Shown here: in pieces, positions 1-38,155 of the stretch | How positions within the stretch are numbered: the first letter of the stretch is position 1 | Layout of the letters: each line of letters opens with the position of its first letter | Origin: a virus | Lineage: Duplodnaviria > Caudoviricetes | Strand: one strand, 5' to 3' | DNA: 38,155 nucleotides | Virus record (IMG/VR): IMGVR_UViG_3300042334_000410 | Span: 1 to 38,155 of that record | Notes under the pieces: generated by a model | The model's input: only the letters and a program-made list of their open reading frames with translations | Databases searched by the model: none | What the model was told of the DNA's origin: nothing | Translations under genes and position numbers: made by a program

Positions 1-148
1 TTCAAGTGACAGCCTAGTAGTGGATTTATACAATAAACTTATAACGTTAAACGGCGCGCCTGCTCGTAATTTACTTATATCAGGCGATTGGTTTTGGGCG
101 CAACCCGGAAATAACAATTTTTATTTGACTGGAACTGGTACTCTAAGT
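1..148. repeat. Terminal direct repeat, left copy (circular assembly overlap)
   Basis: 1-148 is identical to 38008-38155 except G127 vs A38134. Confidence 0.97.
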
Positions 149-193
149 GGCACTACACAGGCAGTTGTCACTTGGAACTCGGCGTATATTTAG
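1..193 (+). CDS. Distal tail (Dit)-like protein, C-terminal part (continues from 37343 across the circular join)
   Basis: Open frame ...SSDSLVVDLYNKLITLNGAPARNLLISGDWFWAQPGNNNFYLTGTGTLSGTTQAVVTWNSAYI, TAG at 191-193; same frame as the ORF starting at 37343. Confidence 0.8.
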   Translation, partial: SSDSLVVDLYNKLITLNGAPARNLLISGDWFWAQPGNNNFYLTGTGTLSGTTQAVVTWNSAYI

Positions 194-201
194 GAGAATA
201 A

Positions 202-1242
202 ATGACATTACGCACACCGCCAAGTTGGTTACAAAACGGCTCTCACCCTGCCGAAAATGACCGATTAAGCACACAAGCACTTTACGCCACAACAGGCATT
301 ATTGGTACATCTTCTTTAGCGGTAACGCAAAATTCTCCTGCTGGTATGTCTGTCGTAGTTGCTAGTGGTTGGGCTGCCATTGTTGGAACTACGCAAGCAA
401 ATATGGGAACGTATGTTGCTTATAATGACGCCGCAAATGTATTAACTGTAACTACCGCAAACCCAACCAATCCACGAATTGATATTGTTGTTGTTACGGT
501 GCAAGACGCTTACTATACTGGCGCATTTAATAACGTAATTTTCCAAGTTATTGCTGGAACTCCTGCTGGTTCTCCTGTTGCGCCAGCAACGCCAGCAAAC
601 TCAATCAAACTGGCAAATATTGCGGTAGGCGCAGGCGTAACTTCTATTCTTACTGCCAACATTACAGACACTCGCGTTGCCGTAACTACAAATTTACCTA
701 CTGGCGATATTACCGAAGTTCAAGGCGGTACTGGAATCACAGTAACTAGCGGAACTGGACCAATTCCTTCCGTAGCAATTAACTCAACTGTTGCAACTTT
801 AACTGGAACGCAAACACTTACTAATAAAACTCTAACTGCGGCAATTGAAAATAATCCTATAATAAAATCGCCAGAGGAACGCTATACGGTATCTGCTACG
901 GCGGCTACAGGCACTATTGCTTTTGATACCCAAACTCAAGGTGTGCTTTATTACACATCAAACGCAAGCGGCAATTTCACTCTTAATTTTACAAACGTGA
1001 ACGCCAATCTTGCGGTTGGTGACTCTATTTCCTGCGTATTTTTGAATACAAATGGCGCAACAGCATATTACGCAACCGCTTTTCAAATTGACAGTTCAGC
1101 CGTAACTCCTAAATGGGTTGGTGGCATAGCGCCTTCTAGCGGAAACGCCAGTTCAATAGATTCTTATTCATTTACAATTATCAAAACAGCCGCAACTCCA
1201 ACCTATACCGTCCTTGCAGGCGGCAATACTAAGTTCGCATAA
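202..1242 (+). CDS. Minor tail / tail fibre protein
   Basis: AGGAG RBS; follows Dit; N-terminal 'NPTNPRIDIVV' motif typical of actinophage minor tail proteins; Thr-rich shaft; C-terminal domain paralogous to 22826-24088. Confidence 0.75.
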   Translation: MTLRTPPSWLQNGSHPAENDRLSTQALYATTGIIGTSSLAVTQNSPAGMSVVVASGWAAIVGTTQANMGTYVAYNDAANVLTVTTANPTNPRIDIVVVTVQDAYYTGAFNNVIFQVIAGTPAGSPVAPATPANSIKLANIAVGAGVTSILTANITDTRVAVTTNLPTGDITEVQGGTGITVTSGTGPIPSVAINSTVATLTGTQTLTNKTLTAAIENNPIIKSPEERYTVSATAATGTIAFDTQTQGVLYYTSNASGNFTLNFTNVNANLAVGDSISCVFLNTNGATAYYATAFQIDSSAVTPKWVGGIAPSSGNASSIDSYSFTIIKTAATPTYTVLAGGNTKFA

Positions 1243-1251
1243 GGGGAGAAT

Positions 1252-2007
1252 ATGAGTCCATTACTGACAGGGTTTCCATTTGCCGCAGGTGGAGCAACTT
1301 TAGCAACCGTTACTGCAACTACAGGTTCTCCTACAATTGATACAACCTCACGCCCCGGAAAAACAATTTACAAGTACACAGGTTCAGGAACAATTACTAT
1401 TGGCGTTGGCGGTTTTGCCGAAGTTTTAATTATTGGCGGTGGCGGTTGTAATGGAGCAGGTGGTTATGTGTATAGAAGTAGCATTTATTTGGCTGCTGGA
1501 AGTCAAGGAGTCACAATTGGCGCAGGAGTCGCAAGTTCAGGAAGCGTAGTTACGGCTGGTGAAAATACGCAACTCGGTGATTATTTTGCTTTTGGTGGTA
1601 GTTCATTTGGATTTTTTGGACCAGGCGGATTTATAAGTAGGTCAGGCGGTTCATCAGGCGGTAATAATAGTGCAACCACGCCAGTTGCTCCTGCTTTATT
1701 TAATGGATTGCAAGGTAACATTGGTGCAGTAGGAGTAAGCGGAATGATGGGACCATCTTCAACAGGTGGTGGCGGTGGAGCAGGTGGCGTTGGTAGTGCT
1801 GCTCCAACTTTACAAACTGGTGGAAATGGTGGCGCAGGTTCAGCAAATTCAATAACTGGTTCATCAGTAACTTATGCAGCAGGCGGTGGCGGTTCAGGAA
1901 CAGTAACAAACGGCACACCGACTGGTAACGGTGCAGCAAATACTGGTAACGGCGCAGGTGCAGGTGGCACAGGCGGTTCAGGTTTCGTAGTCGTAGTGAT
2001 TGGATAA
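1252..2007 (+). CDS. Glycine-rich virion protein (putative fibre tip/adhesin)
   Basis: GGGGAG RBS; poly-Gly runs (GGGGGAGG, YAAGGGGSG, GGTGGSGFVVV); directly after a fibre gene. Confidence 0.7.
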   Translation: MSPLLTGFPFAAGGATLATVTATTGSPTIDTTSRPGKTIYKYTGSGTITIGVGGFAEVLIIGGGGCNGAGGYVYRSSIYLAAGSQGVTIGAGVASSGSVVTAGENTQLGDYFAFGGSSFGFFGPGGFISRSGGSSGGNNSATTPVAPALFNGLQGNIGAVGVSGMMGPSSTGGGGGAGGVGSAAPTLQTGGNGGAGSANSITGSSVTYAAGGGGSGTVTNGTPTGNGAANTGNGAGAGGTGGSGFVVVVIG

Positions 2008-2012
2008 AGAAA

Positions 2013-2267
2013 ATGGCACATTTTGCAAGAATAGAAAACGGAATTGTCAAGCAAGTTATAGTTATAGCAAATCAAGTAATTCTTGATGAGGACGGACAAG
2101 AGCAAGAGTCAATTGGTGCTGCTTTCTGCCACGATACGTTTGGTGGGGAATGGGTGCAGACTTCTTACAATGCTAGATTTAGAGGCAAATTTGCACAACG
2201 AGATGATGTTTGGAATGGGCAAGAATTTGAATGGCCGCCTATAACATCAACAGAGGAAGTTGTGTGA
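2013..2267 (+). CDS. Small tail-fibre-associated protein
   Basis: MAHFARIENGIV...WVQTSYN motif, which I recognise as usually following Gly-rich fibre genes in aquatic phages. Confidence 0.65.
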   Translation: MAHFARIENGIVKQVIVIANQVILDEDGQEQESIGAAFCHDTFGGEWVQTSYNARFRGKFAQRDDVWNGQEFEWPPITSTEEVV

Positions 2268-2504
2268 GTGGCTTTTTACTATCTAAATTTTAACAAAGCA
2301 CTACCTGAAACGCCTTGGGTGGTAAGTGAAACAAATGAAAAGCGGACTCAAATGATTTCACAGAAGGCTGCAAGCGAATTAGAGATAAATGTGCCTTGTA
2401 AAACTTTTGTAGGCAAGTTTCATTATTTTCAATGTGAAGGCGTAGTTATTTGGAACGGCACTAAAGCAATAATTAACGCCGAACCAAAGAAAGGTGATGA
2501 TTAG
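2268..2504 (+). CDS. Hypothetical protein
   Basis: GTG start directly after the previous stop, GAGG upstream; exactly fills the gap. Confidence 0.65.
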   Translation: MAFYYLNFNKALPETPWVVSETNEKRTQMISQKAASELEINVPCKTFVGKFHYFQCEGVVIWNGTKAIINAEPKKGDD

Positions 2505-3604
2505 TGACAACCACCTATCGGTATTTATTTGCTGACCTTTTAACTAACGAAATTGTTGCCGAACTGCCAATTACAGGCGTTTCTTTTACGCAACAGTTAA
2601 ATCAGGCTGGCGCTTTTAGTGCACATCTTTTGTTGTCAGGTGTTAATACATACGGCTATAACGTGGACGCCTCAACGCAACCAACACGTAACGCAATATA
2701 TGTAGATAGAAATGGCGTTTTGGTGTGGGGTGGTGTTATTTGGTCACGTTCTTATAACAGCGCCGACCAAGTTTTATCCATTACCGCAAGAGAATTTGAA
2801 TCTTATTTTGAACACCGCCTTATTGCCACGACAGAGGCATTTGCTAACGCAGACCAGTTATTGATTGCGCGCACTCTTATAGATAACGCACAGGCTCTAC
2901 CTAATGGCGATATTGGCGTTATTACAGGCGTTGAAACATCAGGCGTGTTAATTGACCGCGTTTATTATGATTACGAATACAAAAATGTTTATTCCGCAAT
3001 TCAAGACTTATCAAAACAGGACGATGGCTTTGACTTTAATATTAAAGTGGAATATGACGGCATAACTAACGAGCCAAAGAAAACATTAGTGTTGGGTTTT
3101 CCGCGCACAGGAAATATTGATTCAGGCGTTGGGGATATAAGTACGCCAGTATTTATTTTTCCAGCAGGCAATATTGTGCAGTACGAATACCCCGAAGATG
3201 GTTCTATTGTTTCTAATAATCTTTACGTTACAGGCGCTGGCTCCAATGAAGGCAAATTGTTATCAAATGCACAGGACGCGGCTTCAATAACGGCTGGTTT
3301 TCCTTTACTAGATGTAACAGTTTCTTACTCTGACATTACAGACCAAACTGTGCTTAACGAACTTGCTTTGGCACAAGTATTGGCTCTCGCTACGCCACCG
3401 CCAATTATTAGCGTTATTGTTCCTGCGTTTGTAACGCCTGAATTTGGCACGTATCAAATTGGCGATGACGCACGACTAATTATTCAAGACGAAAGATTTC
3501 CAGAAGGCTTAGACGCCGTTTATCGGATTGTTGGGTTAAATGTATTGCCGGGCGAAGATGGCCCTGAACGTGTAACAATTACTCTAACGATTACCACAAA
3601 CTAG
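2504..3604 (+). CDS. Minor tail protein (baseplate hub / Tal-like, ReqiPepy6 Gp37-like)
   Basis: AAGGTGA RBS; 'IYVDRNGVLVWGGVIW' and C-terminal 'YQIGDDARLIIQDERFPEG...RIVG' patterns typical of siphovirus hub proteins. Confidence 0.75.
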   Translation: MTTTYRYLFADLLTNEIVAELPITGVSFTQQLNQAGAFSAHLLLSGVNTYGYNVDASTQPTRNAIYVDRNGVLVWGGVIWSRSYNSADQVLSITAREFESYFEHRLIATTEAFANADQLLIARTLIDNAQALPNGDIGVITGVETSGVLIDRVYYDYEYKNVYSAIQDLSKQDDGFDFNIKVEYDGITNEPKKTLVLGFPRTGNIDSGVGDISTPVFIFPAGNIVQYEYPEDGSIVSNNLYVTGAGSNEGKLLSNAQDAASITAGFPLLDVTVSYSDITDQTVLNELALAQVLALATPPPIISVIVPAFVTPEFGTYQIGDDARLIIQDERFPEGLDAVYRIVGLNVLPGEDGPERVTITLTITTN

Positions 3605-3613
3605 GAAACGGCT

Positions 3614-4240
3614 ATGGCATACATTAATCAACCGCCTAACTTAAAAACTATGTTTCAGGACATATACAATCGTTTAAATAAACTAGAAACCGCACAACGA
3701 TTTACGGCGCCTAACGTAGATTTTGCTACTAATACGCCAACCAATCCGCGTATAGGCGACCAATTCTATGATACTGACGCGGAATTAATGAAGTATTGGA
3801 ACGGCACTCAATGGGTAGAACTAGCGGATAACTTGTACGGCACAACTATTATTGCTTTGCCAACAACAATGCAAAGCGCAAATAATAATATGGTTTATAC
3901 AGGCAACCCAGTTGATATTGATGTGCAACGTATCGGCAAAATGATTACGGCTAACGCTTTTATTACTTTTACAAACGTTACAAACTTCGGCACAGGTCAG
4001 TATTACTTTAATATTCCAGCAGGTATTCCTAATCGCGCACACGACTTAATGGCTAGTGGTTGGGTGCAAGATGGCGGCACTTCTTATACTTGTTTTGGTA
4101 CTTTGGCGGCAACAGATAACAAAATGTATTTATGGGTACCAACCAGCAATGGCGGCTCTGACGGACTTGACCACAATACGCCTGCCGTATTAGACACGAC
4201 CAGCACAATTAATATTACTGGCGTAGCCCTGTTAGCATAG
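3614..4240 (+). CDS. Minor tail / receptor-binding protein
   Basis: N-terminal coiled coil, 'PTNPRIGDQFYDTD...KYWNGTQWV' fibre motif, C-terminal beta domain with 'FGTGQYYFNIP'. Confidence 0.65.
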   Translation: MAYINQPPNLKTMFQDIYNRLNKLETAQRFTAPNVDFATNTPTNPRIGDQFYDTDAELMKYWNGTQWVELADNLYGTTIIALPTTMQSANNNMVYTGNPVDIDVQRIGKMITANAFITFTNVTNFGTGQYYFNIPAGIPNRAHDLMASGWVQDGGTSYTCFGTLAATDNKMYLWVPTSNGGSDGLDHNTPAVLDTTSTINITGVALLA

Positions 4241-4244
4241 TCCA

Positions 4245-4469
4245 ATGACATTAGATGACGCTTCAAATATAGCCACCATATTCGGGCTATTCATTGGCTT
4301 GCCTATTGGCGGCTTTAAAATTTGGCGTAAGTTAGACCAACGTTTAACCGAACAAGATAAACAGTTAATTAGAATTAATTATCAACTGTGGGAAAACGGC
4401 GGAAACAGTATGAAAGACCAAGTAAATACATTAGTCACAGATGTAGCGGTATTAAAGGCGAACAAATAA
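4245..4469 (+). CDS. Membrane protein of lysis cassette (holin-like)
   Basis: One N-terminal TM helix followed by a coiled coil and 'NGGNSMKDQV'; immediately upstream of the endolysin. Confidence 0.65.
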   Translation: MTLDDASNIATIFGLFIGLPIGGFKIWRKLDQRLTEQDKQLIRINYQLWENGGNSMKDQVNTLVTDVAVLKANK

Positions 4470-4936
4470 TGGATACAAATAAGTTAATGGAATTGTGCAA
4501 TAACGCGGTTGGCTATACAGAAGGCACAAATAATGACACTATTTATGGCAAATGGTTTGGGCTTAACAACCAACCTTGGTGTGCTATGAGTGCCAGTAAG
4601 ATGTATTTTGATTTAGGCGCCATTAAATCAGTCGCTAACACTAAAAAAGGCTTTGCTAGTTGTGACGCGTGGCTTAAATATTTGACTAAGAATAATCAAA
4701 TAGTGCCAATCGGTCAGGCAAAACAAGGCGATTTAGTGTTCTTCCAGTTTGATGATGACGCGGCGCCTGACCACGTGGGTATTGTTAGGTCGCACAATAA
4801 AACTCTAAAGACTTTGCAAGTATATGAAGGCAACACAAGTTCGGGTAAAAGTGGCAGCCAATCAAACGGCGATGGCTTTTACTTGAAAAAGCGCAACTAC
4901 TCAATAATTATGGCAGTTGCACGTCCAAAGGAGTAA
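4469..4936 (+). CDS. Endolysin, CHAP-domain amidase/endopeptidase
   Basis: PWCA (catalytic Cys), GDLVFF, DHVGIV (His) and EGNT motifs; start reassigned to ATG 4469 (TAATG overlap). Confidence 0.9.
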   Translation: MDTNKLMELCNNAVGYTEGTNNDTIYGKWFGLNNQPWCAMSASKMYFDLGAIKSVANTKKGFASCDAWLKYLTKNNQIVPIGQAKQGDLVFFQFDDDAAPDHVGIVRSHNKTLKTLQVYEGNTSSGKSGSQSNGDGFYLKKRNYSIIMAVARPKE

Positions 4937-4938
4937 AT

Positions 4939-5166
4939 ATGAATACAACAATAAATAAAGCAATGTTAAGTAGTTATGTACGCAACGTAATTGGCGCACT
5001 TCTTGGCGCTGTTATAACCGTCGTAACTCTTAAAGATTACGCCACTCCACTTGATTTAAAAGATGAAGATTGGCAGGCAGTTGCGCACGTACTGTGGGCT
5101 GGCGCTGTTCCAACTCTAATGCGTTTTTTTAACGCAAAAGATTCTGCGTTTGGCAAAAAAGCATAG
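4939..5166 (+). CDS. Holin
   Basis: AAGGAG RBS; two hydrophobic segments; 'SYVRN' and basic C-terminal 'NAKDSAFGKK'; follows the endolysin. Confidence 0.75.
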   Translation: MNTTINKAMLSSYVRNVIGALLGAVITVVTLKDYATPLDLKDEDWQAVAHVLWAGAVPTLMRFFNAKDSAFGKKA

Positions 5167-5191
5167 TAATACGCCACAACTAAATAATGTT

Positions 5192-5236
5192 GCCTAGCGG
5201 TTGCGAAAGGGGAAGTCGCGCCGCTAGGCTTCTTTT
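5192..5236 (+). terminator. Putative intrinsic terminator at end of late/lysis operon
   Basis: GCCTAGCGG/CCGCTAGGC stem plus inner TGCGA/TCGCG stem, followed by TTCTTTT. Confidence 0.7.
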
Positions 5237-5623
5237 ATGTCCATATTAAGCCGCTTCCACGCCAAATACGCCGTTAGTGCCGATGGTTGCTGGATATGGA
5301 CAGCCTCTAAATTAAAAAGCGGCTACGGCATATTTACTGACACGAATAGGCGTTCCATATCGGCGCACAAGTGGTCTTATCTACACTTTAACGGCGCAAT
5401 ACCTGATGGCTTTGTTATTGACCACATCTGCCGCCAAACAAGTTGCGTTAATCCAGCACATTTGCAAGCCATAACTCAATCTGAAAACGTTAAGCGGAGT
5501 TTGGCAATACAGGCACGTGGCGCTCGCACACATTGTGCCAATGGTCACGAATACACGCCAGCAAACACCGCCAAAGTGGCTGGTCGGCGTGGTCGCATTT
5601 GTTTGGCTTGCAGGCGCAAATAG
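5237..5623 (+). CDS. HNH endonuclease with C-terminal Zn finger
   Basis: 'CWIWT...GYG...AHKWSY...IDHICRQTSCVNPAHL...SEN' and 'THCANGHEYTPANT...CLACR'. Confidence 0.9.
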   Translation: MSILSRFHAKYAVSADGCWIWTASKLKSGYGIFTDTNRRSISAHKWSYLHFNGAIPDGFVIDHICRQTSCVNPAHLQAITQSENVKRSLAIQARGARTHCANGHEYTPANTAKVAGRRGRICLACRRK

Positions 5624-6303
5624 CACGAAACTGTGCGCAGTTGTTCCGCCGATTCGCCGCCGCAATGCAAACCTAAACACCGCCACTATTTAATTGGCTT
5701 AGTGCTTTTTATTGCCATCTCTGTCACGCTCTAAATAACGCGTTAATAACCACGTCGGCTTTATCTGATAGGCTGTCCTCATAACTAAATAGACTTCCAG
5801 AAAAACTCGTCCACGCGTACGCGTACAAGTTGAGTAAGTTACGTCACCGTAAATTGATAAATAAATAAGTACCAAAATTAGAGTAACCAAACCGCCCTGC
5901 AATTAATCCTTCGGGACAGTACGCGCGTCTGACCAAATAATTTTGGCATTTAATTCATAGAGAAGGCAAGAATTTGTGGCGCAGTTGTCAGTAGCGCGCC
6001 GCAATTCAATATGTAGCCAGCAAAACTACCAAAGTCCAAACCAGCCAGCACAACGTTACGCAGTACCAGTTAATGGCAGTTGTAACGAATTAGGCAATAG
6101 TTTGGTAATCGCCACGTGACCGAATCGGCGGCGATGTAACACTTTTGGCAAGTTTGTGACCCGCCGTAAAGTTGTAACGGATATCGGACGCGATGACGCA
6201 GAAATGCAGAGCGTGTGACACCGATAGGAAAGTTATTTGATAGCGGCGAAGGACCCAATGGCGAACCAGCCTTAGAACAAACTGACTATGGACAGCAATA
6301 ACT

Positions 6304-6376
6304 TCCGAAATCGCGCCGTCACTAAAAGGCGGCGCGATATAACTATTTGGCGAATAGTTACTGATGAGGACAGCCA
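6304..6376 (+). ncRNA. Hammerhead ribozyme, type II (HH1)
   Basis: UCC-GAAA(6307-10); stem III 6310-20/6328-38; cleavage triplet AUA 6337-39; stem I 6340-47/6353-60; core CUGAUGA 6361-67; stem II GGA 6368-70; loop I UGGC can pair with GCCA 6373-76. Confidence 0.9.
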
Positions 6377-6403
6377 ATCAACTACAAACAAAGGACAGGC
6401 AAA

Positions 6404-6667
6404 ATGGCAATGAGCAAAAAAGACTTCAATCTAATGGCAATTCAATTTGGACAGCAGATGAAGCACATCAACGCAATGGACTATCACCAGCCAATTCGTG
6501 AGATAGCAATGGCAACATTACTTGATTCAATCAAGGCATATTGTTATGTAGCATTTACAGCAAACGGCAATTTTGATTCATCACGTTTTTATGATTTTGT
6601 TGATGAAATCGCAGATGGTCGCCGTGATTCAAGTGGCAAGTTAGTTAAGAAAAGTAAGGCGGCTTAA
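6404..6667 (+). CDS. Hypothetical early protein
   Basis: AAGGACAG RBS motif; 'MSKKDFNLMA...NGNFDSSRF' is a pattern seen in small phage early proteins. Confidence 0.8.
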   Translation: MAMSKKDFNLMAIQFGQQMKHINAMDYHQPIREIAMATLLDSIKAYCYVAFTANGNFDSSRFYDFVDEIADGRRDSSGKLVKKSKAA

Positions 6668-6669
6668 CA

Positions 6670-6810
6670 ATGTATAACGCAGAAGATTTTGACGGCGATT
6701 ATGAAATGGCAATACAAGTAAGCCGCGTAGTAGCGGACAGAACCAAAGGCGAATCAGATTGTTACTGTTCTAATAACACAGTATGCCGTCCGTGTAGCCG
6801 TAATTACTAA
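6670..6810 (+). CDS. Small Cys-rich hypothetical protein (46 aa, not in ORF track)
   Basis: MYNAEDFDGDYEMAIQVSRVVADRTKGESDCYCSNNTVCRPCSRNY; fills the gap; CxC...CxxC. Confidence 0.65.
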   Translation: MYNAEDFDGDYEMAIQVSRVVADRTKGESDCYCSNNTVCRPCSRNY

Positions 6811-6839
6811 ACCAACCAACTAGAAAAGGACAGAAACAA

Positions 6840-7256
6840 ATGGCACTAAATTGGAATATAACAAAATGCAACAATATGGAAGCACTTCAATCAGACACAG
6901 AATGGCCTGTAACTAATGCCGTTATTTGGTCCACTTTGGCTGTAGAGATTGGCGACCTCACAGAAAAAACTGTTAATGAGTTCTACGCAAGAGTTAAATT
7001 GTGGGAAACTGTTAATGGCGCACTTACATATACAAAAGATGGCGCAGATTATTTCATTACGTTAGAAGATTTACGCAAACGTATTGGACTATCAACCAAT
7101 GTAAGCAACTTGCCACGTAACAAATGGCTAAAGCGCATTGAAAGAATCATCGCCGAAAATCAATGGAAAACAACACCGCAATTATCACTCAATGAAATCA
7201 ATGCAATTATCTTCCAAGCACACGTAGAGGCAGAAAAGGAGACAGCAAATGCCTAA
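6840..7256 (+). CDS. Hypothetical early protein
   Basis: AAGGACAG RBS motif; 138-aa ORF. Confidence 0.8.
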   Translation: MALNWNITKCNNMEALQSDTEWPVTNAVIWSTLAVEIGDLTEKTVNEFYARVKLWETVNGALTYTKDGADYFITLEDLRKRIGLSTNVSNLPRNKWLKRIERIIAENQWKTTPQLSLNEINAIIFQAHVEAEKETANA

Positions 7257-7455
7257 GTATCCAAATATCACAGTAACAATGGACTTAGATGGTCCAGATG
7301 GCAACGCGTTCGCAATTATGGGCGCAGTTCAAAAAGCACTACGTAACGCTGGCGCTACTAAAGAAGAACTGGCGCAATACTCAATGGATTCAATGAGTGG
7401 CGATTATGATAACTTAATCGCGGCTCAATCTAAGTGGGTGGCTTTCAATGTCTGA
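7249..7455 (+). CDS. Conserved phage hypothetical protein
   Basis: AAGGAGACAG RBS; 'LDGPDGNAFAIMG...SGDYDNL' is a recurring small phage protein motif. Confidence 0.8.
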   Translation: MPKYPNITVTMDLDGPDGNAFAIMGAVQKALRNAGATKEELAQYSMDSMSGDYDNLIAAQSKWVAFNV

Positions 7456-7588
7456 CACCAAACCAGCACGTAGCGGCACAATTAAGTGTGGTATGTGTGG
7501 CAAATCTGTTGTAATCGGGAAGTGGATAAAGTTGGCTTTTTGTCCTGATTCCAAATGCACTAATAGTGAAGAACGTTATTTGGACTAA
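7448..7588 (+). CDS. Small Zn-ribbon protein (46 aa, not in ORF track)
   Basis: MSDTKPARSGTIKCGMCGKSVVIGKWIKLAFCPDSKCTNSEERYLD; CxxC...CxxxxC; overlaps the upstream stop. Confidence 0.65.
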   Translation: MSDTKPARSGTIKCGMCGKSVVIGKWIKLAFCPDSKCTNSEERYLD

Positions 7589-7677
7589 GCCGAAACGTGC
7601 CAAATGTGTGCAATTGTTTAAGCAACGCACATATTTGGCACGTCTAGTGGTAAATGCCACTACTGACGAGGCTCGTC
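7583..7677 (+). ncRNA. Hammerhead ribozyme, type II (HH2)
   Basis: AGCC-GAAA(7592-95); 17-bp stem III 7595-7611/7627-43; GUC 7642-44; stem I UAGUGG 7645-50/CCACUA 7657-62; core CUGACGA 7663-69; stem II GGCU 7670-73, extendable by GAC 7583-85/GUC 7675-77. Confidence 0.92.
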
Positions 7678-7704
7678 AATGTAAACCAAACAAAGGACAG
7701 AAAA

Positions 7705-8205
7705 ATGACAGAAGCAACAACAACCGAATCAACACCAACAATGCAAGCAACTATGGAACGATTTGTAATGGATAACGATTTGGCAACCGTTATTGAAAGG
7801 CTGGTCAAGCAAGAAGAACGTTTTATTGAACTGGCGCAAGCAAAAGATTCAATCTATACACGCCTTCAAGATGAACGCGCCACAAGCCGTATCAATCGTG
7901 ACACAGTTCGCAACAAGTTCCGTGAAATGTTAGATGGCGATAAAAACGCCACTATTGAAATGGACTTGAGCGACATTAATGAATTACTAGAAGATATTGG
8001 CGCAAGCAGAATTATCTTTACTTATTCTGTTGATGTAACAGTTACAGCCACAATTACCGGAATTGAGGCAGATAGTGAGGAAGATGCACGTGAAAAGGCA
8101 ATTCAAGCACTAGAACTCCGCGTAGATACAGATTCACTTGGCGAGGACGCCAATTGTGAAGATGAAGAATATGACGCCGACAATGCACAGGAAGAGGACA
8201 ACTAA
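7705..8205 (+). CDS. Hypothetical acidic protein
   Basis: Start reassigned to ATG 7705 behind AAAGGACAG; 'IEADSEEDAREKA' motif. Confidence 0.8.
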   Translation: MTEATTTESTPTMQATMERFVMDNDLATVIERLVKQEERFIELAQAKDSIYTRLQDERATSRINRDTVRNKFREMLDGDKNATIEMDLSDINELLEDIGASRIIFTYSVDVTVTATITGIEADSEEDAREKAIQALELRVDTDSLGEDANCEDEEYDADNAQEEDN

Positions 8206-8206
8206 T

Positions 8207-8482
8207 ATGGAACAGGAAACAAATTCATATATCGCTATTCAACCAAATAGCCACTATCACGACGCCGCCTATAACGCAGGACTATGCAAATCAAGCCAGT
8301 ATTTGGTGATTGATTTCTTTTCTTGGGTTAAGTGGTACAACGACGCAAGATTTCAACGCAAGCCATTAGTGCCTACGCCAACATTTAGCGCAGACACTTA
8401 TGAAATTGCCTTGAAAGTAAGAGATGAACTAAACCAAGCCGCAGATAGCGTTTTGGAAACGACAGCAAAGGACAGTAAGTAA
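8207..8482 (+). CDS. Hypothetical protein
   Basis: ATG 8207 behind GAGGAC, directly after the previous stop. Confidence 0.7.
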   Translation: MEQETNSYIAIQPNSHYHDAAYNAGLCKSSQYLVIDFFSWVKWYNDARFQRKPLVPTPTFSADTYEIALKVRDELNQAADSVLETTAKDSK

Positions 8483-8483
8483 T

Positions 8484-9497
8484 ATGGCGCACAATCTAGA
8501 GCAGTTTGAAGATGGCACAACGGCGTTCTTCACAGCACGTGAAGTAGCGTGGCACAAACTAGGCACAGTTACAGATGGCGCACTTAACGCAGAAACAGCG
8601 TTACAGACCGCGCAACTGGATTGGACTGTATTTAAATCGGAAGAGCCAGTTACAACAATGGTTCCAATGTATGGCGATTCGGCTATGGAAGAAGGGTCAA
8701 TGGAAGAAGTTACGCACAAAGACCGCTTTATGACCTATCGCTATCACCCAAAAACAAAGCAAGCGGACGCACTTGGCGTGGTCGGCAATCGTTACACGCC
8801 TGTCCAAAATTCGGACGCGTTCTCGTTTCTTAATTATGTGTCAGATGAATCAGGCGCAGTTTTTGAAACGGCTGGCTCTATTGATAATGGGCGCAAAGTC
8901 TTTATGACAATGAAATTGCCAGATGGACTTAATATCGGCGGCATTGACGCTATTGATATGTATTTAATGGCGTGGAATACGCACGATGGGTCGTCCTCAT
9001 TTAGTGTGGCAGTTACGCCTATTCGTGTTGTATGTCAGAACACTTTAACGGCGGCTTTAAAAGCGGCTAAGAGTAAGTTCTCCGTACGCCACACCGCCTC
9101 ATCTAACGGCAAGATTCAAGCGGCACGTGAGGCACTTGGCATTACGTTTAAGTATGCCGAGGAATTTGAACGTGAGGCAGAATCGCTACTAAGCCAATCA
9201 ATGACGGACAAAGAGTTCGCCAAAATGGTTGAGATGGCTATTCCGCTTAATGACCCTGAATCACCACGTGCCGTCACAATGGCAGAACAAGCACGTGGAA
9301 CGTTGATGGCACTATGGAAAGCGCCAACACAACTCAATGTGGCTAATACAAAGTGGGCGGCATATAACACGTTCGCAGAGTATTCAGATTGGGCTAAGCC
9401 AGTTCGCTCTAAAGATGGCGAAGTGGCACGTGCCGAACGTATCGTGAATGGAAGTGGCGATAGGTTCAAAAACAAGATGTTGGCACTACTTAACTAA
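8484..9497 (+). CDS. DUF932 (TIGR03299 phage/plasmid-like) protein
   Basis: 'AWHKLGT', 'LGVVGNRYTPVQN', 'ETAGSI..GRKVF', 'NTHDGS', 'TPIRVVCQNTL', 'RHT', 'TKWAAYNTFAEY' motifs. Confidence 0.92.
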   Translation: MAHNLEQFEDGTTAFFTAREVAWHKLGTVTDGALNAETALQTAQLDWTVFKSEEPVTTMVPMYGDSAMEEGSMEEVTHKDRFMTYRYHPKTKQADALGVVGNRYTPVQNSDAFSFLNYVSDESGAVFETAGSIDNGRKVFMTMKLPDGLNIGGIDAIDMYLMAWNTHDGSSSFSVAVTPIRVVCQNTLTAALKAAKSKFSVRHTASSNGKIQAAREALGITFKYAEEFEREAESLLSQSMTDKEFAKMVEMAIPLNDPESPRAVTMAEQARGTLMALWKAPTQLNVANTKWAAYNTFAEYSDWAKPVRSKDGEVARAERIVNGSGDRFKNKMLALLN

Positions 9498-9515
9498 CCA
9501 GCCAAACTAACCGAT

Positions 9516-9576
9516 TAGGCGCGTTGGCGCTTTTCTAGTGACACAAAGACACACAGAAAAGTGGCTAACGCGCCTA
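9516..9576 (+). other. Long imperfect intergenic hairpin (processing site or terminator)
   Basis: TAGGCGCGTTGGC/GCTAACGCGCCTA plus GCTTTTCT/AGAAAAGT stems. Confidence 0.65.
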
Positions 9577-9605
9577 TGACGTTCCTATGACGTATCAAGT
9601 AGAAT
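9576..9605 (+). promoter_or_regulatory. Putative sigma70-type promoter overlapped by a direct repeat
   Basis: ATGACG (9576-81)...TAGAAT (9600-05); CCTATGACGT x2 at 9573 and 9584. Confidence 0.4.
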
Positions 9606-9626
9606 CTATCTAGGGGGCAACCACAA

Positions 9627-9854
9627 ATGAGTAATGTTTTAGCAGTTCTATTCGCTACGTTTTTTAGTGGCGCGATTTTGTATTTCATACGTTCAACATA
9701 TCCGTCAGCACATCGCCTAACAGTTCGCGGCAATCGCCTCGTATTTCTCCTGTTGTTAGTAGTCGGCTTTTTTATGGCGGAATTTATTATGCACTTTTAT
9801 ATTAATTGTGACCTAACGCAACCAAATTCGGCGTGCCAAATTGGTTGGATATAG
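9627..9854 (+). CDS. Small membrane protein
   Basis: AGGGGG RBS; two TM helices; 'RLTVRG' motif. Confidence 0.7.
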   Translation: MSNVLAVLFATFFSGAILYFIRSTYPSAHRLTVRGNRLVFLLLLVVGFFMAEFIMHFYINCDLTQPNSACQIGWI

Positions 9855-9917
9855 GCGCAGTTGTTTCAGCCGATGTGCAAGGCGCACACGGCGCAAAGTA
9901 GGAAGGCAAAGCACCAA

Positions 9918-10127
9918 ATGGCAAGAATATACATAAAGGCAATCGTGGCAGTAGATATGCCCGAGCCAAAGGCAACACTAGAAAAGCAAAGCACAAAAGA
10001 ACGTAACGAACAGTTACGCGAATACGCGGCGGAAAGAATTCTTGACGCCTTAACGCTCGCGGAACTAAACCCATCAATACAGAGAATCAATCTCTCCCGA
10101 CCAATAAAGGACAGCACAAATGAGTAA
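9918..10127 (+). CDS. Hypothetical protein
   Basis: ATG 9918 behind GGAAGGC. Confidence 0.7.
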   Translation: MARIYIKAIVAVDMPEPKATLEKQSTKERNEQLREYAAERILDALTLAELNPSIQRINLSRPIKDSTNE

Positions 10128-10929
10128 TAATTCAGCACTCGCGGTAAATTCTGACCAAAACTTTTGGGACGAACAGCAATTAGCGGCACTAAAGCAGATT
10201 GGGCTTATGAACGCGCCAAAGCCTGAACTAGCCGTGTTTCTTCATTACTGCCAGCGAACAGGCTTAGACCCATTCGCACGGCAGATTTATATGATTGAGA
10301 GAGGCGGACGTTACACAATTCAGTCCAGCATTGATGGACTTAGAATCGTGGCGCAACGCTCTAACGAATACGCAGGACAGGCTGGACCGTTTTGGTGTGG
10401 CGATGATGGCGTATGGACGGACGTATGGCTACAACAGACACCGCCAACGGCTGCAAAAGTAGGCGTTATGCGAAAAGGTTTCACAGAAGTTTTGTGGGCT
10501 GTCGCTAAGTTTGAAAGTTATAACGCCAACTCACCAATTTGGAAAAAAATGCCTGACTTAATGATAGCCAAATGTGCCGAGGCGTTAGCGTTACGCAAGG
10601 CGTTTCCAAACGACCTATCAGGCATTTACACGGCAGAGGAAATGGAACAAGCAACGCCAGCGAGCGCGCCAGTTCCACAGCCTGTTGTGGAAATTGTTGA
10701 GGCGGCTCCAAAAACTAGCAAGGCAAATGCGGAACTAACTGTTGATTTACTCAACATTTTAGATGAAGTGGATAAAACCACAACAGTAGAAGCACTAAAG
10801 GCGTTATTTGACCGCCATAAAGTCTATTTAGATTATATGTTTATGTCGCCAGTTCTTGGGCAAGAAATTAATCTACGTATGGCGATTATGGTTCGCAAAA
10901 GCGAATTGGAAGATGGCGCAAATGCTTGA
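10120..10929 (+). CDS. bet: Single-strand annealing recombinase (Bet/RecT family)
   Basis: 'FLHYCQRTGLDPFARQIY', 'SIDGLRIVAQRS', 'WKKMPDLMIAKCAEALALRKAFP'. Confidence 0.92.
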   Translation: MSNNSALAVNSDQNFWDEQQLAALKQIGLMNAPKPELAVFLHYCQRTGLDPFARQIYMIERGGRYTIQSSIDGLRIVAQRSNEYAGQAGPFWCGDDGVWTDVWLQQTPPTAAKVGVMRKGFTEVLWAVAKFESYNANSPIWKKMPDLMIAKCAEALALRKAFPNDLSGIYTAEEMEQATPASAPVPQPVVEIVEAAPKTSKANAELTVDLLNILDEVDKTTTVEALKALFDRHKVYLDYMFMSPVLGQEINLRMAIMVRKSELEDGANA

Positions 10930-11248
10930 TTCTAATTTCCATTGGGAGTTAGATTTTACTGGCGAAACAACGCCTGCGGATAGATTTCAAACGTTCCACG
11001 AACGTAATCCGCAGGTGTTTTCGGCACTTGAATCAATGACTCAAGAGATGTATCAACGTGGGCGCAAACGTATCGGAATTAATATGCTGTTAGAAGTATT
11101 GCGCTGGAATTACTATATGAAAACGGACGACCCAAATTCCGATTTCAAAATCAATAACAATTACGCGCCATATTACGCACGGCTGTTAATTGATAAGCAC
11201 CCCGAATGGTCTGACCTATTCCAACTAAGAGAGATGAGAAGCAAGTGA
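10922..11248 (+). CDS. Conserved phage hypothetical protein
   Basis: 'FHERNPQVF...EVLRW...FKINNNYAPYYARL...FQLR' is a recurring phage family; ATG 10922. Confidence 0.8.
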   Translation: MLDSNFHWELDFTGETTPADRFQTFHERNPQVFSALESMTQEMYQRGRKRIGINMLLEVLRWNYYMKTDDPNSDFKINNNYAPYYARLLIDKHPEWSDLFQLREMRSK

Positions 11249-11481
11249 GCAAAGATATAAATGCAGAGTGGCTGGCGCTGTTAGAAAAACTTAATGGCGG
11301 CACACGTGTTACAACTAGTTCAGTAAAAATTCGTTACAAGGAAGCCAAGCCGTTAATTAATGTGCCACTAGAGGCACTATTTGAGTTATACGGCAATCTA
11401 ATTATGGCTGGCTTTGAAAAGGACGAGGCGTTGATAATCACGTGTTCGGTTATCAAGGACGATAATGAAAGAGCCAGTTAG
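11245..11481 (+). CDS. Hypothetical protein
   Basis: GTGA overlap with upstream gene; 'LIMAGFEKDEAL'. Confidence 0.7.
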   Translation: MSKDINAEWLALLEKLNGGTRVTTSSVKIRYKEAKPLINVPLEALFELYGNLIMAGFEKDEALIITCSVIKDDNERAS

Positions 11482-11584
11482 ATGTTGGTACTGTGGAAAC
11501 TGGAAAATAAACGCCACAGACCAATGTTCGGTGTGTGGCTACGGCGCAAAAGGAATCGCAAATGGTAACGCCACAAGCGATTGA
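11465..11584 (+). CDS. Small Zn-finger protein (39 aa, not in ORF track)
   Basis: AAGGAC RBS; MKEPVRCWYCGNWKINATDQCSVCGYGAKGIANGNATSD with two CxxC. Confidence 0.6.
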   Translation: MKEPVRCWYCGNWKINATDQCSVCGYGAKGIANGNATSD

Positions 11585-11900
11585 GAATCGCCTAGCCAAT
11601 CTAAGCCGAGAAGTTGATGAATCTCATCAGTTTCTAAATGACGCGGAAGTGGCGTATCACGCCGCTAAAGCCACCTATGAAATAGCAATGGCAACATCTA
11701 GGCTGTCATTTGCAGGCGACAAATTAAGAGTTCAGGACGTGCAAGATATAGCGTTACGAGATAACGCACATCTATATCGCGCCTTGAATACCGCCGAAGC
11801 GACAGTAAAGGCGGCACGTGCCAATGCACAACGCATACGCACACAAGTAGATATAGCACGGTCTATCGGAACGTCCGTTAGAGCAAGTTTGGAAATGTAA
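11562..11900 (+). CDS. Coiled-coil hypothetical protein
   Basis: ATG 11562 behind AAGGA; helical composition. Confidence 0.75.
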   Translation: MVTPQAIENRLANLSREVDESHQFLNDAEVAYHAAKATYEIAMATSRLSFAGDKLRVQDVQDIALRDNAHLYRALNTAEATVKAARANAQRIRTQVDIARSIGTSVRASLEM

Positions 11901-11910
11901 AGGACAGAAA

Positions 11911-12144
11911 ATGAAAGTTTCATTTATTAGAACCATAATCGCCAACAAAAAACCTGATTACGAAATTGCTGTAATTTGGTTTGACAAAACGGACGCCGAA
12001 ATGGTTGCCGAAGATGACCTATCGCCTGCCGAATGGAATGCAATCGTTAGAAAATTCTCTGAAAGTAAGCACTTAAATCAAGTAGCCGATGAGTTAATGG
12101 ACGAATTGGTACAAAAAACAATAGACAAAAGGACAGCAAAATGA
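11911..12144 (+). CDS. Hypothetical protein
   Basis: AAGGACAG RBS motif. Confidence 0.75.
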   Translation: MKVSFIRTIIANKKPDYEIAVIWFDKTDAEMVAEDDLSPAEWNAIVRKFSESKHLNQVADELMDELVQKTIDKRTAK

Positions 12145-13046
12145 AAATAGATGAAATGTTAATGAAGGCACTTACGGCGTACGACAATAACCGCGCTCGC
12201 TCTCAGCAAATAGAGATTGGCGTATCACAGATTGGCGGCTGTCGTACACAAGTTTGGTTGCAATTGCAAGACGCCGAACGCACAAACGATACGTTAAAAC
12301 TGCCTGCACTTATGGGTACAGCAATTCATAAGATGATTGAAGAGGCTTTGGCGGCTGATTGGAATGAATTCCAAATGGAACGCGAAGTAGAGTATGACGG
12401 CTTAATGGGTCACATTGATTTATATGTGCCGTCCATTGGCGCCGTTGTAGATTGGAAAACAACCAAGTTAAAGAATTTGGATTATTTTCCAAGTAAGCAA
12501 CAACGTTGGCAAGTTCATTTATACGCCTTTTTACTGTCAAAAAACGCAGAAACCCCAAAGACAGTAACATTAGTTGGCATACCGCGTGACGGCGATGAGC
12601 GACACATAAAAATCCACACGGAAGAATATGACGAGCAAATGGCATTGGACGCGTTGTTGTGGCTGGCTGACGTTAAACAACGTACAGAAGCGCCAGCGCC
12701 TGAACGCCACGCGGCTCAATTTTGCCAACATTATTGTCCATATTTTGGCGATGTTTGTATGGGAAAGGGCAAAGAAGTTAATACGCAAACCATTACAGAT
12801 GACGTGGTGATTGGCGCCGTTGATAAATATATTGAAATATCCGCCGAAATTAAAACGCTAGAAGATAAAAAGGACGGCATTAAAGCGTTACTAGAAAATG
12901 TTGATGGCGTTACGCCAAGTGGCGTGGCTGTTAAATGGTCGCAAGTGGCAGGGCGGTCATCTATTGACGAGCAAGAAGTTCAAAAACTCCTAGGTTATGT
13001 CCCGAAAAAGCAAGGCGACCCTTCTATGCGATTGACGGTGAAATAA
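12141..13046 (+). CDS. PD-(D/E)XK exonuclease (Cas4/RecB-like), partner of Bet
   Basis: 'IGVSQIGGCR', 'GTAIH', 'E...GHIDL...VDWKT', 'QVHLYA', 'FCQHYCPY...C'. Confidence 0.9.
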   Translation: MKIDEMLMKALTAYDNNRARSQQIEIGVSQIGGCRTQVWLQLQDAERTNDTLKLPALMGTAIHKMIEEALAADWNEFQMEREVEYDGLMGHIDLYVPSIGAVVDWKTTKLKNLDYFPSKQQRWQVHLYAFLLSKNAETPKTVTLVGIPRDGDERHIKIHTEEYDEQMALDALLWLADVKQRTEAPAPERHAAQFCQHYCPYFGDVCMGKGKEVNTQTITDDVVIGAVDKYIEISAEIKTLEDKKDGIKALLENVDGVTPSGVAVKWSQVAGRSSIDEQEVQKLLGYVPKKQGDPSMRLTVK

Positions 13047-13891
13047 TGACGTGGGTAAAAATTGACGATTCGTTTCCGAATCACCCAAAGATAGTTGGAC
13101 TAAGTGACAAGGCGTTTCGAATACACATTAGCGGTTTGTGTTATTGCGGCACATACTTAACAGATGGCTTTGTGCCAATGACTATTGCGGCGCGATTTGC
13201 CAATGATGAGATGAAATACATTGTAGAACTAGAGCAGGCTGGCTTATGGCGTGAAGCGTCACAGGATAGTGGCTTCTACATACACGATTACTTGGCACAT
13301 CAAACAAGTAAGACACAGGTGGAAGAGAAGCGCCAAACTGTCAGAGAGAGGCAGAAGCGTTATCGTGAGCGCCACAAAGTCACAGAGGCAGAGCCAGCCG
13401 AATCGGAAGGCGGTGATGACGGCTGGAGTAACGCGTTAGTTACGCCTTCAGAATACAGAATACAGAATACAGATAACAGAACACAGAATACAGAATACAT
13501 AAATACAGAAGAAGAAGAAAACCTTCCTACGCCTAGAAATAAAAGCGCCAAAGTGGCAGTAGAAATAATTGCAAACAAGTTAGCCATAGCAAGAGCAGAT
13601 GGCATTAACGCTTGGAACTTATCCAAATTAGTGGAAGAAGAATGGGATAAGTTACACGCGGCTGATGACATAGGCGGCTGTATTGCACTAACGGCTTGGT
13701 ACGTATCAGAACTTCAATCGCGCCAGTTATCTAGCGCCGAGATTGGGCGTATCGGACAAATGACCAAACGTTTTGGCAGAATTGCGTTACTAGCCATTGA
13801 TGAGGCGGCTAGTAAGGATTTAACCGACTTGGTCAGTTATGCCTTCCGCGTGGCGCAAAATATGTATGCAAGCAAGGCAGGCGCACAATAA
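13046..13891 (+). CDS. Replication initiator / replisome organiser
   Basis: 'MTWVKIDDSFPNHPKI', 'IHDYLAHQ', 'RERQKRYRER' and a low-complexity linker encoded by DNA repeats. Confidence 0.8.
   Translation: MTWVKIDDSFPNHPKIVGLSDKAFRIHISGLCYCGTYLTDGFVPMTIAARFANDEMKYIVELEQAGLWREASQDSGFYIHDYLAHQTSKTQVEEKRQTVRERQKRYRERHKVTEAEPAESEGGDDGWSNALVTPSEYRIQNTDNRTQNTEYINTEEEENLPTPRNKSAKVAVEIIANKLAIARADGINAWNLSKLVEEEWDKLHAADDIGGCIALTAWYVSELQSRQLSSAEIGRIGQMTKRFGRIALLAIDEAASKDLTDLVSYAFRVAQNMYASKAGAQ
13449..13510 (+). repeat. 7-bp tandem repeat (CAGAATA)n, candidate replication-origin iterons
   Basis: CAGAATA x3, CAGATAA, CAGAACA, CAGAATA x2, then CATAAATA-CAGAA. Confidence 0.8.
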
Positions 13892-13949
13892 AAAGTGCGC
13901 AGTTGTTTGTGCCGATAGGCGGCGCAACATTTAACCGAAAGGCAGGCAA

Positions 13950-14228
13950 ATGAAGTTCGTATGCAAAGAAAACCATTGGTCAGTAACAGATGGGCAGTTA
14001 ATTCTTAACACGCCAAATGGCAACGACCAAGAAACCGCCAAAAAAATTATCGCTGTACTGGAAAAACAGATACGCCAGCGTATTTATGACGATATTTGTA
14101 GTTGGGAGCCAATCTCTAATCGCAAACAGATTCTGAAAGTATCAGGGACGATGGATAACGCGCTTTTGGGGGTACAGCACATCTGCGCGAACATAGCGTT
14201 AGGGGAAAAAGATGGCTCTAGCCTGTAA
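13950..14228 (+). CDS. Hypothetical protein
   Basis: GAAAGGCAGG RBS. Confidence 0.75.
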   Translation: MKFVCKENHWSVTDGQLILNTPNGNDQETAKKIIAVLEKQIRQRIYDDICSWEPISNRKQILKVSGTMDNALLGVQHICANIALGEKDGSSL

Positions 14229-14511
14229 GCGCGAGGGCTGTAAATGCAGTCACACAAATTGCGATAACGGCTATATTTTCACCACATATGTAAGCAAAAC
14301 AGAAAATAAAGCCAGAAATGGCGAGAAAATAGTGGTGGAAACCGAATATGAAGGGGTATTATTTTGCCCAGACTGCGACCCAGAAAGGGCGCACATACAA
14401 AGCACGTCCTCATCTAGCGAGGAAATGGCACGCCGCCTTAATGAGCGTAGCCCAATCAAACGAGCAGAAATCTACGAAAAACAAGAAGCCAGCAAAACTC
14501 GGATTCTTTAA
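14212..14511 (+). CDS. Cys-rich hypothetical protein
   Basis: AGGGG RBS; CxxxxCxCxHxxC...CxxC. Confidence 0.75.
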   Translation: MALACKREGCKCSHTNCDNGYIFTTYVSKTENKARNGEKIVVETEYEGVLFCPDCDPERAHIQSTSSSSEEMARRLNERSPIKRAEIYEKQEASKTRIL

Positions 14512-14521
14512 GGAGTAGCAA

Positions 14522-14929
14522 ATGCAAAAACAAAAAATACAACAAATGGCTTTAGTAATGGCTACGGCTTTATTATTGCCAGTAGGAACGTCAGCAGAAG
14601 CCGAAGCGCCACATAAGCCAGTAGAAATTATCTTAACGGCTGAACAGATAGCGGCGCAAAACCCAAAACAATACGCAAAAGACCAATTTACCAAATTTAA
14701 CTGGTCAGATGAACAGATGAGTTGCTTAGGCAAATTATGGGGAAAAGAATCGGCTTGGAATCATTTAGCGGATAATCCGCACAGCACGGCGTTTGGCATA
14801 GCCCAAATGTTAGGCGAAGATTCTCTGCTAGTATCGGTGCAAATTGACAGGGGGTTGCGTTACATTGAACACAGATACGGAAAACCTTGTGTGGCTTGGC
14901 AATTCTGGCAACGTAACAAGTGGTATTGA
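14522..14929 (+). CDS. Lytic transglycosylase (SLT-like) with N-terminal signal/TM segment
   Basis: 'CLGKLWGKESAWN...NPHSTAFGIAQ...QIDRGLRYIEHRYGKPCVAWQFWQRNKWY'. Confidence 0.9.
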   Translation: MQKQKIQQMALVMATALLLPVGTSAEAEAPHKPVEIILTAEQIAAQNPKQYAKDQFTKFNWSDEQMSCLGKLWGKESAWNHLADNPHSTAFGIAQMLGEDSLLVSVQIDRGLRYIEHRYGKPCVAWQFWQRNKWY

Positions 14930-15383
14930 AAAATCTTTTTTTGTTAAAGGTAAGCCAGTATCGCAAGGCTCTTTAAAGTTTATTAAGGGTCACGCCATAC
15001 ACGTTAAAGGTCGTGAGTTGGCGTTATGGCGCGGCACTATTGCGGCTATGGCGCGTTCAACAAACATCACAAAAATACAGGTCGGCGTAGATATGGAGTT
15101 GCTGTTTGTTTTTAACAGACCAAAAACTGTTAAACGTGATGAGCCGTACGTGCGTCCTGATTTGGATAAATTAATTCGCGCTGTTCTTGATGGCTTAACT
15201 GGCGTTGCTTATGAAGATGACCAGCAAGTTGTGCGCTTAACGGCGCAAAAGGCGTATGGCGAAACAGAAGGCGTACACATTAAAATTAGCGAGCGCCTAT
15301 CAAGCGGTATTCGCCCAAGTAAAGATTTCGTTACTGGCGCCGTCCAACGGATTAATAAAAGCCTCAACAGAAACACCGATTAA
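14889..15383 (+). CDS. rusA: RusA-family Holliday junction resolvase (start uncertain)
   Basis: 'GKPVSQGS', 'RPDLDKLIRAVLDGLTGVAYEDDQQVV'. Confidence 0.88.
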   Translation: MWLGNSGNVTSGIEKSFFVKGKPVSQGSLKFIKGHAIHVKGRELALWRGTIAAMARSTNITKIQVGVDMELLFVFNRPKTVKRDEPYVRPDLDKLIRAVLDGLTGVAYEDDQQVVRLTAQKAYGETEGVHIKISERLSSGIRPSKDFVTGAVQRINKSLNRNTD

Positions 15384-15412
15384 GCCACCTACTTGCTCAT
15401 AAAGGACAGTAA

Positions 15413-15763
15413 ATGACAGATTGGACGGCTCTACGTGAGGCAGTTCTTGCACGGTGCCAAAACTACTGTGAGTTATGCGGTAACGCACTTACAGACACGT
15501 TTGCACTACATCATCGCAAACTTAAATCACGTGGCGGCAAAGACACCATAGATAACTTAATTGCGTTACATCACGCCTGCCACAATATGGGTAATAACGC
15601 CGTACATCTAAACGTGCAAAAAGCCACAGCAAGCGGACATATGGTTCCCACATACGCCACGCCGTCTGCCTATCCATTACTTTTGCCTAACGGTTCTCTT
15701 GTTACACTTAGCGAGGAAGGCACATACATTTACTTAGAGAAGGCGGACAAAGATGGCTGGTGA
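15413..15763 (+). CDS. HNH endonuclease
   Basis: 'CELCG...LHHRKLKSRGGKDTIDNLIALHHACH'; AAGGACAG RBS. Confidence 0.88.
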   Translation: MTDWTALREAVLARCQNYCELCGNALTDTFALHHRKLKSRGGKDTIDNLIALHHACHNMGNNAVHLNVQKATASGHMVPTYATPSAYPLLLPNGSLVTLSEEGTYIYLEKADKDGW

Positions 15764-16133
15764 AGGCGTTATAACAGTTACAGGTAATATCGGCAACGAT
15801 TTCGGAATTGCATTTACACAAAGCAATAAAGCATATGCAAAGTTTTCGTTGGCAAATACGCCACGCATTAAGAAAGATGATGTTTGGCAAGATGGCGTTA
15901 CAACTTGGTTTAATTGCACAATTTGGGGACGTGACGCGGAAGTTGCAGTAGAACATCTACGTAAAGGCGCTCGCGTAATCGTTACAGGTCGCTTTGCAGC
16001 AAACGCGTACACAGATAAAGAAGGCAAAGAACGCACATCATTGGACATTAGTGTTGATAGTTACGGCGTAGTGCCACGCAACACAAATAATGCGCCAGTT
16101 ACAACCGAAACAGCAAACGACCCTTGGGCTTAG
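15753..16133 (+). CDS. ssb: Single-stranded DNA-binding protein
   Basis: 'ITVTGNI', 'WFNCTIWG..AE', 'LRKGARVIVTGR', 'YTDKEGKERTS', C-terminal DPWA. Confidence 0.93.
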   Translation: MAGEGVITVTGNIGNDFGIAFTQSNKAYAKFSLANTPRIKKDDVWQDGVTTWFNCTIWGRDAEVAVEHLRKGARVIVTGRFAANAYTDKEGKERTSLDISVDSYGVVPRNTNNAPVTTETANDPWA

Positions 16134-16144
16134 AAAGGCACACA

Positions 16145-16330
16145 ATGGAAAATGTAATTGATTCAGATAAGGCGGCAGAATTGTTAGGCATTACAAAAAA
16201 CAATTTGCGACAATTGGTTTACCGGAAACTGCTTGTCCCTGTCGGCAAGCAGAAACGGCGTTCTCTATTTAACGTAGAGGACGTTGCGAAGGTAAAAGAA
16301 GCCCGTAAGCCGTCGGTCCCTTCGGCTTAA
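16145..16330 (+). CDS. Helix-turn-helix DNA-binding protein (MerR/excisionase-like)
   Basis: 'DKAAELLGITKNNLRQLVYRKLL...RSLFNVEDV'; ATG 16145 behind GAAAGGC. Confidence 0.85.
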   Translation: MENVIDSDKAAELLGITKNNLRQLVYRKLLVPVGKQKRRSLFNVEDVAKVKEARKPSVPSA

Positions 16331-16340
16331 CTGTGGCTCG

Positions 16341-16380
16341 GAGAGAGTGCAGGCACCTGTCCTGCCTGTACTCTCTCTTT
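16341..16380 (+). terminator. Hairpin (terminator-like / candidate 3'-end sRNA) with loop CCTGTCC
   Basis: 15-bp stem GAGAGAGTGCAGGCA/TGCCTGTACTCTCTC, 7-nt loop, then TTTACATTT. Confidence 0.7.
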
Positions 16381-16400
16381 ACATTTATAGAGAGGCAAAA

Positions 16401-16943
16401 ATGGAAAAATTAAAGATGGAAACCATTTCAATTGATGACTTGGCGCTTGACCCTAATAACGCACGTAAGCACAGCGAAAAAAACATTAATGCAATTTGCG
16501 AATCGTTAAAACAATTTGGGCAACGTAAGCCAATTGTTATAAATGCAGAAGATATTGTTGTTGCAGGTAACGGCACAGTAGAAGCGGCGCGGCGAATAGG
16601 ACTTAAAGCGTTAGATGTTGTGCGTTTGCCTGCCGATTGGTCGGAAGAAAAAATTAAGGCGTATGCGCTCGCGGACAACCGCACGGCTGAATTGGCAAGT
16701 TGGGACGCCGAGATATTGCTATCGCAACTTAATGAGTTAAATATTGCCGATTGGGATATTAACGCACTCGGCTTTAAAGAGTTTGAACTTAATCCGTTAA
16801 AGGATTCGGACGCCGATACAGATATGAAAGATTTAGGCGAACGTTACGAAGTTGTAATTGAGTGTGCTGACGAAAACGAACAGACGGCACTACTTTTGCG
16901 CTTGTCGCAAGACGGCTTAAAAGTACGCGCCATCATTATCTAG
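16401..16943 (+). CDS. ParB/Srx N-terminal domain protein
   Basis: 'DPNNARKH', 'SLKQFGQRKPIVI', 'VVAGNGT..AA', 'LADNRTAELASWD'; ATG 16401 behind GAGAGG. Confidence 0.9.
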   Translation: MEKLKMETISIDDLALDPNNARKHSEKNINAICESLKQFGQRKPIVINAEDIVVAGNGTVEAARRIGLKALDVVRLPADWSEEKIKAYALADNRTAELASWDAEILLSQLNELNIADWDINALGFKEFELNPLKDSDADTDMKDLGERYEVVIECADENEQTALLLRLSQDGLKVRAIII

Positions 16944-16944
16944 G

Positions 16945-17042
16945 ATTAGGGTTAAACCTAATACGTCAGCGAAACATAAGTAGTTGGCGTGAGTGCTGGA
17001 CGTAGCCCTTACGGCGTTAAAACTGTAAGGGTGAAGTTCGGC
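16945..17042 (+). ncRNA. Candidate structured cis-regulatory RNA (three consecutive hairpins)
   Basis: ATTAGG/CCTAAT; ACGTCAGC/GTTGGCGT; GCTGGAC-gtag-CCCTTACGG/CTGTAAGGG-tgaa-GTTCGGC; many G-U pairs that work only on the + strand. Confidence 0.55.
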
Positions 17043-17059
17043 TAACGAGAGAGGCAAAT

Positions 17060-18193
17060 ATGGGTAAAGTAATCCGCCTAGAAAGTGCAATCACGCGGAC
17101 GCCACGTGTAATGCAACTTGAAGGCTTGTTTGATATGGATTCAGAGGCACGTTCCATTACAAATATTGAAATGAATATTCCTGATTTAAGCACACGTGAT
17201 TGGAATATCGGTCTTATTGTTGGACCATCAGGCGCTGGCAAAACAACCGTTGCCAACGATTTGTTTCCTGACAAAATGCGAAGCACAGAAAATATGAAGT
17301 GGTCTAAAGATAAGGCAATCATTGATGATTTTCCGCAAGATTTGCCTATGCGCGAAGTTACCGAATTGTTATCATCTGTCGGCTTTAGTTCGCCGCCTGC
17401 GTGGTTGCGCCCATTTCACGCACTAAGTAACGGCGAGCAGTTTCGTGTAACGATTGCACGTGTGCTGGCAGAAAATCAGGACTTGTCTGTTGTAGATGAA
17501 TTCACGTCCGTTATTGACCGCACAGTTGCACAAATCGGCTCATATGCAATTGCCAATACTGTTAGAAAACGCAATCAGAAGTTTGTTGCTGTTGGCTGCC
17601 ACTATGACATACAAGAGTGGTTACAGCCCGATTGGATTTACGAGCCACATACTGGCACCTTTACTTGGGGGTCGGTTCAACCCCGACCACAAGTTAAAAT
17701 TGAAATCATATGGGCAAAGTATGAATCGTGGAACACGTTCGCACGTCATCACTATCTAGACACAAAACTAAACAAAACGGCGCACATCTACGTTGGGTTA
17801 ATTAACGACCAGCCAGCGTGCATAAGCGCGATTTTGCCGTTGCCAAATGCTCACGTGCGTAACGCTCGGCGGTTTAGCCGTAACGTTGTGCTTCCTGACT
17901 TTCAAGGCATTGGATTAGGCAAATACTTTCACGAACGTATTGCGGCTGGACTTATTGCACAGGGCTTGGCTGTCTATGCAACTGCCAGCCACCCAACGCA
18001 GATACATCATCTCAACAAATCGCCAAACTGGGAACTTATTCGTATGCCGTCAAGAGTAGCCAAACAAGGCAAAACAAGTTCACTATCGTCACGAATGGGC
18101 GTCAGCAGAGCGCGCCTAACAAGTTCCTTTCGCTTTAGGGGAGAACCTGATTACGAAGTTGCGAAGATATTAGCGCCACTTCCTAAGAAATAA
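17060..18193 (+). CDS. ABC-type ATPase fused to GNAT (Mom-like) acetyltransferase; putative DNA-modification enzyme
   Basis: Walker A GPSGAGKTT, signature LSNGEQFR, Walker B VVDEFTS, H-loop VGCHYD; GNAT 'FARHHYL', 'SRNVVLPDFQGIGLG'. Confidence 0.88.
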   Translation: MGKVIRLESAITRTPRVMQLEGLFDMDSEARSITNIEMNIPDLSTRDWNIGLIVGPSGAGKTTVANDLFPDKMRSTENMKWSKDKAIIDDFPQDLPMREVTELLSSVGFSSPPAWLRPFHALSNGEQFRVTIARVLAENQDLSVVDEFTSVIDRTVAQIGSYAIANTVRKRNQKFVAVGCHYDIQEWLQPDWIYEPHTGTFTWGSVQPRPQVKIEIIWAKYESWNTFARHHYLDTKLNKTAHIYVGLINDQPACISAILPLPNAHVRNARRFSRNVVLPDFQGIGLGKYFHERIAAGLIAQGLAVYATASHPTQIHHLNKSPNWELIRMPSRVAKQGKTSSLSSRMGVSRARLTSSFRFRGEPDYEVAKILAPLPKK

Positions 18194-18215
18194 CGTATGA
18201 TGTGGCTAATATTTA

Positions 18216-18398
18216 GTGAATATATGGGCGGTGAATATGTGCGATGTATGTGACAGATACGCCTACATTGGCGACATACGTGAGGCGATTGCGCAAGACA
18301 TTGAGGCGGCTAAACGACCTGACCCACAATACGTAGAGGACAATATGGTTAATGCTGGCTTGCAAATAGCGGCGCACATAGCGAGAGGAAAAGCCTAA
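18216..18398 (+). CDS. Hypothetical protein (start uncertain, possibly 18237)
   Basis: 'IREAIAQDIEA...AAHIARG' pattern of small actinophage-type proteins. Confidence 0.65.
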   Translation: MNIWAVNMCDVCDRYAYIGDIREAIAQDIEAAKRPDPQYVEDNMVNAGLQIAAHIARGKA

Positions 18399-18574
18399 TG
18401 CCAATTTATGATTTCTATTGCGAGCCGTGTAACGAGAGTGAAGAACACTTTTTTGGGTTTGCTGATAAACAAGAAGTTGTGTGCGTAGAGTGCGGCGCCG
18501 ATATGACTAAAACAATCTTTCCTGTCGGCGTTATATTTAGAGGCGGCGGCTGGGCTGGACGTGGCTCGTTGTGA
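18398..18574 (+). CDS. FmdB-family Zn-ribbon protein (58 aa, not in ORF track)
   Basis: MPIYDFYCEPCNE...VCVECGADMTKTIFPVGVIFRGGGW; GAGG RBS; TAATG overlap. Confidence 0.85.
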   Translation: MPIYDFYCEPCNESEEHFFGFADKQEVVCVECGADMTKTIFPVGVIFRGGGWAGRGSL

Positions 18575-18735
18575 GTAAAGATAGGCATTTCGGCAACGCT
18601 GAACTTAACGCCAATGATGACGAGTTACGGCGCGAAATTGCCAGCGATATAGAACGGCGTATATTGCCAATGTGCGAAAATGATGATGAAAAACATTTAG
18701 TTAAAGTAGTAATTGCGTTAGTGAAAGGCGTGTAA
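18571..18735 (+). CDS. Hypothetical protein (54 aa, not in ORF track)
   Basis: GTGA overlap; MSKDRHFGNAELNANDDELRREIASDIERRILPMCENDDEKHLVKVVIALVKGV. Confidence 0.65.
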   Translation: MSKDRHFGNAELNANDDELRREIASDIERRILPMCENDDEKHLVKVVIALVKGV

Positions 18736-18899
18736 TGAAATACATAACGGCGTTACTTGGCGCGGTCTTTGCTGTACTTGCCGTTGCTTGGTTTGTAATG
18801 TTATTGGCAGGCGCTATCTATCCTGTCAGTTATAAGCAATCGTTGCATACGTTGTCCATTCTTTATATCGTAACGGCGTTACTACGAAAGGCAGACTAA
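18735..18899 (+). CDS. Small membrane protein (54 aa, not in ORF track)
   Basis: TAATG overlaps at both ends; MKYITALLGAVFAVLAVAWFVMLLAGAIYPVSYKQSLHTLSILYIVTALLRKAD. Confidence 0.7.
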   Translation: MKYITALLGAVFAVLAVAWFVMLLAGAIYPVSYKQSLHTLSILYIVTALLRKAD

Positions 18900-19378
18900 T
18901 GGCAAAAAGAAGCAAACTTAATCCTGAAACATTGGAGAAAGAAGCCAAAGTTCTTGAAATGAGGCGCGGCGGTTTCACTTTTGACTTGATTGCTACACGG
19001 CTTGGCTACGCGAGCGCCAGCGGCGCGTACAAGGCTTATCAGACGGCTTGCAATCGCATTGTCTATGCAGAAGTGGCAGAAACACGTAACGTTGAAATGG
19101 ATAGGCTAGATATTGCGCAAGCGGCAATATGGGGCGACATTATTAACGGCGCAACTCCCGAAGATAGAGCGCGTGGCGTACAGGCGTTAGTACGCATTAT
19201 GGAAAGGCGAGCCAAACTCCTTGGCTTAGATATGCCAACAAAGGCGCAGATAGAGGTAACTCATTATGACAGTTCAACAATTGACGCCGAAGTCGCAAGA
19301 CTTGTCGCTCTCCTTGATAGCGAGCCGCCACGTGCGTTGGGCACATCAACTGGCAAGAACGGAACAATTACCAACTAA
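18899..19378 (+). CDS. terS: Terminase small subunit
   Basis: HTH 'LEMRRGGFTFDLIATRLGY', 'IMERRAKLLGLD.P'; directly upstream of terL. Confidence 0.8.
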   Translation: MAKRSKLNPETLEKEAKVLEMRRGGFTFDLIATRLGYASASGAYKAYQTACNRIVYAEVAETRNVEMDRLDIAQAAIWGDIINGATPEDRARGVQALVRIMERRAKLLGLDMPTKAQIEVTHYDSSTIDAEVARLVALLDSEPPRALGTSTGKNGTITN

Positions 19379-20612
19379 CGATAAGAGTTGGACTACGTGG
19401 GTTTATTTGGCAGGTCGTGGCGCTGGCAAGACTAGAACTGCGGCTGAGTGGCTTGCTTGGCAGGCTAGTAGCAATCCGCGCACTAGATGGGCTATTGCGG
19501 CGCCAACTTACGGCGATGTGCGTGATACTTGCGCCGAAGGCGAATCAGGCATTGTGCGTGTGTTACGTGAATACGGCACTCTTAAAGATTACAACCGCAG
19601 TATCGGCGAAATCTTTCTTACTAACGGCTCACGCATTAAGTTATTTAGTGGCGAAGAACCTGACCGCTTTCGTGGGCCACAATTTCACGGCGGTTGGTTT
19701 GATGAGTTAGCGGCGTTCAAGCACCCCGAAGCGTGGGACCAATACCAATTTGGCTTGCGATTAGGCGATTTTCCACAAACAATTGTTACAACTACGCCAC
19801 GTCCAACTAAGTTAATTAAAGATTTAATTACACGTGAAGGCGTGAGAGTAGTACGCGGCTCTACTTTTGATAATGCCGCCAATCTAGCCGCGAGCGCACT
19901 TGCTGAACTTAAATTGCGTTACGAGAACACACGGCTTGGACGCCAAGAGTTATACGGCGAAATACTTGATGACGTAGAAGGCGCTTTATGGACGCGCACA
20001 ATGATTGAAGAGGCGCGTGTAACAGAAGCACCGCCATTAGTTCGTATTGTTGTTGCGATTGACCCTGCCGTAACAAGTAACACTACATCGGACGAAACAG
20101 GCATAGTGGCGGCTGGCATTGACCACAAGGGAAATTATTATGTGCTTGATGATAAAACGTTACGCGCAACGCCTGATACGTGGGCGCGCCAAGCCGTTAA
20201 TCTGTATCACGAATTAAACGCGGACAAGATTATTGCCGAAACAAATAACGGCGGCGATATGGTTGTAATGGTTTTAAAGCAAATAGACGTATCTGTGCCA
20301 GTAAAGAAAGTTAGCGCCACTAGAGGCAAGCAATTGCGCGCCGAGCCAATTAGTGCGCTGTACGAACAAGGCAGAGTTCATCACGTCGGCTATTTTGAAG
20401 AATTAGAGAATCAAATGTGCGAATGGACGCCATTAAGTAACGAATCGCCTGATAGATTAGACGCGCTGGTGTGGGCACTTACAGAACTAAATAACGGCGG
20501 TTCAAGTATGCTTGCACTTGCGGCGTTGGCTAAATTCTGTCTGAAATGCAGTATGCCTGCCAATAAAAGTGCAACAATTTGCTCACGCTGTGGCGGTAAG
20601 TTAGGAGAATAA
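19266..20612 (+). CDS. terL: Terminase large subunit
   Basis: Walker A AGRGAGKT, Walker B WFDE, 'VTTTPRP', 'GRQELYGE', nuclease 'VAIDPA', 'SPDRLDALVWA'. Confidence 0.96.
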   Translation: MTVQQLTPKSQDLSLSLIASRHVRWAHQLARTEQLPTNDKSWTTWVYLAGRGAGKTRTAAEWLAWQASSNPRTRWAIAAPTYGDVRDTCAEGESGIVRVLREYGTLKDYNRSIGEIFLTNGSRIKLFSGEEPDRFRGPQFHGGWFDELAAFKHPEAWDQYQFGLRLGDFPQTIVTTTPRPTKLIKDLITREGVRVVRGSTFDNAANLAASALAELKLRYENTRLGRQELYGEILDDVEGALWTRTMIEEARVTEAPPLVRIVVAIDPAVTSNTTSDETGIVAAGIDHKGNYYVLDDKTLRATPDTWARQAVNLYHELNADKIIAETNNGGDMVVMVLKQIDVSVPVKKVSATRGKQLRAEPISALYEQGRVHHVGYFEELENQMCEWTPLSNESPDRLDALVWALTELNNGGSSMLALAALAKFCLKCSMPANKSATICSRCGGKLGE

Positions 20613-20959
20613 TGGCAGTTCTATACAACGTTGTTATTGACCAAGGCGCCAACTGGTTTCTTAACGTCACGTACGACAACCCAAACGGAACGCCAGTTAA
20701 TTTAACAAACTATACGGCGGCGTTACAATTGCGTTCTTTGCCAAGCGACACAGTTGCTGTGCTTACTCTTACAACAGGAGCAGGCATAACAATCACAGGC
20801 GCAACTGGCTTAGTGGCAATACAAGCAACAGCCGCGCAAACACGTGCGATTGATGACGGCGTTTATTACTATGATTTAGAAATAACAGCGCCTAGTACTG
20901 GCGTTGTAACTAGATTAATACAAGGACAAGCCGAAGTATCGGCAGAGGTGACGCGATAA
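20612..20959 (+). CDS. Virion structural protein (BppU-N-like Ig fold)
   Basis: 'IDQGANW...PVNLTNYTA...YYYDLEI...RLIQG...VSAEVTR'; AGGAG RBS. Confidence 0.7.
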   Translation: MAVLYNVVIDQGANWFLNVTYDNPNGTPVNLTNYTAALQLRSLPSDTVAVLTLTTGAGITITGATGLVAIQATAAQTRAIDDGVYYYDLEITAPSTGVVTRLIQGQAEVSAEVTR

Positions 20960-21261
20960 TGGCTGATGAAGTAGTTATAGTTGAACCAATAATTCCTGTT
21001 ATTAATGTAATTAATGAAACTCCGAGCATTACAATTTCGGCGCCCGGACCACAAGGGCCAGCCGCGCAAATCTTCTATGTGCATACGCAAGCCATAGCAA
21101 GCGCAGTTTGGACTATTAACCACAACCTAAATGGCGAGCCAACTGCGGTTGTTTTAGATTCGGCAGGAACACAATGTGAAGGCACATTTAGTTACCCAAG
21201 CAAAAACCAAATGGTGATAACCTTTACGGGTGCCTTTACTGGCACGGCGTATGTGATATAG
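20959..21261 (+). CDS. Small fibre-associated virion protein
   Basis: 'PGPQGP' collagen-like triplets; 'YVHTQ...WTINHNL' domain. Confidence 0.65.
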   Translation: MADEVVIVEPIIPVINVINETPSITISAPGPQGPAAQIFYVHTQAIASAVWTINHNLNGEPTAVVLDSAGTQCEGTFSYPSKNQMVITFTGAFTGTAYVI

Positions 21262-21270
21262 GAGAAAACA

Positions 21271-22815
21271 ATGAGCCGCAAATTTCTAGTCAGTATTGAC
21301 CTAAACAAAAATGAATTGCAAAATGCCGCAATCCAAAATCTTGCAACTGCGCCATCTTCGCCAGTAGCAGGTCAGATTTATTACAACACAACAGACAACG
21401 CTATTTATTTTTGGAACGGTACTGCTTGGGTGCAACCAAGTGCTTCACAAATTACATCGGGCTTATTATCAGCACGACCAACGGCGGCAACGGCTGGCGC
21501 TGGTAAATTCTATTACGCCACAGATAATTATTTACTCTATTATTCAGATGGTTCTACTTGGCAACAGACAAACAATTTTGGCACAGTAACTGCGCAAACA
21601 ACTTATGGCGCAAGTTCAGCCGATGGCACATCAACTAACTATGCACGTGCCGACCACACACACGGAACTCCAGCATTAGGCACATCAACGCCAACTGCAA
21701 TTACAGGAACGGCTTCTGCTGGTTCAGCAAGCGTGCCTTCTAAAGAGGACCACACTCACGCATTTACGCCAACGCAAAACTTGTCAATGGCAACTTACAA
21801 ACTTACCAATCTTGGAACACCAACTACAAGCACAGACGCGGCAACAAAAGCATATGCCGACTTAATGTTGCCACTAACGGGCGGCACAATGTCAGGCGCA
21901 ATTGCAATGGGAACAAACAAGATTACTGGTCTTGGAACTCCAACTGCTGACGCGGACGCCGCAACAAAGGCTTATGTAGATTCTGTTGCACAAGGATTAG
22001 ATGTAAAGGCTTCCGTAGTAGCGGCAACAACAACAAACGGAACATTGGCAACTGCATTTGCTAATGGACAAGTTATTGATGGCGTTACTCTTGCCACAGG
22101 TAATCGTATTCTTATTAAGAATCAAACAGACACTACAGCAAACGGCATTTACACAGTTAATGCAAGTGGCGCGCCTACTCGTTCAACAGATATGGACGCT
22201 GCTGCGGAATTTCCTGGTGCATTTACATTTGTAGAACAAGGAACAACGCTTGCTGATACTGGTTGGGTATGTACTACTAATGCACCTGTAACTATTGGCA
22301 CAACGCCAATTACTTGGTCGCAATTCTCTGACGCTGGTTCTTATATTGCAGGCGATGGCTTAACACTTGTCGGTAATACTTTTAATGTCGGCGCAGGAAC
22401 AGGTATTACAGTTGGCGCAGATACAGTATCGCTTACAAATACAGCCTTAACTGTGAACGGAACTTCAATTGCTCTTGGCGCGTCAGGCACAATTACCGCT
22501 AACACAACCAATGCCTTAACTCTTGGAACAGGCTTAACAGGCACTTCATTTAATGGCTCAGCCGCAGTTACAGCCGCCATTGATACGGCAGTTGTTGTTC
22601 GTAAATATGCGGTAAGTGTTGGAGATGGAACAAGCACCGCAATTACAGTTACGCACAATCTAAATACCCGTGATGTAATTGCTACCCTTTATGACAACTC
22701 ATCTCCATACGCCGAGTTAATCTGCGATGTTGAACATACAACTGTGAACACACTTACATTGCGATTCTCTGTTGCGCCAACTTCAAATCAATATCGCGTA
22801 GCCGTACAGGGTTAA
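21271..22815 (+). CDS. Fibre protein (head/neck or tail fibre)
   Basis: Thr/Ala/Gly-rich; 'ARADHTH', repeated 'ITGLGTPT..DAATKAYVD', 'RILIKNQT..NGIY', C-terminal 'VTHNLNTRDV'. Confidence 0.75.
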   Translation: MSRKFLVSIDLNKNELQNAAIQNLATAPSSPVAGQIYYNTTDNAIYFWNGTAWVQPSASQITSGLLSARPTAATAGAGKFYYATDNYLLYYSDGSTWQQTNNFGTVTAQTTYGASSADGTSTNYARADHTHGTPALGTSTPTAITGTASAGSASVPSKEDHTHAFTPTQNLSMATYKLTNLGTPTTSTDAATKAYADLMLPLTGGTMSGAIAMGTNKITGLGTPTADADAATKAYVDSVAQGLDVKASVVAATTTNGTLATAFANGQVIDGVTLATGNRILIKNQTDTTANGIYTVNASGAPTRSTDMDAAAEFPGAFTFVEQGTTLADTGWVCTTNAPVTIGTTPITWSQFSDAGSYIAGDGLTLVGNTFNVGAGTGITVGADTVSLTNTALTVNGTSIALGASGTITANTTNALTLGTGLTGTSFNGSAAVTAAIDTAVVVRKYAVSVGDGTSTAITVTHNLNTRDVIATLYDNSSPYAELICDVEHTTVNTLTLRFSVAPTSNQYRVAVQG

Positions 22816-22825
22816 GGTTTAGGCT

Positions 22826-24088
22826 ATGAGCCAAAGAAGCCTTGTACCCAGTAACTTAATAGCGTTATCTGCCGCGCCAACAATTCCAACATTGCGCTCT
22901 GGCGACGCCTATTACGATACAACTCTTGGCGCAATACAGGTTTACAACGGTACAGCGTGGGAAACTTATGTAACTTTGGCTGATTCTCAAGTGCTGACAA
23001 ATAAAAGTATTAACGGCGCTAACAATACGATTACAAATATATCTTTAACTACAGGCGTAACTGGAACATTACCTGTTGCTAATGGCGGTACAGGTATTAC
23101 TTCATTGGGCACAGGTGTTGCAACATTTCTTGGAACTCCGTCATCTGCGAATCTAGCGGCGGCTGTAACAGGAGAAACTGGAACTGGCGCGCTCGTATTT
23201 GGCACTAGCCCAACGCTAACTACCCCAGCGTTAGGCGTTGCTACTGGAACTTCTTTTAACAGCATAACTGGATTAAGTTCTACAAACCCTGCCGCTTTAG
23301 GAACAGTAGCAGTCGGAACAGGAACTACTACCGCAAGAGCAGACCACGTTCACCCAACTACTGGGCTTGGCTTAACATCAGGAACTCTTGCTCAATTCGC
23401 TGCAACTACATCTGCGCAACTGGCAGGCGTTATATCTGACGAAACAGGAACTGGCGCTTTAGTTTTTGGAACTTCACCAACACTCACTACGCCTATTCTT
23501 GGAACTCCACAGTCAGCAACTCTAACTAATGCAACTGGCTTGCCGATTTCAACAGGCGTAAGCGGATTGGCAACTGGCGTGGCAACCTTTTTGGCTACTC
23601 CAAACTCAGCCAATCTTGCCGCCGCATTGACTGATGAAACTGGAACTGGCGTAAATGTATTTGCTACTAGCCCAACTCTTACTACGCCAACTCTTAATAA
23701 CCCTATTATGAAATCACCCGAAGAACGTTGGACAGTTTCGGCAACTGCCGCCACAGGAACTATCGCTTTTGATACGCAAACGCAGGGCATTTTGTATTAC
23801 ACGTCTAATGCAACCGCTAACTGGACACTAAATGCAACAAATGTGAACGCAAATCTTGCTGTCGGTGACGCTATTTCAATAGTATTTGCCGTAACTAATG
23901 GCGCAACTCCGTATCGCCCAACCGCCTTTCAAATAGATTCATCTGCCGTAACGCCTAAATGGGCTGGCGGTACTGCTCCAGCGGCTGGTAACGCCAACGC
24001 TGTTGATTGGTACTCATATGTTATTGTAAAGACTGCGGCAACACCTACATATACAGTTTTTGCAGGACAATCTGCTAAGTTTGCATAA
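22826..24088 (+). CDS. Fibre protein with internal repeats; C-terminal domain paralogous to 202-1242
   Basis: Three 'SA.LA....ETGTG..VF.TSPTLTTP' repeats; 'KSPEERWTVSATAATG...KFA' C-terminus. Confidence 0.75.
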   Translation: MSQRSLVPSNLIALSAAPTIPTLRSGDAYYDTTLGAIQVYNGTAWETYVTLADSQVLTNKSINGANNTITNISLTTGVTGTLPVANGGTGITSLGTGVATFLGTPSSANLAAAVTGETGTGALVFGTSPTLTTPALGVATGTSFNSITGLSSTNPAALGTVAVGTGTTTARADHVHPTTGLGLTSGTLAQFAATTSAQLAGVISDETGTGALVFGTSPTLTTPILGTPQSATLTNATGLPISTGVSGLATGVATFLATPNSANLAAALTDETGTGVNVFATSPTLTTPTLNNPIMKSPEERWTVSATAATGTIAFDTQTQGILYYTSNATANWTLNATNVNANLAVGDAISIVFAVTNGATPYRPTAFQIDSSAVTPKWAGGTAPAAGNANAVDWYSYVIVKTAATPTYTVFAGQSAKFA

Positions 24089-24115
24089 TTGGCACTCAAT
24101 AAAAGGAGAGAGAAT

Positions 24116-26005
24116 ATGGGTTTAATAGACCGTATTGCCGAAAGAGTAGCCGCCGAAATTACTAAGGCGCCGCGTCTGCCAGTAGGCGCTGTAACAATGA
24201 CCGAAATGGATATGCGTAACGCCGCAAATCAAACTACTTACGGACAGAGTGTTGCACTTCCACGCGACCCAATGGTGTCAGGCGTTCCATTTGCTCCTGG
24301 TATGCCAATTATTCCGGGCGCAATTAATCCGCCTCGCGCAGATAGTGGACGTCCTGACCCACGCCGTTATGAATTTCAAGTTGCACAAAACATTAACATT
24401 ACGGCAACTAAACTTGTGCCGTTTGCAACGTTACGTGCCGCCGCTGACCAAATTGATATTTTACGCCGTTGTATTGAAGTGTTAAAGGCAAAGATTTCGG
24501 GCTTAGAGTGGGACATTGTTTTGGCAGAAGATTCAGCCGAAAAGATTATTACAGAAATTGGCGGTAATCACGTTCGCGCTATGTCAGTTGCGCGTGACAG
24601 ATATACGGAAGAGATTAGCCGCCTTAGAGAATTTTGGGAACAGCCTGACCCTACTAACGGACTTCTATTTACCGATTGGCTTAATATTGCACTAGAAGAA
24701 ATTTTGGTGCTGGACGCGTGGGCAGTTTGGCCTCAACCATCAGTAGGCGGCGATTTGCTCGGCTTGCAGATACTAGATGGCTCAACTATTAAGCCGCTTA
24801 TTGATGACCGAGGAATGCGACCACAAGCGCCTTATCCTGCATTTCAGCAGATTCTTTTTGGCTTCCCACGTAGCGAATTTGCCGCGTCAGATGGCAAAGA
24901 AAACGCAGATGGCGAATTCACGTCAGATGAAATGTCTTATATGATTCGCAATCGCCGCACAATGACAGTTTATGGCTACTCGCCAACAGAACGTGCCTTG
25001 GCGCTCGCGGACATTTATCTACGCCGCCAACAATGGCTACGTGCCGAATATACAGACGGCGTAACGCCTGAATTGCTTATGAAAACAGACGCCAACTTTG
25101 GCAATAACCCTGATTTGCTTCGCGCTTATGAAAACATTTTCAATGATGATTTGGCAGGACAAACAGAGCAACGCAAACGTGTAAGACTATTGCCAACTGG
25201 AATGGAACCAGTTCAGTTTGAAGGCTATGGCGAACGCTTTAAAGATACATTAGATGAGTATTTGGTTAATAGTATTTGCGGTCACTACGGCGTAATGCCA
25301 TCTGAGATTGGTTTTAATCCTAAAGGCGGCTTAGGCGGTGGCGGTTTCCAATTGGGTCAGGCTGAATCGTCAGAAGTTATCGGCGCAATTCCATTGGCTA
25401 ACTGGGTTGCACGTATGCTGAGCCACTTGTCCTATACATACTTGGGTATGCCACGCGAACTTGAATTTAAGTTTATGGAATCAGGACGCCAAGATTTAGA
25501 ATCAATTGCGCGCACACGTGACATTGAAACTAAGTCAGGCAGTTTAACTCTTAACGAATCACGTAGTCGTGGCGGTATGCCGTTAATTGAATCGCCTGTT
25601 GCCGATATGCCGATGATTGTTACAGGAACTGGCGGTTATTTTGTAACAGAAAGTGGCATTATTCCTTTTGACAGCGCACTTGAAGGCGTATCTGCGCCTG
25701 CCGAGGACGCAATTGCTATTGAATCAGGCGGTGACGTAGGCGGCGGTTCAGAGGCGTCTGTGCCTAACGTAGAAGATAAGCCAACAGAAGCCGAATCAAA
25801 TGAGCAAGTAGAAGATTCAGAGTATGACGAAGGCTTAAAAGCGGCGGACGAACTTAAAATGTTTCTGCGTTGGCTAAAGAAATCGCCTACTCGTCCATTT
25901 AATTTCCGTGAAGTGCCTGTTGTATATGCCGAAGTGTTAAATAAGTTTATTGGCATTGGCGATTATGACAGCGCAAGATGGTATGCCGAACGATATTTGG
26001 CGTAA
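24116..26005 (+). CDS. Portal protein
   Basis: ATG 24116 behind AAGGAG; 'LRRCIEV.K..I', 'LQILDGSTIKP', 'YGYSPTE', 'ICGHYGVMPSEIGF', 'LTLNESR'; position in the head module. Confidence 0.9.
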   Translation: MGLIDRIAERVAAEITKAPRLPVGAVTMTEMDMRNAANQTTYGQSVALPRDPMVSGVPFAPGMPIIPGAINPPRADSGRPDPRRYEFQVAQNINITATKLVPFATLRAAADQIDILRRCIEVLKAKISGLEWDIVLAEDSAEKIITEIGGNHVRAMSVARDRYTEEISRLREFWEQPDPTNGLLFTDWLNIALEEILVLDAWAVWPQPSVGGDLLGLQILDGSTIKPLIDDRGMRPQAPYPAFQQILFGFPRSEFAASDGKENADGEFTSDEMSYMIRNRRTMTVYGYSPTERALALADIYLRRQQWLRAEYTDGVTPELLMKTDANFGNNPDLLRAYENIFNDDLAGQTEQRKRVRLLPTGMEPVQFEGYGERFKDTLDEYLVNSICGHYGVMPSEIGFNPKGGLGGGGFQLGQAESSEVIGAIPLANWVARMLSHLSYTYLGMPRELEFKFMESGRQDLESIARTRDIETKSGSLTLNESRSRGGMPLIESPVADMPMIVTGTGGYFVTESGIIPFDSALEGVSAPAEDAIAIESGGDVGGGSEASVPNVEDKPTEAESNEQVEDSEYDEGLKAADELKMFLRWLKKSPTRPFNFREVPVVYAEVLNKFIGIGDYDSARWYAERYLA

Positions 26006-26851
26006 ATGGCAAATCAGGCGTGGCGAAAAAAGAACGGCGCTAAAGTCCGATTGGCGGCAAGGCGCGCCAATTTAATTAGGCAAGCGTTACGAGAAAGCGT
26101 TAATATTTCCCAAGTGCAAGAAGATTGGGCGAGCGCACAACCCAATGCCGAATCTATGACAACAGAACAGGCGCGCCAATGGGCACGAACAAATGTTCGC
26201 TTTAATTCTGAACCACTTATGACCGCATTTCGCACACTTTACGCAGAATCATATTTACTTGGCGAAGATATTGCTATGAACTCAATAGCCAAAGCCAAGA
26301 TAAACAAGGCGCCTACTAAACAACAGTTGCAACGAGCCGTTGGCATTAACTGGGATAACTGGAAGGCTGGCAATAGAGCCGCCTCTTTGCTTGTCAGTAA
26401 GCCACGCGGTCTTTCCACGCTGTTAGATTCTCGCGGCGTAACGATACAAGGCATTAACAGAACAACGATGGACAGAATAGGCACAAGATTGGCAACTGCT
26501 TTGGCACAAGGCTTGCCGCCTAGTGAAGTTGATTTGTCGGACTTTTTTGATGATTCTGAACGCGCTTTGGCAATTGCACAAACCGAAATGAGCCGCGCAG
26601 TTGCAACGGCAAGTCGCCAGTTATACGAGGAAAGTGGCGTGGAACTGGTAGAGTGGATTGTTGCCGACCCTTGCGATTTATGCCAAGAGAACGCCGATGT
26701 GTCGCCTATCCGTATTGATGACACGTTTCCAAGTGGAGATACGGAACCGCCAGCACACCCAAATTGCGTGTGTGACATTTCGCCATATGTGGTAGATACA
26801 CGTGATATTGGCGAGGATGCACTATCGTATATTCTTGATGGAGAGGATTAA
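26006..26851 (+). CDS. Minor head protein (MuF / SPP1 gp7-like)
   Basis: 'RALAIAQTEMSRA', 'EW...CDLCQEN', 'PPAHPNCVC'. Confidence 0.9.
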   Translation: MANQAWRKKNGAKVRLAARRANLIRQALRESVNISQVQEDWASAQPNAESMTTEQARQWARTNVRFNSEPLMTAFRTLYAESYLLGEDIAMNSIAKAKINKAPTKQQLQRAVGINWDNWKAGNRAASLLVSKPRGLSTLLDSRGVTIQGINRTTMDRIGTRLATALAQGLPPSEVDLSDFFDDSERALAIAQTEMSRAVATASRQLYEESGVELVEWIVADPCDLCQENADVSPIRIDDTFPSGDTEPPAHPNCVCDISPYVVDTRDIGEDALSYILDGED

Positions 26852-26853
26852 CA

Positions 26854-27135
26854 ATGTCTTTTAACCACGTAAATTCCGCAACTTTTACAACACCACAGCC
26901 AATCTTTACGGCGCCAACTGGTATGCCGCGTCAAACTCCGATAACAGTTTATAACGGACACTCTGCTTCTATTTTTATTGGTGACGCGACTATTGCAACA
27001 TCAGGCGCAACTATCGGCAGAACATTGACCGCCGCTAATTCGCAGACGTTCTACGTAAATGGCGGAGATGTTGTTTATGCCGTTTCAGCCGCCGCGTCAG
27101 CCGCAGGCGCAATAGTAATTACTTATTCGGCATAG
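26854..27135 (+). CDS. Small beta-rich virion protein (possible decoration)
   Basis: GGAGAGG RBS; located in the head module. Confidence 0.6.
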   Translation: MSFNHVNSATFTTPQPIFTAPTGMPRQTPITVYNGHSASIFIGDATIATSGATIGRTLTAANSQTFYVNGGDVVYAVSAAASAAGAIVITYSA

Positions 27136-27143
27136 AGTTATAA

Positions 27144-28670
27144 ATGTCCGAAAGTTTTAACCCACCAGCAGGCGTTGTCAGTAATGCCAAACGCGGCTTA
27201 GAATTACGGCGAGAATTTAATCGCGGCGGCACAGAAGTTGGAGTGGCGCGCGCAAGAAGTCTTTCAAATGGTCAAGGAATTCCGTTAGAAACTATCCGCC
27301 GTATGGTATCTTATTTTGCACGGCACGAAGTTGATAAGAAAGGGAAAGATTGGGGAAATGCCTCAAATCCTTCCGCTGGATATATTGCTTGGCTACTGTG
27401 GGGTGGCGACGCAGGAAAAACTTGGGCAGATAGTATTTCCGAGAGAGAAAAGAAAAAGGATAAATCAATGACCGCTAACTTTACTACTTCATACGCCGCA
27501 ATTATTAAACAAGAAAAACAAGATGATGGCACGTTACTTGTTTATGGTAAAGCCACAGATGATTCTTTAGATATTGACCAACAAATTTGTGACGCGGCTT
27601 GGCTAGAAAAAGCAATGCCTGAATGGTTTAAAACAGGCGGAAATATCCGCGAACAACACAGCAGTATTGCCGCTGGTGTTGCAAAAGAATTAGATTCAAA
27701 GGCTGATGGACATTACATTTCTGCACTTGTCGTGGATGCACAATCAGTAAAAAAAGTTGAAACTGGCGTACTTAAAGGATTCTCTATTGGAATCAGAGCG
27801 CCACGAATTGTCCGAGATAACAAAGCCGCCAACGGCAGAATTATTGATGGGCAAATTGTAGAAGTTTCATTAGTAGATAGACCAGCAAACCCAAACGCCA
27901 AATTAATGTTGGCAAAGTCAAACGGATTGGAAGTAGTTCAGATGGAACAATTTATTCAAAAAGAAGCAGATGAAACTCCAGTTGAATCTACCGAGCCAAT
28001 TGAAGTTGTCGAAGCAGAAGTTGTTGAAGCAGAAACTGCCGCAGTAGAGGCAGAAGAAGCAAAGGCAGATATGCCTTCAAAAGAGGACGCATTAAAAGCG
28101 TTGGAAGAATTGCGCGAGAATCTTATGGCGCACGAAAAGATGTGCAAAGAACTTGGCTATCTTGAAGAAGAAGATGACAAGGCATTAGAGCCTGTTGGCG
28201 AATCAGCCGAAGAGGAAACAGAAGAAGGCTCAAAGCCAGAAGCGGCAGAAGAAGAAGTTGAAGAAGCCGAAGGCAAGAAAACAGCAGAAGGCGAAACAGC
28301 CGAAGAAGCAAAAGAAAATTCCGTTGAAGAAACGGAACAACCTGCTCTAGATGATGACGTTATTGACGCCATTGTTGATAAAGCCGTAAAGAGTGCAACA
28401 GCAACTGTTCGTGATGAGATTAAATCCTATAAAGAGGAAATTAATAAGTTACAGGCAGAGTTGGCAACGGCTAAGAACAAAGCAGTAGGTAGCGGACCGA
28501 AGCGCGCCGTAGTAAGTAAGCCAGCAATTCTTGAATTCAATGAGTTCAGCCGAATTGCCGAGCAATACCGTGCTAAGGCGGCAGATACCACCGACAATCA
28601 ATTGGCGTTGGGATATCGGGAATTGGCGGCAGAGTTTGAAGCCAAAGCCGTTGCATTAATTAACAACTAA
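27144..28670 (+). CDS. Prohead protease-scaffold fusion with extra N-terminal domain
   Basis: 'IREQH', 'GVLKGFSIG', 'EVSLVDRPANP' (HK97-type protease), then an acidic coiled-coil scaffold. Confidence 0.88.
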   Translation: MSESFNPPAGVVSNAKRGLELRREFNRGGTEVGVARARSLSNGQGIPLETIRRMVSYFARHEVDKKGKDWGNASNPSAGYIAWLLWGGDAGKTWADSISEREKKKDKSMTANFTTSYAAIIKQEKQDDGTLLVYGKATDDSLDIDQQICDAAWLEKAMPEWFKTGGNIREQHSSIAAGVAKELDSKADGHYISALVVDAQSVKKVETGVLKGFSIGIRAPRIVRDNKAANGRIIDGQIVEVSLVDRPANPNAKLMLAKSNGLEVVQMEQFIQKEADETPVESTEPIEVVEAEVVEAETAAVEAEEAKADMPSKEDALKALEELRENLMAHEKMCKELGYLEEEDDKALEPVGESAEEETEEGSKPEAAEEEVEEAEGKKTAEGETAEEAKENSVEETEQPALDDDVIDAIVDKAVKSATATVRDEIKSYKEEINKLQAELATAKNKAVGSGPKRAVVSKPAILEFNEFSRIAEQYRAKAADTTDNQLALGYRELAAEFEAKAVALINN

Positions 28671-28699
28671 CCAAATAAACTCTTTACGAAAGGAAACAA

Positions 28700-30406
28700 A
28701 TGGCAACATCAGCCTTGAAAGCCACAGAATTGTTTTCTGACGCGACTTCTGCAAAAGACGCCGCACTACGTCAGGAAGAATTCTCATCTGCTTTTAATAA
28801 GTCTGTAAATGCCTCTGTTACTGACCCATCTGCCATTATGGCAATTAAGTCAGGCACAGCGACATTTGCAACAGTAGCGCCAACACCAGTTGCGCAACTT
28901 GAATCACTAATGTCCAACAAGTCACTTACACCTGACGCAGTAGGCGCGCTTAATAACGCACTTGCTTCACAGCGTATGGCTATGCAGGATATTCAGAAAG
29001 AAATCACACTTACATCTCCACTTAGCACATCATTTGCAGCCTTTGACCTAGAAGCGCCTGCAAAGTTGCTTACACCACGTCCAACACCACTACGTAACCG
29101 AATTCCACGCAAAAAAGGCGTTGGTACTTCACACCGCGTTAAGCGTATTCTTGGTTACACAGGTACAGGAACTGGCGGAGTTGGAAACACTTGGCCGGGA
29201 ATCACACAAAGCACAACTACTGCATTTGGTTCAATTAACTTTGAACGCGGACCACAAATCTCATATGCCGCAGATGACTTAGTACTTCCTTACAACTCTT
29301 ACTCACTATCTGACGCGGTTTCGTTTGACGCAAACTTCTCAGGTATGGGATATCAGGACTTGCGCCAACTTTCATCTACTTCAACTCTATATGCAACAAT
29401 GCTTATGGAAGAACGTATGATGTTGATGGCTCGCGGAACTGCAAGCGGATATTCAGGCGCGCTATCGGCACCTGCAACTGTAACTCTTTCATCACCTGTT
29501 GCAAGCGGTTCAGAAACTGCAATTGCGGCAGCAACTTACTATGTTTATGTAACAGCAAACGCTGGTATCGCAGGCTCAGGCTTCGGCGAATCAATCGTTT
29601 CAACTGTTCAATCAACAGCAGTTGCGTCAGGCGATGTTCTTGGAATTTCTTGGACTGCCGTTACAGGCAACCTTGGTTACAACATTTATGTTGGCACATC
29701 TACAGGAACAGCAAACTGTACCTATGTAGGAACAGCACAAGGAACTTCTGCTGTAATTCAAGGCGCAGGAACTGTCGGTCTAACTGGCAATAACTTCGCT
29801 CTAACAACAACAGGAGCCGCCGCGTCACGCGCAAACGCAGATACATCTGCATATGCAACTGGCTATGACGGAATTCTGCCTACTGTTCTTGGCGCTAACT
29901 CAGGCTATAACAATACAATTAACAGCACATTCAGCACATCAAACCCTGGTACTGAATATCAGACCGTTTTCTACAATCTCTACAACAATGTTAAGGCTGA
30001 CCCTGATGAAATTCTTATCAATGGTTCAGACCGCAAGCAGTTGTCAGACGCAATTAAAAACGGCTCAACAGCAAACTACCGTCTAAACCTCACACAAACA
30101 GAGGCTGGCGATTACATTGGCGGCGCAACAATTGGTGCGCTTTACAATGAAATCACAGGCAAGATGGTTCCACTTACTGTTCACCCTTGGTTGCCACAGG
30201 GCGTTTCTCCTGTTCTGTCATACACTTTGCCAATTCCTGATACAGAGGTATCAGATGTTTGGTCAAACTTTATGGTTCAGGACTATATGGGAATCCAATG
30301 GCCTGTAACTCAATTCCAGTACGAATTTTCCACCTACTTCCGTGGAACTTTCTTCTGTACCGCTCCTGCTTGGAACGGCGCAGTATCAGGAATTGTTTCT
30401 GCATAA
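28700..30406 (+). CDS. Major capsid protein (568 aa, with internal Ig/Fn3-like insertion)
   Basis: AAGGA RBS; follows protease/scaffold; 'TPLRNRIPRKKG', 'LTVHPWLPQG'; strongly biased codons; terminator downstream. Confidence 0.85.
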   Translation: MATSALKATELFSDATSAKDAALRQEEFSSAFNKSVNASVTDPSAIMAIKSGTATFATVAPTPVAQLESLMSNKSLTPDAVGALNNALASQRMAMQDIQKEITLTSPLSTSFAAFDLEAPAKLLTPRPTPLRNRIPRKKGVGTSHRVKRILGYTGTGTGGVGNTWPGITQSTTTAFGSINFERGPQISYAADDLVLPYNSYSLSDAVSFDANFSGMGYQDLRQLSSTSTLYATMLMEERMMLMARGTASGYSGALSAPATVTLSSPVASGSETAIAAATYYVYVTANAGIAGSGFGESIVSTVQSTAVASGDVLGISWTAVTGNLGYNIYVGTSTGTANCTYVGTAQGTSAVIQGAGTVGLTGNNFALTTTGAAASRANADTSAYATGYDGILPTVLGANSGYNNTINSTFSTSNPGTEYQTVFYNLYNNVKADPDEILINGSDRKQLSDAIKNGSTANYRLNLTQTEAGDYIGGATIGALYNEITGKMVPLTVHPWLPQGVSPVLSYTLPIPDTEVSDVWSNFMVQDYMGIQWPVTQFQYEFSTYFRGTFFCTAPAWNGAVSGIVSA

Positions 30407-30534
30407 TGTGTCTAGTATGTGGTTGCAATCAGCCAGCACTTAGTCACGGCGGCGGTCAGACAATCTTGCCTGACGGCACAACCGCGACTATGACTACGGC
30501 TGTAATGGTTACACCTAACGAAACACCAAAGTAA
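30406..30534 (+). CDS. Small Cys/His protein (42 aa)
   Basis: TAATG overlap with capsid stop; MCLVCGCNQPALSHGG... Confidence 0.6.
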   Translation: MCLVCGCNQPALSHGGGQTILPDGTTATMTTAVMVTPNETPK

Positions 30535-30543
30535 TTCGTCAAG

Positions 30544-30582
30544 AAGGGTGGCGCGTCATATAGTGGGCGCGCCACCTTTTTT
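30544..30582 (+). terminator. Intrinsic terminator after capsid operon
   Basis: GGTGGCGCGTC/GGCGCGCCACC stem followed by TTTTTT. Confidence 0.88.
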
Positions 30583-30601
30583 AACTTAGAAAGGCAAACA
30601 A

Positions 30602-30889
30602 ATGGGAAGATTATTAGCGTCAGATGGCGGCGTTAAAGGCGTGGACATTACAACAGAGCGCGGTGTGCGTTCATATAATCCTGATAAAAAAGGCGTTATA
30701 ACAGTTGATAATCCAACACACGCCAAACGATTGAAGGCAGAGGGTTTTTTTGAAGCGTCACTAATGGGTGCAACTGTTGGCGGCGAAAGTCTTGGTTACA
30801 CTTGTTTAGAGTGTGGCTTTGGGAGTTGGTTTGCTTTGTGTAGCCGTTGCGGTCATAACAACAGCACAACACCTAGAGATGGAGAATAA
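30602..30889 (+). CDS. Hypothetical head-module protein with C-terminal Zn ribbon
   Basis: 'CLECGFGSWFALCSRCG'. Confidence 0.75.
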   Translation: MGRLLASDGGVKGVDITTERGVRSYNPDKKGVITVDNPTHAKRLKAEGFFEASLMGATVGGESLGYTCLECGFGSWFALCSRCGHNNSTTPRDGE

Positions 30890-31776
30890 TGGCAATTGGT
30901 TTAAATACGGACACGTTTTTTGAAAGCCCATATCTAACTGCGGCTGAATATTTAAACGCGCCAACTTCTATTGATTACACTAATTTGGTTGTAGGCGGTA
31001 ATGGTGCCGCACAAGAAGCCGAACTTAGTCGTGTCATTTTGCGAGCGTCATCATTTCTTGATGAGTATTTGAACCAAAATCTTGTTGCCACGCGCAAAGT
31101 AGAAACACAACGCACGCGTTTTATGCCTAACGGATTTATTTCGTTACACCCAAACCAAAATCCAATTATTGCGTTAGAGGAATTTTCTTACGGAATGGCG
31201 CCAAATCAGTTGGTGGCAATTCCTGACCCTTCTTTGTGCTGGTTTGAATCACAACAAATTGTTATACCACTTAGCCAAATGTCGCTTACTTGGTCGTCTA
31301 GCGGACCACTTTCTTTTGGCGGCGGTGGCTCTAACTCAAATCAAATTTATTGCAAATACACATACACTTCGGGGTACGTTAATAACCCGATTGCTGTGGC
31401 GATAGCGGCGGCAAGTTCTATGACAGTTGCCAACCCAACTGGAATTGTGGCAGGGCAAGCGTTACGAATTTACGATGGCGCAAAGTCAGAGTTAGTTTAT
31501 GTTGCCAGTAACTACACATACGGCTCAACTACCGTCCAATTAGCCTCTCCGTTGCTCTACGACCACGCCGCAGGCACAACCTTTGGTAATCTGCCAAATG
31601 CCATTAAAGAGGCTTGTATCCTCGTTACAACGGCTTTTATTAAAATGCGTGGCGATAGTTCTATGACAATGCAAGTAACGGTTAATCCAAGCGGAAACAT
31701 TACAGGCGCAGAGCGTTACGGCTCAGAAATTGCACTTGCTTTGGAGATGGTCAGCCTGTATCGCCGAGTGCGTTAA
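30889..31776 (+). CDS. Head-tail adaptor / connector
   Basis: 'YLTAAEY', 'ILRASSFLDEYL', 'YTYTSGY', 'LPNAIKEACIL', 'YRRVR'. Confidence 0.8.
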   Translation: MAIGLNTDTFFESPYLTAAEYLNAPTSIDYTNLVVGGNGAAQEAELSRVILRASSFLDEYLNQNLVATRKVETQRTRFMPNGFISLHPNQNPIIALEEFSYGMAPNQLVAIPDPSLCWFESQQIVIPLSQMSLTWSSSGPLSFGGGGSNSNQIYCKYTYTSGYVNNPIAVAIAAASSMTVANPTGIVAGQALRIYDGAKSELVYVASNYTYGSTTVQLASPLLYDHAAGTTFGNLPNAIKEACILVTTAFIKMRGDSSMTMQVTVNPSGNITGAERYGSEIALALEMVSLYRRVR

Positions 31777-32273
31777 TGGCAACGCTTACAGGTCGCGCCG
31801 CCGTACGCGCACAATTGTCCAGTTTTATTTCCAATCCACCGCTTCCTACTTTAAATCAAGTGTGGACTTCTTTCCCTAAAAACATTAATTTCCAAGTTAA
31901 TGCACAAGTAGGGCAAATGTCACGTGCTGCTTGCGTTGTATTTATTCAGCAAGAAACAGAAACACGCCTTGCAATTGGTGGCGCCACTAACGGCTGGAAA
32001 CGGATTGACTACACAGTTATTTTGCAAATATTTCAACACTCCCTACACCGCGATTCAACGGCGGCTATGGACGATTTTGATACACTTATTGACGCCATAA
32101 AAGAAAGACTTCGTTCCAACCACAACTTTGGTGACACAACTGGCAACTTAGTGTGGCAAGGTGCAGAGCCAATTATTGACGCCTTTTATGGTGAACCAAG
32201 CACAAACAAAGAGGGAGCAACGGAAACGTTTGCCGAATTGCAGTTTGCTGTAACGCAGATGATTCAAGCATAA
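31776..32273 (+). CDS. Tail terminator / completion protein
   Basis: Size and position between the adaptor and the tube protein. Confidence 0.6.
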   Translation: MATLTGRAAVRAQLSSFISNPPLPTLNQVWTSFPKNINFQVNAQVGQMSRAACVVFIQQETETRLAIGGATNGWKRIDYTVILQIFQHSLHRDSTAAMDDFDTLIDAIKERLRSNHNFGDTTGNLVWQGAEPIIDAFYGEPSTNKEGATETFAELQFAVTQMIQA

Positions 32274-32282
32274 GGAGATGCA

Positions 32283-32477
32283 ATGAAATATAAATACAAT
32301 GGAACAGATGAACGTGTGTTTCCTTCGCTTGGCGTTGTCGTAAAGCCCGGCGAGGAATTTGAAGCACCCGAAGATTTTGTTGCCGCCGATGTTGTGCCTA
32401 GCACTTCATTAACAACAAAAATAGCCAAGCCAACAACAACGTCTGTCGCCACAGACTTACCGCAGGAGAGTGAATAA
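32283..32477 (+). CDS. Hypothetical small virion protein
   Basis: AAGGAG RBS; 'VVKPGEEFEAP'. Confidence 0.7.
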   Translation: MKYKYNGTDERVFPSLGVVVKPGEEFEAPEDFVAADVVPSTSLTTKIAKPTTTSVATDLPQESE

Positions 32478-33464
32478 ATGTCCGTACAAAATTCCGTTCG
32501 TTCCTATATAGGAATTGCCAAAGAAACAACAAAAGGCACAGTAGTTGCGCCAACAGATTTTATCCCAGTAGCAAAAGACAGCCTAAAGCCAGTAGATATT
32601 GTGGACCCACTTTACGATACAGGCTTGCGTGGCTCTAACGTTGTAAATTACAACTATATTCAAGGACGTACACGTTCTACATTTGATTTTGGCGGCGCTG
32701 TATTTGCTGACACTATCGGTTACGGACTTGCTGGCGTTTTAGGTGCAGTTGCAACAACAGGCGCAAGCGCGCCATACACTCACACCATTAGTTTGCTAAA
32801 CAGCCTAACAAGTGATGTTGATGTTCAGCCAATCTCTTACACACTCACCGACTTTTATGCCGTTGATGTGCGTTCATACCCTGGTTGTCAGTTCTCGGAC
32901 TTCTCATTGAAGTTTAACGCGGACGGTATGTTGGAGTATGACGTTAAAGCAACTGGTTGGAAATCAAACACAGTTGCAGACCCAACACCAACCTTCTCAA
33001 CTGTATTGCCTACACCAGTTTGGCAAGGAACGGTTTCAATCGGTGGTTCTACTGTTGCAACAGCAATGGAAGGCTCTATTGAAATGACGCGCGGCGTTAC
33101 ACCTATTTATGGAATTTCTAGCACGCAGAATCCGTATCAGGTTTTTCTTGGCGCACTTGAAGTTACAGGCTCAATTAAGTTTGTAATGGAAAATGATTCA
33201 CAGTTACTAAATTTCCTTAACAACACACAGCCAGCCATTGTTCTTAACTGGGCATACGGCGCAGGCGCAACAGCAGTTCAGATTCAAGCCACAATTACTA
33301 AAGGCGCTTACACCGCCGCAATGATTGAGCGCGGAGATGATTTTGTTTCCGTGTCTATTGAATTGAACGCACAGGCAAATACAACAGATGATGGTGCAAG
33401 CGGTGGTTTTGCGCCAATTAAATGGGTATTGCAGAACGCAAAGGCTTCTGGCACTTACGCGTAA
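32478..33464 (+). CDS. Major tail tube protein
   Basis: 'YIGIAKETTKGTVVAPTDFIP', 'YTHTIS', 'YPGCQFSDFSLKF'; precedes chaperone and tape measure. Confidence 0.88.
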   Translation: MSVQNSVRSYIGIAKETTKGTVVAPTDFIPVAKDSLKPVDIVDPLYDTGLRGSNVVNYNYIQGRTRSTFDFGGAVFADTIGYGLAGVLGAVATTGASAPYTHTISLLNSLTSDVDVQPISYTLTDFYAVDVRSYPGCQFSDFSLKFNADGMLEYDVKATGWKSNTVADPTPTFSTVLPTPVWQGTVSIGGSTVATAMEGSIEMTRGVTPIYGISSTQNPYQVFLGALEVTGSIKFVMENDSQLLNFLNNTQPAIVLNWAYGAGATAVQIQATITKGAYTAAMIERGDDFVSVSIELNAQANTTDDGASGGFAPIKWVLQNAKASGTYA

Positions 33465-33477
33465 GGTCAGAATAAAT

Positions 33478-33529
33478 GTGCTAAGGGGCGGTTGTAGAAA
33501 ACGCCTTCCTTTCTCTCGCCCCTTAGCAC
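33478..33529 (+). promoter_or_regulatory. Hairpin after tube gene with loop GCCTTCC complementary to downstream GGAAGGC / GGAAGG RBS
   Basis: GTGCTAAGGGGCGG/TCGCCCCTTAGCAC and AGAAA/TTTCT stems; loop 33501-09. Confidence 0.6.
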
Positions 33530-33576
33530 CCTATTTAAGTTAAAATCGGAAGGCAACCCCGATGGAAGGAAAAAAA

Positions 33577-33933
33577 ATGGCTAGTAAAACAGTTAAGTTA
33601 CCAAGTGGCGCAGAGGTAGTTCTACGTGACCCATCTACGCTAAGAGTTAAAGACCGCCGCAAGATATTTGCCAACGCTTCTAACGCCAAAGAAGGCATTA
33701 TGCAAGCGTTGTCCCTTACTGACGGCTTAATTGCTGTTTTGGTTGAATCTTGGACTTTGGATTTAATGATTCCGTCTATTCGTATTTCATCTATTGACGA
33801 AATGGAAATGGCTGATTATGACGCATTAACGGAACATACTAAAGAAGCGCAAAAAGTTCTGTTCCCACAAACGCAAGAAACGGAAGAATCGGCAAAGGAT
33901 ATTGAAAGCCCTTTCGGCGACTCCAACGATTAA
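33577..33933 (+). CDS. Tail assembly chaperone (G)
   Basis: ATG 33577 behind GGAAGGA; lies between tube and tape measure; slippery heptamer near the 3' end. Confidence 0.82.
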   Translation: MASKTVKLPSGAEVVLRDPSTLRVKDRRKIFANASNAKEGIMQALSLTDGLIAVLVESWTLDLMIPSIRISSIDEMEMADYDALTEHTKEAQKVLFPQTQETEESAKDIESPFGDSND

Positions 33934-34121
33934 AATGGATACTTGAAGGCGGCGAACGCCACGAAGCCTTTACGTACCCTGATGAAGAATGGCTTTACTA
34001 TGTCTGCGCTAAAGAATTTGGCTGGACACCGCTAGAGGTTGATGAGCAACCAGCAGGCACTTTGGATTGGTTGCTCGCAATCTCGGCGATAGTGAAAAAG
34101 GTGGAAAGTGATAACCAGTAA
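33909..34121 (+). CDS. Tail assembly chaperone -1 frameshift extension (GT; not in ORF track)
   Basis: C CCT TTC at 33909-15; -1 frame RRLQRLKWILEGGERHEAFTYPDEEWLYYVCAKEFGWTPLEVDEQPAGTLDWLLAISAIVKKVESDNQ. Confidence 0.85.
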   Translation, partial: PFRRLQRLKWILEGGERHEAFTYPDEEWLYYVCAKEFGWTPLEVDEQPAGTLDWLLAISAIVKKVESDNQ

Positions 34122-34521
34122 TCTAAAATTGGTACGTGAAGCCACAAAAAAGGCTGGCAAATCAATTGACGATGGCGCACGTGCTACGCGTGACGAGATG
34201 ATGACAACTCTAATCCAATTGGCTAAAGCCGAGATAGTCGGCAGACGTCCAAAAGGCGAGCGCGCCATATCAGGAAAACCACCTATGAACCGAACAGGTA
34301 ATTTGCGCCGTTCTATTCGCGGCGAAAAATATAACGTTGGGTTTGCCAAGTATGAAGCAATCGTTGGACCGACTATGATTTACGGACGCGCAGTTGAAAT
34401 GGGCGGCGCGCCTACTTGGACAAAAGGACAAAAGTTTCCTTATATGTCGCCTGCTTATGCAAAATTTAGGCTTATTGCCCCTAGAATTGTGCAAAAGCAT
34501 ATGGCGATTGGCGGTAAATAA
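34108..34521 (+). CDS. HK97 gp10-like tail/neck component
   Basis: 'PPMNRTGNLRRSI', 'VGPTMIYGRAVEMG', 'FPYMSPA'. Confidence 0.82.
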   Translation: MITSNLKLVREATKKAGKSIDDGARATRDEMMTTLIQLAKAEIVGRRPKGERAISGKPPMNRTGNLRRSIRGEKYNVGFAKYEAIVGPTMIYGRAVEMGGAPTWTKGQKFPYMSPAYAKFRLIAPRIVQKHMAIGGK

Positions 34522-37346
34522 TGGCAAGTTTCTTACCGCCAGCCGTATTTGAAATTAAGGCTATTGCCGACCAAGCCATCGCAAAGTTTAAAGAAGTTGA
34601 TGGCGAACTGGACAAGATGGGTAACTCTGCCGATAGCGCAGGCGGCAAGATTTCAGGCATAGATAAAGCAAGCAAAATTGCTACTGCTGGCGTTCTTGCT
34701 ATGGGCGCGGCATTTGTAGGCTTTGCCGCATTTGGCATTAAAGAAGCCAACGAAGCCGAGCAAGCCCTTAACAAACTAGGCGTAACTCTTTCTAACTTTG
34801 GCGTTAATACGGCAGAAACTCGTAAAAGAGTTGAAGATTTAACTGGCGGTTATGTTGATTTAGGTTTTGGTGGAGAAGAAGCGGCGGCTGGTTTTGACGT
34901 ACTATTTAGAGCAACTGGCGATTTGGATAAAGCGCAGGCATTACTTGCCACATCTGCCGACTTGGCTCGCGTTAAAAATATTTCTCTTGCTGACGCGTCA
35001 AGTATTGTTTCAAAAGCAAGTATGGGCGGCGCAAAAGCATTTAAGGAAATGGGTATTACATTAGATACCACTTTGCCTAAAGCGCAAGCAATTGATAAAG
35101 CAATGAAAGAACTTAACGCGCGTATTGGCGGACAGGCTACGGCTTACACAAAAACATTTGCTGGTCAAATGGTTGTAATGAAAGAAAAGTTTGCTGACGT
35201 TGCCGAAACATTAGGTACTACTCTTATGCCGTATCTAAAAGCATTTTTGGACGGCATAACTAAAACTGTTACTTGGATTAAAGCAAATTCTTCTTGGCTT
35301 TCTATTTTGGCTGGCGCTTTTGTTGTAATAACTGTTGCGCTTGCTTCGTATAACGCCTACATAAAAATCTCAGCCGCCTTAACTAAGGCTTGGACGGCAG
35401 TTACAACTATTCAAAAAACAGTTACGGCTATGATGACAGGACAACAGTTAGCACTTAATGCGGCAATGACAGTAAATCCAATTGGTTTGATTGTTGCTGC
35501 GGCTGTGTTACTTATTGGTGCTTTGGTTTTGCTTTGGAACAAATCAGAAACTTTCCGCAAAATGATGATTCAAATTGGCAAAGTGGGCTTAATTGCTCTT
35601 GGCGGTTTGTTAAAAATAATGGGTATGTATGCAGAATCTGTTTTAAAAGTGGCTACTGGACCTTTAAAACTTCTTCTTAAAGGTTTGGCATTGCTTGGCG
35701 TAGGTGGCGCAAAAGAAGCATTAAAAGGCATAGAGAAAGCAACCGAAGGTGTTGGTAATTTCTTTGATAGTGCGGCTAAAAAAGTTACAGATATGTCTAA
35801 AAACTTGGACAAACTTAACAAGCCAATTAAATTAACATTTAGCACACCTACAATTCCTGATATGCCAAATGTTGATGGCACGGGAGTAGGTGGTGGTAAA
35901 GGCGCTGGCAAGGGCGGCATTAGTAAAGAAACCGCAAAAGCCAACGAAGGCTATATGAAAATTGTTAAAGATTTAAATGACAAAATAACGGCTGCCAAAA
36001 CAAAATTTAACGAAACAATGGCGGAACTTGAAAAAGATTACAACAGCACCACTCAAAAATTACGTGCTGACGCGGCTGAAAAAATTGCTGACCTTACAAA
36101 AAATCATAACGAGAAAGTTGCAAAATTAGAGGCTGACGCCAAAAAGAAAACTGTTGAGGCAACTAACAAATTTAACGAAACAATGGCTAATCTAAATGCC
36201 AAAAGAGGCGAAGATTTAATTAAAGCACAACAAGACAATATTACTAAAGTTGCCGAATTAACTGCACAAGGTAACGAAAAGTTGCAATCAATTGTGGCGC
36301 AATCTGTCAATCGTTTGCGTGACGCTTACAAAAAAGGCACAGAGTTTAGCGTTACAGATTTATTTAAAGGTTTGTCAGAGGCTGGCACAGCAAGCGTTAC
36401 AGATTTATTAACTAAAATGAAAGAAAAATTGGCTGCTTCTAAAGAACTTGCCAAGAACGCGGCGTTGTTACAGGCTCAAGGTTTTAGTCAGACATTTATT
36501 GAAGAAGTTGTTGCGGCTGGACCCGAAGTAGGCAACCAATTGGCGCAATCAATTTTGAACGCCAACCCTGAAACCATAAAAGAGTTACAGGCTACTTATG
36601 CCGACATAGAAGCAACAACCAATACAGGCTTAGACGCGCTTGCTAACGCTATGAGTACAGGCGGTAATTTGGCTACCGCCGAACTTAATAAAGCCTACGC
36701 ACAAGCGCAAACAGATTTGCAGCAATCATTAACAAAACAAGCCGCCGAATACACGGCACAACAGGCAGAAATCAATAAAACATTTAATCAGGCTATGGCA
36801 GAAGCCGAAAAAACACGTGACACGGCTATTTCCGTTGCTATGTCTGATTTGGCAGAGGCTTTGGCAGAAGAAAACAAGTCATTTAATGAGGCTGTTGCGC
36901 AAGTAAATAGCGATTTAGCGGAAGCGTTAGCAGAAGCACAGGCTGATTTTGTAGAAAAAAGCCAAGCGGCTCAAAAAGAGTTGAACGATACGCTGACAGA
37001 AATTGAAAAAGATTTTAAAGATAAACTTGGCAAGATTAGTGACGCCACTAAAGCCACAAATTCCGAAATAACAAAAATGATGGCAAACTTTGCTGCCGCT
37101 AAAACACTTATGGCTACGCCGATTACTGTACCTGCACCAATTCAGGCTGGCAGCGGCGGTTATGGACTTAGTTCAGGCGTTGTTGCTGGCGTTACTGGGG
37201 CAAAAACGAATACAAATACCACAAACGTTACAACAAACGTTACAGCCAATACAAATGCCTCGCCTGCCGCTATTGCCACAGCCGTAACAAATGCTGCTAA
37301 ATTTGGCGTAGCAACAGGCGGTGGCGGAAATATGGTGACGTTATGA
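34521..37346 (+). CDS. Tape measure protein
   Basis: 941 aa, Ala/Lys-rich helical; 'NPIGLIVAAAVLLIGALVLLWNKSETFR'; long coiled coil. Confidence 0.93.
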   Translation: MASFLPPAVFEIKAIADQAIAKFKEVDGELDKMGNSADSAGGKISGIDKASKIATAGVLAMGAAFVGFAAFGIKEANEAEQALNKLGVTLSNFGVNTAETRKRVEDLTGGYVDLGFGGEEAAAGFDVLFRATGDLDKAQALLATSADLARVKNISLADASSIVSKASMGGAKAFKEMGITLDTTLPKAQAIDKAMKELNARIGGQATAYTKTFAGQMVVMKEKFADVAETLGTTLMPYLKAFLDGITKTVTWIKANSSWLSILAGAFVVITVALASYNAYIKISAALTKAWTAVTTIQKTVTAMMTGQQLALNAAMTVNPIGLIVAAAVLLIGALVLLWNKSETFRKMMIQIGKVGLIALGGLLKIMGMYAESVLKVATGPLKLLLKGLALLGVGGAKEALKGIEKATEGVGNFFDSAAKKVTDMSKNLDKLNKPIKLTFSTPTIPDMPNVDGTGVGGGKGAGKGGISKETAKANEGYMKIVKDLNDKITAAKTKFNETMAELEKDYNSTTQKLRADAAEKIADLTKNHNEKVAKLEADAKKKTVEATNKFNETMANLNAKRGEDLIKAQQDNITKVAELTAQGNEKLQSIVAQSVNRLRDAYKKGTEFSVTDLFKGLSEAGTASVTDLLTKMKEKLAASKELAKNAALLQAQGFSQTFIEEVVAAGPEVGNQLAQSILNANPETIKELQATYADIEATTNTGLDALANAMSTGGNLATAELNKAYAQAQTDLQQSLTKQAAEYTAQQAEINKTFNQAMAEAEKTRDTAISVAMSDLAEALAEENKSFNEAVAQVNSDLAEALAEAQADFVEKSQAAQKELNDTLTEIEKDFKDKLGKISDATKATNSEITKMMANFAAAKTLMATPITVPAPIQAGSGGYGLSSGVVAGVTGAKTNTNTTNVTTNVTANTNASPAAIATAVTNAAKFGVATGGGGNMVTL

Positions 37347-38155
37347 CAGTTACATTAACGCAATCTTATTCGTTTTCATTTAACGGATTAACGTTTGGCG
37401 GCGCTGGTTCGCCTTATCAAATTCTTTCTGTTGATGGCTTAGAGGCTTTACCTGCTTTGCGCTCGCAGGACGACAACAGAGGCTATGCCGATGGTATGTT
37501 TTCAGGGCGAGATTTTTACGCAGGGCGCACAGTAAGTATTATTTTTAACACTTTTGGCGCAAATGGCGTATCGGCGCAGACTAATTACAACATACTGCAA
37601 TCGTATCTTTTGCCTCAAACAGCAGGCACAACGCCACTTTATTTCTTAATGCCGCCGTCCGATACGCAGTTCTTAAATGCGCGTGTAAGAGGTTTAAAGA
37701 CCGTTGTGGACCCTGATTACACATACGGCAAGATTACTTCTATGGTGGAGTTTTTTTGCCCTAATCCAGCCTATTTTAGCAATAACGAGCAAACGGCTAT
37801 TTTGTTGTATTCGCCACCAACTGGTCGTATTTATAATCGCACTTATAATCTAACGTATGGCGGTGGCTCGGCAACTATTACTACAACCATTACAAATAAC
37901 GGTTGGGCAAATGCCTATCCAACTATTACTTTAAATGGACCTATTACCAACCCTGTTCTTGGCAACAGTACGCAAGGATTTTTCTTAGATTTTGTTGGCA
38001 CGTTTTCTTCAAGTGACAGCCTAGTAGTGGATTTATACAATAAACTTATAACGTTAAACGGCGCGCCTGCTCGTAATTTACTTATATCAGGCGATTGGTT
38101 TTGGGCGCAACCCGGAAATAACAATTTTTATTTAACTGGAACTGGTACTCTAAGT
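37343..38155 (+). CDS. Distal tail (Dit)-like protein, N-terminal part (about 285 aa after circular joining; not in ORF track)
   Basis: ATGA overlap with tape measure stop; MTVTLTQSYSFSFNGLTFGGAGSPYQILSVDGLEALPALRSQDDNRGYADGMFSGRDFYAGRTV...FFCPNPAYF; open to the window end. Confidence 0.85.
   Translation, partial: MTVTLTQSYSFSFNGLTFGGAGSPYQILSVDGLEALPALRSQDDNRGYADGMFSGRDFYAGRTVSIIFNTFGANGVSAQTNYNILQSYLLPQTAGTTPLYFLMPPSDTQFLNARVRGLKTVVDPDYTYGKITSMVEFFCPNPAYFSNNEQTAILLYSPPTGRIYNRTYNLTYGGGSATITTTITNNGWANAYPTITLNGPITNPVLGNSTQGFFLDFVGTFSSSDSLVVDLYNKLITLNGAPARNLLISGDWFWAQPGNNNFYLTGTGTLS
38008..38155. repeat. Terminal direct repeat, right copy
   Basis: Matches 1-148 with one mismatch. Confidence 0.97.

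Follow-up and report, generated by a model that had tools for sequence, protein, structure and literature searches.

What does a self-cleaving ribozyme do at the head of the early genes of a phage? The role of bacterial and phage hammerheads has been open since 2011, and at the locus described here a concrete job can be predicted: with a single cut, the ribozyme would finish a large RNA at its 3' end and set the 5' end at which the first early mRNA begins. The window, i.e. the whole stretch of DNA that was analysed, is a virus record of 38,155 nt with a completeness of 99%, and all annotated genes of this tailed phage lie on the plus strand. Endolysin and HNH genes are followed by the hammerhead, hereafter HH1, and then by small unknown genes, DUF932, a RecT-like protein, an exonuclease and a replication initiator. 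The first-pass annotation had placed HH1 in the leader of the first early gene, a reasonable placement from this gene order, from which we infer it as well.

The transglycosylase matches were dominated by phages of Streptomyces, Gordonia, Mycobacterium and Corynebacterium, the best two endolysin matches were Actinomyces phages and the terminase matched actinophages for the most part, not exclusively, so that the host is probably an actinobacterium. The DUF932 relatives found in cellular genomes gave no indication of the host, all of them falling below 40% identity. The ORF that immediately precedes the large terminase (18899-19378) matched PHROG 645, labelled 'Rnase E' (E 4e-27), but had no Pfam match, and the label is doubtful. 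A long imperfect hairpin (9509-9583) immediately 3' of the DUF932 gene is possibly a processing site or a terminator.

HH1 carries the core CUGANGA, GAAA and NUH in type II order, and every element claimed for it by the first-pass annotation, as well as the 64 nt between the predicted cut and ATG 6404, was borne out on the sequence (Table 1). The loop I/3'-tail pseudoknot can grow to 5 bp (UUGGC 6347-51/GCCAA 6373-77) if the eighth pair of stem I is given up. ViennaRNA, a program that does not handle the pseudoknot, gave the 3-bp stem II a probability close to zero. A type II descriptor matched the window exactly twice, at HH1 and at 7588-7673, where a second hammerhead lies, and 100 random windows with the same dinucleotide make-up, searched on both strands, gave no match of this strength and two loose ones. 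Rfam scans of the whole window (0 hits at the gathering cut-off) and of 4 kb did not pick up HH1. On a 101-nt stretch, HH1 scored 28.4 bits (E 2e-4) against RF02276 (Hammerhead_II), below the gathering score of 37, and four of its homologues, in a scan of 18 loci, stood above that score (44, 41.8, 38.9 and 37.3 bits).

Table 1. Features of the HH1 locus and of the second hammerhead, in coordinates of the window.
Feature	Position	Strand	Basis or remark
Extended -10 promoter motif TGnTAnnnT (TG-A-TAGGCT)	5766-5774	+	predicted start near 5781
Large structured RNA, ORF-free, ~559 nt; predicted 5' cleavage product	5781-6339	+	without Rfam match
RNA core domain, nested long-range helices	5963-6273	+	RNAalifold, covariation
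Core helices	5963-67/6269-73; 6016-19/6259-62; 6020-24/6153-57; 6029-35/6141-48	+	
Further core helices	6036-39/6102-05; 6044-46/6093-95; 6109-11/6132-34	+	
Kink-turn-like element ACGC-GAU-GA...GA-GCGU with GAAA tetraloop cap	6188-6214	+	pattern match
HH1, type II hammerhead with loop I/3'-tail pseudoknot	6304-6377	+	predicted cut 6339/6340
HH1 UCC	6304-06	+	sequence
HH1 GAAA	6307-10	+	sequence
HH1 stem III, 11 bp	6310-20/6328-38	+	sequence
HH1 loop III with closing pair, CACUAAAAG	6320-6328	+	would stay on the 5' product
HH1 triplet AUA	6337-39	+	sequence
HH1 stem I, 8 bp	6340-47/6353-60	+	sequence
HH1 core CUGAUGA	6361-67	+	sequence
HH1 GGA	6368-70	+	sequence
HH1 pseudoknot UGGC/GCCA	6348-51/6373-76	+	sequence
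Shine-Dalgarno-like AAAGGA of first downstream gene	6390-6395	+	sequence
First downstream gene, 87 aa, without family	6404-6667	+	no PHROG match, no Pfam match at cut-off
HH2, second type II hammerhead, tail complementary to its own core	7588-7678	+	descriptor, folding

The comparative evidence came from 80 viral loci retrieved with the DUF932 protein, 36 at 66% identity or more and 44 distant. Type II hammerheads, one to three per locus, occurred in 35 of the 36 close loci and in 2 of the 44 distant ones, counts that overstate independence because the loci belong to one phage clade and many are near-identical strains. Pattern scans gave mostly chance matches, with a true HH1 in 41 of 239 loci. 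Thirty-one of the 34 distinct HH1-type sequences were aligned; L004, which nearly duplicates another sequence, the truncated L116 and L144, which matched the pattern falsely, were set aside. Apart from N7 the core was invariant in this alignment, the rows of which had been selected by the core pattern. Stems I and III, closed as hairpins, showed compensatory changes at 14 of 18 pairs across the 31 homologues, and 97.6% of their cells were paired, compared with 23-51% in slid controls. The open stem II measured 2-5 bp in all 32 distinct HH1s, 2 bp being the minimum set by the scan itself. The pseudoknot reached at least 4 bp in 29 of these 32 sequences and at least 3 bp in all of them, and its partners change jointly (UGGC/GCCA, AGGC/GCCU, UGGA/UCCA, GCC/GGC). 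The triplet AUA, instead of GUC, was present in 2 of the 32, and an extra U between the core CUGAUGA and stem II was observed as a core-adjacent variant in 13 homologues (e.g. L005:3037-3110). HH1 passed this comparison of core conservation and stem covariation in related phages, which backs the ribozyme identity, the pseudoknot, the predicted cut site and the 64-nt leader; at the level of sequence, HH1 is a real type II hammerhead motif of a known class.

The constant partner of this motif is not the gene that it precedes. The first downstream gene is freely exchanged among relatives, where 33 distinct first downstream proteins fell into 13 blastp clusters. Among the 36 DUF932-selected loci (L001-L036), the large RNA upstream of HH1 was present in 32, with a hammerhead within 200 nt of the RNA end in 32/32; two of the remaining four loci (L007, L008) are cut off by contig ends and two (L031, L032) have a first hammerhead without a profile match to the RNA. 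Loop III read CA(C/A)UAAAAG in 30 of the 32 RNA-adjacent hammerheads of this set and was retained in two loci in which the hammerhead has no UGGC pseudoknot (L332 and L351); in other hammerheads, the loop of stem III is freely variable. As far as sequence comparison goes, HH1 is thus tied to the upstream structured RNA rather than to the downstream gene. The association is not a strict interdependence, since L031 and L032 are exceptions on one side and L444 and L453, which have the RNA core without an adjoining hammerhead, on the other. In these last two loci, two hairpins end the RNA in the hammerhead's place, the last loop (CUAAAUG) being partly like loop III of HH1. The RNA-terminal hairpins of L444 were tried as a hammerhead and did not fit, and a type II hammerhead lies about 540 nt downstream of the RNA in the same locus.

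The transcript that contains this RNA is predicted to start at an extended -10 promoter. Its motif TGnTAnnnT was found at the matching place in 24/24 rows of the two closest subgroups and in 72 of 1634 control windows, and the promoter rows use 8 different hexamers in which only TA...T is kept. A looser motif occurred in 26 of 31 loci, the five loci without it all coming from divergent subgroups. A generic sigma-70 promoter scan gave 2 promoters compared with 2.3 expected. The distance from the predicted start to the cut is 556-658 nt in relatives. No plus-strand ORF of at least 50 aa starts in 5781-6339, and the ORF-free leader is conserved in blocks among relatives. Most leaders contain one to four copies of a motif A(C/A/U)UAAAU (5784-5792 and 5857-5866 in the window) that resembles loop III and may be a repeated, putative protein-binding site.

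The RNA was searched for in relatives by profile HMMs, and its core was aligned from 24 sequences of the two closest subgroups, divergent members being excluded because of poor alignment. RNAalifold returned 29 nested pairs from these rows, 12 of them with compensatory changes. The 31 named core pairs were 93.8% paired, with 14 compensated, and 31-42% paired when slid; the outermost helix was weaker (70% paired). On a tree, the named pairs showed 16 same-branch compensatory events, where 2000 null draws gave 0.39 on average and never more than 5, an excess that is inflated because the pairs were picked from the same alignment. Over the whole leader, 12 helices, one of which is stem III, had at least two compensated pairs, whereas 12 controls with permuted columns had 0-3. 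With 15 such helices on the reverse strand, no fewer than the 12 of the plus strand, the helix count does not fix the strand, which was called from the promoter and the ribozyme, from a G-U pair that is invariant and from the tetraloops, GNRA/UUCG-type loops being found on the plus strand of the RNA. The kink-turn-like pattern was present in 17 of the 24 loci tested and missing from all three loci of the L005/L016/L036 subgroup; its assignment at 6188-6214 follows the K-turn consensus. In its nested pairs, the upstream RNA thus shows a large multi-junction structure with covariation, and from these alignments the ORF-free stretch is likely a structured RNA, probably non-coding and a candidate for a new class. 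On the minus strand of L443, upstream of the match to the pattern, a peripheral loop of the RNA contains a reading frame that has a ribosome-binding site of its own, so that the region can also serve as a message.

Database searches returned no known counterpart of the upstream RNA. There was no Rfam match at E values up to 1-10 in the window and its relatives, scans of the leader and of divergent relatives gave only chance-level hits, and the Rfam covariance models of ROOL and GOLLD did not match. RNase P, T-box, cobalamin riboswitch and group I/II introns were considered as its identity and were dropped for lack of an Rfam match. A blastn search of 5740-6420 against 50,697 phage records gave no match, and one exact pattern of the RNA core, which does not fit the window's own subgroup, had 0 matches in genome contigs.

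The most likely reading of these data, to which we assign a probability of roughly 0.55, is that the HH1 cut would mature the 3' end of the large RNA and release it, while giving the mRNA a standard end. The host RNA polymerase would start near 5781 and the RNA would fold; the 3' tail GCCA(A) would dock on loop I and steady the weak stem II, and a cut after A6339 within the same transcript, likely the first early one, would free an RNA of about 560 nt from the message. Each of the two new ends would carry a hairpin, as stems I and III are both closed in the type II topology. Stem III, with its invariant loop, would form the terminus of the freed RNA, which would bear a 2',3'-cyclic phosphate; on the other side of the cut, a flush hairpin with a 5'-OH would head the mRNA and its 64-nt leader. 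The job under selection would be the maturation of the RNA 3' end together with its uncoupling from the exchangeable small early genes, and a standard, protected mRNA end would be a second benefit of the cut. The predicted unpaired fraction of 6390-6397 rose from 0.47 in the precursor to 0.72 in the 3' product, a weak difference from a model without pseudoknots.

Ranked second, and in our view rather unlikely, is the explanation that HH1 serves the mRNA only, as a natural RiboJ-like insulator with a hairpin-capped 5'-OH, the upstream RNA acting in cis before the cut or being discarded. HH2 and the third hammerheads fit this explanation, as they stand before the Shine-Dalgarno sequences of further early genes and have no large RNA ahead of them, and so does the distance from cut to ATG, mostly 54-69 nt in relatives. 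RiboJ itself raises mRNA about twofold, possibly via its terminal hairpin, according to the available part of PMC6206723. However, an insulator for the mRNA leaves unexplained why loop III, a part of the upstream product, is invariant, and it accounts for neither the 32/32 adjacency nor the 550-650 nt of covarying structure. Moreover, the protection against RNase J that the first-pass annotation had ascribed to a 5'-OH is weakened by the available text of PMC11780869, according to which RNase J1 is not blocked by a 5'-OH alone and degrades the 5'-OH product of the glmS ribozyme, and 5'-OH ends in B. subtilis are trimmed to monophosphates. By analogy, any protection of the mRNA would more likely stem from the flush 5' hairpin than from the 5'-OH. 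The stabilisation of the mRNA by HH1 is plausible but incomplete, as it ignores the upstream RNA, and is probably half the story.

An improbable alternative is that the large RNA acts in cis as a sensor that gates HH1 via loop III, so that cleavage and early expression would respond to a ligand or a protein. The marginal stem II and the invariant loop III would suit such a switch, as would the K-turn-like and internal-loop motifs present in the RNA, which are typical of riboswitch folds; however, no complement of loop III was found at a constant place within the RNA, the RNA persists without an adjoining hammerhead in L444 and L453, and the downstream genes are mutually unrelated.

The second hammerhead differs from HH1 in its tail. 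HH2-type hammerheads (homologues e.g. L002:5129-5220, L020:4281-4350) have no pseudoknot, and their tail is complementary to the core (CUGAUGA...UCAUCAG or CUGACGA...UCGUCAG). A tail/core complement of at least 6 bp occurred in 26 of the 38 non-HH1 hammerheads and in 0 of the 32 HH1s, and in 24 of 28 pattern hits the variable base of the core can pair with the tail base opposite it (20 U-A, 4 C-G). For HH2 the tail/core hairpin has a predicted energy of -40.6 kcal/mol, compared with -38.3 kcal/mol for the active fold; on this folding model, the hairpin may control when cleavage occurs or keep the product from being re-ligated. The listed ORF 7654-8205 begins inside loop I of HH2, and its start is more likely the in-frame ATG 7705, behind AAAGGA.

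With two hammerheads in place, HH1 and HH2 might excise the block 6340-7644 with 5'-OH and cyclic-phosphate ends for circularisation, which we consider very improbable. The small early genes are indeed flanked by two or three hammerheads in most relatives, and ends of this kind are those joined by RtcB-type ligases; on the other hand, the HH2 tail competes with its own core, no back-joint was found in two RNA runs of low cover, and spliced or circular products were undetected from such clusters according to the available part of Perreault et al. (PMC3088659). The same two runs showed 5-6% of shared words and contained, at 85% likeness, 6 and 21 contig pieces from relatives, contigs that carry no RNA-end information. 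One RNA-run contig spans the cut site (6121-6460), which indicates that uncut molecules, RNA or DNA, exist there, and counts against the release of the RNA by HH1. This contig, like the position of the region at the late/early boundary, would agree with a conservation at the DNA level, as origin or operator palindromes, with HH1 not cutting in vivo. Such a conservation is the least probable of all the explanations weighed here, as the catalytic core is invariant, the pseudoknot covaries, the long-range helices keep an invariant G-U pair and the GNRA/UUCG-type loops stand on the plus strand.

If HH1 releases the RNA, as we consider most likely, the function of the freed molecule is a matter of graded guesses. 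Our preferred one, tentative and somewhat short of even odds, is by analogy a protein-binding or self-assembling scaffold or decoy, as ROOL and GOLLD; a putative polymerase-bound antitermination RNA, for a genome that is read on one strand, comes next and is doubtful. We give about an even chance to the broader proposal that the RNA belongs to a new class of large ornate phage RNAs with a built-in maturation ribozyme, first made on infection, freed by HH1 and functional as scaffold, decoy or antiterminator, stem III doubling as a terminal recognition hairpin. Because its predicted ends are precisely defined, this candidate for a new class of large structured RNAs can be transcribed, probed and imaged without phage culture.

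A search of the open-access literature gave no description of such an RNA or of a hammerhead that ends such an RNA. According to the available parts of PMC10690425, an IMG/VR survey, its motifs measure 29-151 nt, sizes at which fragments of the upstream RNA could be among them; no motif match was found in three of its supplementary files. HH1 itself adds one more member to a known kind of ribozyme, since the type II architecture and the clusters around short prophage genes, active in vitro and in vivo, were already described by Perreault et al. in 2011, in the part of PMC3088659 available to us. HH1 shares with the hammerheads of that study and of RF02276 the topology, the core, the short stem II, the pseudoknot and the clustering before short phage genes, and the Rfam consensus of RF02276 itself shows UGG...GCCA. 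It differs from them in having AUA instead of GUC and a long stem III with an invariant loop, and its fixed place where a large structured RNA ends is not described in the available text of PMC3088659.

The upstream RNA resembles ROOL and GOLLD in being phage-encoded, about 600 nt long, multi-junction and of unknown function, the average length of ROOL being 581 nt (PMC5737381, PMC12286853, as far as available). Unlike them, it fails their models, heads the early region and ends in a ribozyme, and the neighbourhood of tRNA genes that is frequent for ROOL and GOLLD is absent here, a scan of the window having returned 0 tRNA genes. Theta ribozymes of gut phages, which are HDV-like, have been proposed to mature tRNA 3' ends (PMC10879173, available part), and are likewise small self-cleaving ribozymes placed for the 3' end of a phage non-coding RNA; HH1 belongs to another ribozyme class, and its partner is an uncatalogued large RNA instead of a tRNA. 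RiboJ, in the accessible part of PMC6206723, is similar in that, by cutting itself, it gives the mRNA a standard 5' end with a hairpin cap ahead of the ribosome-binding site, but it is engineered and its upstream product is waste, whereas the upstream product of HH1 is conserved and structured. Judged against these systems, the locus would present a known ribozyme class in a new, role-defining context, beside a candidate new large RNA.

Follow-up and report, generated by a model that had tools for sequence, protein, structure and literature searches.

Two position-tied designs of type II hammerhead ribozyme in a phage early region and the probable cutting of one transcript into linear messages

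We analyzed by computation a 38,155-nucleotide stretch of phage DNA (the window) in which two unlike hammerhead ribozymes, HH1 and HH2, stand ahead of small genes, and we consider it probable, judging from comparisons and folding models, that they cut an early transcript into linear RNAs, HH1 constitutively and HH2 under the restraint of a clamp. One long early transcript would thereby yield three linear RNAs, that is, a non-coding leader of ∼380 nt, a five-gene message of 1305 nt, and a downstream message. HH1, which has the standard pseudoknot, would cut fast and constantly and part the structured leader from the message; in HH2, which lacks the pseudoknot, a tail lying on the catalytic core would slow cutting, leaving some transcripts cut and others intact, and tail-core pairing after the cut would lock the product. 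Each cut would create a 5′-OH end held in a hairpin, with an open ribosome-binding site 50 to 60 nt further on; the piece upstream of the cut would finish in a long hairpin and carry a cyclic phosphate. The expected effect is a stability and a translation of the message that are specific to each gene block and need no host RNases, although ribozyme cleavage may also hasten decay, as for glmS (PMC6765202). Cutting of the early polycistron without host RNases had been put forward by the initial annotation as a candidate undescribed system; the idea is supported because the core, the stems, and the distance to the start codon are conserved across relatives, whereas its novelty does not hold, the same having been proposed for prophages (Perreault 2011, PMC3088659).

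The virus record (38.2 kb; completeness, 99%; G+C, 44%; terminal repeat, 148 nt) carries genes of a tailed phage, almost all of them on the + strand. Upstream, the ribozyme region neighbors lysis and HNH genes, and with it begins a block of small genes that leads to DUF932, Bet/RecT, exonuclease, and replication genes (Table 1); we infer that the ribozyme region and this block are the early region. The best matches of the DUF932 protein are actinophage proteins (∼42%), terminase matches are mixed, and no relative at the DNA level was found among named phages. PHROGs, Pfam, NCBIfam, Atlas, and locus searches returned no function for the cargo genes, and gene 6 has 174 homologues, with a Pfam domain in none of the 120 listed.

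Table 1. Features of the ribozyme region, with positions in the window
Feature	Positions	Strand	Remarks
Candidate early promoter	5928..5960	+	picked by eye; -35-like hexamer 5928-5933, A/T-rich -10, start ~5957-5960
Structured leader RNA core, ~260 nt	6013..6270	+	from covariation; closing helix 6016-6019/6259-6262, arm 1 6020-6157, arm 2 ~6160-6252
HH1, type II hammerhead with loop I/3′ tail pseudoknot (UUGGC with GCCAA)	6304..6378	+	stem II 6304-6306/6368-6370 (3 bp); GAAA 6307; stem III 10 bp; stem I 9 bp; core CUGAUGA 6361-6367; predicted cut between 6339 and 6340, AUA triplet
A-rich leader, ribosome-binding site (6390), ATG of gene 1	6379..6406	+	HH1 cut to ATG, 64 nt
Gene 1, 87 aa	6404..6667	+	no PHROGs or NCBIfam match; Pfam below cut-off; Atlas look-alikes unnamed, <0.9
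Gene 2, 46 aa, Cys-rich C terminus	6670..6810	+	function not assigned by profile searches
Gene 3, 138 aa	6840..7256	+	inside the ribozyme bracket in 15 relatives
Gene 4, 68 aa	7249..7455	+	PHROG 1933 (function unknown), E 2e-20
Gene 5, 46 aa, two Cys pairs	7448..7588	+	zinc finger possible on visual inspection
HH2, type II hammerhead without pseudoknot	7588..7679	+	stem II 7588-7591/7670-7673 (4 bp); GAAA 7592; stem III 16 bp; stem I 7 bp; core CUGACGA 7663-7669; predicted cut between 7644 and 7645, GUC triplet; predicted clamp hairpin, tail 7673-7678 with core 7664-7669
GYGCARTTGT, copy of repeated intergenic motif	7608..7617	+	inside HH2 stem III
A-rich leader, ribosome-binding site (7692), ATG of gene 6	7680..7707	+	HH2 cut to ATG, 60 nt
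Gene 6, 166 aa, conserved phage protein	7705..8205	+	after an internal ribozyme in most relatives
DUF932/TIGR03299 gene	8484..9497	+	anchor for gathering relatives

When the entire window was searched by structure on either strand, exactly two hammerheads were found, both type II and both on the + strand; over 100 dinucleotide shuffles, the loose form of the search gave a mean of 0.01 matches and the strong form none. The initial annotation had placed two co-oriented ribozymes at these cut sites, with 1305 nt and five small ORFs between them (6340-7644), and these coordinates stand. Both copies have the core CUGANGA, the GAAA, an NUH triplet, and three stems, of which I and III end in loops and II is open, as in type II. 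The pseudoknot of most type II ribozymes is present in HH1 (5 bp) and absent from HH2, which has in its place a U-Nn-Y-N loop I and an adjacent A. Rfam reported neither window copy for RF02276 (gathering score, 37 bits); the first ribozyme of a relative passes this cut-off with 43.7 bits, and an HH2-type ribozyme of a relative falls under it with 33.9 bits. Core, three stems, and open stem II are common to RF02276 and both copies, and the HH1 type also matches the consensus loop and tail, whereas the HH2 type differs in having a clamp tail and no pseudoknot. As for the similar leaders that had been remarked on after both ribozymes, the 13-mer AAACAAAGGACAG indeed occurs in the genome only after HH1 and HH2, yet its last 9 bases are found 8 times genome-wide, so that AAACAAAGGACAG is the ordinary ribosome-binding site of the phage. 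The start regions behind the ribozymes have a median openness of 0.70 to 0.76 in the folding model, compared to 0.51 at other starts in the window; the A-rich leaders account for part of this openness.

Relatives were gathered by a search with DUF932, from which 80 of 322 loci were retained, 36 of them close (identity of at least 66%) and 44 more distant. Two or three type II hammerheads are held by 34 of the 36 close relatives, the other two being cut short upstream, and hammerheads occur in only 2 of the 44 more distant loci, these being nonindependent counts from one phage group that includes near-copies. The predicted cut precedes the start codon by a median of 59.5 nt (54 to 92) in 32 distinct first-type ribozymes and of 56 nt (48 to 71) in 49 internal-type ribozymes, sets that were sorted by tail sequence; counts of type by position are taken instead from a loop-anchored sample (see below). 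Compensatory changes affect 15 of 17 first-type stem pairs and 6 of 7 pairs of internal-type stem I. The segments between ribozymes range from 344 to 2128 nt, and all five window genes lie inside the bracket in a single relative (L113) of 34 and none in 9, by a tblastn count that misses distant homologues (gene 6 was found in 11 loci, whereas clustering finds it in most). In another relative (L148), four of the window genes are located after its last ribozyme, and genes downstream of the last ribozyme vary between relatives as well. Comparison of relatives thus confirms the variable gene content between conserved hammerheads that the initial annotation had proposed to look for, and the random placement relative to gene starts that the annotation named as a refutation of its proposal is not seen, each ribozyme lying ∼50 to 60 nt before a start codon; the self-excising cassette of five genes finds no support in this comparison. 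Judged by their placement, the ribozymes belong to gene starts and not to cassette borders.

The loop-anchored sample was obtained by scanning for the first-type stem III loop alone, which yielded 89 loci, 45 of them with such a hammerhead. None of the 45 has a hammerhead upstream of the first-type one, and a second ribozyme follows in all 28 loci with at least 2.3 kb of downstream DNA. A pseudoknot of at least 4 bp is present in 31 of 36 first ribozymes compared to 3 of 26 downstream ones, and a clamp of at least 6 bp in 23 of 26 distinct downstream ribozymes compared to none of 36 first ones; variant pairings of the pseudoknot occur in two relatives (L141 and L146). In the tail-sorted set, an ACUAAAA-type stem III loop, the one that HH1 has, closes 28 of 32 first-type and 0 of 49 internal-type ribozymes. 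By these sequence traits, HH1 and HH2 are not equivalent, and they represent two distinct, position-tied designs.

In the clamp, the tail is paired with the CUGANGA core, of which N is the sole free position, and the tail partner follows N. Across 21 rows this pair is U-A in 13 and C-G in 8 and is never unpaired; over all 49 internal-type ribozymes, it is U-A in 28, C-G in 15, U-G in 1, and unpaired in 5. The unpaired cases are mostly short clamps. With a pattern that permitted all four base combinations, core and tail agree in 20 of 20 true hammerheads compared to 43 of 63 chance pattern matches. The U-A/C-G label changes three times, two of them forced by well-supported branches, on a downstream-protein tree of 28 rows, the 21 internal-type ribozymes ahead of other genes being left out. 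The internal-type triplets are GUC (38), AUC (8), AUA (2), and GUA (1); loop I is of the U-Nn-Y-N form in 39 of 49, the A beside stem II is present in 48 of 49, and stem II has 4 bp, the loop I motif and the A forming a tertiary contact according to the legend of Figure S5 in PMC3088659. Because triplet, stem II, adjacent A, and loop I are kept, the internal-type ribozymes look as if they are still selected to cut. Folding of their cut product gives two abutting 5′ hairpins followed by an open leader. Three other roles for the clamp or the cut were tried and rejected. Exposure of the ribosome-binding site gated by cleavage rises at HH2 from 0.33-0.40 to 0.8 with 150 nt of context and is absent with 100 nt, and no more than 7 of 48 internal-type ribozymes and 1 of 32 first-type ones gain over 0.2. 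The idea that the tail supplies the core of a hammerhead on the minus strand fails, that strand having no hammerhead. A DNA operator is opposed by a spacer whose length differs inside a single phage (7-2-7 and 7-3-7 in L121 and L123) and by G-U variants that favor RNA (L118, L148, and L218). In bacterial genomes (13 of 64 parts scanned), the 120 matches listed for clamp-type ribozymes include 1 hammerhead.

What the clamp would do to cutting is where several readings part. In the folding model, stem II of HH2 has a probability of ∼0.3 only over the short run of nucleotides that precedes the tail; once the tail is made, the clamp reaches 0.96 to 0.97 and stem II drops to 0.02 to 0.04. Taken at face value, such numbers describe an HH2 that stays clamped for good without cutting, serving only as a hairpin barrier or a protein-binding platform, for which the repeated, regulatory-looking motif often borne by stem III would also speak; we nevertheless find this highly improbable, as the core, the triplet, the 4-bp stem II, and the loop I contact motif are all conserved and some internal-type ribozymes have a clamp of only 4 bp and a stem II predicted to be open (0.85 to 0.89). 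The cost of the active fold is a median of 3.1 kcal/mol for the internal type compared to 2.3 kcal/mol for the first type, and 1.7 kcal/mol for HH2 compared to 2.4 kcal/mol for HH1, the pseudoknot of HH1 and its type being unmodelled. Because these costs separate the two designs poorly, a brake before cutting and a lock after it are inseparable by computation; we commit to a clamp that would be both. The main rival to this brake-and-lock reading is a ribosome-gated version, in which HH2 and the internal ribozymes are translation-gated switches and a ribosome at the upstream stop covers stem II and the GAAA and blocks the cut for as long as the upstream gene is translated. The placement of stop codons argues for it: the stop of gene 5 (7586-7588) overlaps stem II of HH2, a stop lies 2 to 8 nt before the GAAA in 43 of 49 internal-type ribozymes (at 3 or 4 nt in 37) compared to 0 of 32 first-type ones, and in the anchored sample, an in-frame stop falls within 9 nt of all 26 downstream ribozymes and of no first ribozyme. 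With the stop plus 12 nt masked, the model loses both stem II and stem III. However, tight gene packing combined with the required A beside stem II could yield the same spacing, and the masked model does not favor the clamp over other pairings (0.14 to 0.39), for which reasons we judge ribosome gating unlikely.

Two further readings concern the gene blocks rather than the clamp. The ribozyme-plus-ribosome-binding-site blocks could be portable expression modules, or short homology blocks for swaps of accessory genes by Bet/RecT, with cutting a secondary matter. The turnover of cargo described above is what such swapping would leave, as are the additional internal ribozymes of 6 of the 36 relatives and the mosaic make-up of HH2, whose flanks resemble L113 and whose stems III and I resemble L114, and the phage encodes both Bet/RecT and an exonuclease. 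Against this, HH1 and HH2 share little sequence, the second ribozyme is never lost where enough downstream DNA is available, genes beyond the last ribozyme vary too, and recombination needs neither a catalytic core nor covarying stems; we regard module swapping as the primary role as quite improbable, and it is compatible with RNA cutting. The initial annotation had also suggested that the 1305-nt piece, once excised, could become a circular mRNA, the ligation being by RtcB or by a ribozyme. A circle would be the more striking outcome, with little behind it: no feature favoring the joining of the ends was found, and we hold the idea to be very unlikely. It is true that hammerhead end chemistry suits RtcB (PMC7229834) and that RtcB is present in 107 of 251 sampled Actinomycetes genomes (a tally that includes one genome flagged as unpublished, G034); moreover, the minimum-energy fold of the naked RNA joins the fragment ends, with 62 pairs spanning more than 300 nt, and a 1-bp stem II with a pseudoknot can be active in type II (PMC3088659). 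Yet the joined stem II would have 1 bp in 23, 2 bp in 8, 3 bp in 2, and 4 bp in 1 of 34 segments, compared to 2 to 5 bp in the native ribozymes. Pairing of the terminal stretches is not superior to that of internal ones: for the window, 19 of 30 controls did as well, and in only 2 of 32 segments was the number of such controls 1 of 30 or less. The new 5′ base takes part in a stem I pair, and three-ribozyme relatives would give pieces with a clamped 5′ core. The phage is without RtcB, no RtcB-positive genome smaller than 2.6 Mb occurs among the 251, and a viroid RNA cut by hammerheads in E. coli gave only very minor circles without added ligase (PMC5789856). Perreault et al. likewise report, as data not shown, no circular or spliced products of such arrays (PMC3088659). 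Junction-type matches numbered 0 in metagenome contigs that may stem from either DNA or RNA, a weak negative. An RNA run (X1; 9 contigs, share 0.06) has no joints, a weak negative as well, its coverage being absent from 6322 to 8217, which spans both cut sites. None of the 20 largest families of direct repeats spans both ribozymes.

The 716 nt from the HNH stop to the HH1 cut are non-coding and hold what is likely a folded, uncatalogued RNA that HH1 would release. In an alignment of the last 400 nt, long-range compensatory pairs appear in the leader, and folding of 25 relatives under constraints gave a common layout, made up of a closing helix of 4 bp and two branched arms whose internal loops are rich in A. 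A count over 23 sequences (two more, with long inserts, were excluded) shows changes in both partners for 20 of 28 named pairs and pairing in 94.7% of cells compared to 25 to 36% in slid controls, a test whose helices derive from the sequences counted and which takes no account of phylogeny. Single-sequence folding is no better than for shuffles (z, -0.9), and Rfam 15 has no match in the window or in four relatives. By eye, the leader fits none of the consensus elements of a group I intron, RNase P, or SRP, all of which we rejected. The tie to the first ribozyme is close: of 41 viral matches to the leader pattern, 32 are genuine, 31 of them followed by a hammerhead cut 72 to 136 nt on and the remaining one ending inside the ribozyme, and in metagenomes a hammerhead follows all 12 genuine matches out of 118. 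A leader HMM run over 627 sequences gave 58 distinct matches, 57 with a cut within 300 nt, as a sequence-only model, not a calibrated covariance model, that may miss distant members; with it, three of seven first ribozymes lacking the 5′ anchor of the leader show partial matches and four no trace. As to where the leader starts, an early promoter (Table 1) is a guess: a similar spacing precedes the shared AGAGAAGGCA block in several of the 12 rows compared, and a promoter consensus scan did not call the site. Contigs of the RNA run cover 5956-6010 and 6037-6282, the first extending past the candidate start, and such contigs cannot show transcription. The conserved ACUAAAA loop of stem III would stay on the released leader. 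Our preferred guess is that the leader is an RNA product acting on its own, because a leader acting in cis would have no obvious need for a conserved 3′ hairpin after release. A more elaborate division of labor is possible, if somewhat doubtful, in which HH1 matures this own-acting, multibranched non-coding RNA of ∼380 nt, a member of a new class in phages, and the clamped internal hammerheads sense ribosomes at the upstream stop and time the break-up of the message for host takeover; ending in the ACUAAAA hairpin, the released leader might be a decoy, for instance one that draws off a host defense or RNA-binding protein.

The arrangement as a whole is of a known kind. Hammerheads flank gene blocks in prophages and cleave in vitro and in E. 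coli (Perreault 2011, PMC3088659); as in the phage studied here, those arrays place co-oriented hammerheads between small genes of variable identity, and processing into operon- or gene-length mRNAs was proposed for them, with circles considered and undetected. Absent from the accessible part of that paper, and present here, are the first and internal designs, the core-pairing tail, the overlap with the stop codon, and the upstream structured RNA; a term search of its supplement, which possibly lacks the full alignments, returned no clamp annotation. The early RNA of T7 is cut at five sites by RNase III (PMC4858673), which is likewise the shortening of an early polycistron at structured intergenic sites, whereas here the RNA would cut itself without a host enzyme and leave 5′-OH and cyclic-phosphate ends. 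RiboJ raises mRNA about twofold and protein 2- to 10-fold (PMC6206723), and it has the same order of ribozyme, further hairpin, and exposed ribosome-binding site with a uniform 5′ end; in that engineered part, however, the second hairpin was added downstream, whereas here it would form from the core of the ribozyme itself. In retrozymes and Avsunviroidae, too, two co-oriented hammerheads free a fragment with ligatable ends, from repeated copies of one ribozyme around a small, self-paired, non-coding RNA that a host ligase closes (PMC7229834, PMC5789856). The phage, in contrast, has two unlike type II ribozymes around a translated, variable region of 0.3 to 2.1 kb; there are no identical ribozyme copies, and the monomer is not a small, highly self-paired, non-coding RNA, its 1305 nt being filled by five ORFs. 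Theta ribozymes, which have an HDV-like fold, mature phage tRNAs. They resemble the role proposed for HH1 in that the 3′ end of a non-coding RNA lying upstream is defined by a phage ribozyme, and they differ in fold and in their tRNA substrate, the present case pairing a hammerhead with an uncatalogued RNA. A literature search, which mostly covered papers outside subscription, found no description of a core-pairing tail, of a division between first and internal ribozymes, or of such a leader; the additions that we could not find in print are the position-specific designs and a leader tied to the first cut.

The purpose of self-cleaving ribozymes between phage genes is a standing question (PMC6765202), for which this family provides a compact test case, with two position-tied designs, natural compensatory variants of the clamp, and two or three ribozymes per phage. 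The first cut would set the 3′ end of the leader and thus define an uncatalogued RNA for study. Should a natural hammerhead indeed brake itself or sense ribosomes, the best-studied ribozyme would gain a new regulatory use, and synthetic operons a ready part. Two minor sequence observations belong to the same region. An inverted repeat between 5766-5791 and HH1 (6355-6380) scored above all 30 window shuffles and is missing from relatives, including the three closest; we treat it as lineage specific or as chance. The motif GYGCARTTGT, which we rejected as an rRNA-type boxA after four actinobacterial rRNA leaders proved to carry another motif, has five copies in the window, all on the + strand, a number that none of 100 shuffles reached, and motifs of this type also occur in relatives, often in stem III of internal-type ribozymes.

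A 10-nt motif, GYGCARTTGT, recurs five times in the window, with all five copies on the plus strand and intergenic, one of them lying within stem III of HH2, the downstream of the two type II hammerheads. Relatives carry their own versions of the motif, both between genes and in the stem III loops of their internal ribozymes, that is, the HH2-like hammerheads beside a stop codon, and frequently have one minus-strand copy 700 to 800 nt 5' of the first, HH1-like ribozyme. This repeat could be an operator or an RNA site bound by a protein. The HH2 region is itself a mosaic, combining flanks like those of one compared locus (L113) with stems III and I like those of another (L114). A 26-nt stretch is complementary to HH1 over its core and tail; among the relatives compared, this stretch is present in the window genome only.

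Coordinates of features in the window and in other loci (L numbers)
Feature	Location	Strand	Remarks
GYGCARTTGT motif	window 5635, 5979, 7608, 9855, 13897	+	10 nt
HH2 mosaic region	window 7588-7700		
Complement of HH1 core and tail	window 5766-5791		26 nt
159-aa gene	window 18899-19378		directly 5' of large terminase; hit to PHROG 645 ('Rnase E')
Duplication	window 819-1118 and 23665-23964		300 nt, 73%
Internal gene repeats	window 23104-23689		in 420-aa gene
Leader RNA variants	L136:2824-3157; L446:3028-3415		
Clamp-type type II hammerhead	L327:2990-3060		stem II of 10 bp
Hammerhead array	L181:2290-9100		ten within 15 kb
Type II hammerheads	L040:4513-5937		
Type II hammerheads	L218, L228	-	5 kb each

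Among the first ribozymes of relatives, those of L117, L118, L122-L128, L139 and L145 have an additional U separating core A9 from stem II, and in two others core position 7 is an A. In two variants of the probably folded leader RNA upstream of this ribozyme, the second arm bears long structured inserts.

Across 120 genome matches, the sole clamp-type hammerhead, whose tail is predicted to pair with its own catalytic core, is that of L327, a contig labelled uncultured Alphaproteobacteria. In an unrelated phage (L181), one type II hammerhead is followed by nine of type I, each about 30 nt 5' of a start codon. Three to four type II hammerheads precede genes in other phages (L040, L218, L228, L197, L217 and L240), and those of the L218 group have clamps of 4 to 7 bp, G-U variants among them.

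Elsewhere in the window, gene position suggests that the 159-aa gene encodes the small terminase subunit rather than an 'Rnase E'. The duplicated sequence is shared by two structural genes.

Follow-up and report, generated by a model that had tools for sequence, protein, structure and literature searches.

A self-cleaving RNA motif of a known kind in a tailed phage, a type II hammerhead here called HH2, appears from its sequence to carry a selected addition that we did not find described in print: a 3′ tail complementary to its own catalytic core. Knowledge of this kind of hammerhead, and of its setting between the genes of phages, dates back to 2011 (PMC3088659, in its accessible parts). On comparison with relatives, the tail is not a chance complementarity and is evidently under selection, and the two folds that it allows are predicted to be of similar energy.

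The window, that is, the whole stretch of 38,155 bases that was analysed, has an estimated completeness of 99%, and its PHROG matches (terminase, portal, tail, endolysin, RecT-like and SSB proteins) identify it as a tailed dsDNA phage. Lysis genes are followed by a non-coding gap, a run of small uncharacterised genes (6404-8482), a DUF932 gene (8484-9497) and recombination/replication genes; the part from the small genes onwards probably forms an early operon, and a promoter and terminator scan scored at chance level or below. Searching cultured phages for HH2 gave no match, the terminase relatives were all below 60% identity with no close cultured relative among them, and none of the 49 pattern matches in GTDB genomes (one tail register tried) was a full hammerhead. 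Elsewhere in the window, between the ParB-like and terminase genes, a 377-aa gene (17060-18193) combines an ABC-type ATPase domain with a weak acetyltransferase match.

Each HH2 element listed in an earlier note on this DNA was read at its claimed position, including the GUC at 7642-44, the UCGUCA at 7673-78 and the ATG at 7705 (Table 1). The sequence was compared with the type II definition in the available methods text of PMC3088659: the core C3 U4 G5 A6 N7 G8 A9 corresponds to CUGACGA 7663-69, and G12 A13 A14 A15, U16 and H17 correspond to GAAA 7592-95, U7643 and C7644. The core-flanking pairs 10.1-11.1 (G7670-C7591), 1.1-2.1 (U7645-A7662) and 15.1-16.1 (A7595-U7643) are intact, stem III consists of 17 contiguous pairs with A15.1-U16.1 and one G-U among them, and the topology is that of type II, with loops closing stems I and III and stem II open. 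The UAA stop codon had been placed in the 5′ strand of stem II, which holds for A7588, whereas U7586 and A7587 fall in an internal loop; A7587 is presumably the partner of U7651 in loop I, to judge from a known loop motif. A pairing of loop I with upstream bases 7577-82, visible by eye, seems unlikely, as loop I has changed in L001, the closest relative, and the upstream bases have not changed to match. Loop I also contains an in-frame AUG (7654-7656) that would lengthen the downstream ORF by 17 codons; it is probably incidental because it is absent in L001.

Table 1. Coordinates of HH2, its flanking genes and the companion motif HH1 in the window
Feature	Position	Strand	Remark
Upstream 46-aa gene	7448..7588	+	Cys-rich; ends GAC-UAA within the 5′ edge of the ribozyme
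GAC last sense codon	7583..7585	+	Predicted to form the 5′ strand of stem IIb, opposite GUC 7675-77, when the fold is cleavage-competent
UAA stop	7586..7588	+	A7588 paired in stem II; U7586/A7587 in internal loop
Stem II 5′ strand AGCC and conserved GAAA	7588..7595	+	AGCC-GAAA read directly
Stem III hairpin, 17 bp	7595..7643	+	7595-7611 with 7627-7643; 3′-terminal hairpin of the predicted upstream product
GUC triplet	7642..7644	+	Cleavage predicted on the 3′ side of C7644
Stem I hairpin, 6 bp	7645..7662	+	UAGUGG 7645-50 / CCACUA 7657-62, loop UAAAUG
Catalytic core CUGACGA	7663..7669	+	N7 = C7667
Stem II 3′ strand GGCU	7670..7673	+	GGC = loop of the anti-core hairpin
Anti-core tail UCGUCA	7673..7678	+	Pairs with core 7664-69 (OFF/product) or, via GUC 7675-77, with 7583-85 (ON)
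Ribosome-binding-site-like 9-mer AAAGGACAG	7692..7700	+	Occurs 8 times in the window against an expectation of 0.3
Downstream 166-aa gene, no assigned function	7705..8205	+	Leader of 60 nt between cut and ATG 7705
HH1, companion type II hammerhead	6304..6377	+	AUA triplet, predicted cut after 6339; internal comparison

A type II descriptor applied to both strands of the window gave two matches, HH1 (GAAA at 6307) and HH2 (GAAA at 7592), and matched none of 100 shuffles generated by an order-3 Markov model; with a type I/III descriptor the window gave no match. The folding z-score of 7583-7677 was −7.7. HH1 contains the loop I/3′ tail pseudoknot described in PMC3088659 (loop I pairing with at least four bases of the tail), which HH2 lacks, its best such pairing being two pairs. 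The covariance-model search that the earlier note had proposed did not recover HH2: there was no Rfam hammerhead match at the gathering score (RF02276) or at E values up to 10, the output being miRNA-like hairpin noise with no ribozyme match, and HH1 was missed as well; the long stem III and the absent pseudoknot may account for the missing RF02276 match. With the compensatory changes in relatives described below, these structural features support the identification of HH2 as a hammerhead: positions 7588-7673 form a genuine-looking, complete type II motif with a predicted cut after C7644, in which case stem I would be the 5′-terminal hairpin of the downstream product.

To place HH2 among its relatives, we gathered loci by their DUF932 protein (80 of 322 kept) and by the downstream protein (19), with pattern scans, three of which covered 17, 25 and 7 of 64 parts, adding more; the hammerhead set is a sample, and all counts refer to the matches listed. 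From 558 sequences a descriptor retained at least 314 distinct hammerheads, forming at least 237 clusters at 78% similarity, and all 314 were also recovered by searches that specified no tail past stem II. Among the relatives two hammerhead classes occupy two positions, the first hammerhead having a loop I/tail pseudoknot and the later ones following a stop codon and bearing an anti-core tail. HH1, with its UGGC (loop I) and GCCA (tail) pseudoknot, is conserved in relatives in first place among the hammerheads of the small-gene block, and a ACUAAAAG-like loop recurs there on stem III. Both sides had changed in all six pairs of stem I among 21 distinct clade relatives, counts that kinship of the rows inflates. 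The core, the GAAA and the cleavage-site UC are invariant while the stems covary, as expected under selection for catalysis. The length of stem III is free to vary among relatives: it is 47 nt in the window (7596-7642) and in the more distant L002 (L002:5137-5183) and L003, and 14 nt in the closest relative (L001:5135-5148), a pattern that suggests module exchange or deletion.

HH2 had been described as no recent duplication of HH1, which stands for the window itself; in L002-L004, by comparison, the hammerheads share the same stem I arms, and their sequences may reflect shared ancestry or exchange. The identical arms occur in both hammerheads of each phage (L002:4003 and L002:5133; L003:3396 and L003:5121), hinting at homogenisation or common origin. 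Seven further loci (L172, L177, L182, L223, L240, L324 and L507) carry hammerhead-pattern matches or motifs in groups of three or four spanning 1-2 kb, and such contigs would be useful for comparing tailed and untailed forms inside one genome.

The competing hairpin of UCGUCA with UGACGA, noticed earlier in a single sequence, turned out to be both conserved and covarying in relatives. Pairing of at least six bases between core and tail was present in 48 of the 237 cluster representatives among the matches listed, against an expectation of 9.2 when the tail was shuffled with its stem II strand left intact and 8 of 234 in a distal control segment; outside the clade of the window the count was 32 of 202 clusters. 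We then compared core position N7 with its tail partner in cases picked by CUGA and G8 pairing alone, with N7 unused. The combinations were C-G in 16 clusters, U-A in 23, U-G in 3 and unpaired in 6 (N7 being C in two and U in four of the last), and the table of C/U by G/A departed strongly from independence (Fisher's test P=6 × 10−9); outside the clade the corresponding numbers were 12, 11, 3 and 5. In a tree built from 37 DUF932 rows (the window and L001-L037 without L008), the C-G state requires two changes across the 5-95% range of 200 bootstrap trees, and the starred branches by themselves force no more than one C-G origin. In 21 distinct clade sequences the anti-core helix was 91% paired, and its free column had changed on both sides in five rows; this is one of seven pairs with changes on both sides, and the covariation comes from one column because one core position alone can vary. 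Tail variants that retain G-U pairs (UCGG in 4 clusters, UUAG in 6 and UUGG in 2), a core-to-tail spacing of 3-17 nt and mismatched tail forms, each in 1-5 clusters, were also found, and the G-U forms together with the variable loops and spacing indicate RNA pairing rather than a DNA operator. Anti-core tails and pseudoknots tended to exclude each other, a tendency that was not significant (7/48 versus 50/195, P=0.13). A core-covering tail that appears to be selected in about one-fifth of the sampled type II clusters implies that fast constitutive cutting would not be the whole story.

Absent from the first description is a further 3-bp helix beyond stem II (stem IIb), in which the tail is predicted to pair alternatively with the last sense codon (GAC 7583-85 with GUC 7675-77), thereby extending stem II. 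In the window, the calculated energies are −39.8 kcal/mol for stem II alone, −42.9 kcal/mol with stem IIb (ON) and −42.1 kcal/mol for the anti-core hairpin (OFF), so that stem IIb adds 3.1 kcal/mol to the ON fold, and the two states differ by less than 1 kcal/mol across a barrier of approximately 10 kcal/mol. Two mutually exclusive folds of similar energy, as a switch requires, are thus found in silico. The minimum-energy fold of 7583-7677 contains stem IIb, and the next bases or longer flanks shift it to the anti-core hairpin. Balance to within 2 kcal/mol was seen in 24 of the 48 anti-core clusters, and the OFF fold was preferred by more than 2 kcal/mol in 22. With natural flanks, ViennaRNA gave a stem II probability of 0.005 or less, which, read literally, would mean almost no cutting; the program penalised HH1 and the pseudoknot class equally (median 2.8 versus 2.4 kcal/mol), and because it treats neither tertiary contacts nor Mg2+ its relative values alone count. 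The 3′ product folds into two hairpins, stem I and core-tail, at −14.3 kcal/mol, the remainder being open. A hairpin at 7579-7594 also appears in the predicted folds as an upstream competitor structure.

The reading that we tentatively favour, and to which we give somewhat less than an even chance, is that HH2 is a processing site whose tail acts as a brake before the cut and as a lock and cap after it. HH2 would cut a polycistronic small-gene message after C7644. Before the cut, the RNA would move between the ON fold (stem II with stem IIb) and the OFF fold (core-tail hairpin), and the similar energies of the two predict slow or partial cutting. After it, the OFF hairpin, now unopposed, would open the 4-bp stem II and prevent re-ligation, although a 4-bp stem II would come apart fast after cleavage anyway and a lock may be unneeded. 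The upstream mRNA would terminate in the 17-bp stem III, and the downstream mRNA would begin with a 5′-OH end and two hairpins, beyond which an A-rich stretch free of structure would extend to the ribosome-binding site. Hammerhead cleavage leaves a 2′,3′-cyclic phosphate upstream and a 5′-OH downstream (PMC6155905, as far as accessible), and clustered hammerheads process polycistronic phage RNA at other loci, according to the available text of PMC3088659. In the brake-and-cap reading, a stop-bound ribosome would open stem II as a side effect of tight gene packing. The complete association with stop codons inside the clade described below (16/16 versus 4/14) fits a translation-gated switch better.

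The upstream 46-aa ORF is a real gene. Its orthologues, taken from loci gathered by other searches (L001-L003, L020, L021 and L023), show synonymous bias, with 10 synonymous and 2 non-synonymous codon changes relative to L001; the protein had no PHROG or Pfam match. A ribosome positioned at a stop codon covers approximately 12-15 nt downstream, a footprint that here spans the 5′ strand of stem II and the GAAA and makes some physical coupling likely. We counted stop codons near the motif in clusters with at least 250 nt upstream, using the longest upstream ORF and excluding five-pair cases without a pseudoknot. A stop 4-10 nt before the GAAA was present in 34 of 46 anti-core clusters relative to 22 of 48 pseudoknot clusters and 55 of 114 others (P=0.007 and 0.005, respectively). 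Inside the clade the comparison was 16/16 versus 4/14, a contrast confounded by position because the comparison group consists mostly of hammerheads that come first in the operon; outside it, 22/30 versus 79/143 was not significant (P=0.10). About half of type II phage hammerheads adjoin stops, so adjacency alone reflects gene packing, and the AAG fixed before stem II in our search patterns biases that position towards UAA/UGA. The ribozyme itself may need those A's before stem II, which would make UAA a cheap overlap. The earlier suggestion that terminating ribosomes modulate cleavage therefore keeps a plausible geometry and an enrichment of stops, and loses force from the non-significant outside-clade comparison and from the many hammerheads that share the arrangement.

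The main rival is a selected translation-gated switch, which we consider possible but not probable and which would work as follows: a ribosome at GAC-UAA-GCC-GAAA strips stems II and IIb and resets the RNA to the OFF hairpin. On the direction of the effect we are similarly hesitant: cutting might be largely confined to messages whose upstream gene receives little translation, or might follow directly on the passage of a ribosome that removes competing upstream structure, and a ribosome could also promote cutting by clearing competitors such as the 7579-7594 hairpin; the data fit either direction. In favour of such a switch, the raised stop adjacency of anti-core clusters involves many different upstream genes, and where a stop triplet stands at −6/−7 it terminates a real ORF in 24 of 29 clusters with an anti-core tail and in 26 of 45 others, as against 3/113 and 19/295 for control triplets. 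Furthermore, a GAY codon precedes a UAA at −6 in 9 of 26 anti-core clusters compared with 4 of 55 without a tail (P=0.003), and outside the clade the GAY-stop counts were 5/17 versus 3/51 (P=0.02). Among these nine, the codon third base, N7 and the tail base are matched three ways, as C-C-G in six clusters, U-U-A in two and U-C-G in one; the GAY cases are energetically balanced (median −0.1 versus +3.0 kcal/mol, P=0.014), and the stronger C7-G hairpin occurs in 7 of 9 of them versus 5 of 20. A more specific and equally uncertain proposal is that of a translation-sensing ribozyme, in which codon GAY, core GAY and tail RUC form a three-way toggle and ribosome traffic decides cutting. Against it, GAY is absent in 17 of the 26 anti-core clusters and is lost in L003, the sister of L002; the evidence comprises several tests on one data set with partly related clusters, among which the independent GAY cases may number four or five. 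A general stem IIb was rejected, since over all anti-core clusters tail-upstream pairing of at least four pairs (22/48) barely exceeds shuffles (about 15), and the GAY subset alone stands out.

Rather unlikely, in our estimation, is a tail that serves the product only, with tertiary contacts favouring ON, a fast constitutive cut and a hairpin that acts in the 3′ product. The roles it would then have, protection from nucleases and keeping the ribosome-binding site clear of core and tail in a RiboJ-like manner, carry the same low probability. The 3′ product does fold cleanly into two hairpins, and an SD-like site lies a median of 21 nt past the core (quartiles 18-23), versus 15 nt (9-21) in clusters without tail or pseudoknot. 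Loop I fits U-N(2-5)-Y-N in 27 of 48 anti-core versus 4 of 50 pseudoknot clusters, a motif that suggests an intact tertiary contact. However, an independent hairpin could cap the product without taxing the core (median local penalty +1.8 versus −2.2 kcal/mol), and the GAY compensation would be left unexplained. We regard as improbable a ribozyme that is off by default and freed in trans by a phage protein, antisense RNA, temperature or Mg2+, or that is structural only and does not cut; the OFF probability of 0.97-1.0 with native flanks and the clusters lying OFF by more than 2 kcal/mol speak for it, and the catalytic positions that stay invariant among covarying stems, the variable flanking genes and the lack of any factor found speak against it. 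Very improbable are readings in which the inverted repeat serves as an operator, a palindrome of the DNA, or as an opposite-strand hammerhead core, even though its commonest form reads as a 17-bp dyad, given the variable spacing and retained G-U forms, the break in the window's own repeat at C7663/A7679, the single genome-wide match of the core-plus-GGCTC motif with no stand-alone copy and a search of the window's minus strand that found no hammerhead of type I, II or III.

Type II hammerheads, their pseudoknot and their phage clusters were described by Perreault et al. (2011), who speculated on regulated cleavage (accessible text of PMC3088659). The bacterial and prophage examples there (RF02276) have the same core and topology as HH2, with several hammerheads flanking short gene blocks; a tail that pairs with the core or with the last upstream codon, as in HH2, is mentioned in neither form in that text. 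A word search of the supplements, as available, returned reverse-complement templates only (best 4 of 29), and gapped alignments would escape it. Desulfovibrio vulgaris type II hammerheads have been shown to cleave inside cells, which supports in vivo activity of the class (PMC8782182; Olzog et al. 2021); they resemble HH2 in type and in lying near hypothetical and phage-like genes, and the accessible text reports no regulation or core-pairing tail. Neither a natural core-pairing tail nor ribosome gating was found described in a literature search that had subscription papers mostly outside its scope, and the available parts of PMC13481778, PMC10085705 and bioRxiv 10.64898/2026.10.21.760802 describe neither.

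Ribosome-mediated attenuators, in which a change of fold controls a bacterial mRNA, provide a model for the switch reading. The glmS ribozyme (PMC6765202, in part), whose conditional cleavage controls a bacterial mRNA, would be a second; unlike both, HH2 has no known ligand or leader-peptide sensing signal, and its conditionality is hypothetical. Natural cleavage damped by an alternative structure, as proposed for HH2, is known from the sCYDV-RPV (barley yellow dwarf) satellite RNA, whose hammerhead is attenuated (Miller and Silver 1991, as cited in accessible text of PMC6155905); there the damping is due to a tertiary loop interaction in a plant satellite RNA, whereas HH2 would use a short core hairpin in a DNA-phage mRNA. 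RiboJ insulators combine a hammerhead with an added downstream hairpin and give a standard, stabler 5′ leader (PMC7536230, available text), but they are synthetic, and their hairpin is apart from the core and aids folding, whereas that of HH2 competes with the core. The roles of bacterial hammerheads have been called "largely elusive", with glmS the sole well-understood case (PMC6765202, in the part seen). If the translation-gated reading is true, HH2 would exemplify a ribosome-gated self-cleaving RNA spread over many unrelated phages, and translation sensing would give a function to long-unexplained phage hammerheads. As a construct of approximately 100 nt, HH2 would allow rate damping, product capping and ribosome gating to be separated by a small number of point changes, with HH1 as a built-in control, and it could be used as a small, naturally occurring element with which operon genes are insulated or coupled.

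The ribosome-binding-site-like 9-mer downstream of HH2 recurs exactly before eight small or replication genes (6390, 6825, 7692, 8467, 10106, 11899, 12128 and 15401), with no copy in the structural region, and other clade members have AAAGGGAUA or UUAGGGAAA in its place. Bases 7538-7547, inside the 46-aa ORF, are complementary to the ribosome-binding site at 7692-7701 (approximately −12.8 kcal/mol, P=0.004 by codon shuffle). The window, L001 and L003 show strong anti-SD pairing of this kind (P=0.002-0.004), and in L002 it is weaker (P=0.16); as a general part of the module it was rejected, since over the whole set it occurs in 3 of 41 clusters with an anti-core tail and in 7 of 136 others. Where present, it could silence gene 7705 on the uncut, untranslated message.

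Follow-up and report, generated by a model that had tools for sequence, protein, structure and literature searches.

In phage T4 the RegA repressor is a protein that shuts down early messages at their translation-initiation regions. The RegB endoribonuclease of T4, also a protein, shuts early messages down via these regions (PMC3014915). RNA seeds complementary to the Shine-Dalgarno (SD) sequence and displayed in loops are established for cuckoo and RNAIII (PMC4615179) and for RepG (PMC8295292). As described for Alphaproteobacteria, cuckoo or CcsR (RSs0680, alpha-r14) comprises two to four adjacent hairpins with compensating, variable stems and anti-SD-like motifs in the loops (PMC4615179). 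In cluster K mycobacteriophages, a 13-bp asymmetric motif termed SAS lies a few nucleotides before many non-structural genes and combines an SD core with bases that 16S rRNA cannot explain; it is present as a single reverse copy in four genomes, some SAS have upstream inverted repeats, and the description leaves open whether they are RNA or protein sites (PMC3203893).

The locus compared with these systems here lies in the genome of a tailed phage, a near-complete 38-kb record with a 148-nt terminal repeat; we refer to the whole analysed stretch of 38,155 nt as the window. All genes of the window lie on one strand. Those between 6404 and 16330 encode unknown proteins, DUF932, RecT, an exonuclease, a replication initiator, RusA, HNH, ssb (15753..16133, plus strand; Pfam SSB) and a Xis/MerR-like HTH protein (16145..16330, plus strand; Pfam HTH_17, PHROG 4691/2474), and 3′ of the HTH gene come a ParB-like gene and then terminase, portal, capsid, tail and lysis genes. 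The labels early and late used below were inferred from this gene content. The parB-like gene, the first past the element, starts at 16401 and has the ribosome binding site (RBS) AGAGAGG at 16389..16395 (plus strand). Together with an ABC-ATPase/acetyltransferase-like gene it fills 16401-18193, between the element and terminase, a variable cassette in which relatives have other genes and which may serve DNA modification; a hairpin with an A-rich loop lies between the parB-like and the ABC/acetyltransferase-like genes (17005-17032, plus strand) and is also present in relative G002. A search of 50,697 phage records turned up no cultured relative, and GTDB genomes gave no prophage, only one weak 15-residue match. 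The sole named cellular match of the SSB is to the actinobacterium Dermabacter (E 3e-18), which makes an actinobacterial host a weak guess.

Two stem-loops mark the junction between these gene sets. Hairpin 2 (16340..16378, plus strand), supported by folding and covariation and the probable 3′ end of an ssb-hth transcript, has 16 pairs, including two G-U, around the loop CCUGUCC at 16356-16362, and its predicted free energy alone is -28.0 kcal/mol. The preliminary description had given a 15-bp stem presenting the loop CCUGUCC followed by U. Hairpin and loop are borne out by our analysis, but 15 bp is right only without the terminal G-U pair, the element is longer than described, with hairpin 1 preceding, and the U belongs to the closing A-U pair rather than being free. 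Loop and closing U (16356..16363, plus strand) are complementary to AGGACAG(G); the loop is predicted to be fully unpaired and the U 13% unpaired, and since the U sits in the closing pair only six of the seven seed bases are free in the loop. Hairpin 1 (16300..16338, plus strand), likewise supported by folding and covariation, overlaps the last HTH codons and the stop codon, and its loop (16313-16322, UCGGUCCCUU) ends in UCCCUU, the complement of AAGGGA; in the window this loop has no early target of 7 nt and is predicted to be partly closed. Folded together, the two hairpins give z = -5.9, with none of 200 shuffles as stable, and a fold is likewise predicted for the reverse strand (z -4.5). 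At the gathering score Rfam has no match in the window, the element included, and the best matches within 16200-16450 are to miRNA hairpin models (E 0.8). A 9-bp hairpin inside the HTH gene (16229-16252, plus strand; also in G001) repeats part of the seed in its loop, CCUGUC, which may be a coding coincidence.

That the loop is the reverse complement of AGGACAG at eight early starts, as first described, was confirmed by motif counts and start positions. The two strands together contain 12 copies of AGGACAG against 2.33 expected (0/100 shuffles reach this), and eight copies, all on the plus strand and each within AAAGGACAG, lie 3-8 nt 5′ of a start codon. They precede the first early gene, whose tag (6392..6398; start 6404, 87 aa, no family) forms an 8-nt match to the loop, three other genes without a recognised family (6827..6833, start 6840, 138 aa; 7694..7700, start 7705, 166 aa; 11901..11907, start 11911, 77 aa), and the genes for DUF932 (8469..8475, start 8484), RecT (10108..10114, start 10120), the PD-(D/E)XK exonuclease (12130..12136, start 12141) and HNH (15403..15409, start 15413). 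The remaining four copies are loop 2 itself, one in the interior of recT (10374), one in a hammerhead-like RNA (6367) and a reverse copy at 5773. Pairing of at least 6 nt with either loop is found at 8/25 early leaders and 0/34 late leaders of the window. The tagged leaders are predicted to be nearly unfolded (0 to -2.8 kcal/mol), and loop-tag duplexes calculated for free strands, without loop strain, reach -9 to -12 kcal/mol; the untagged leaders at 13950 and 26854 reach -8.8 kcal/mol with the loop seed. The probability that a given short loop is complementary to the top leader 7-mers is roughly 5 in 10,000 by an arithmetic estimate, which makes a chance match unlikely in this genome alone. 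Other uses of these sequences were considered and set aside: no small ORF with a suitably spaced start uses the reverse-strand AGGACAG as an RBS in the window or the relatives checked, and in place of one long target site the longest complements are 8-13 nt, mostly at leaders.

Like cuckoo as described, the element has adjacent hairpins with variable stems (two in one sub-family of relatives, A, and one in the other, B) and anti-SD loops; unlike the fixed CCUCCUCCC loops of that bacterial RNA, the phage loops vary and track a private early-leader tag (PMC4615179). The motif CCUCCUCCC is in none of the loops compared in the window or its relatives. In the account of RepG from Helicobacter pylori, the terminal hairpin likewise has a C/U-rich loop that serves as the seed for an mRNA leader; RepG is, however, a stand-alone host sRNA with a long loop and one target operon carrying a G-repeat (PMC8295292), whereas the phage seeds measure 6-10 nt and match as many as about ten leaders in a genome. 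A UCCC-type motif that pairs with SD regions is shared with RNAIII and RsaE of S. aureus (PMC4615179) and, from a 3′ UTR, with icaR, which differs in acting on its own 5′ UTR (PMC3868564); all three are host systems without a co-evolving set of tags. What is found here of anti-SD sRNAs is a seed predicted to lie in a stable loop of the sense strand and RBS complementarity that is kept through sequence change. As with SAS, the tag is an asymmetric repeat placed just before non-structural starts only, but the SAS consensus GGGATAGGAGCCC is absent, the shared leader motif here being AAAGGACAG, and the description of SAS mentions no antisense hairpin in the part bearing on the motif (PMC3203893).

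Relatives were collected with ParB, HTH and SSB searches, which gave 93 distinct HTH contexts, five of them weak, unrelated HTHs; the 88 family contexts include the window, and many are near-identical. An exact-pattern scan of viral contigs returned 42 matches, from which only those in known relatives were used. A hairpin lies 3′ of the HTH gene in 86/88 family contexts: 54 (sub-family A) have two hairpins, with loop 1 missing in L167, 32 (sub-family B) have a single long one, two of these being cut by contig ends, and two relatives (L304 and L307) have none. With the structures derived from the same sequences, a bias in their favour, covariation in sub-family A was 0.46 against 0.21 in shuffled controls (0/500) and no more than 0.16 in slid controls, with two-sided changes in 17/22 pairs and, for hairpin 2 in 47 relatives, in 11/12 pairs; in sub-family B it was 0.44 against 0.29 shuffled, with two-sided changes in 14/17 pairs. 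The loops remain C/U-rich as the stems turn over. A model of the sub-family A element finds a single copy in each sub-family A genome, the window included, and matches no sub-family B hairpin; homology between A and B thus rests on position and resemblance.

The preliminary description had proposed asking whether the loop co-varies with the dominant RBS motif in related phages, and across relatives the loop and the early-leader tag do change together. Every relative examined with AGGACAG leaders has a CUGUCC loop, so that the loop variation at constant tag named at the outset as evidence against the idea is absent, and other tags go with other, matching loops. The co-varying tags are GGACAG, AGGGACA, AGGGAT, GTTAGGG, GAAGGGTA and GAAAGGGTA. 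CUGUCC loops and AGGACAG leaders are combined in the window, G001, G002 and L269; the loop UUGUCCCUU goes with leaders AAGGGACAA in G003 and G012, ACCCUAAC with GTTAGGG at two genes in G004, G010 and L251, loop 1 UUUAUCCCUU with leaders AAGGGATAA in G005 and G022, and UUACCCUUC with leaders GAAGGGTAA in sub-family B. Where loop 2 has drifted, in L210, loop 1 UUUAUCCCUU matches six AGGGATA leaders. Within sub-family B the loops of two relatives differ by a one-base indel: L220 has CCCUUUC and, on the sense strand, three GAAAGGGTA tags and no GAAGGGTA, L231 has CCCUUC with seven GAAGGGTA tags and one GAAAGGGTA, and in L222 the tags are mixed.

Leaders were then chosen without reference to the loop, as the first ATG or GTG with an upstream purine triplet, a rule that takes in some spurious ORFs. 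Across 38 loci, with five weak HTH matches, two hairpin-less loci and loci with less than 7 kb upstream left out, pairing of at least 7 nt with the genome's own loops is found at 167/906 early and 1/354 late leaders, against 88 early leaders with foreign loops; none of 20,000 permutations, which ignore the kinship of the genomes, reaches 167, and sub-family A alone gives 120 against 83 +/- 8. Among 21 near-complete genomes (G030, which has no lysin, was left out) the same threshold gives 129/561 early against 3/617 late leaders, and foreign loops give 66 early and 5.6/617 late; at 8 nt the counts are 70 early and 0 late, against 23 with foreign loops. Since late leaders avoid foreign loops too, their escape is not specific to the genome's own loops. 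For five motifs, chosen after inspection of the data, tag and matching loop occur together in the 38 genomes as follows: GGACAG in 4, GTTAGGG in 3, AGGGTA in 12, AGGGAC in 5 and AGGGAT in 10, and in 0/38 genomes are there two or more leaders with any of these motifs but no complement in a loop. The tree offers one to six independent pairs per motif, of which about one or two are concordant and 0-0.1 discordant, the rest being ties, and none is significant.

The agreement has exceptions. In G001, the nearest complete relative, and in L006, L007 and L011, a C at the seventh base leaves six pairs, and 1/22 early leaders of G001 pairs at 7 nt. Loop 2 is not anti-SD in 5/54 sub-family A contexts (L237, L230, L210, L159 and L264), all of which keep the UCCCUU loop 1; hairpin 2 of L264 (2647-2680 of that contig) has an SD-like loop, AUGGGAAG, complementary to its own loop 1. 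The common tags AGGGAGA and AGGGAAA match with a 6-nt core only, the complement of AGGGAC is present in 14 genomes of which only five have two such leaders, and five genomes have leaders with the 7-mer AGGGATA but not its full complement. Taken as a whole, the comparative evidence for pairing between loop and leader is strong, though not kinship-proof.

Because loop and tag have changed together in relatives, we moderately favour a reading in which the hairpin, the second of two conserved stem-loops, is part of an RNA that likely pairs in trans with the eight tagged early RBSs and would lower their translation. Transcription from a promoter-like site at 15700 would yield a short ssb-hth RNA that ends in the element, whose stable stems would keep the C/U-rich loops open as seeds. 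By covering the GGA of the SD together with the spacer, pairing with a tagged leader would keep the 30S subunit off and might lead to degradation of the message. The accumulating transcript would damp the earliest and the recombination genes (DUF932, RecT, exonuclease, HNH and four unknowns), and late genes, with other types of RBS, would escape. Such a shut-down would act at initiation regions as those by RegB and RegA do, but these are proteins, and no RegB- or RegA-like protein was recognised among the early genes of the window. The 'RNA-only early-to-late switch' proposed at first is too strong a term, because only 8/25 early leaders are matched and the gene for a Xis/MerR-like DNA-binding protein adjoins the element.

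An unlikely alternative is that the pairing is real and its outcome another: it may activate, stabilise or direct processing of the tagged messages, or take place in cis within one long early transcript, in the manner of icaR. All the comparative evidence bears on pairing and none on its sign. RepG is described as repressing or activating depending on the target (PMC8295292), and the icaR 3′ UTR as pairing with its own SD (PMC3868564). Against a different outcome, pairing involves the GGA core and spacer, the place of 30S binding. Pairing in cis is favoured by the arrangement of 6404-16330, where all genes share one strand and no U-rich terminator between them equals hairpin 2 in strength; promoter-like sites before ssb and, in sub-family B, before the hairpin would, however, make the RNA apart from most of its targets. 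The first of these is a conserved extended -10-like sequence, TG-T-TACACT, in the 3′ end of the HNH gene 5′ of ssb (15700..15708, plus strand); TGTTANACT has a single copy in the window, at this site. The pattern TGnTAnnnT, which we take to be the extended -10 promoter consensus, lies about 50 nt 5′ of ssb, inside the HNH coding sequence, in 65/78 loci. A promoter at 15700-15708 is suggested because the Val codon in the site is fixed as GTT (76/78 loci) while the neighbouring codon is free among five; in eight genes of the window GTT makes up 124/242 Val codons. The RNA predicted from here spans ssb and hth, has the hairpins at its end and measures roughly 665 nt. In sub-family B, TRTGnTAnnnT is found 3-25 nt 3′ of the HTH stop in 9/9 near-complete genomes and in 0/13 sub-family A genomes; as this promoter-like site directly precedes the hairpin, the sub-family B RNA would start at the hairpin. 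No sigma-70-type site is conserved directly 5′ of the hairpins in sub-family A. RNA contigs of related strains, from two shallow small-share runs of one study, cover parts of ssb and hth, and none extends over 16241-16582.

Distinctly less probable is that tag and loop are copies of one protein site, either a double-stranded DNA operator, for instance of the adjacent HTH protein, or an opposite-strand decoy for an RNA-binding repressor or RegB-like nuclease. A shift in protein specificity would also alter both sites jointly, the hairpin always lies 3′ of a Xis/MerR-like HTH gene, and the reverse strand folds as well; the SAS of cluster K, too, include single reverse copies and are left open as RNA or protein sites in their description (PMC3203893). 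An operator, however, needs neither a fixed distance of 3-8 nt to the start codon nor a co-varying stem of 12-20 bp at the sole reverse copy, and lineages that differ in their tags share the same HTH core residues. The strand that folds also speaks against a protein site: at interior wobble positions of 50 distinct stems a strand-symmetric count gives 34 G-U against 3 A-C on the sense strand, so that the sense RNA appears to be the folded strand, showing the antisense sequence.

We consider it improbable that the element is an ordinary terminator or 3′-end stabiliser at the early/late border, its likeness to the tag being due to shared ancestry, local copying or chance. Its position and short U-rich tail (UUUACAUUU) fit, and hairpin 2 passes a terminator scan, which returned 20 sites in total against 18.5 by chance; hairpin 2 may also terminate transcription, a role that may well coexist with an anti-SD role, and some loops match no tag. 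The loop of a terminator needs no particular sequence, however, and these loops stay C/U-rich and track at least five tags, down to a one-base indel; the GGACAG loop and tag occur in two lineages that are non-sister on a six-protein tree. Very unlikely indeed is a switch in cis with the parB RBS AGAGAGG sequestered by the 3′ arm CUCUCU, two sequences whose pairing the preliminary description had also offered: they are complementary in the window and in L002, its identical twin, but L003-L009, with 89-94% ParB identity, keep the arm and have GAAAGG instead, the downstream gene differs between relatives, and the -28 kcal/mol stem would have to open.

The window has other structures besides. A type II hammerhead-like ribozyme (6303-6379, plus strand) is directly 5′ of the first early RBS; it scores 28.4 bits (E 4e-4) against Rfam RF02276, below the gathering score of 37, and G004 has two RF02276 copies above gathering (L140 8040-8114 and 9064-9126). 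The hammerhead-like layout with a fixed ACTAAAA loop is present in 13/22 near-complete genomes. Cleavage is predicted near 6339, and a pseudoknot of the kind described in PMC3088659 could arise between loop I and the 3′ tail. A 26-nt inverted repeat, 85% complementary (5766-5791 and 6355-6380), has the hammerhead core as its right arm and in a longer transcript would prevent ribozyme activity; it is kept in 0/3 relatives checked (G001, G003 and G004). A cluster of GTTAC/GTAAC-like repeats (6050-6225), possibly operators or an origin, lies in the 780-nt non-coding region 5′ of the early genes, and two early intergenic stretches look structured (6720-6805, and 7588-7652, a long hairpin) with no meaningful Rfam match. 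Downstream of the major capsid gene there is a 15-bp hairpin (30541-30582, plus strand) whose loop, UCAUAUAGUGGG, is the same or close in G001, G004 and G007. At the end of the late operon, 3′ of the holin gene, a hairpin (5192-5230, plus strand) keeps an SD-like GGGGA(AG) loop on variable stems in 12/13 sub-family A genomes (besides the window G001, G003, G004, G005, G019, G022-G026 and G029), and is not at that place in the 8/8 sub-family B genomes with lysin, where loop 1 is also missing. This loop could pair over 5-6 nt with UCCCUU of loop 1, as a sponge or kissing partner.

A wider scheme, which we put forward only as an unlikely extension, would be an RNA-only address code. Each lineage would carry a private SD extension on chosen early genes and a matching loop as key at the early/late junction, the two diverging together, so that a phage would silence its own early regulon and that of co-infecting phages only if they bear the same tag; the 5′ hammerhead would open the early message, the late-end GGGGAAG sponge would reset the key, and the loop would be the missing partner of the mycobacteriophage SAS.

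In the open-access full-text literature we found no report of an RNA by which a phage targets a group of its own early RBSs. The natural and orthogonal pairs of loop and tag (GGACAG, GTTAGGG, GAAGGGTA and GAAAGGGTA) are material for swaps and for compact parts for translational control. The element also gives a direct test for SAS, unexplained since 2011, namely whether its reverse copy lies in a hairpin loop. If repression by the loop is true, these phages would have a protein-free alternative to the protein-based shut-off of early phage genes at the level of translation.
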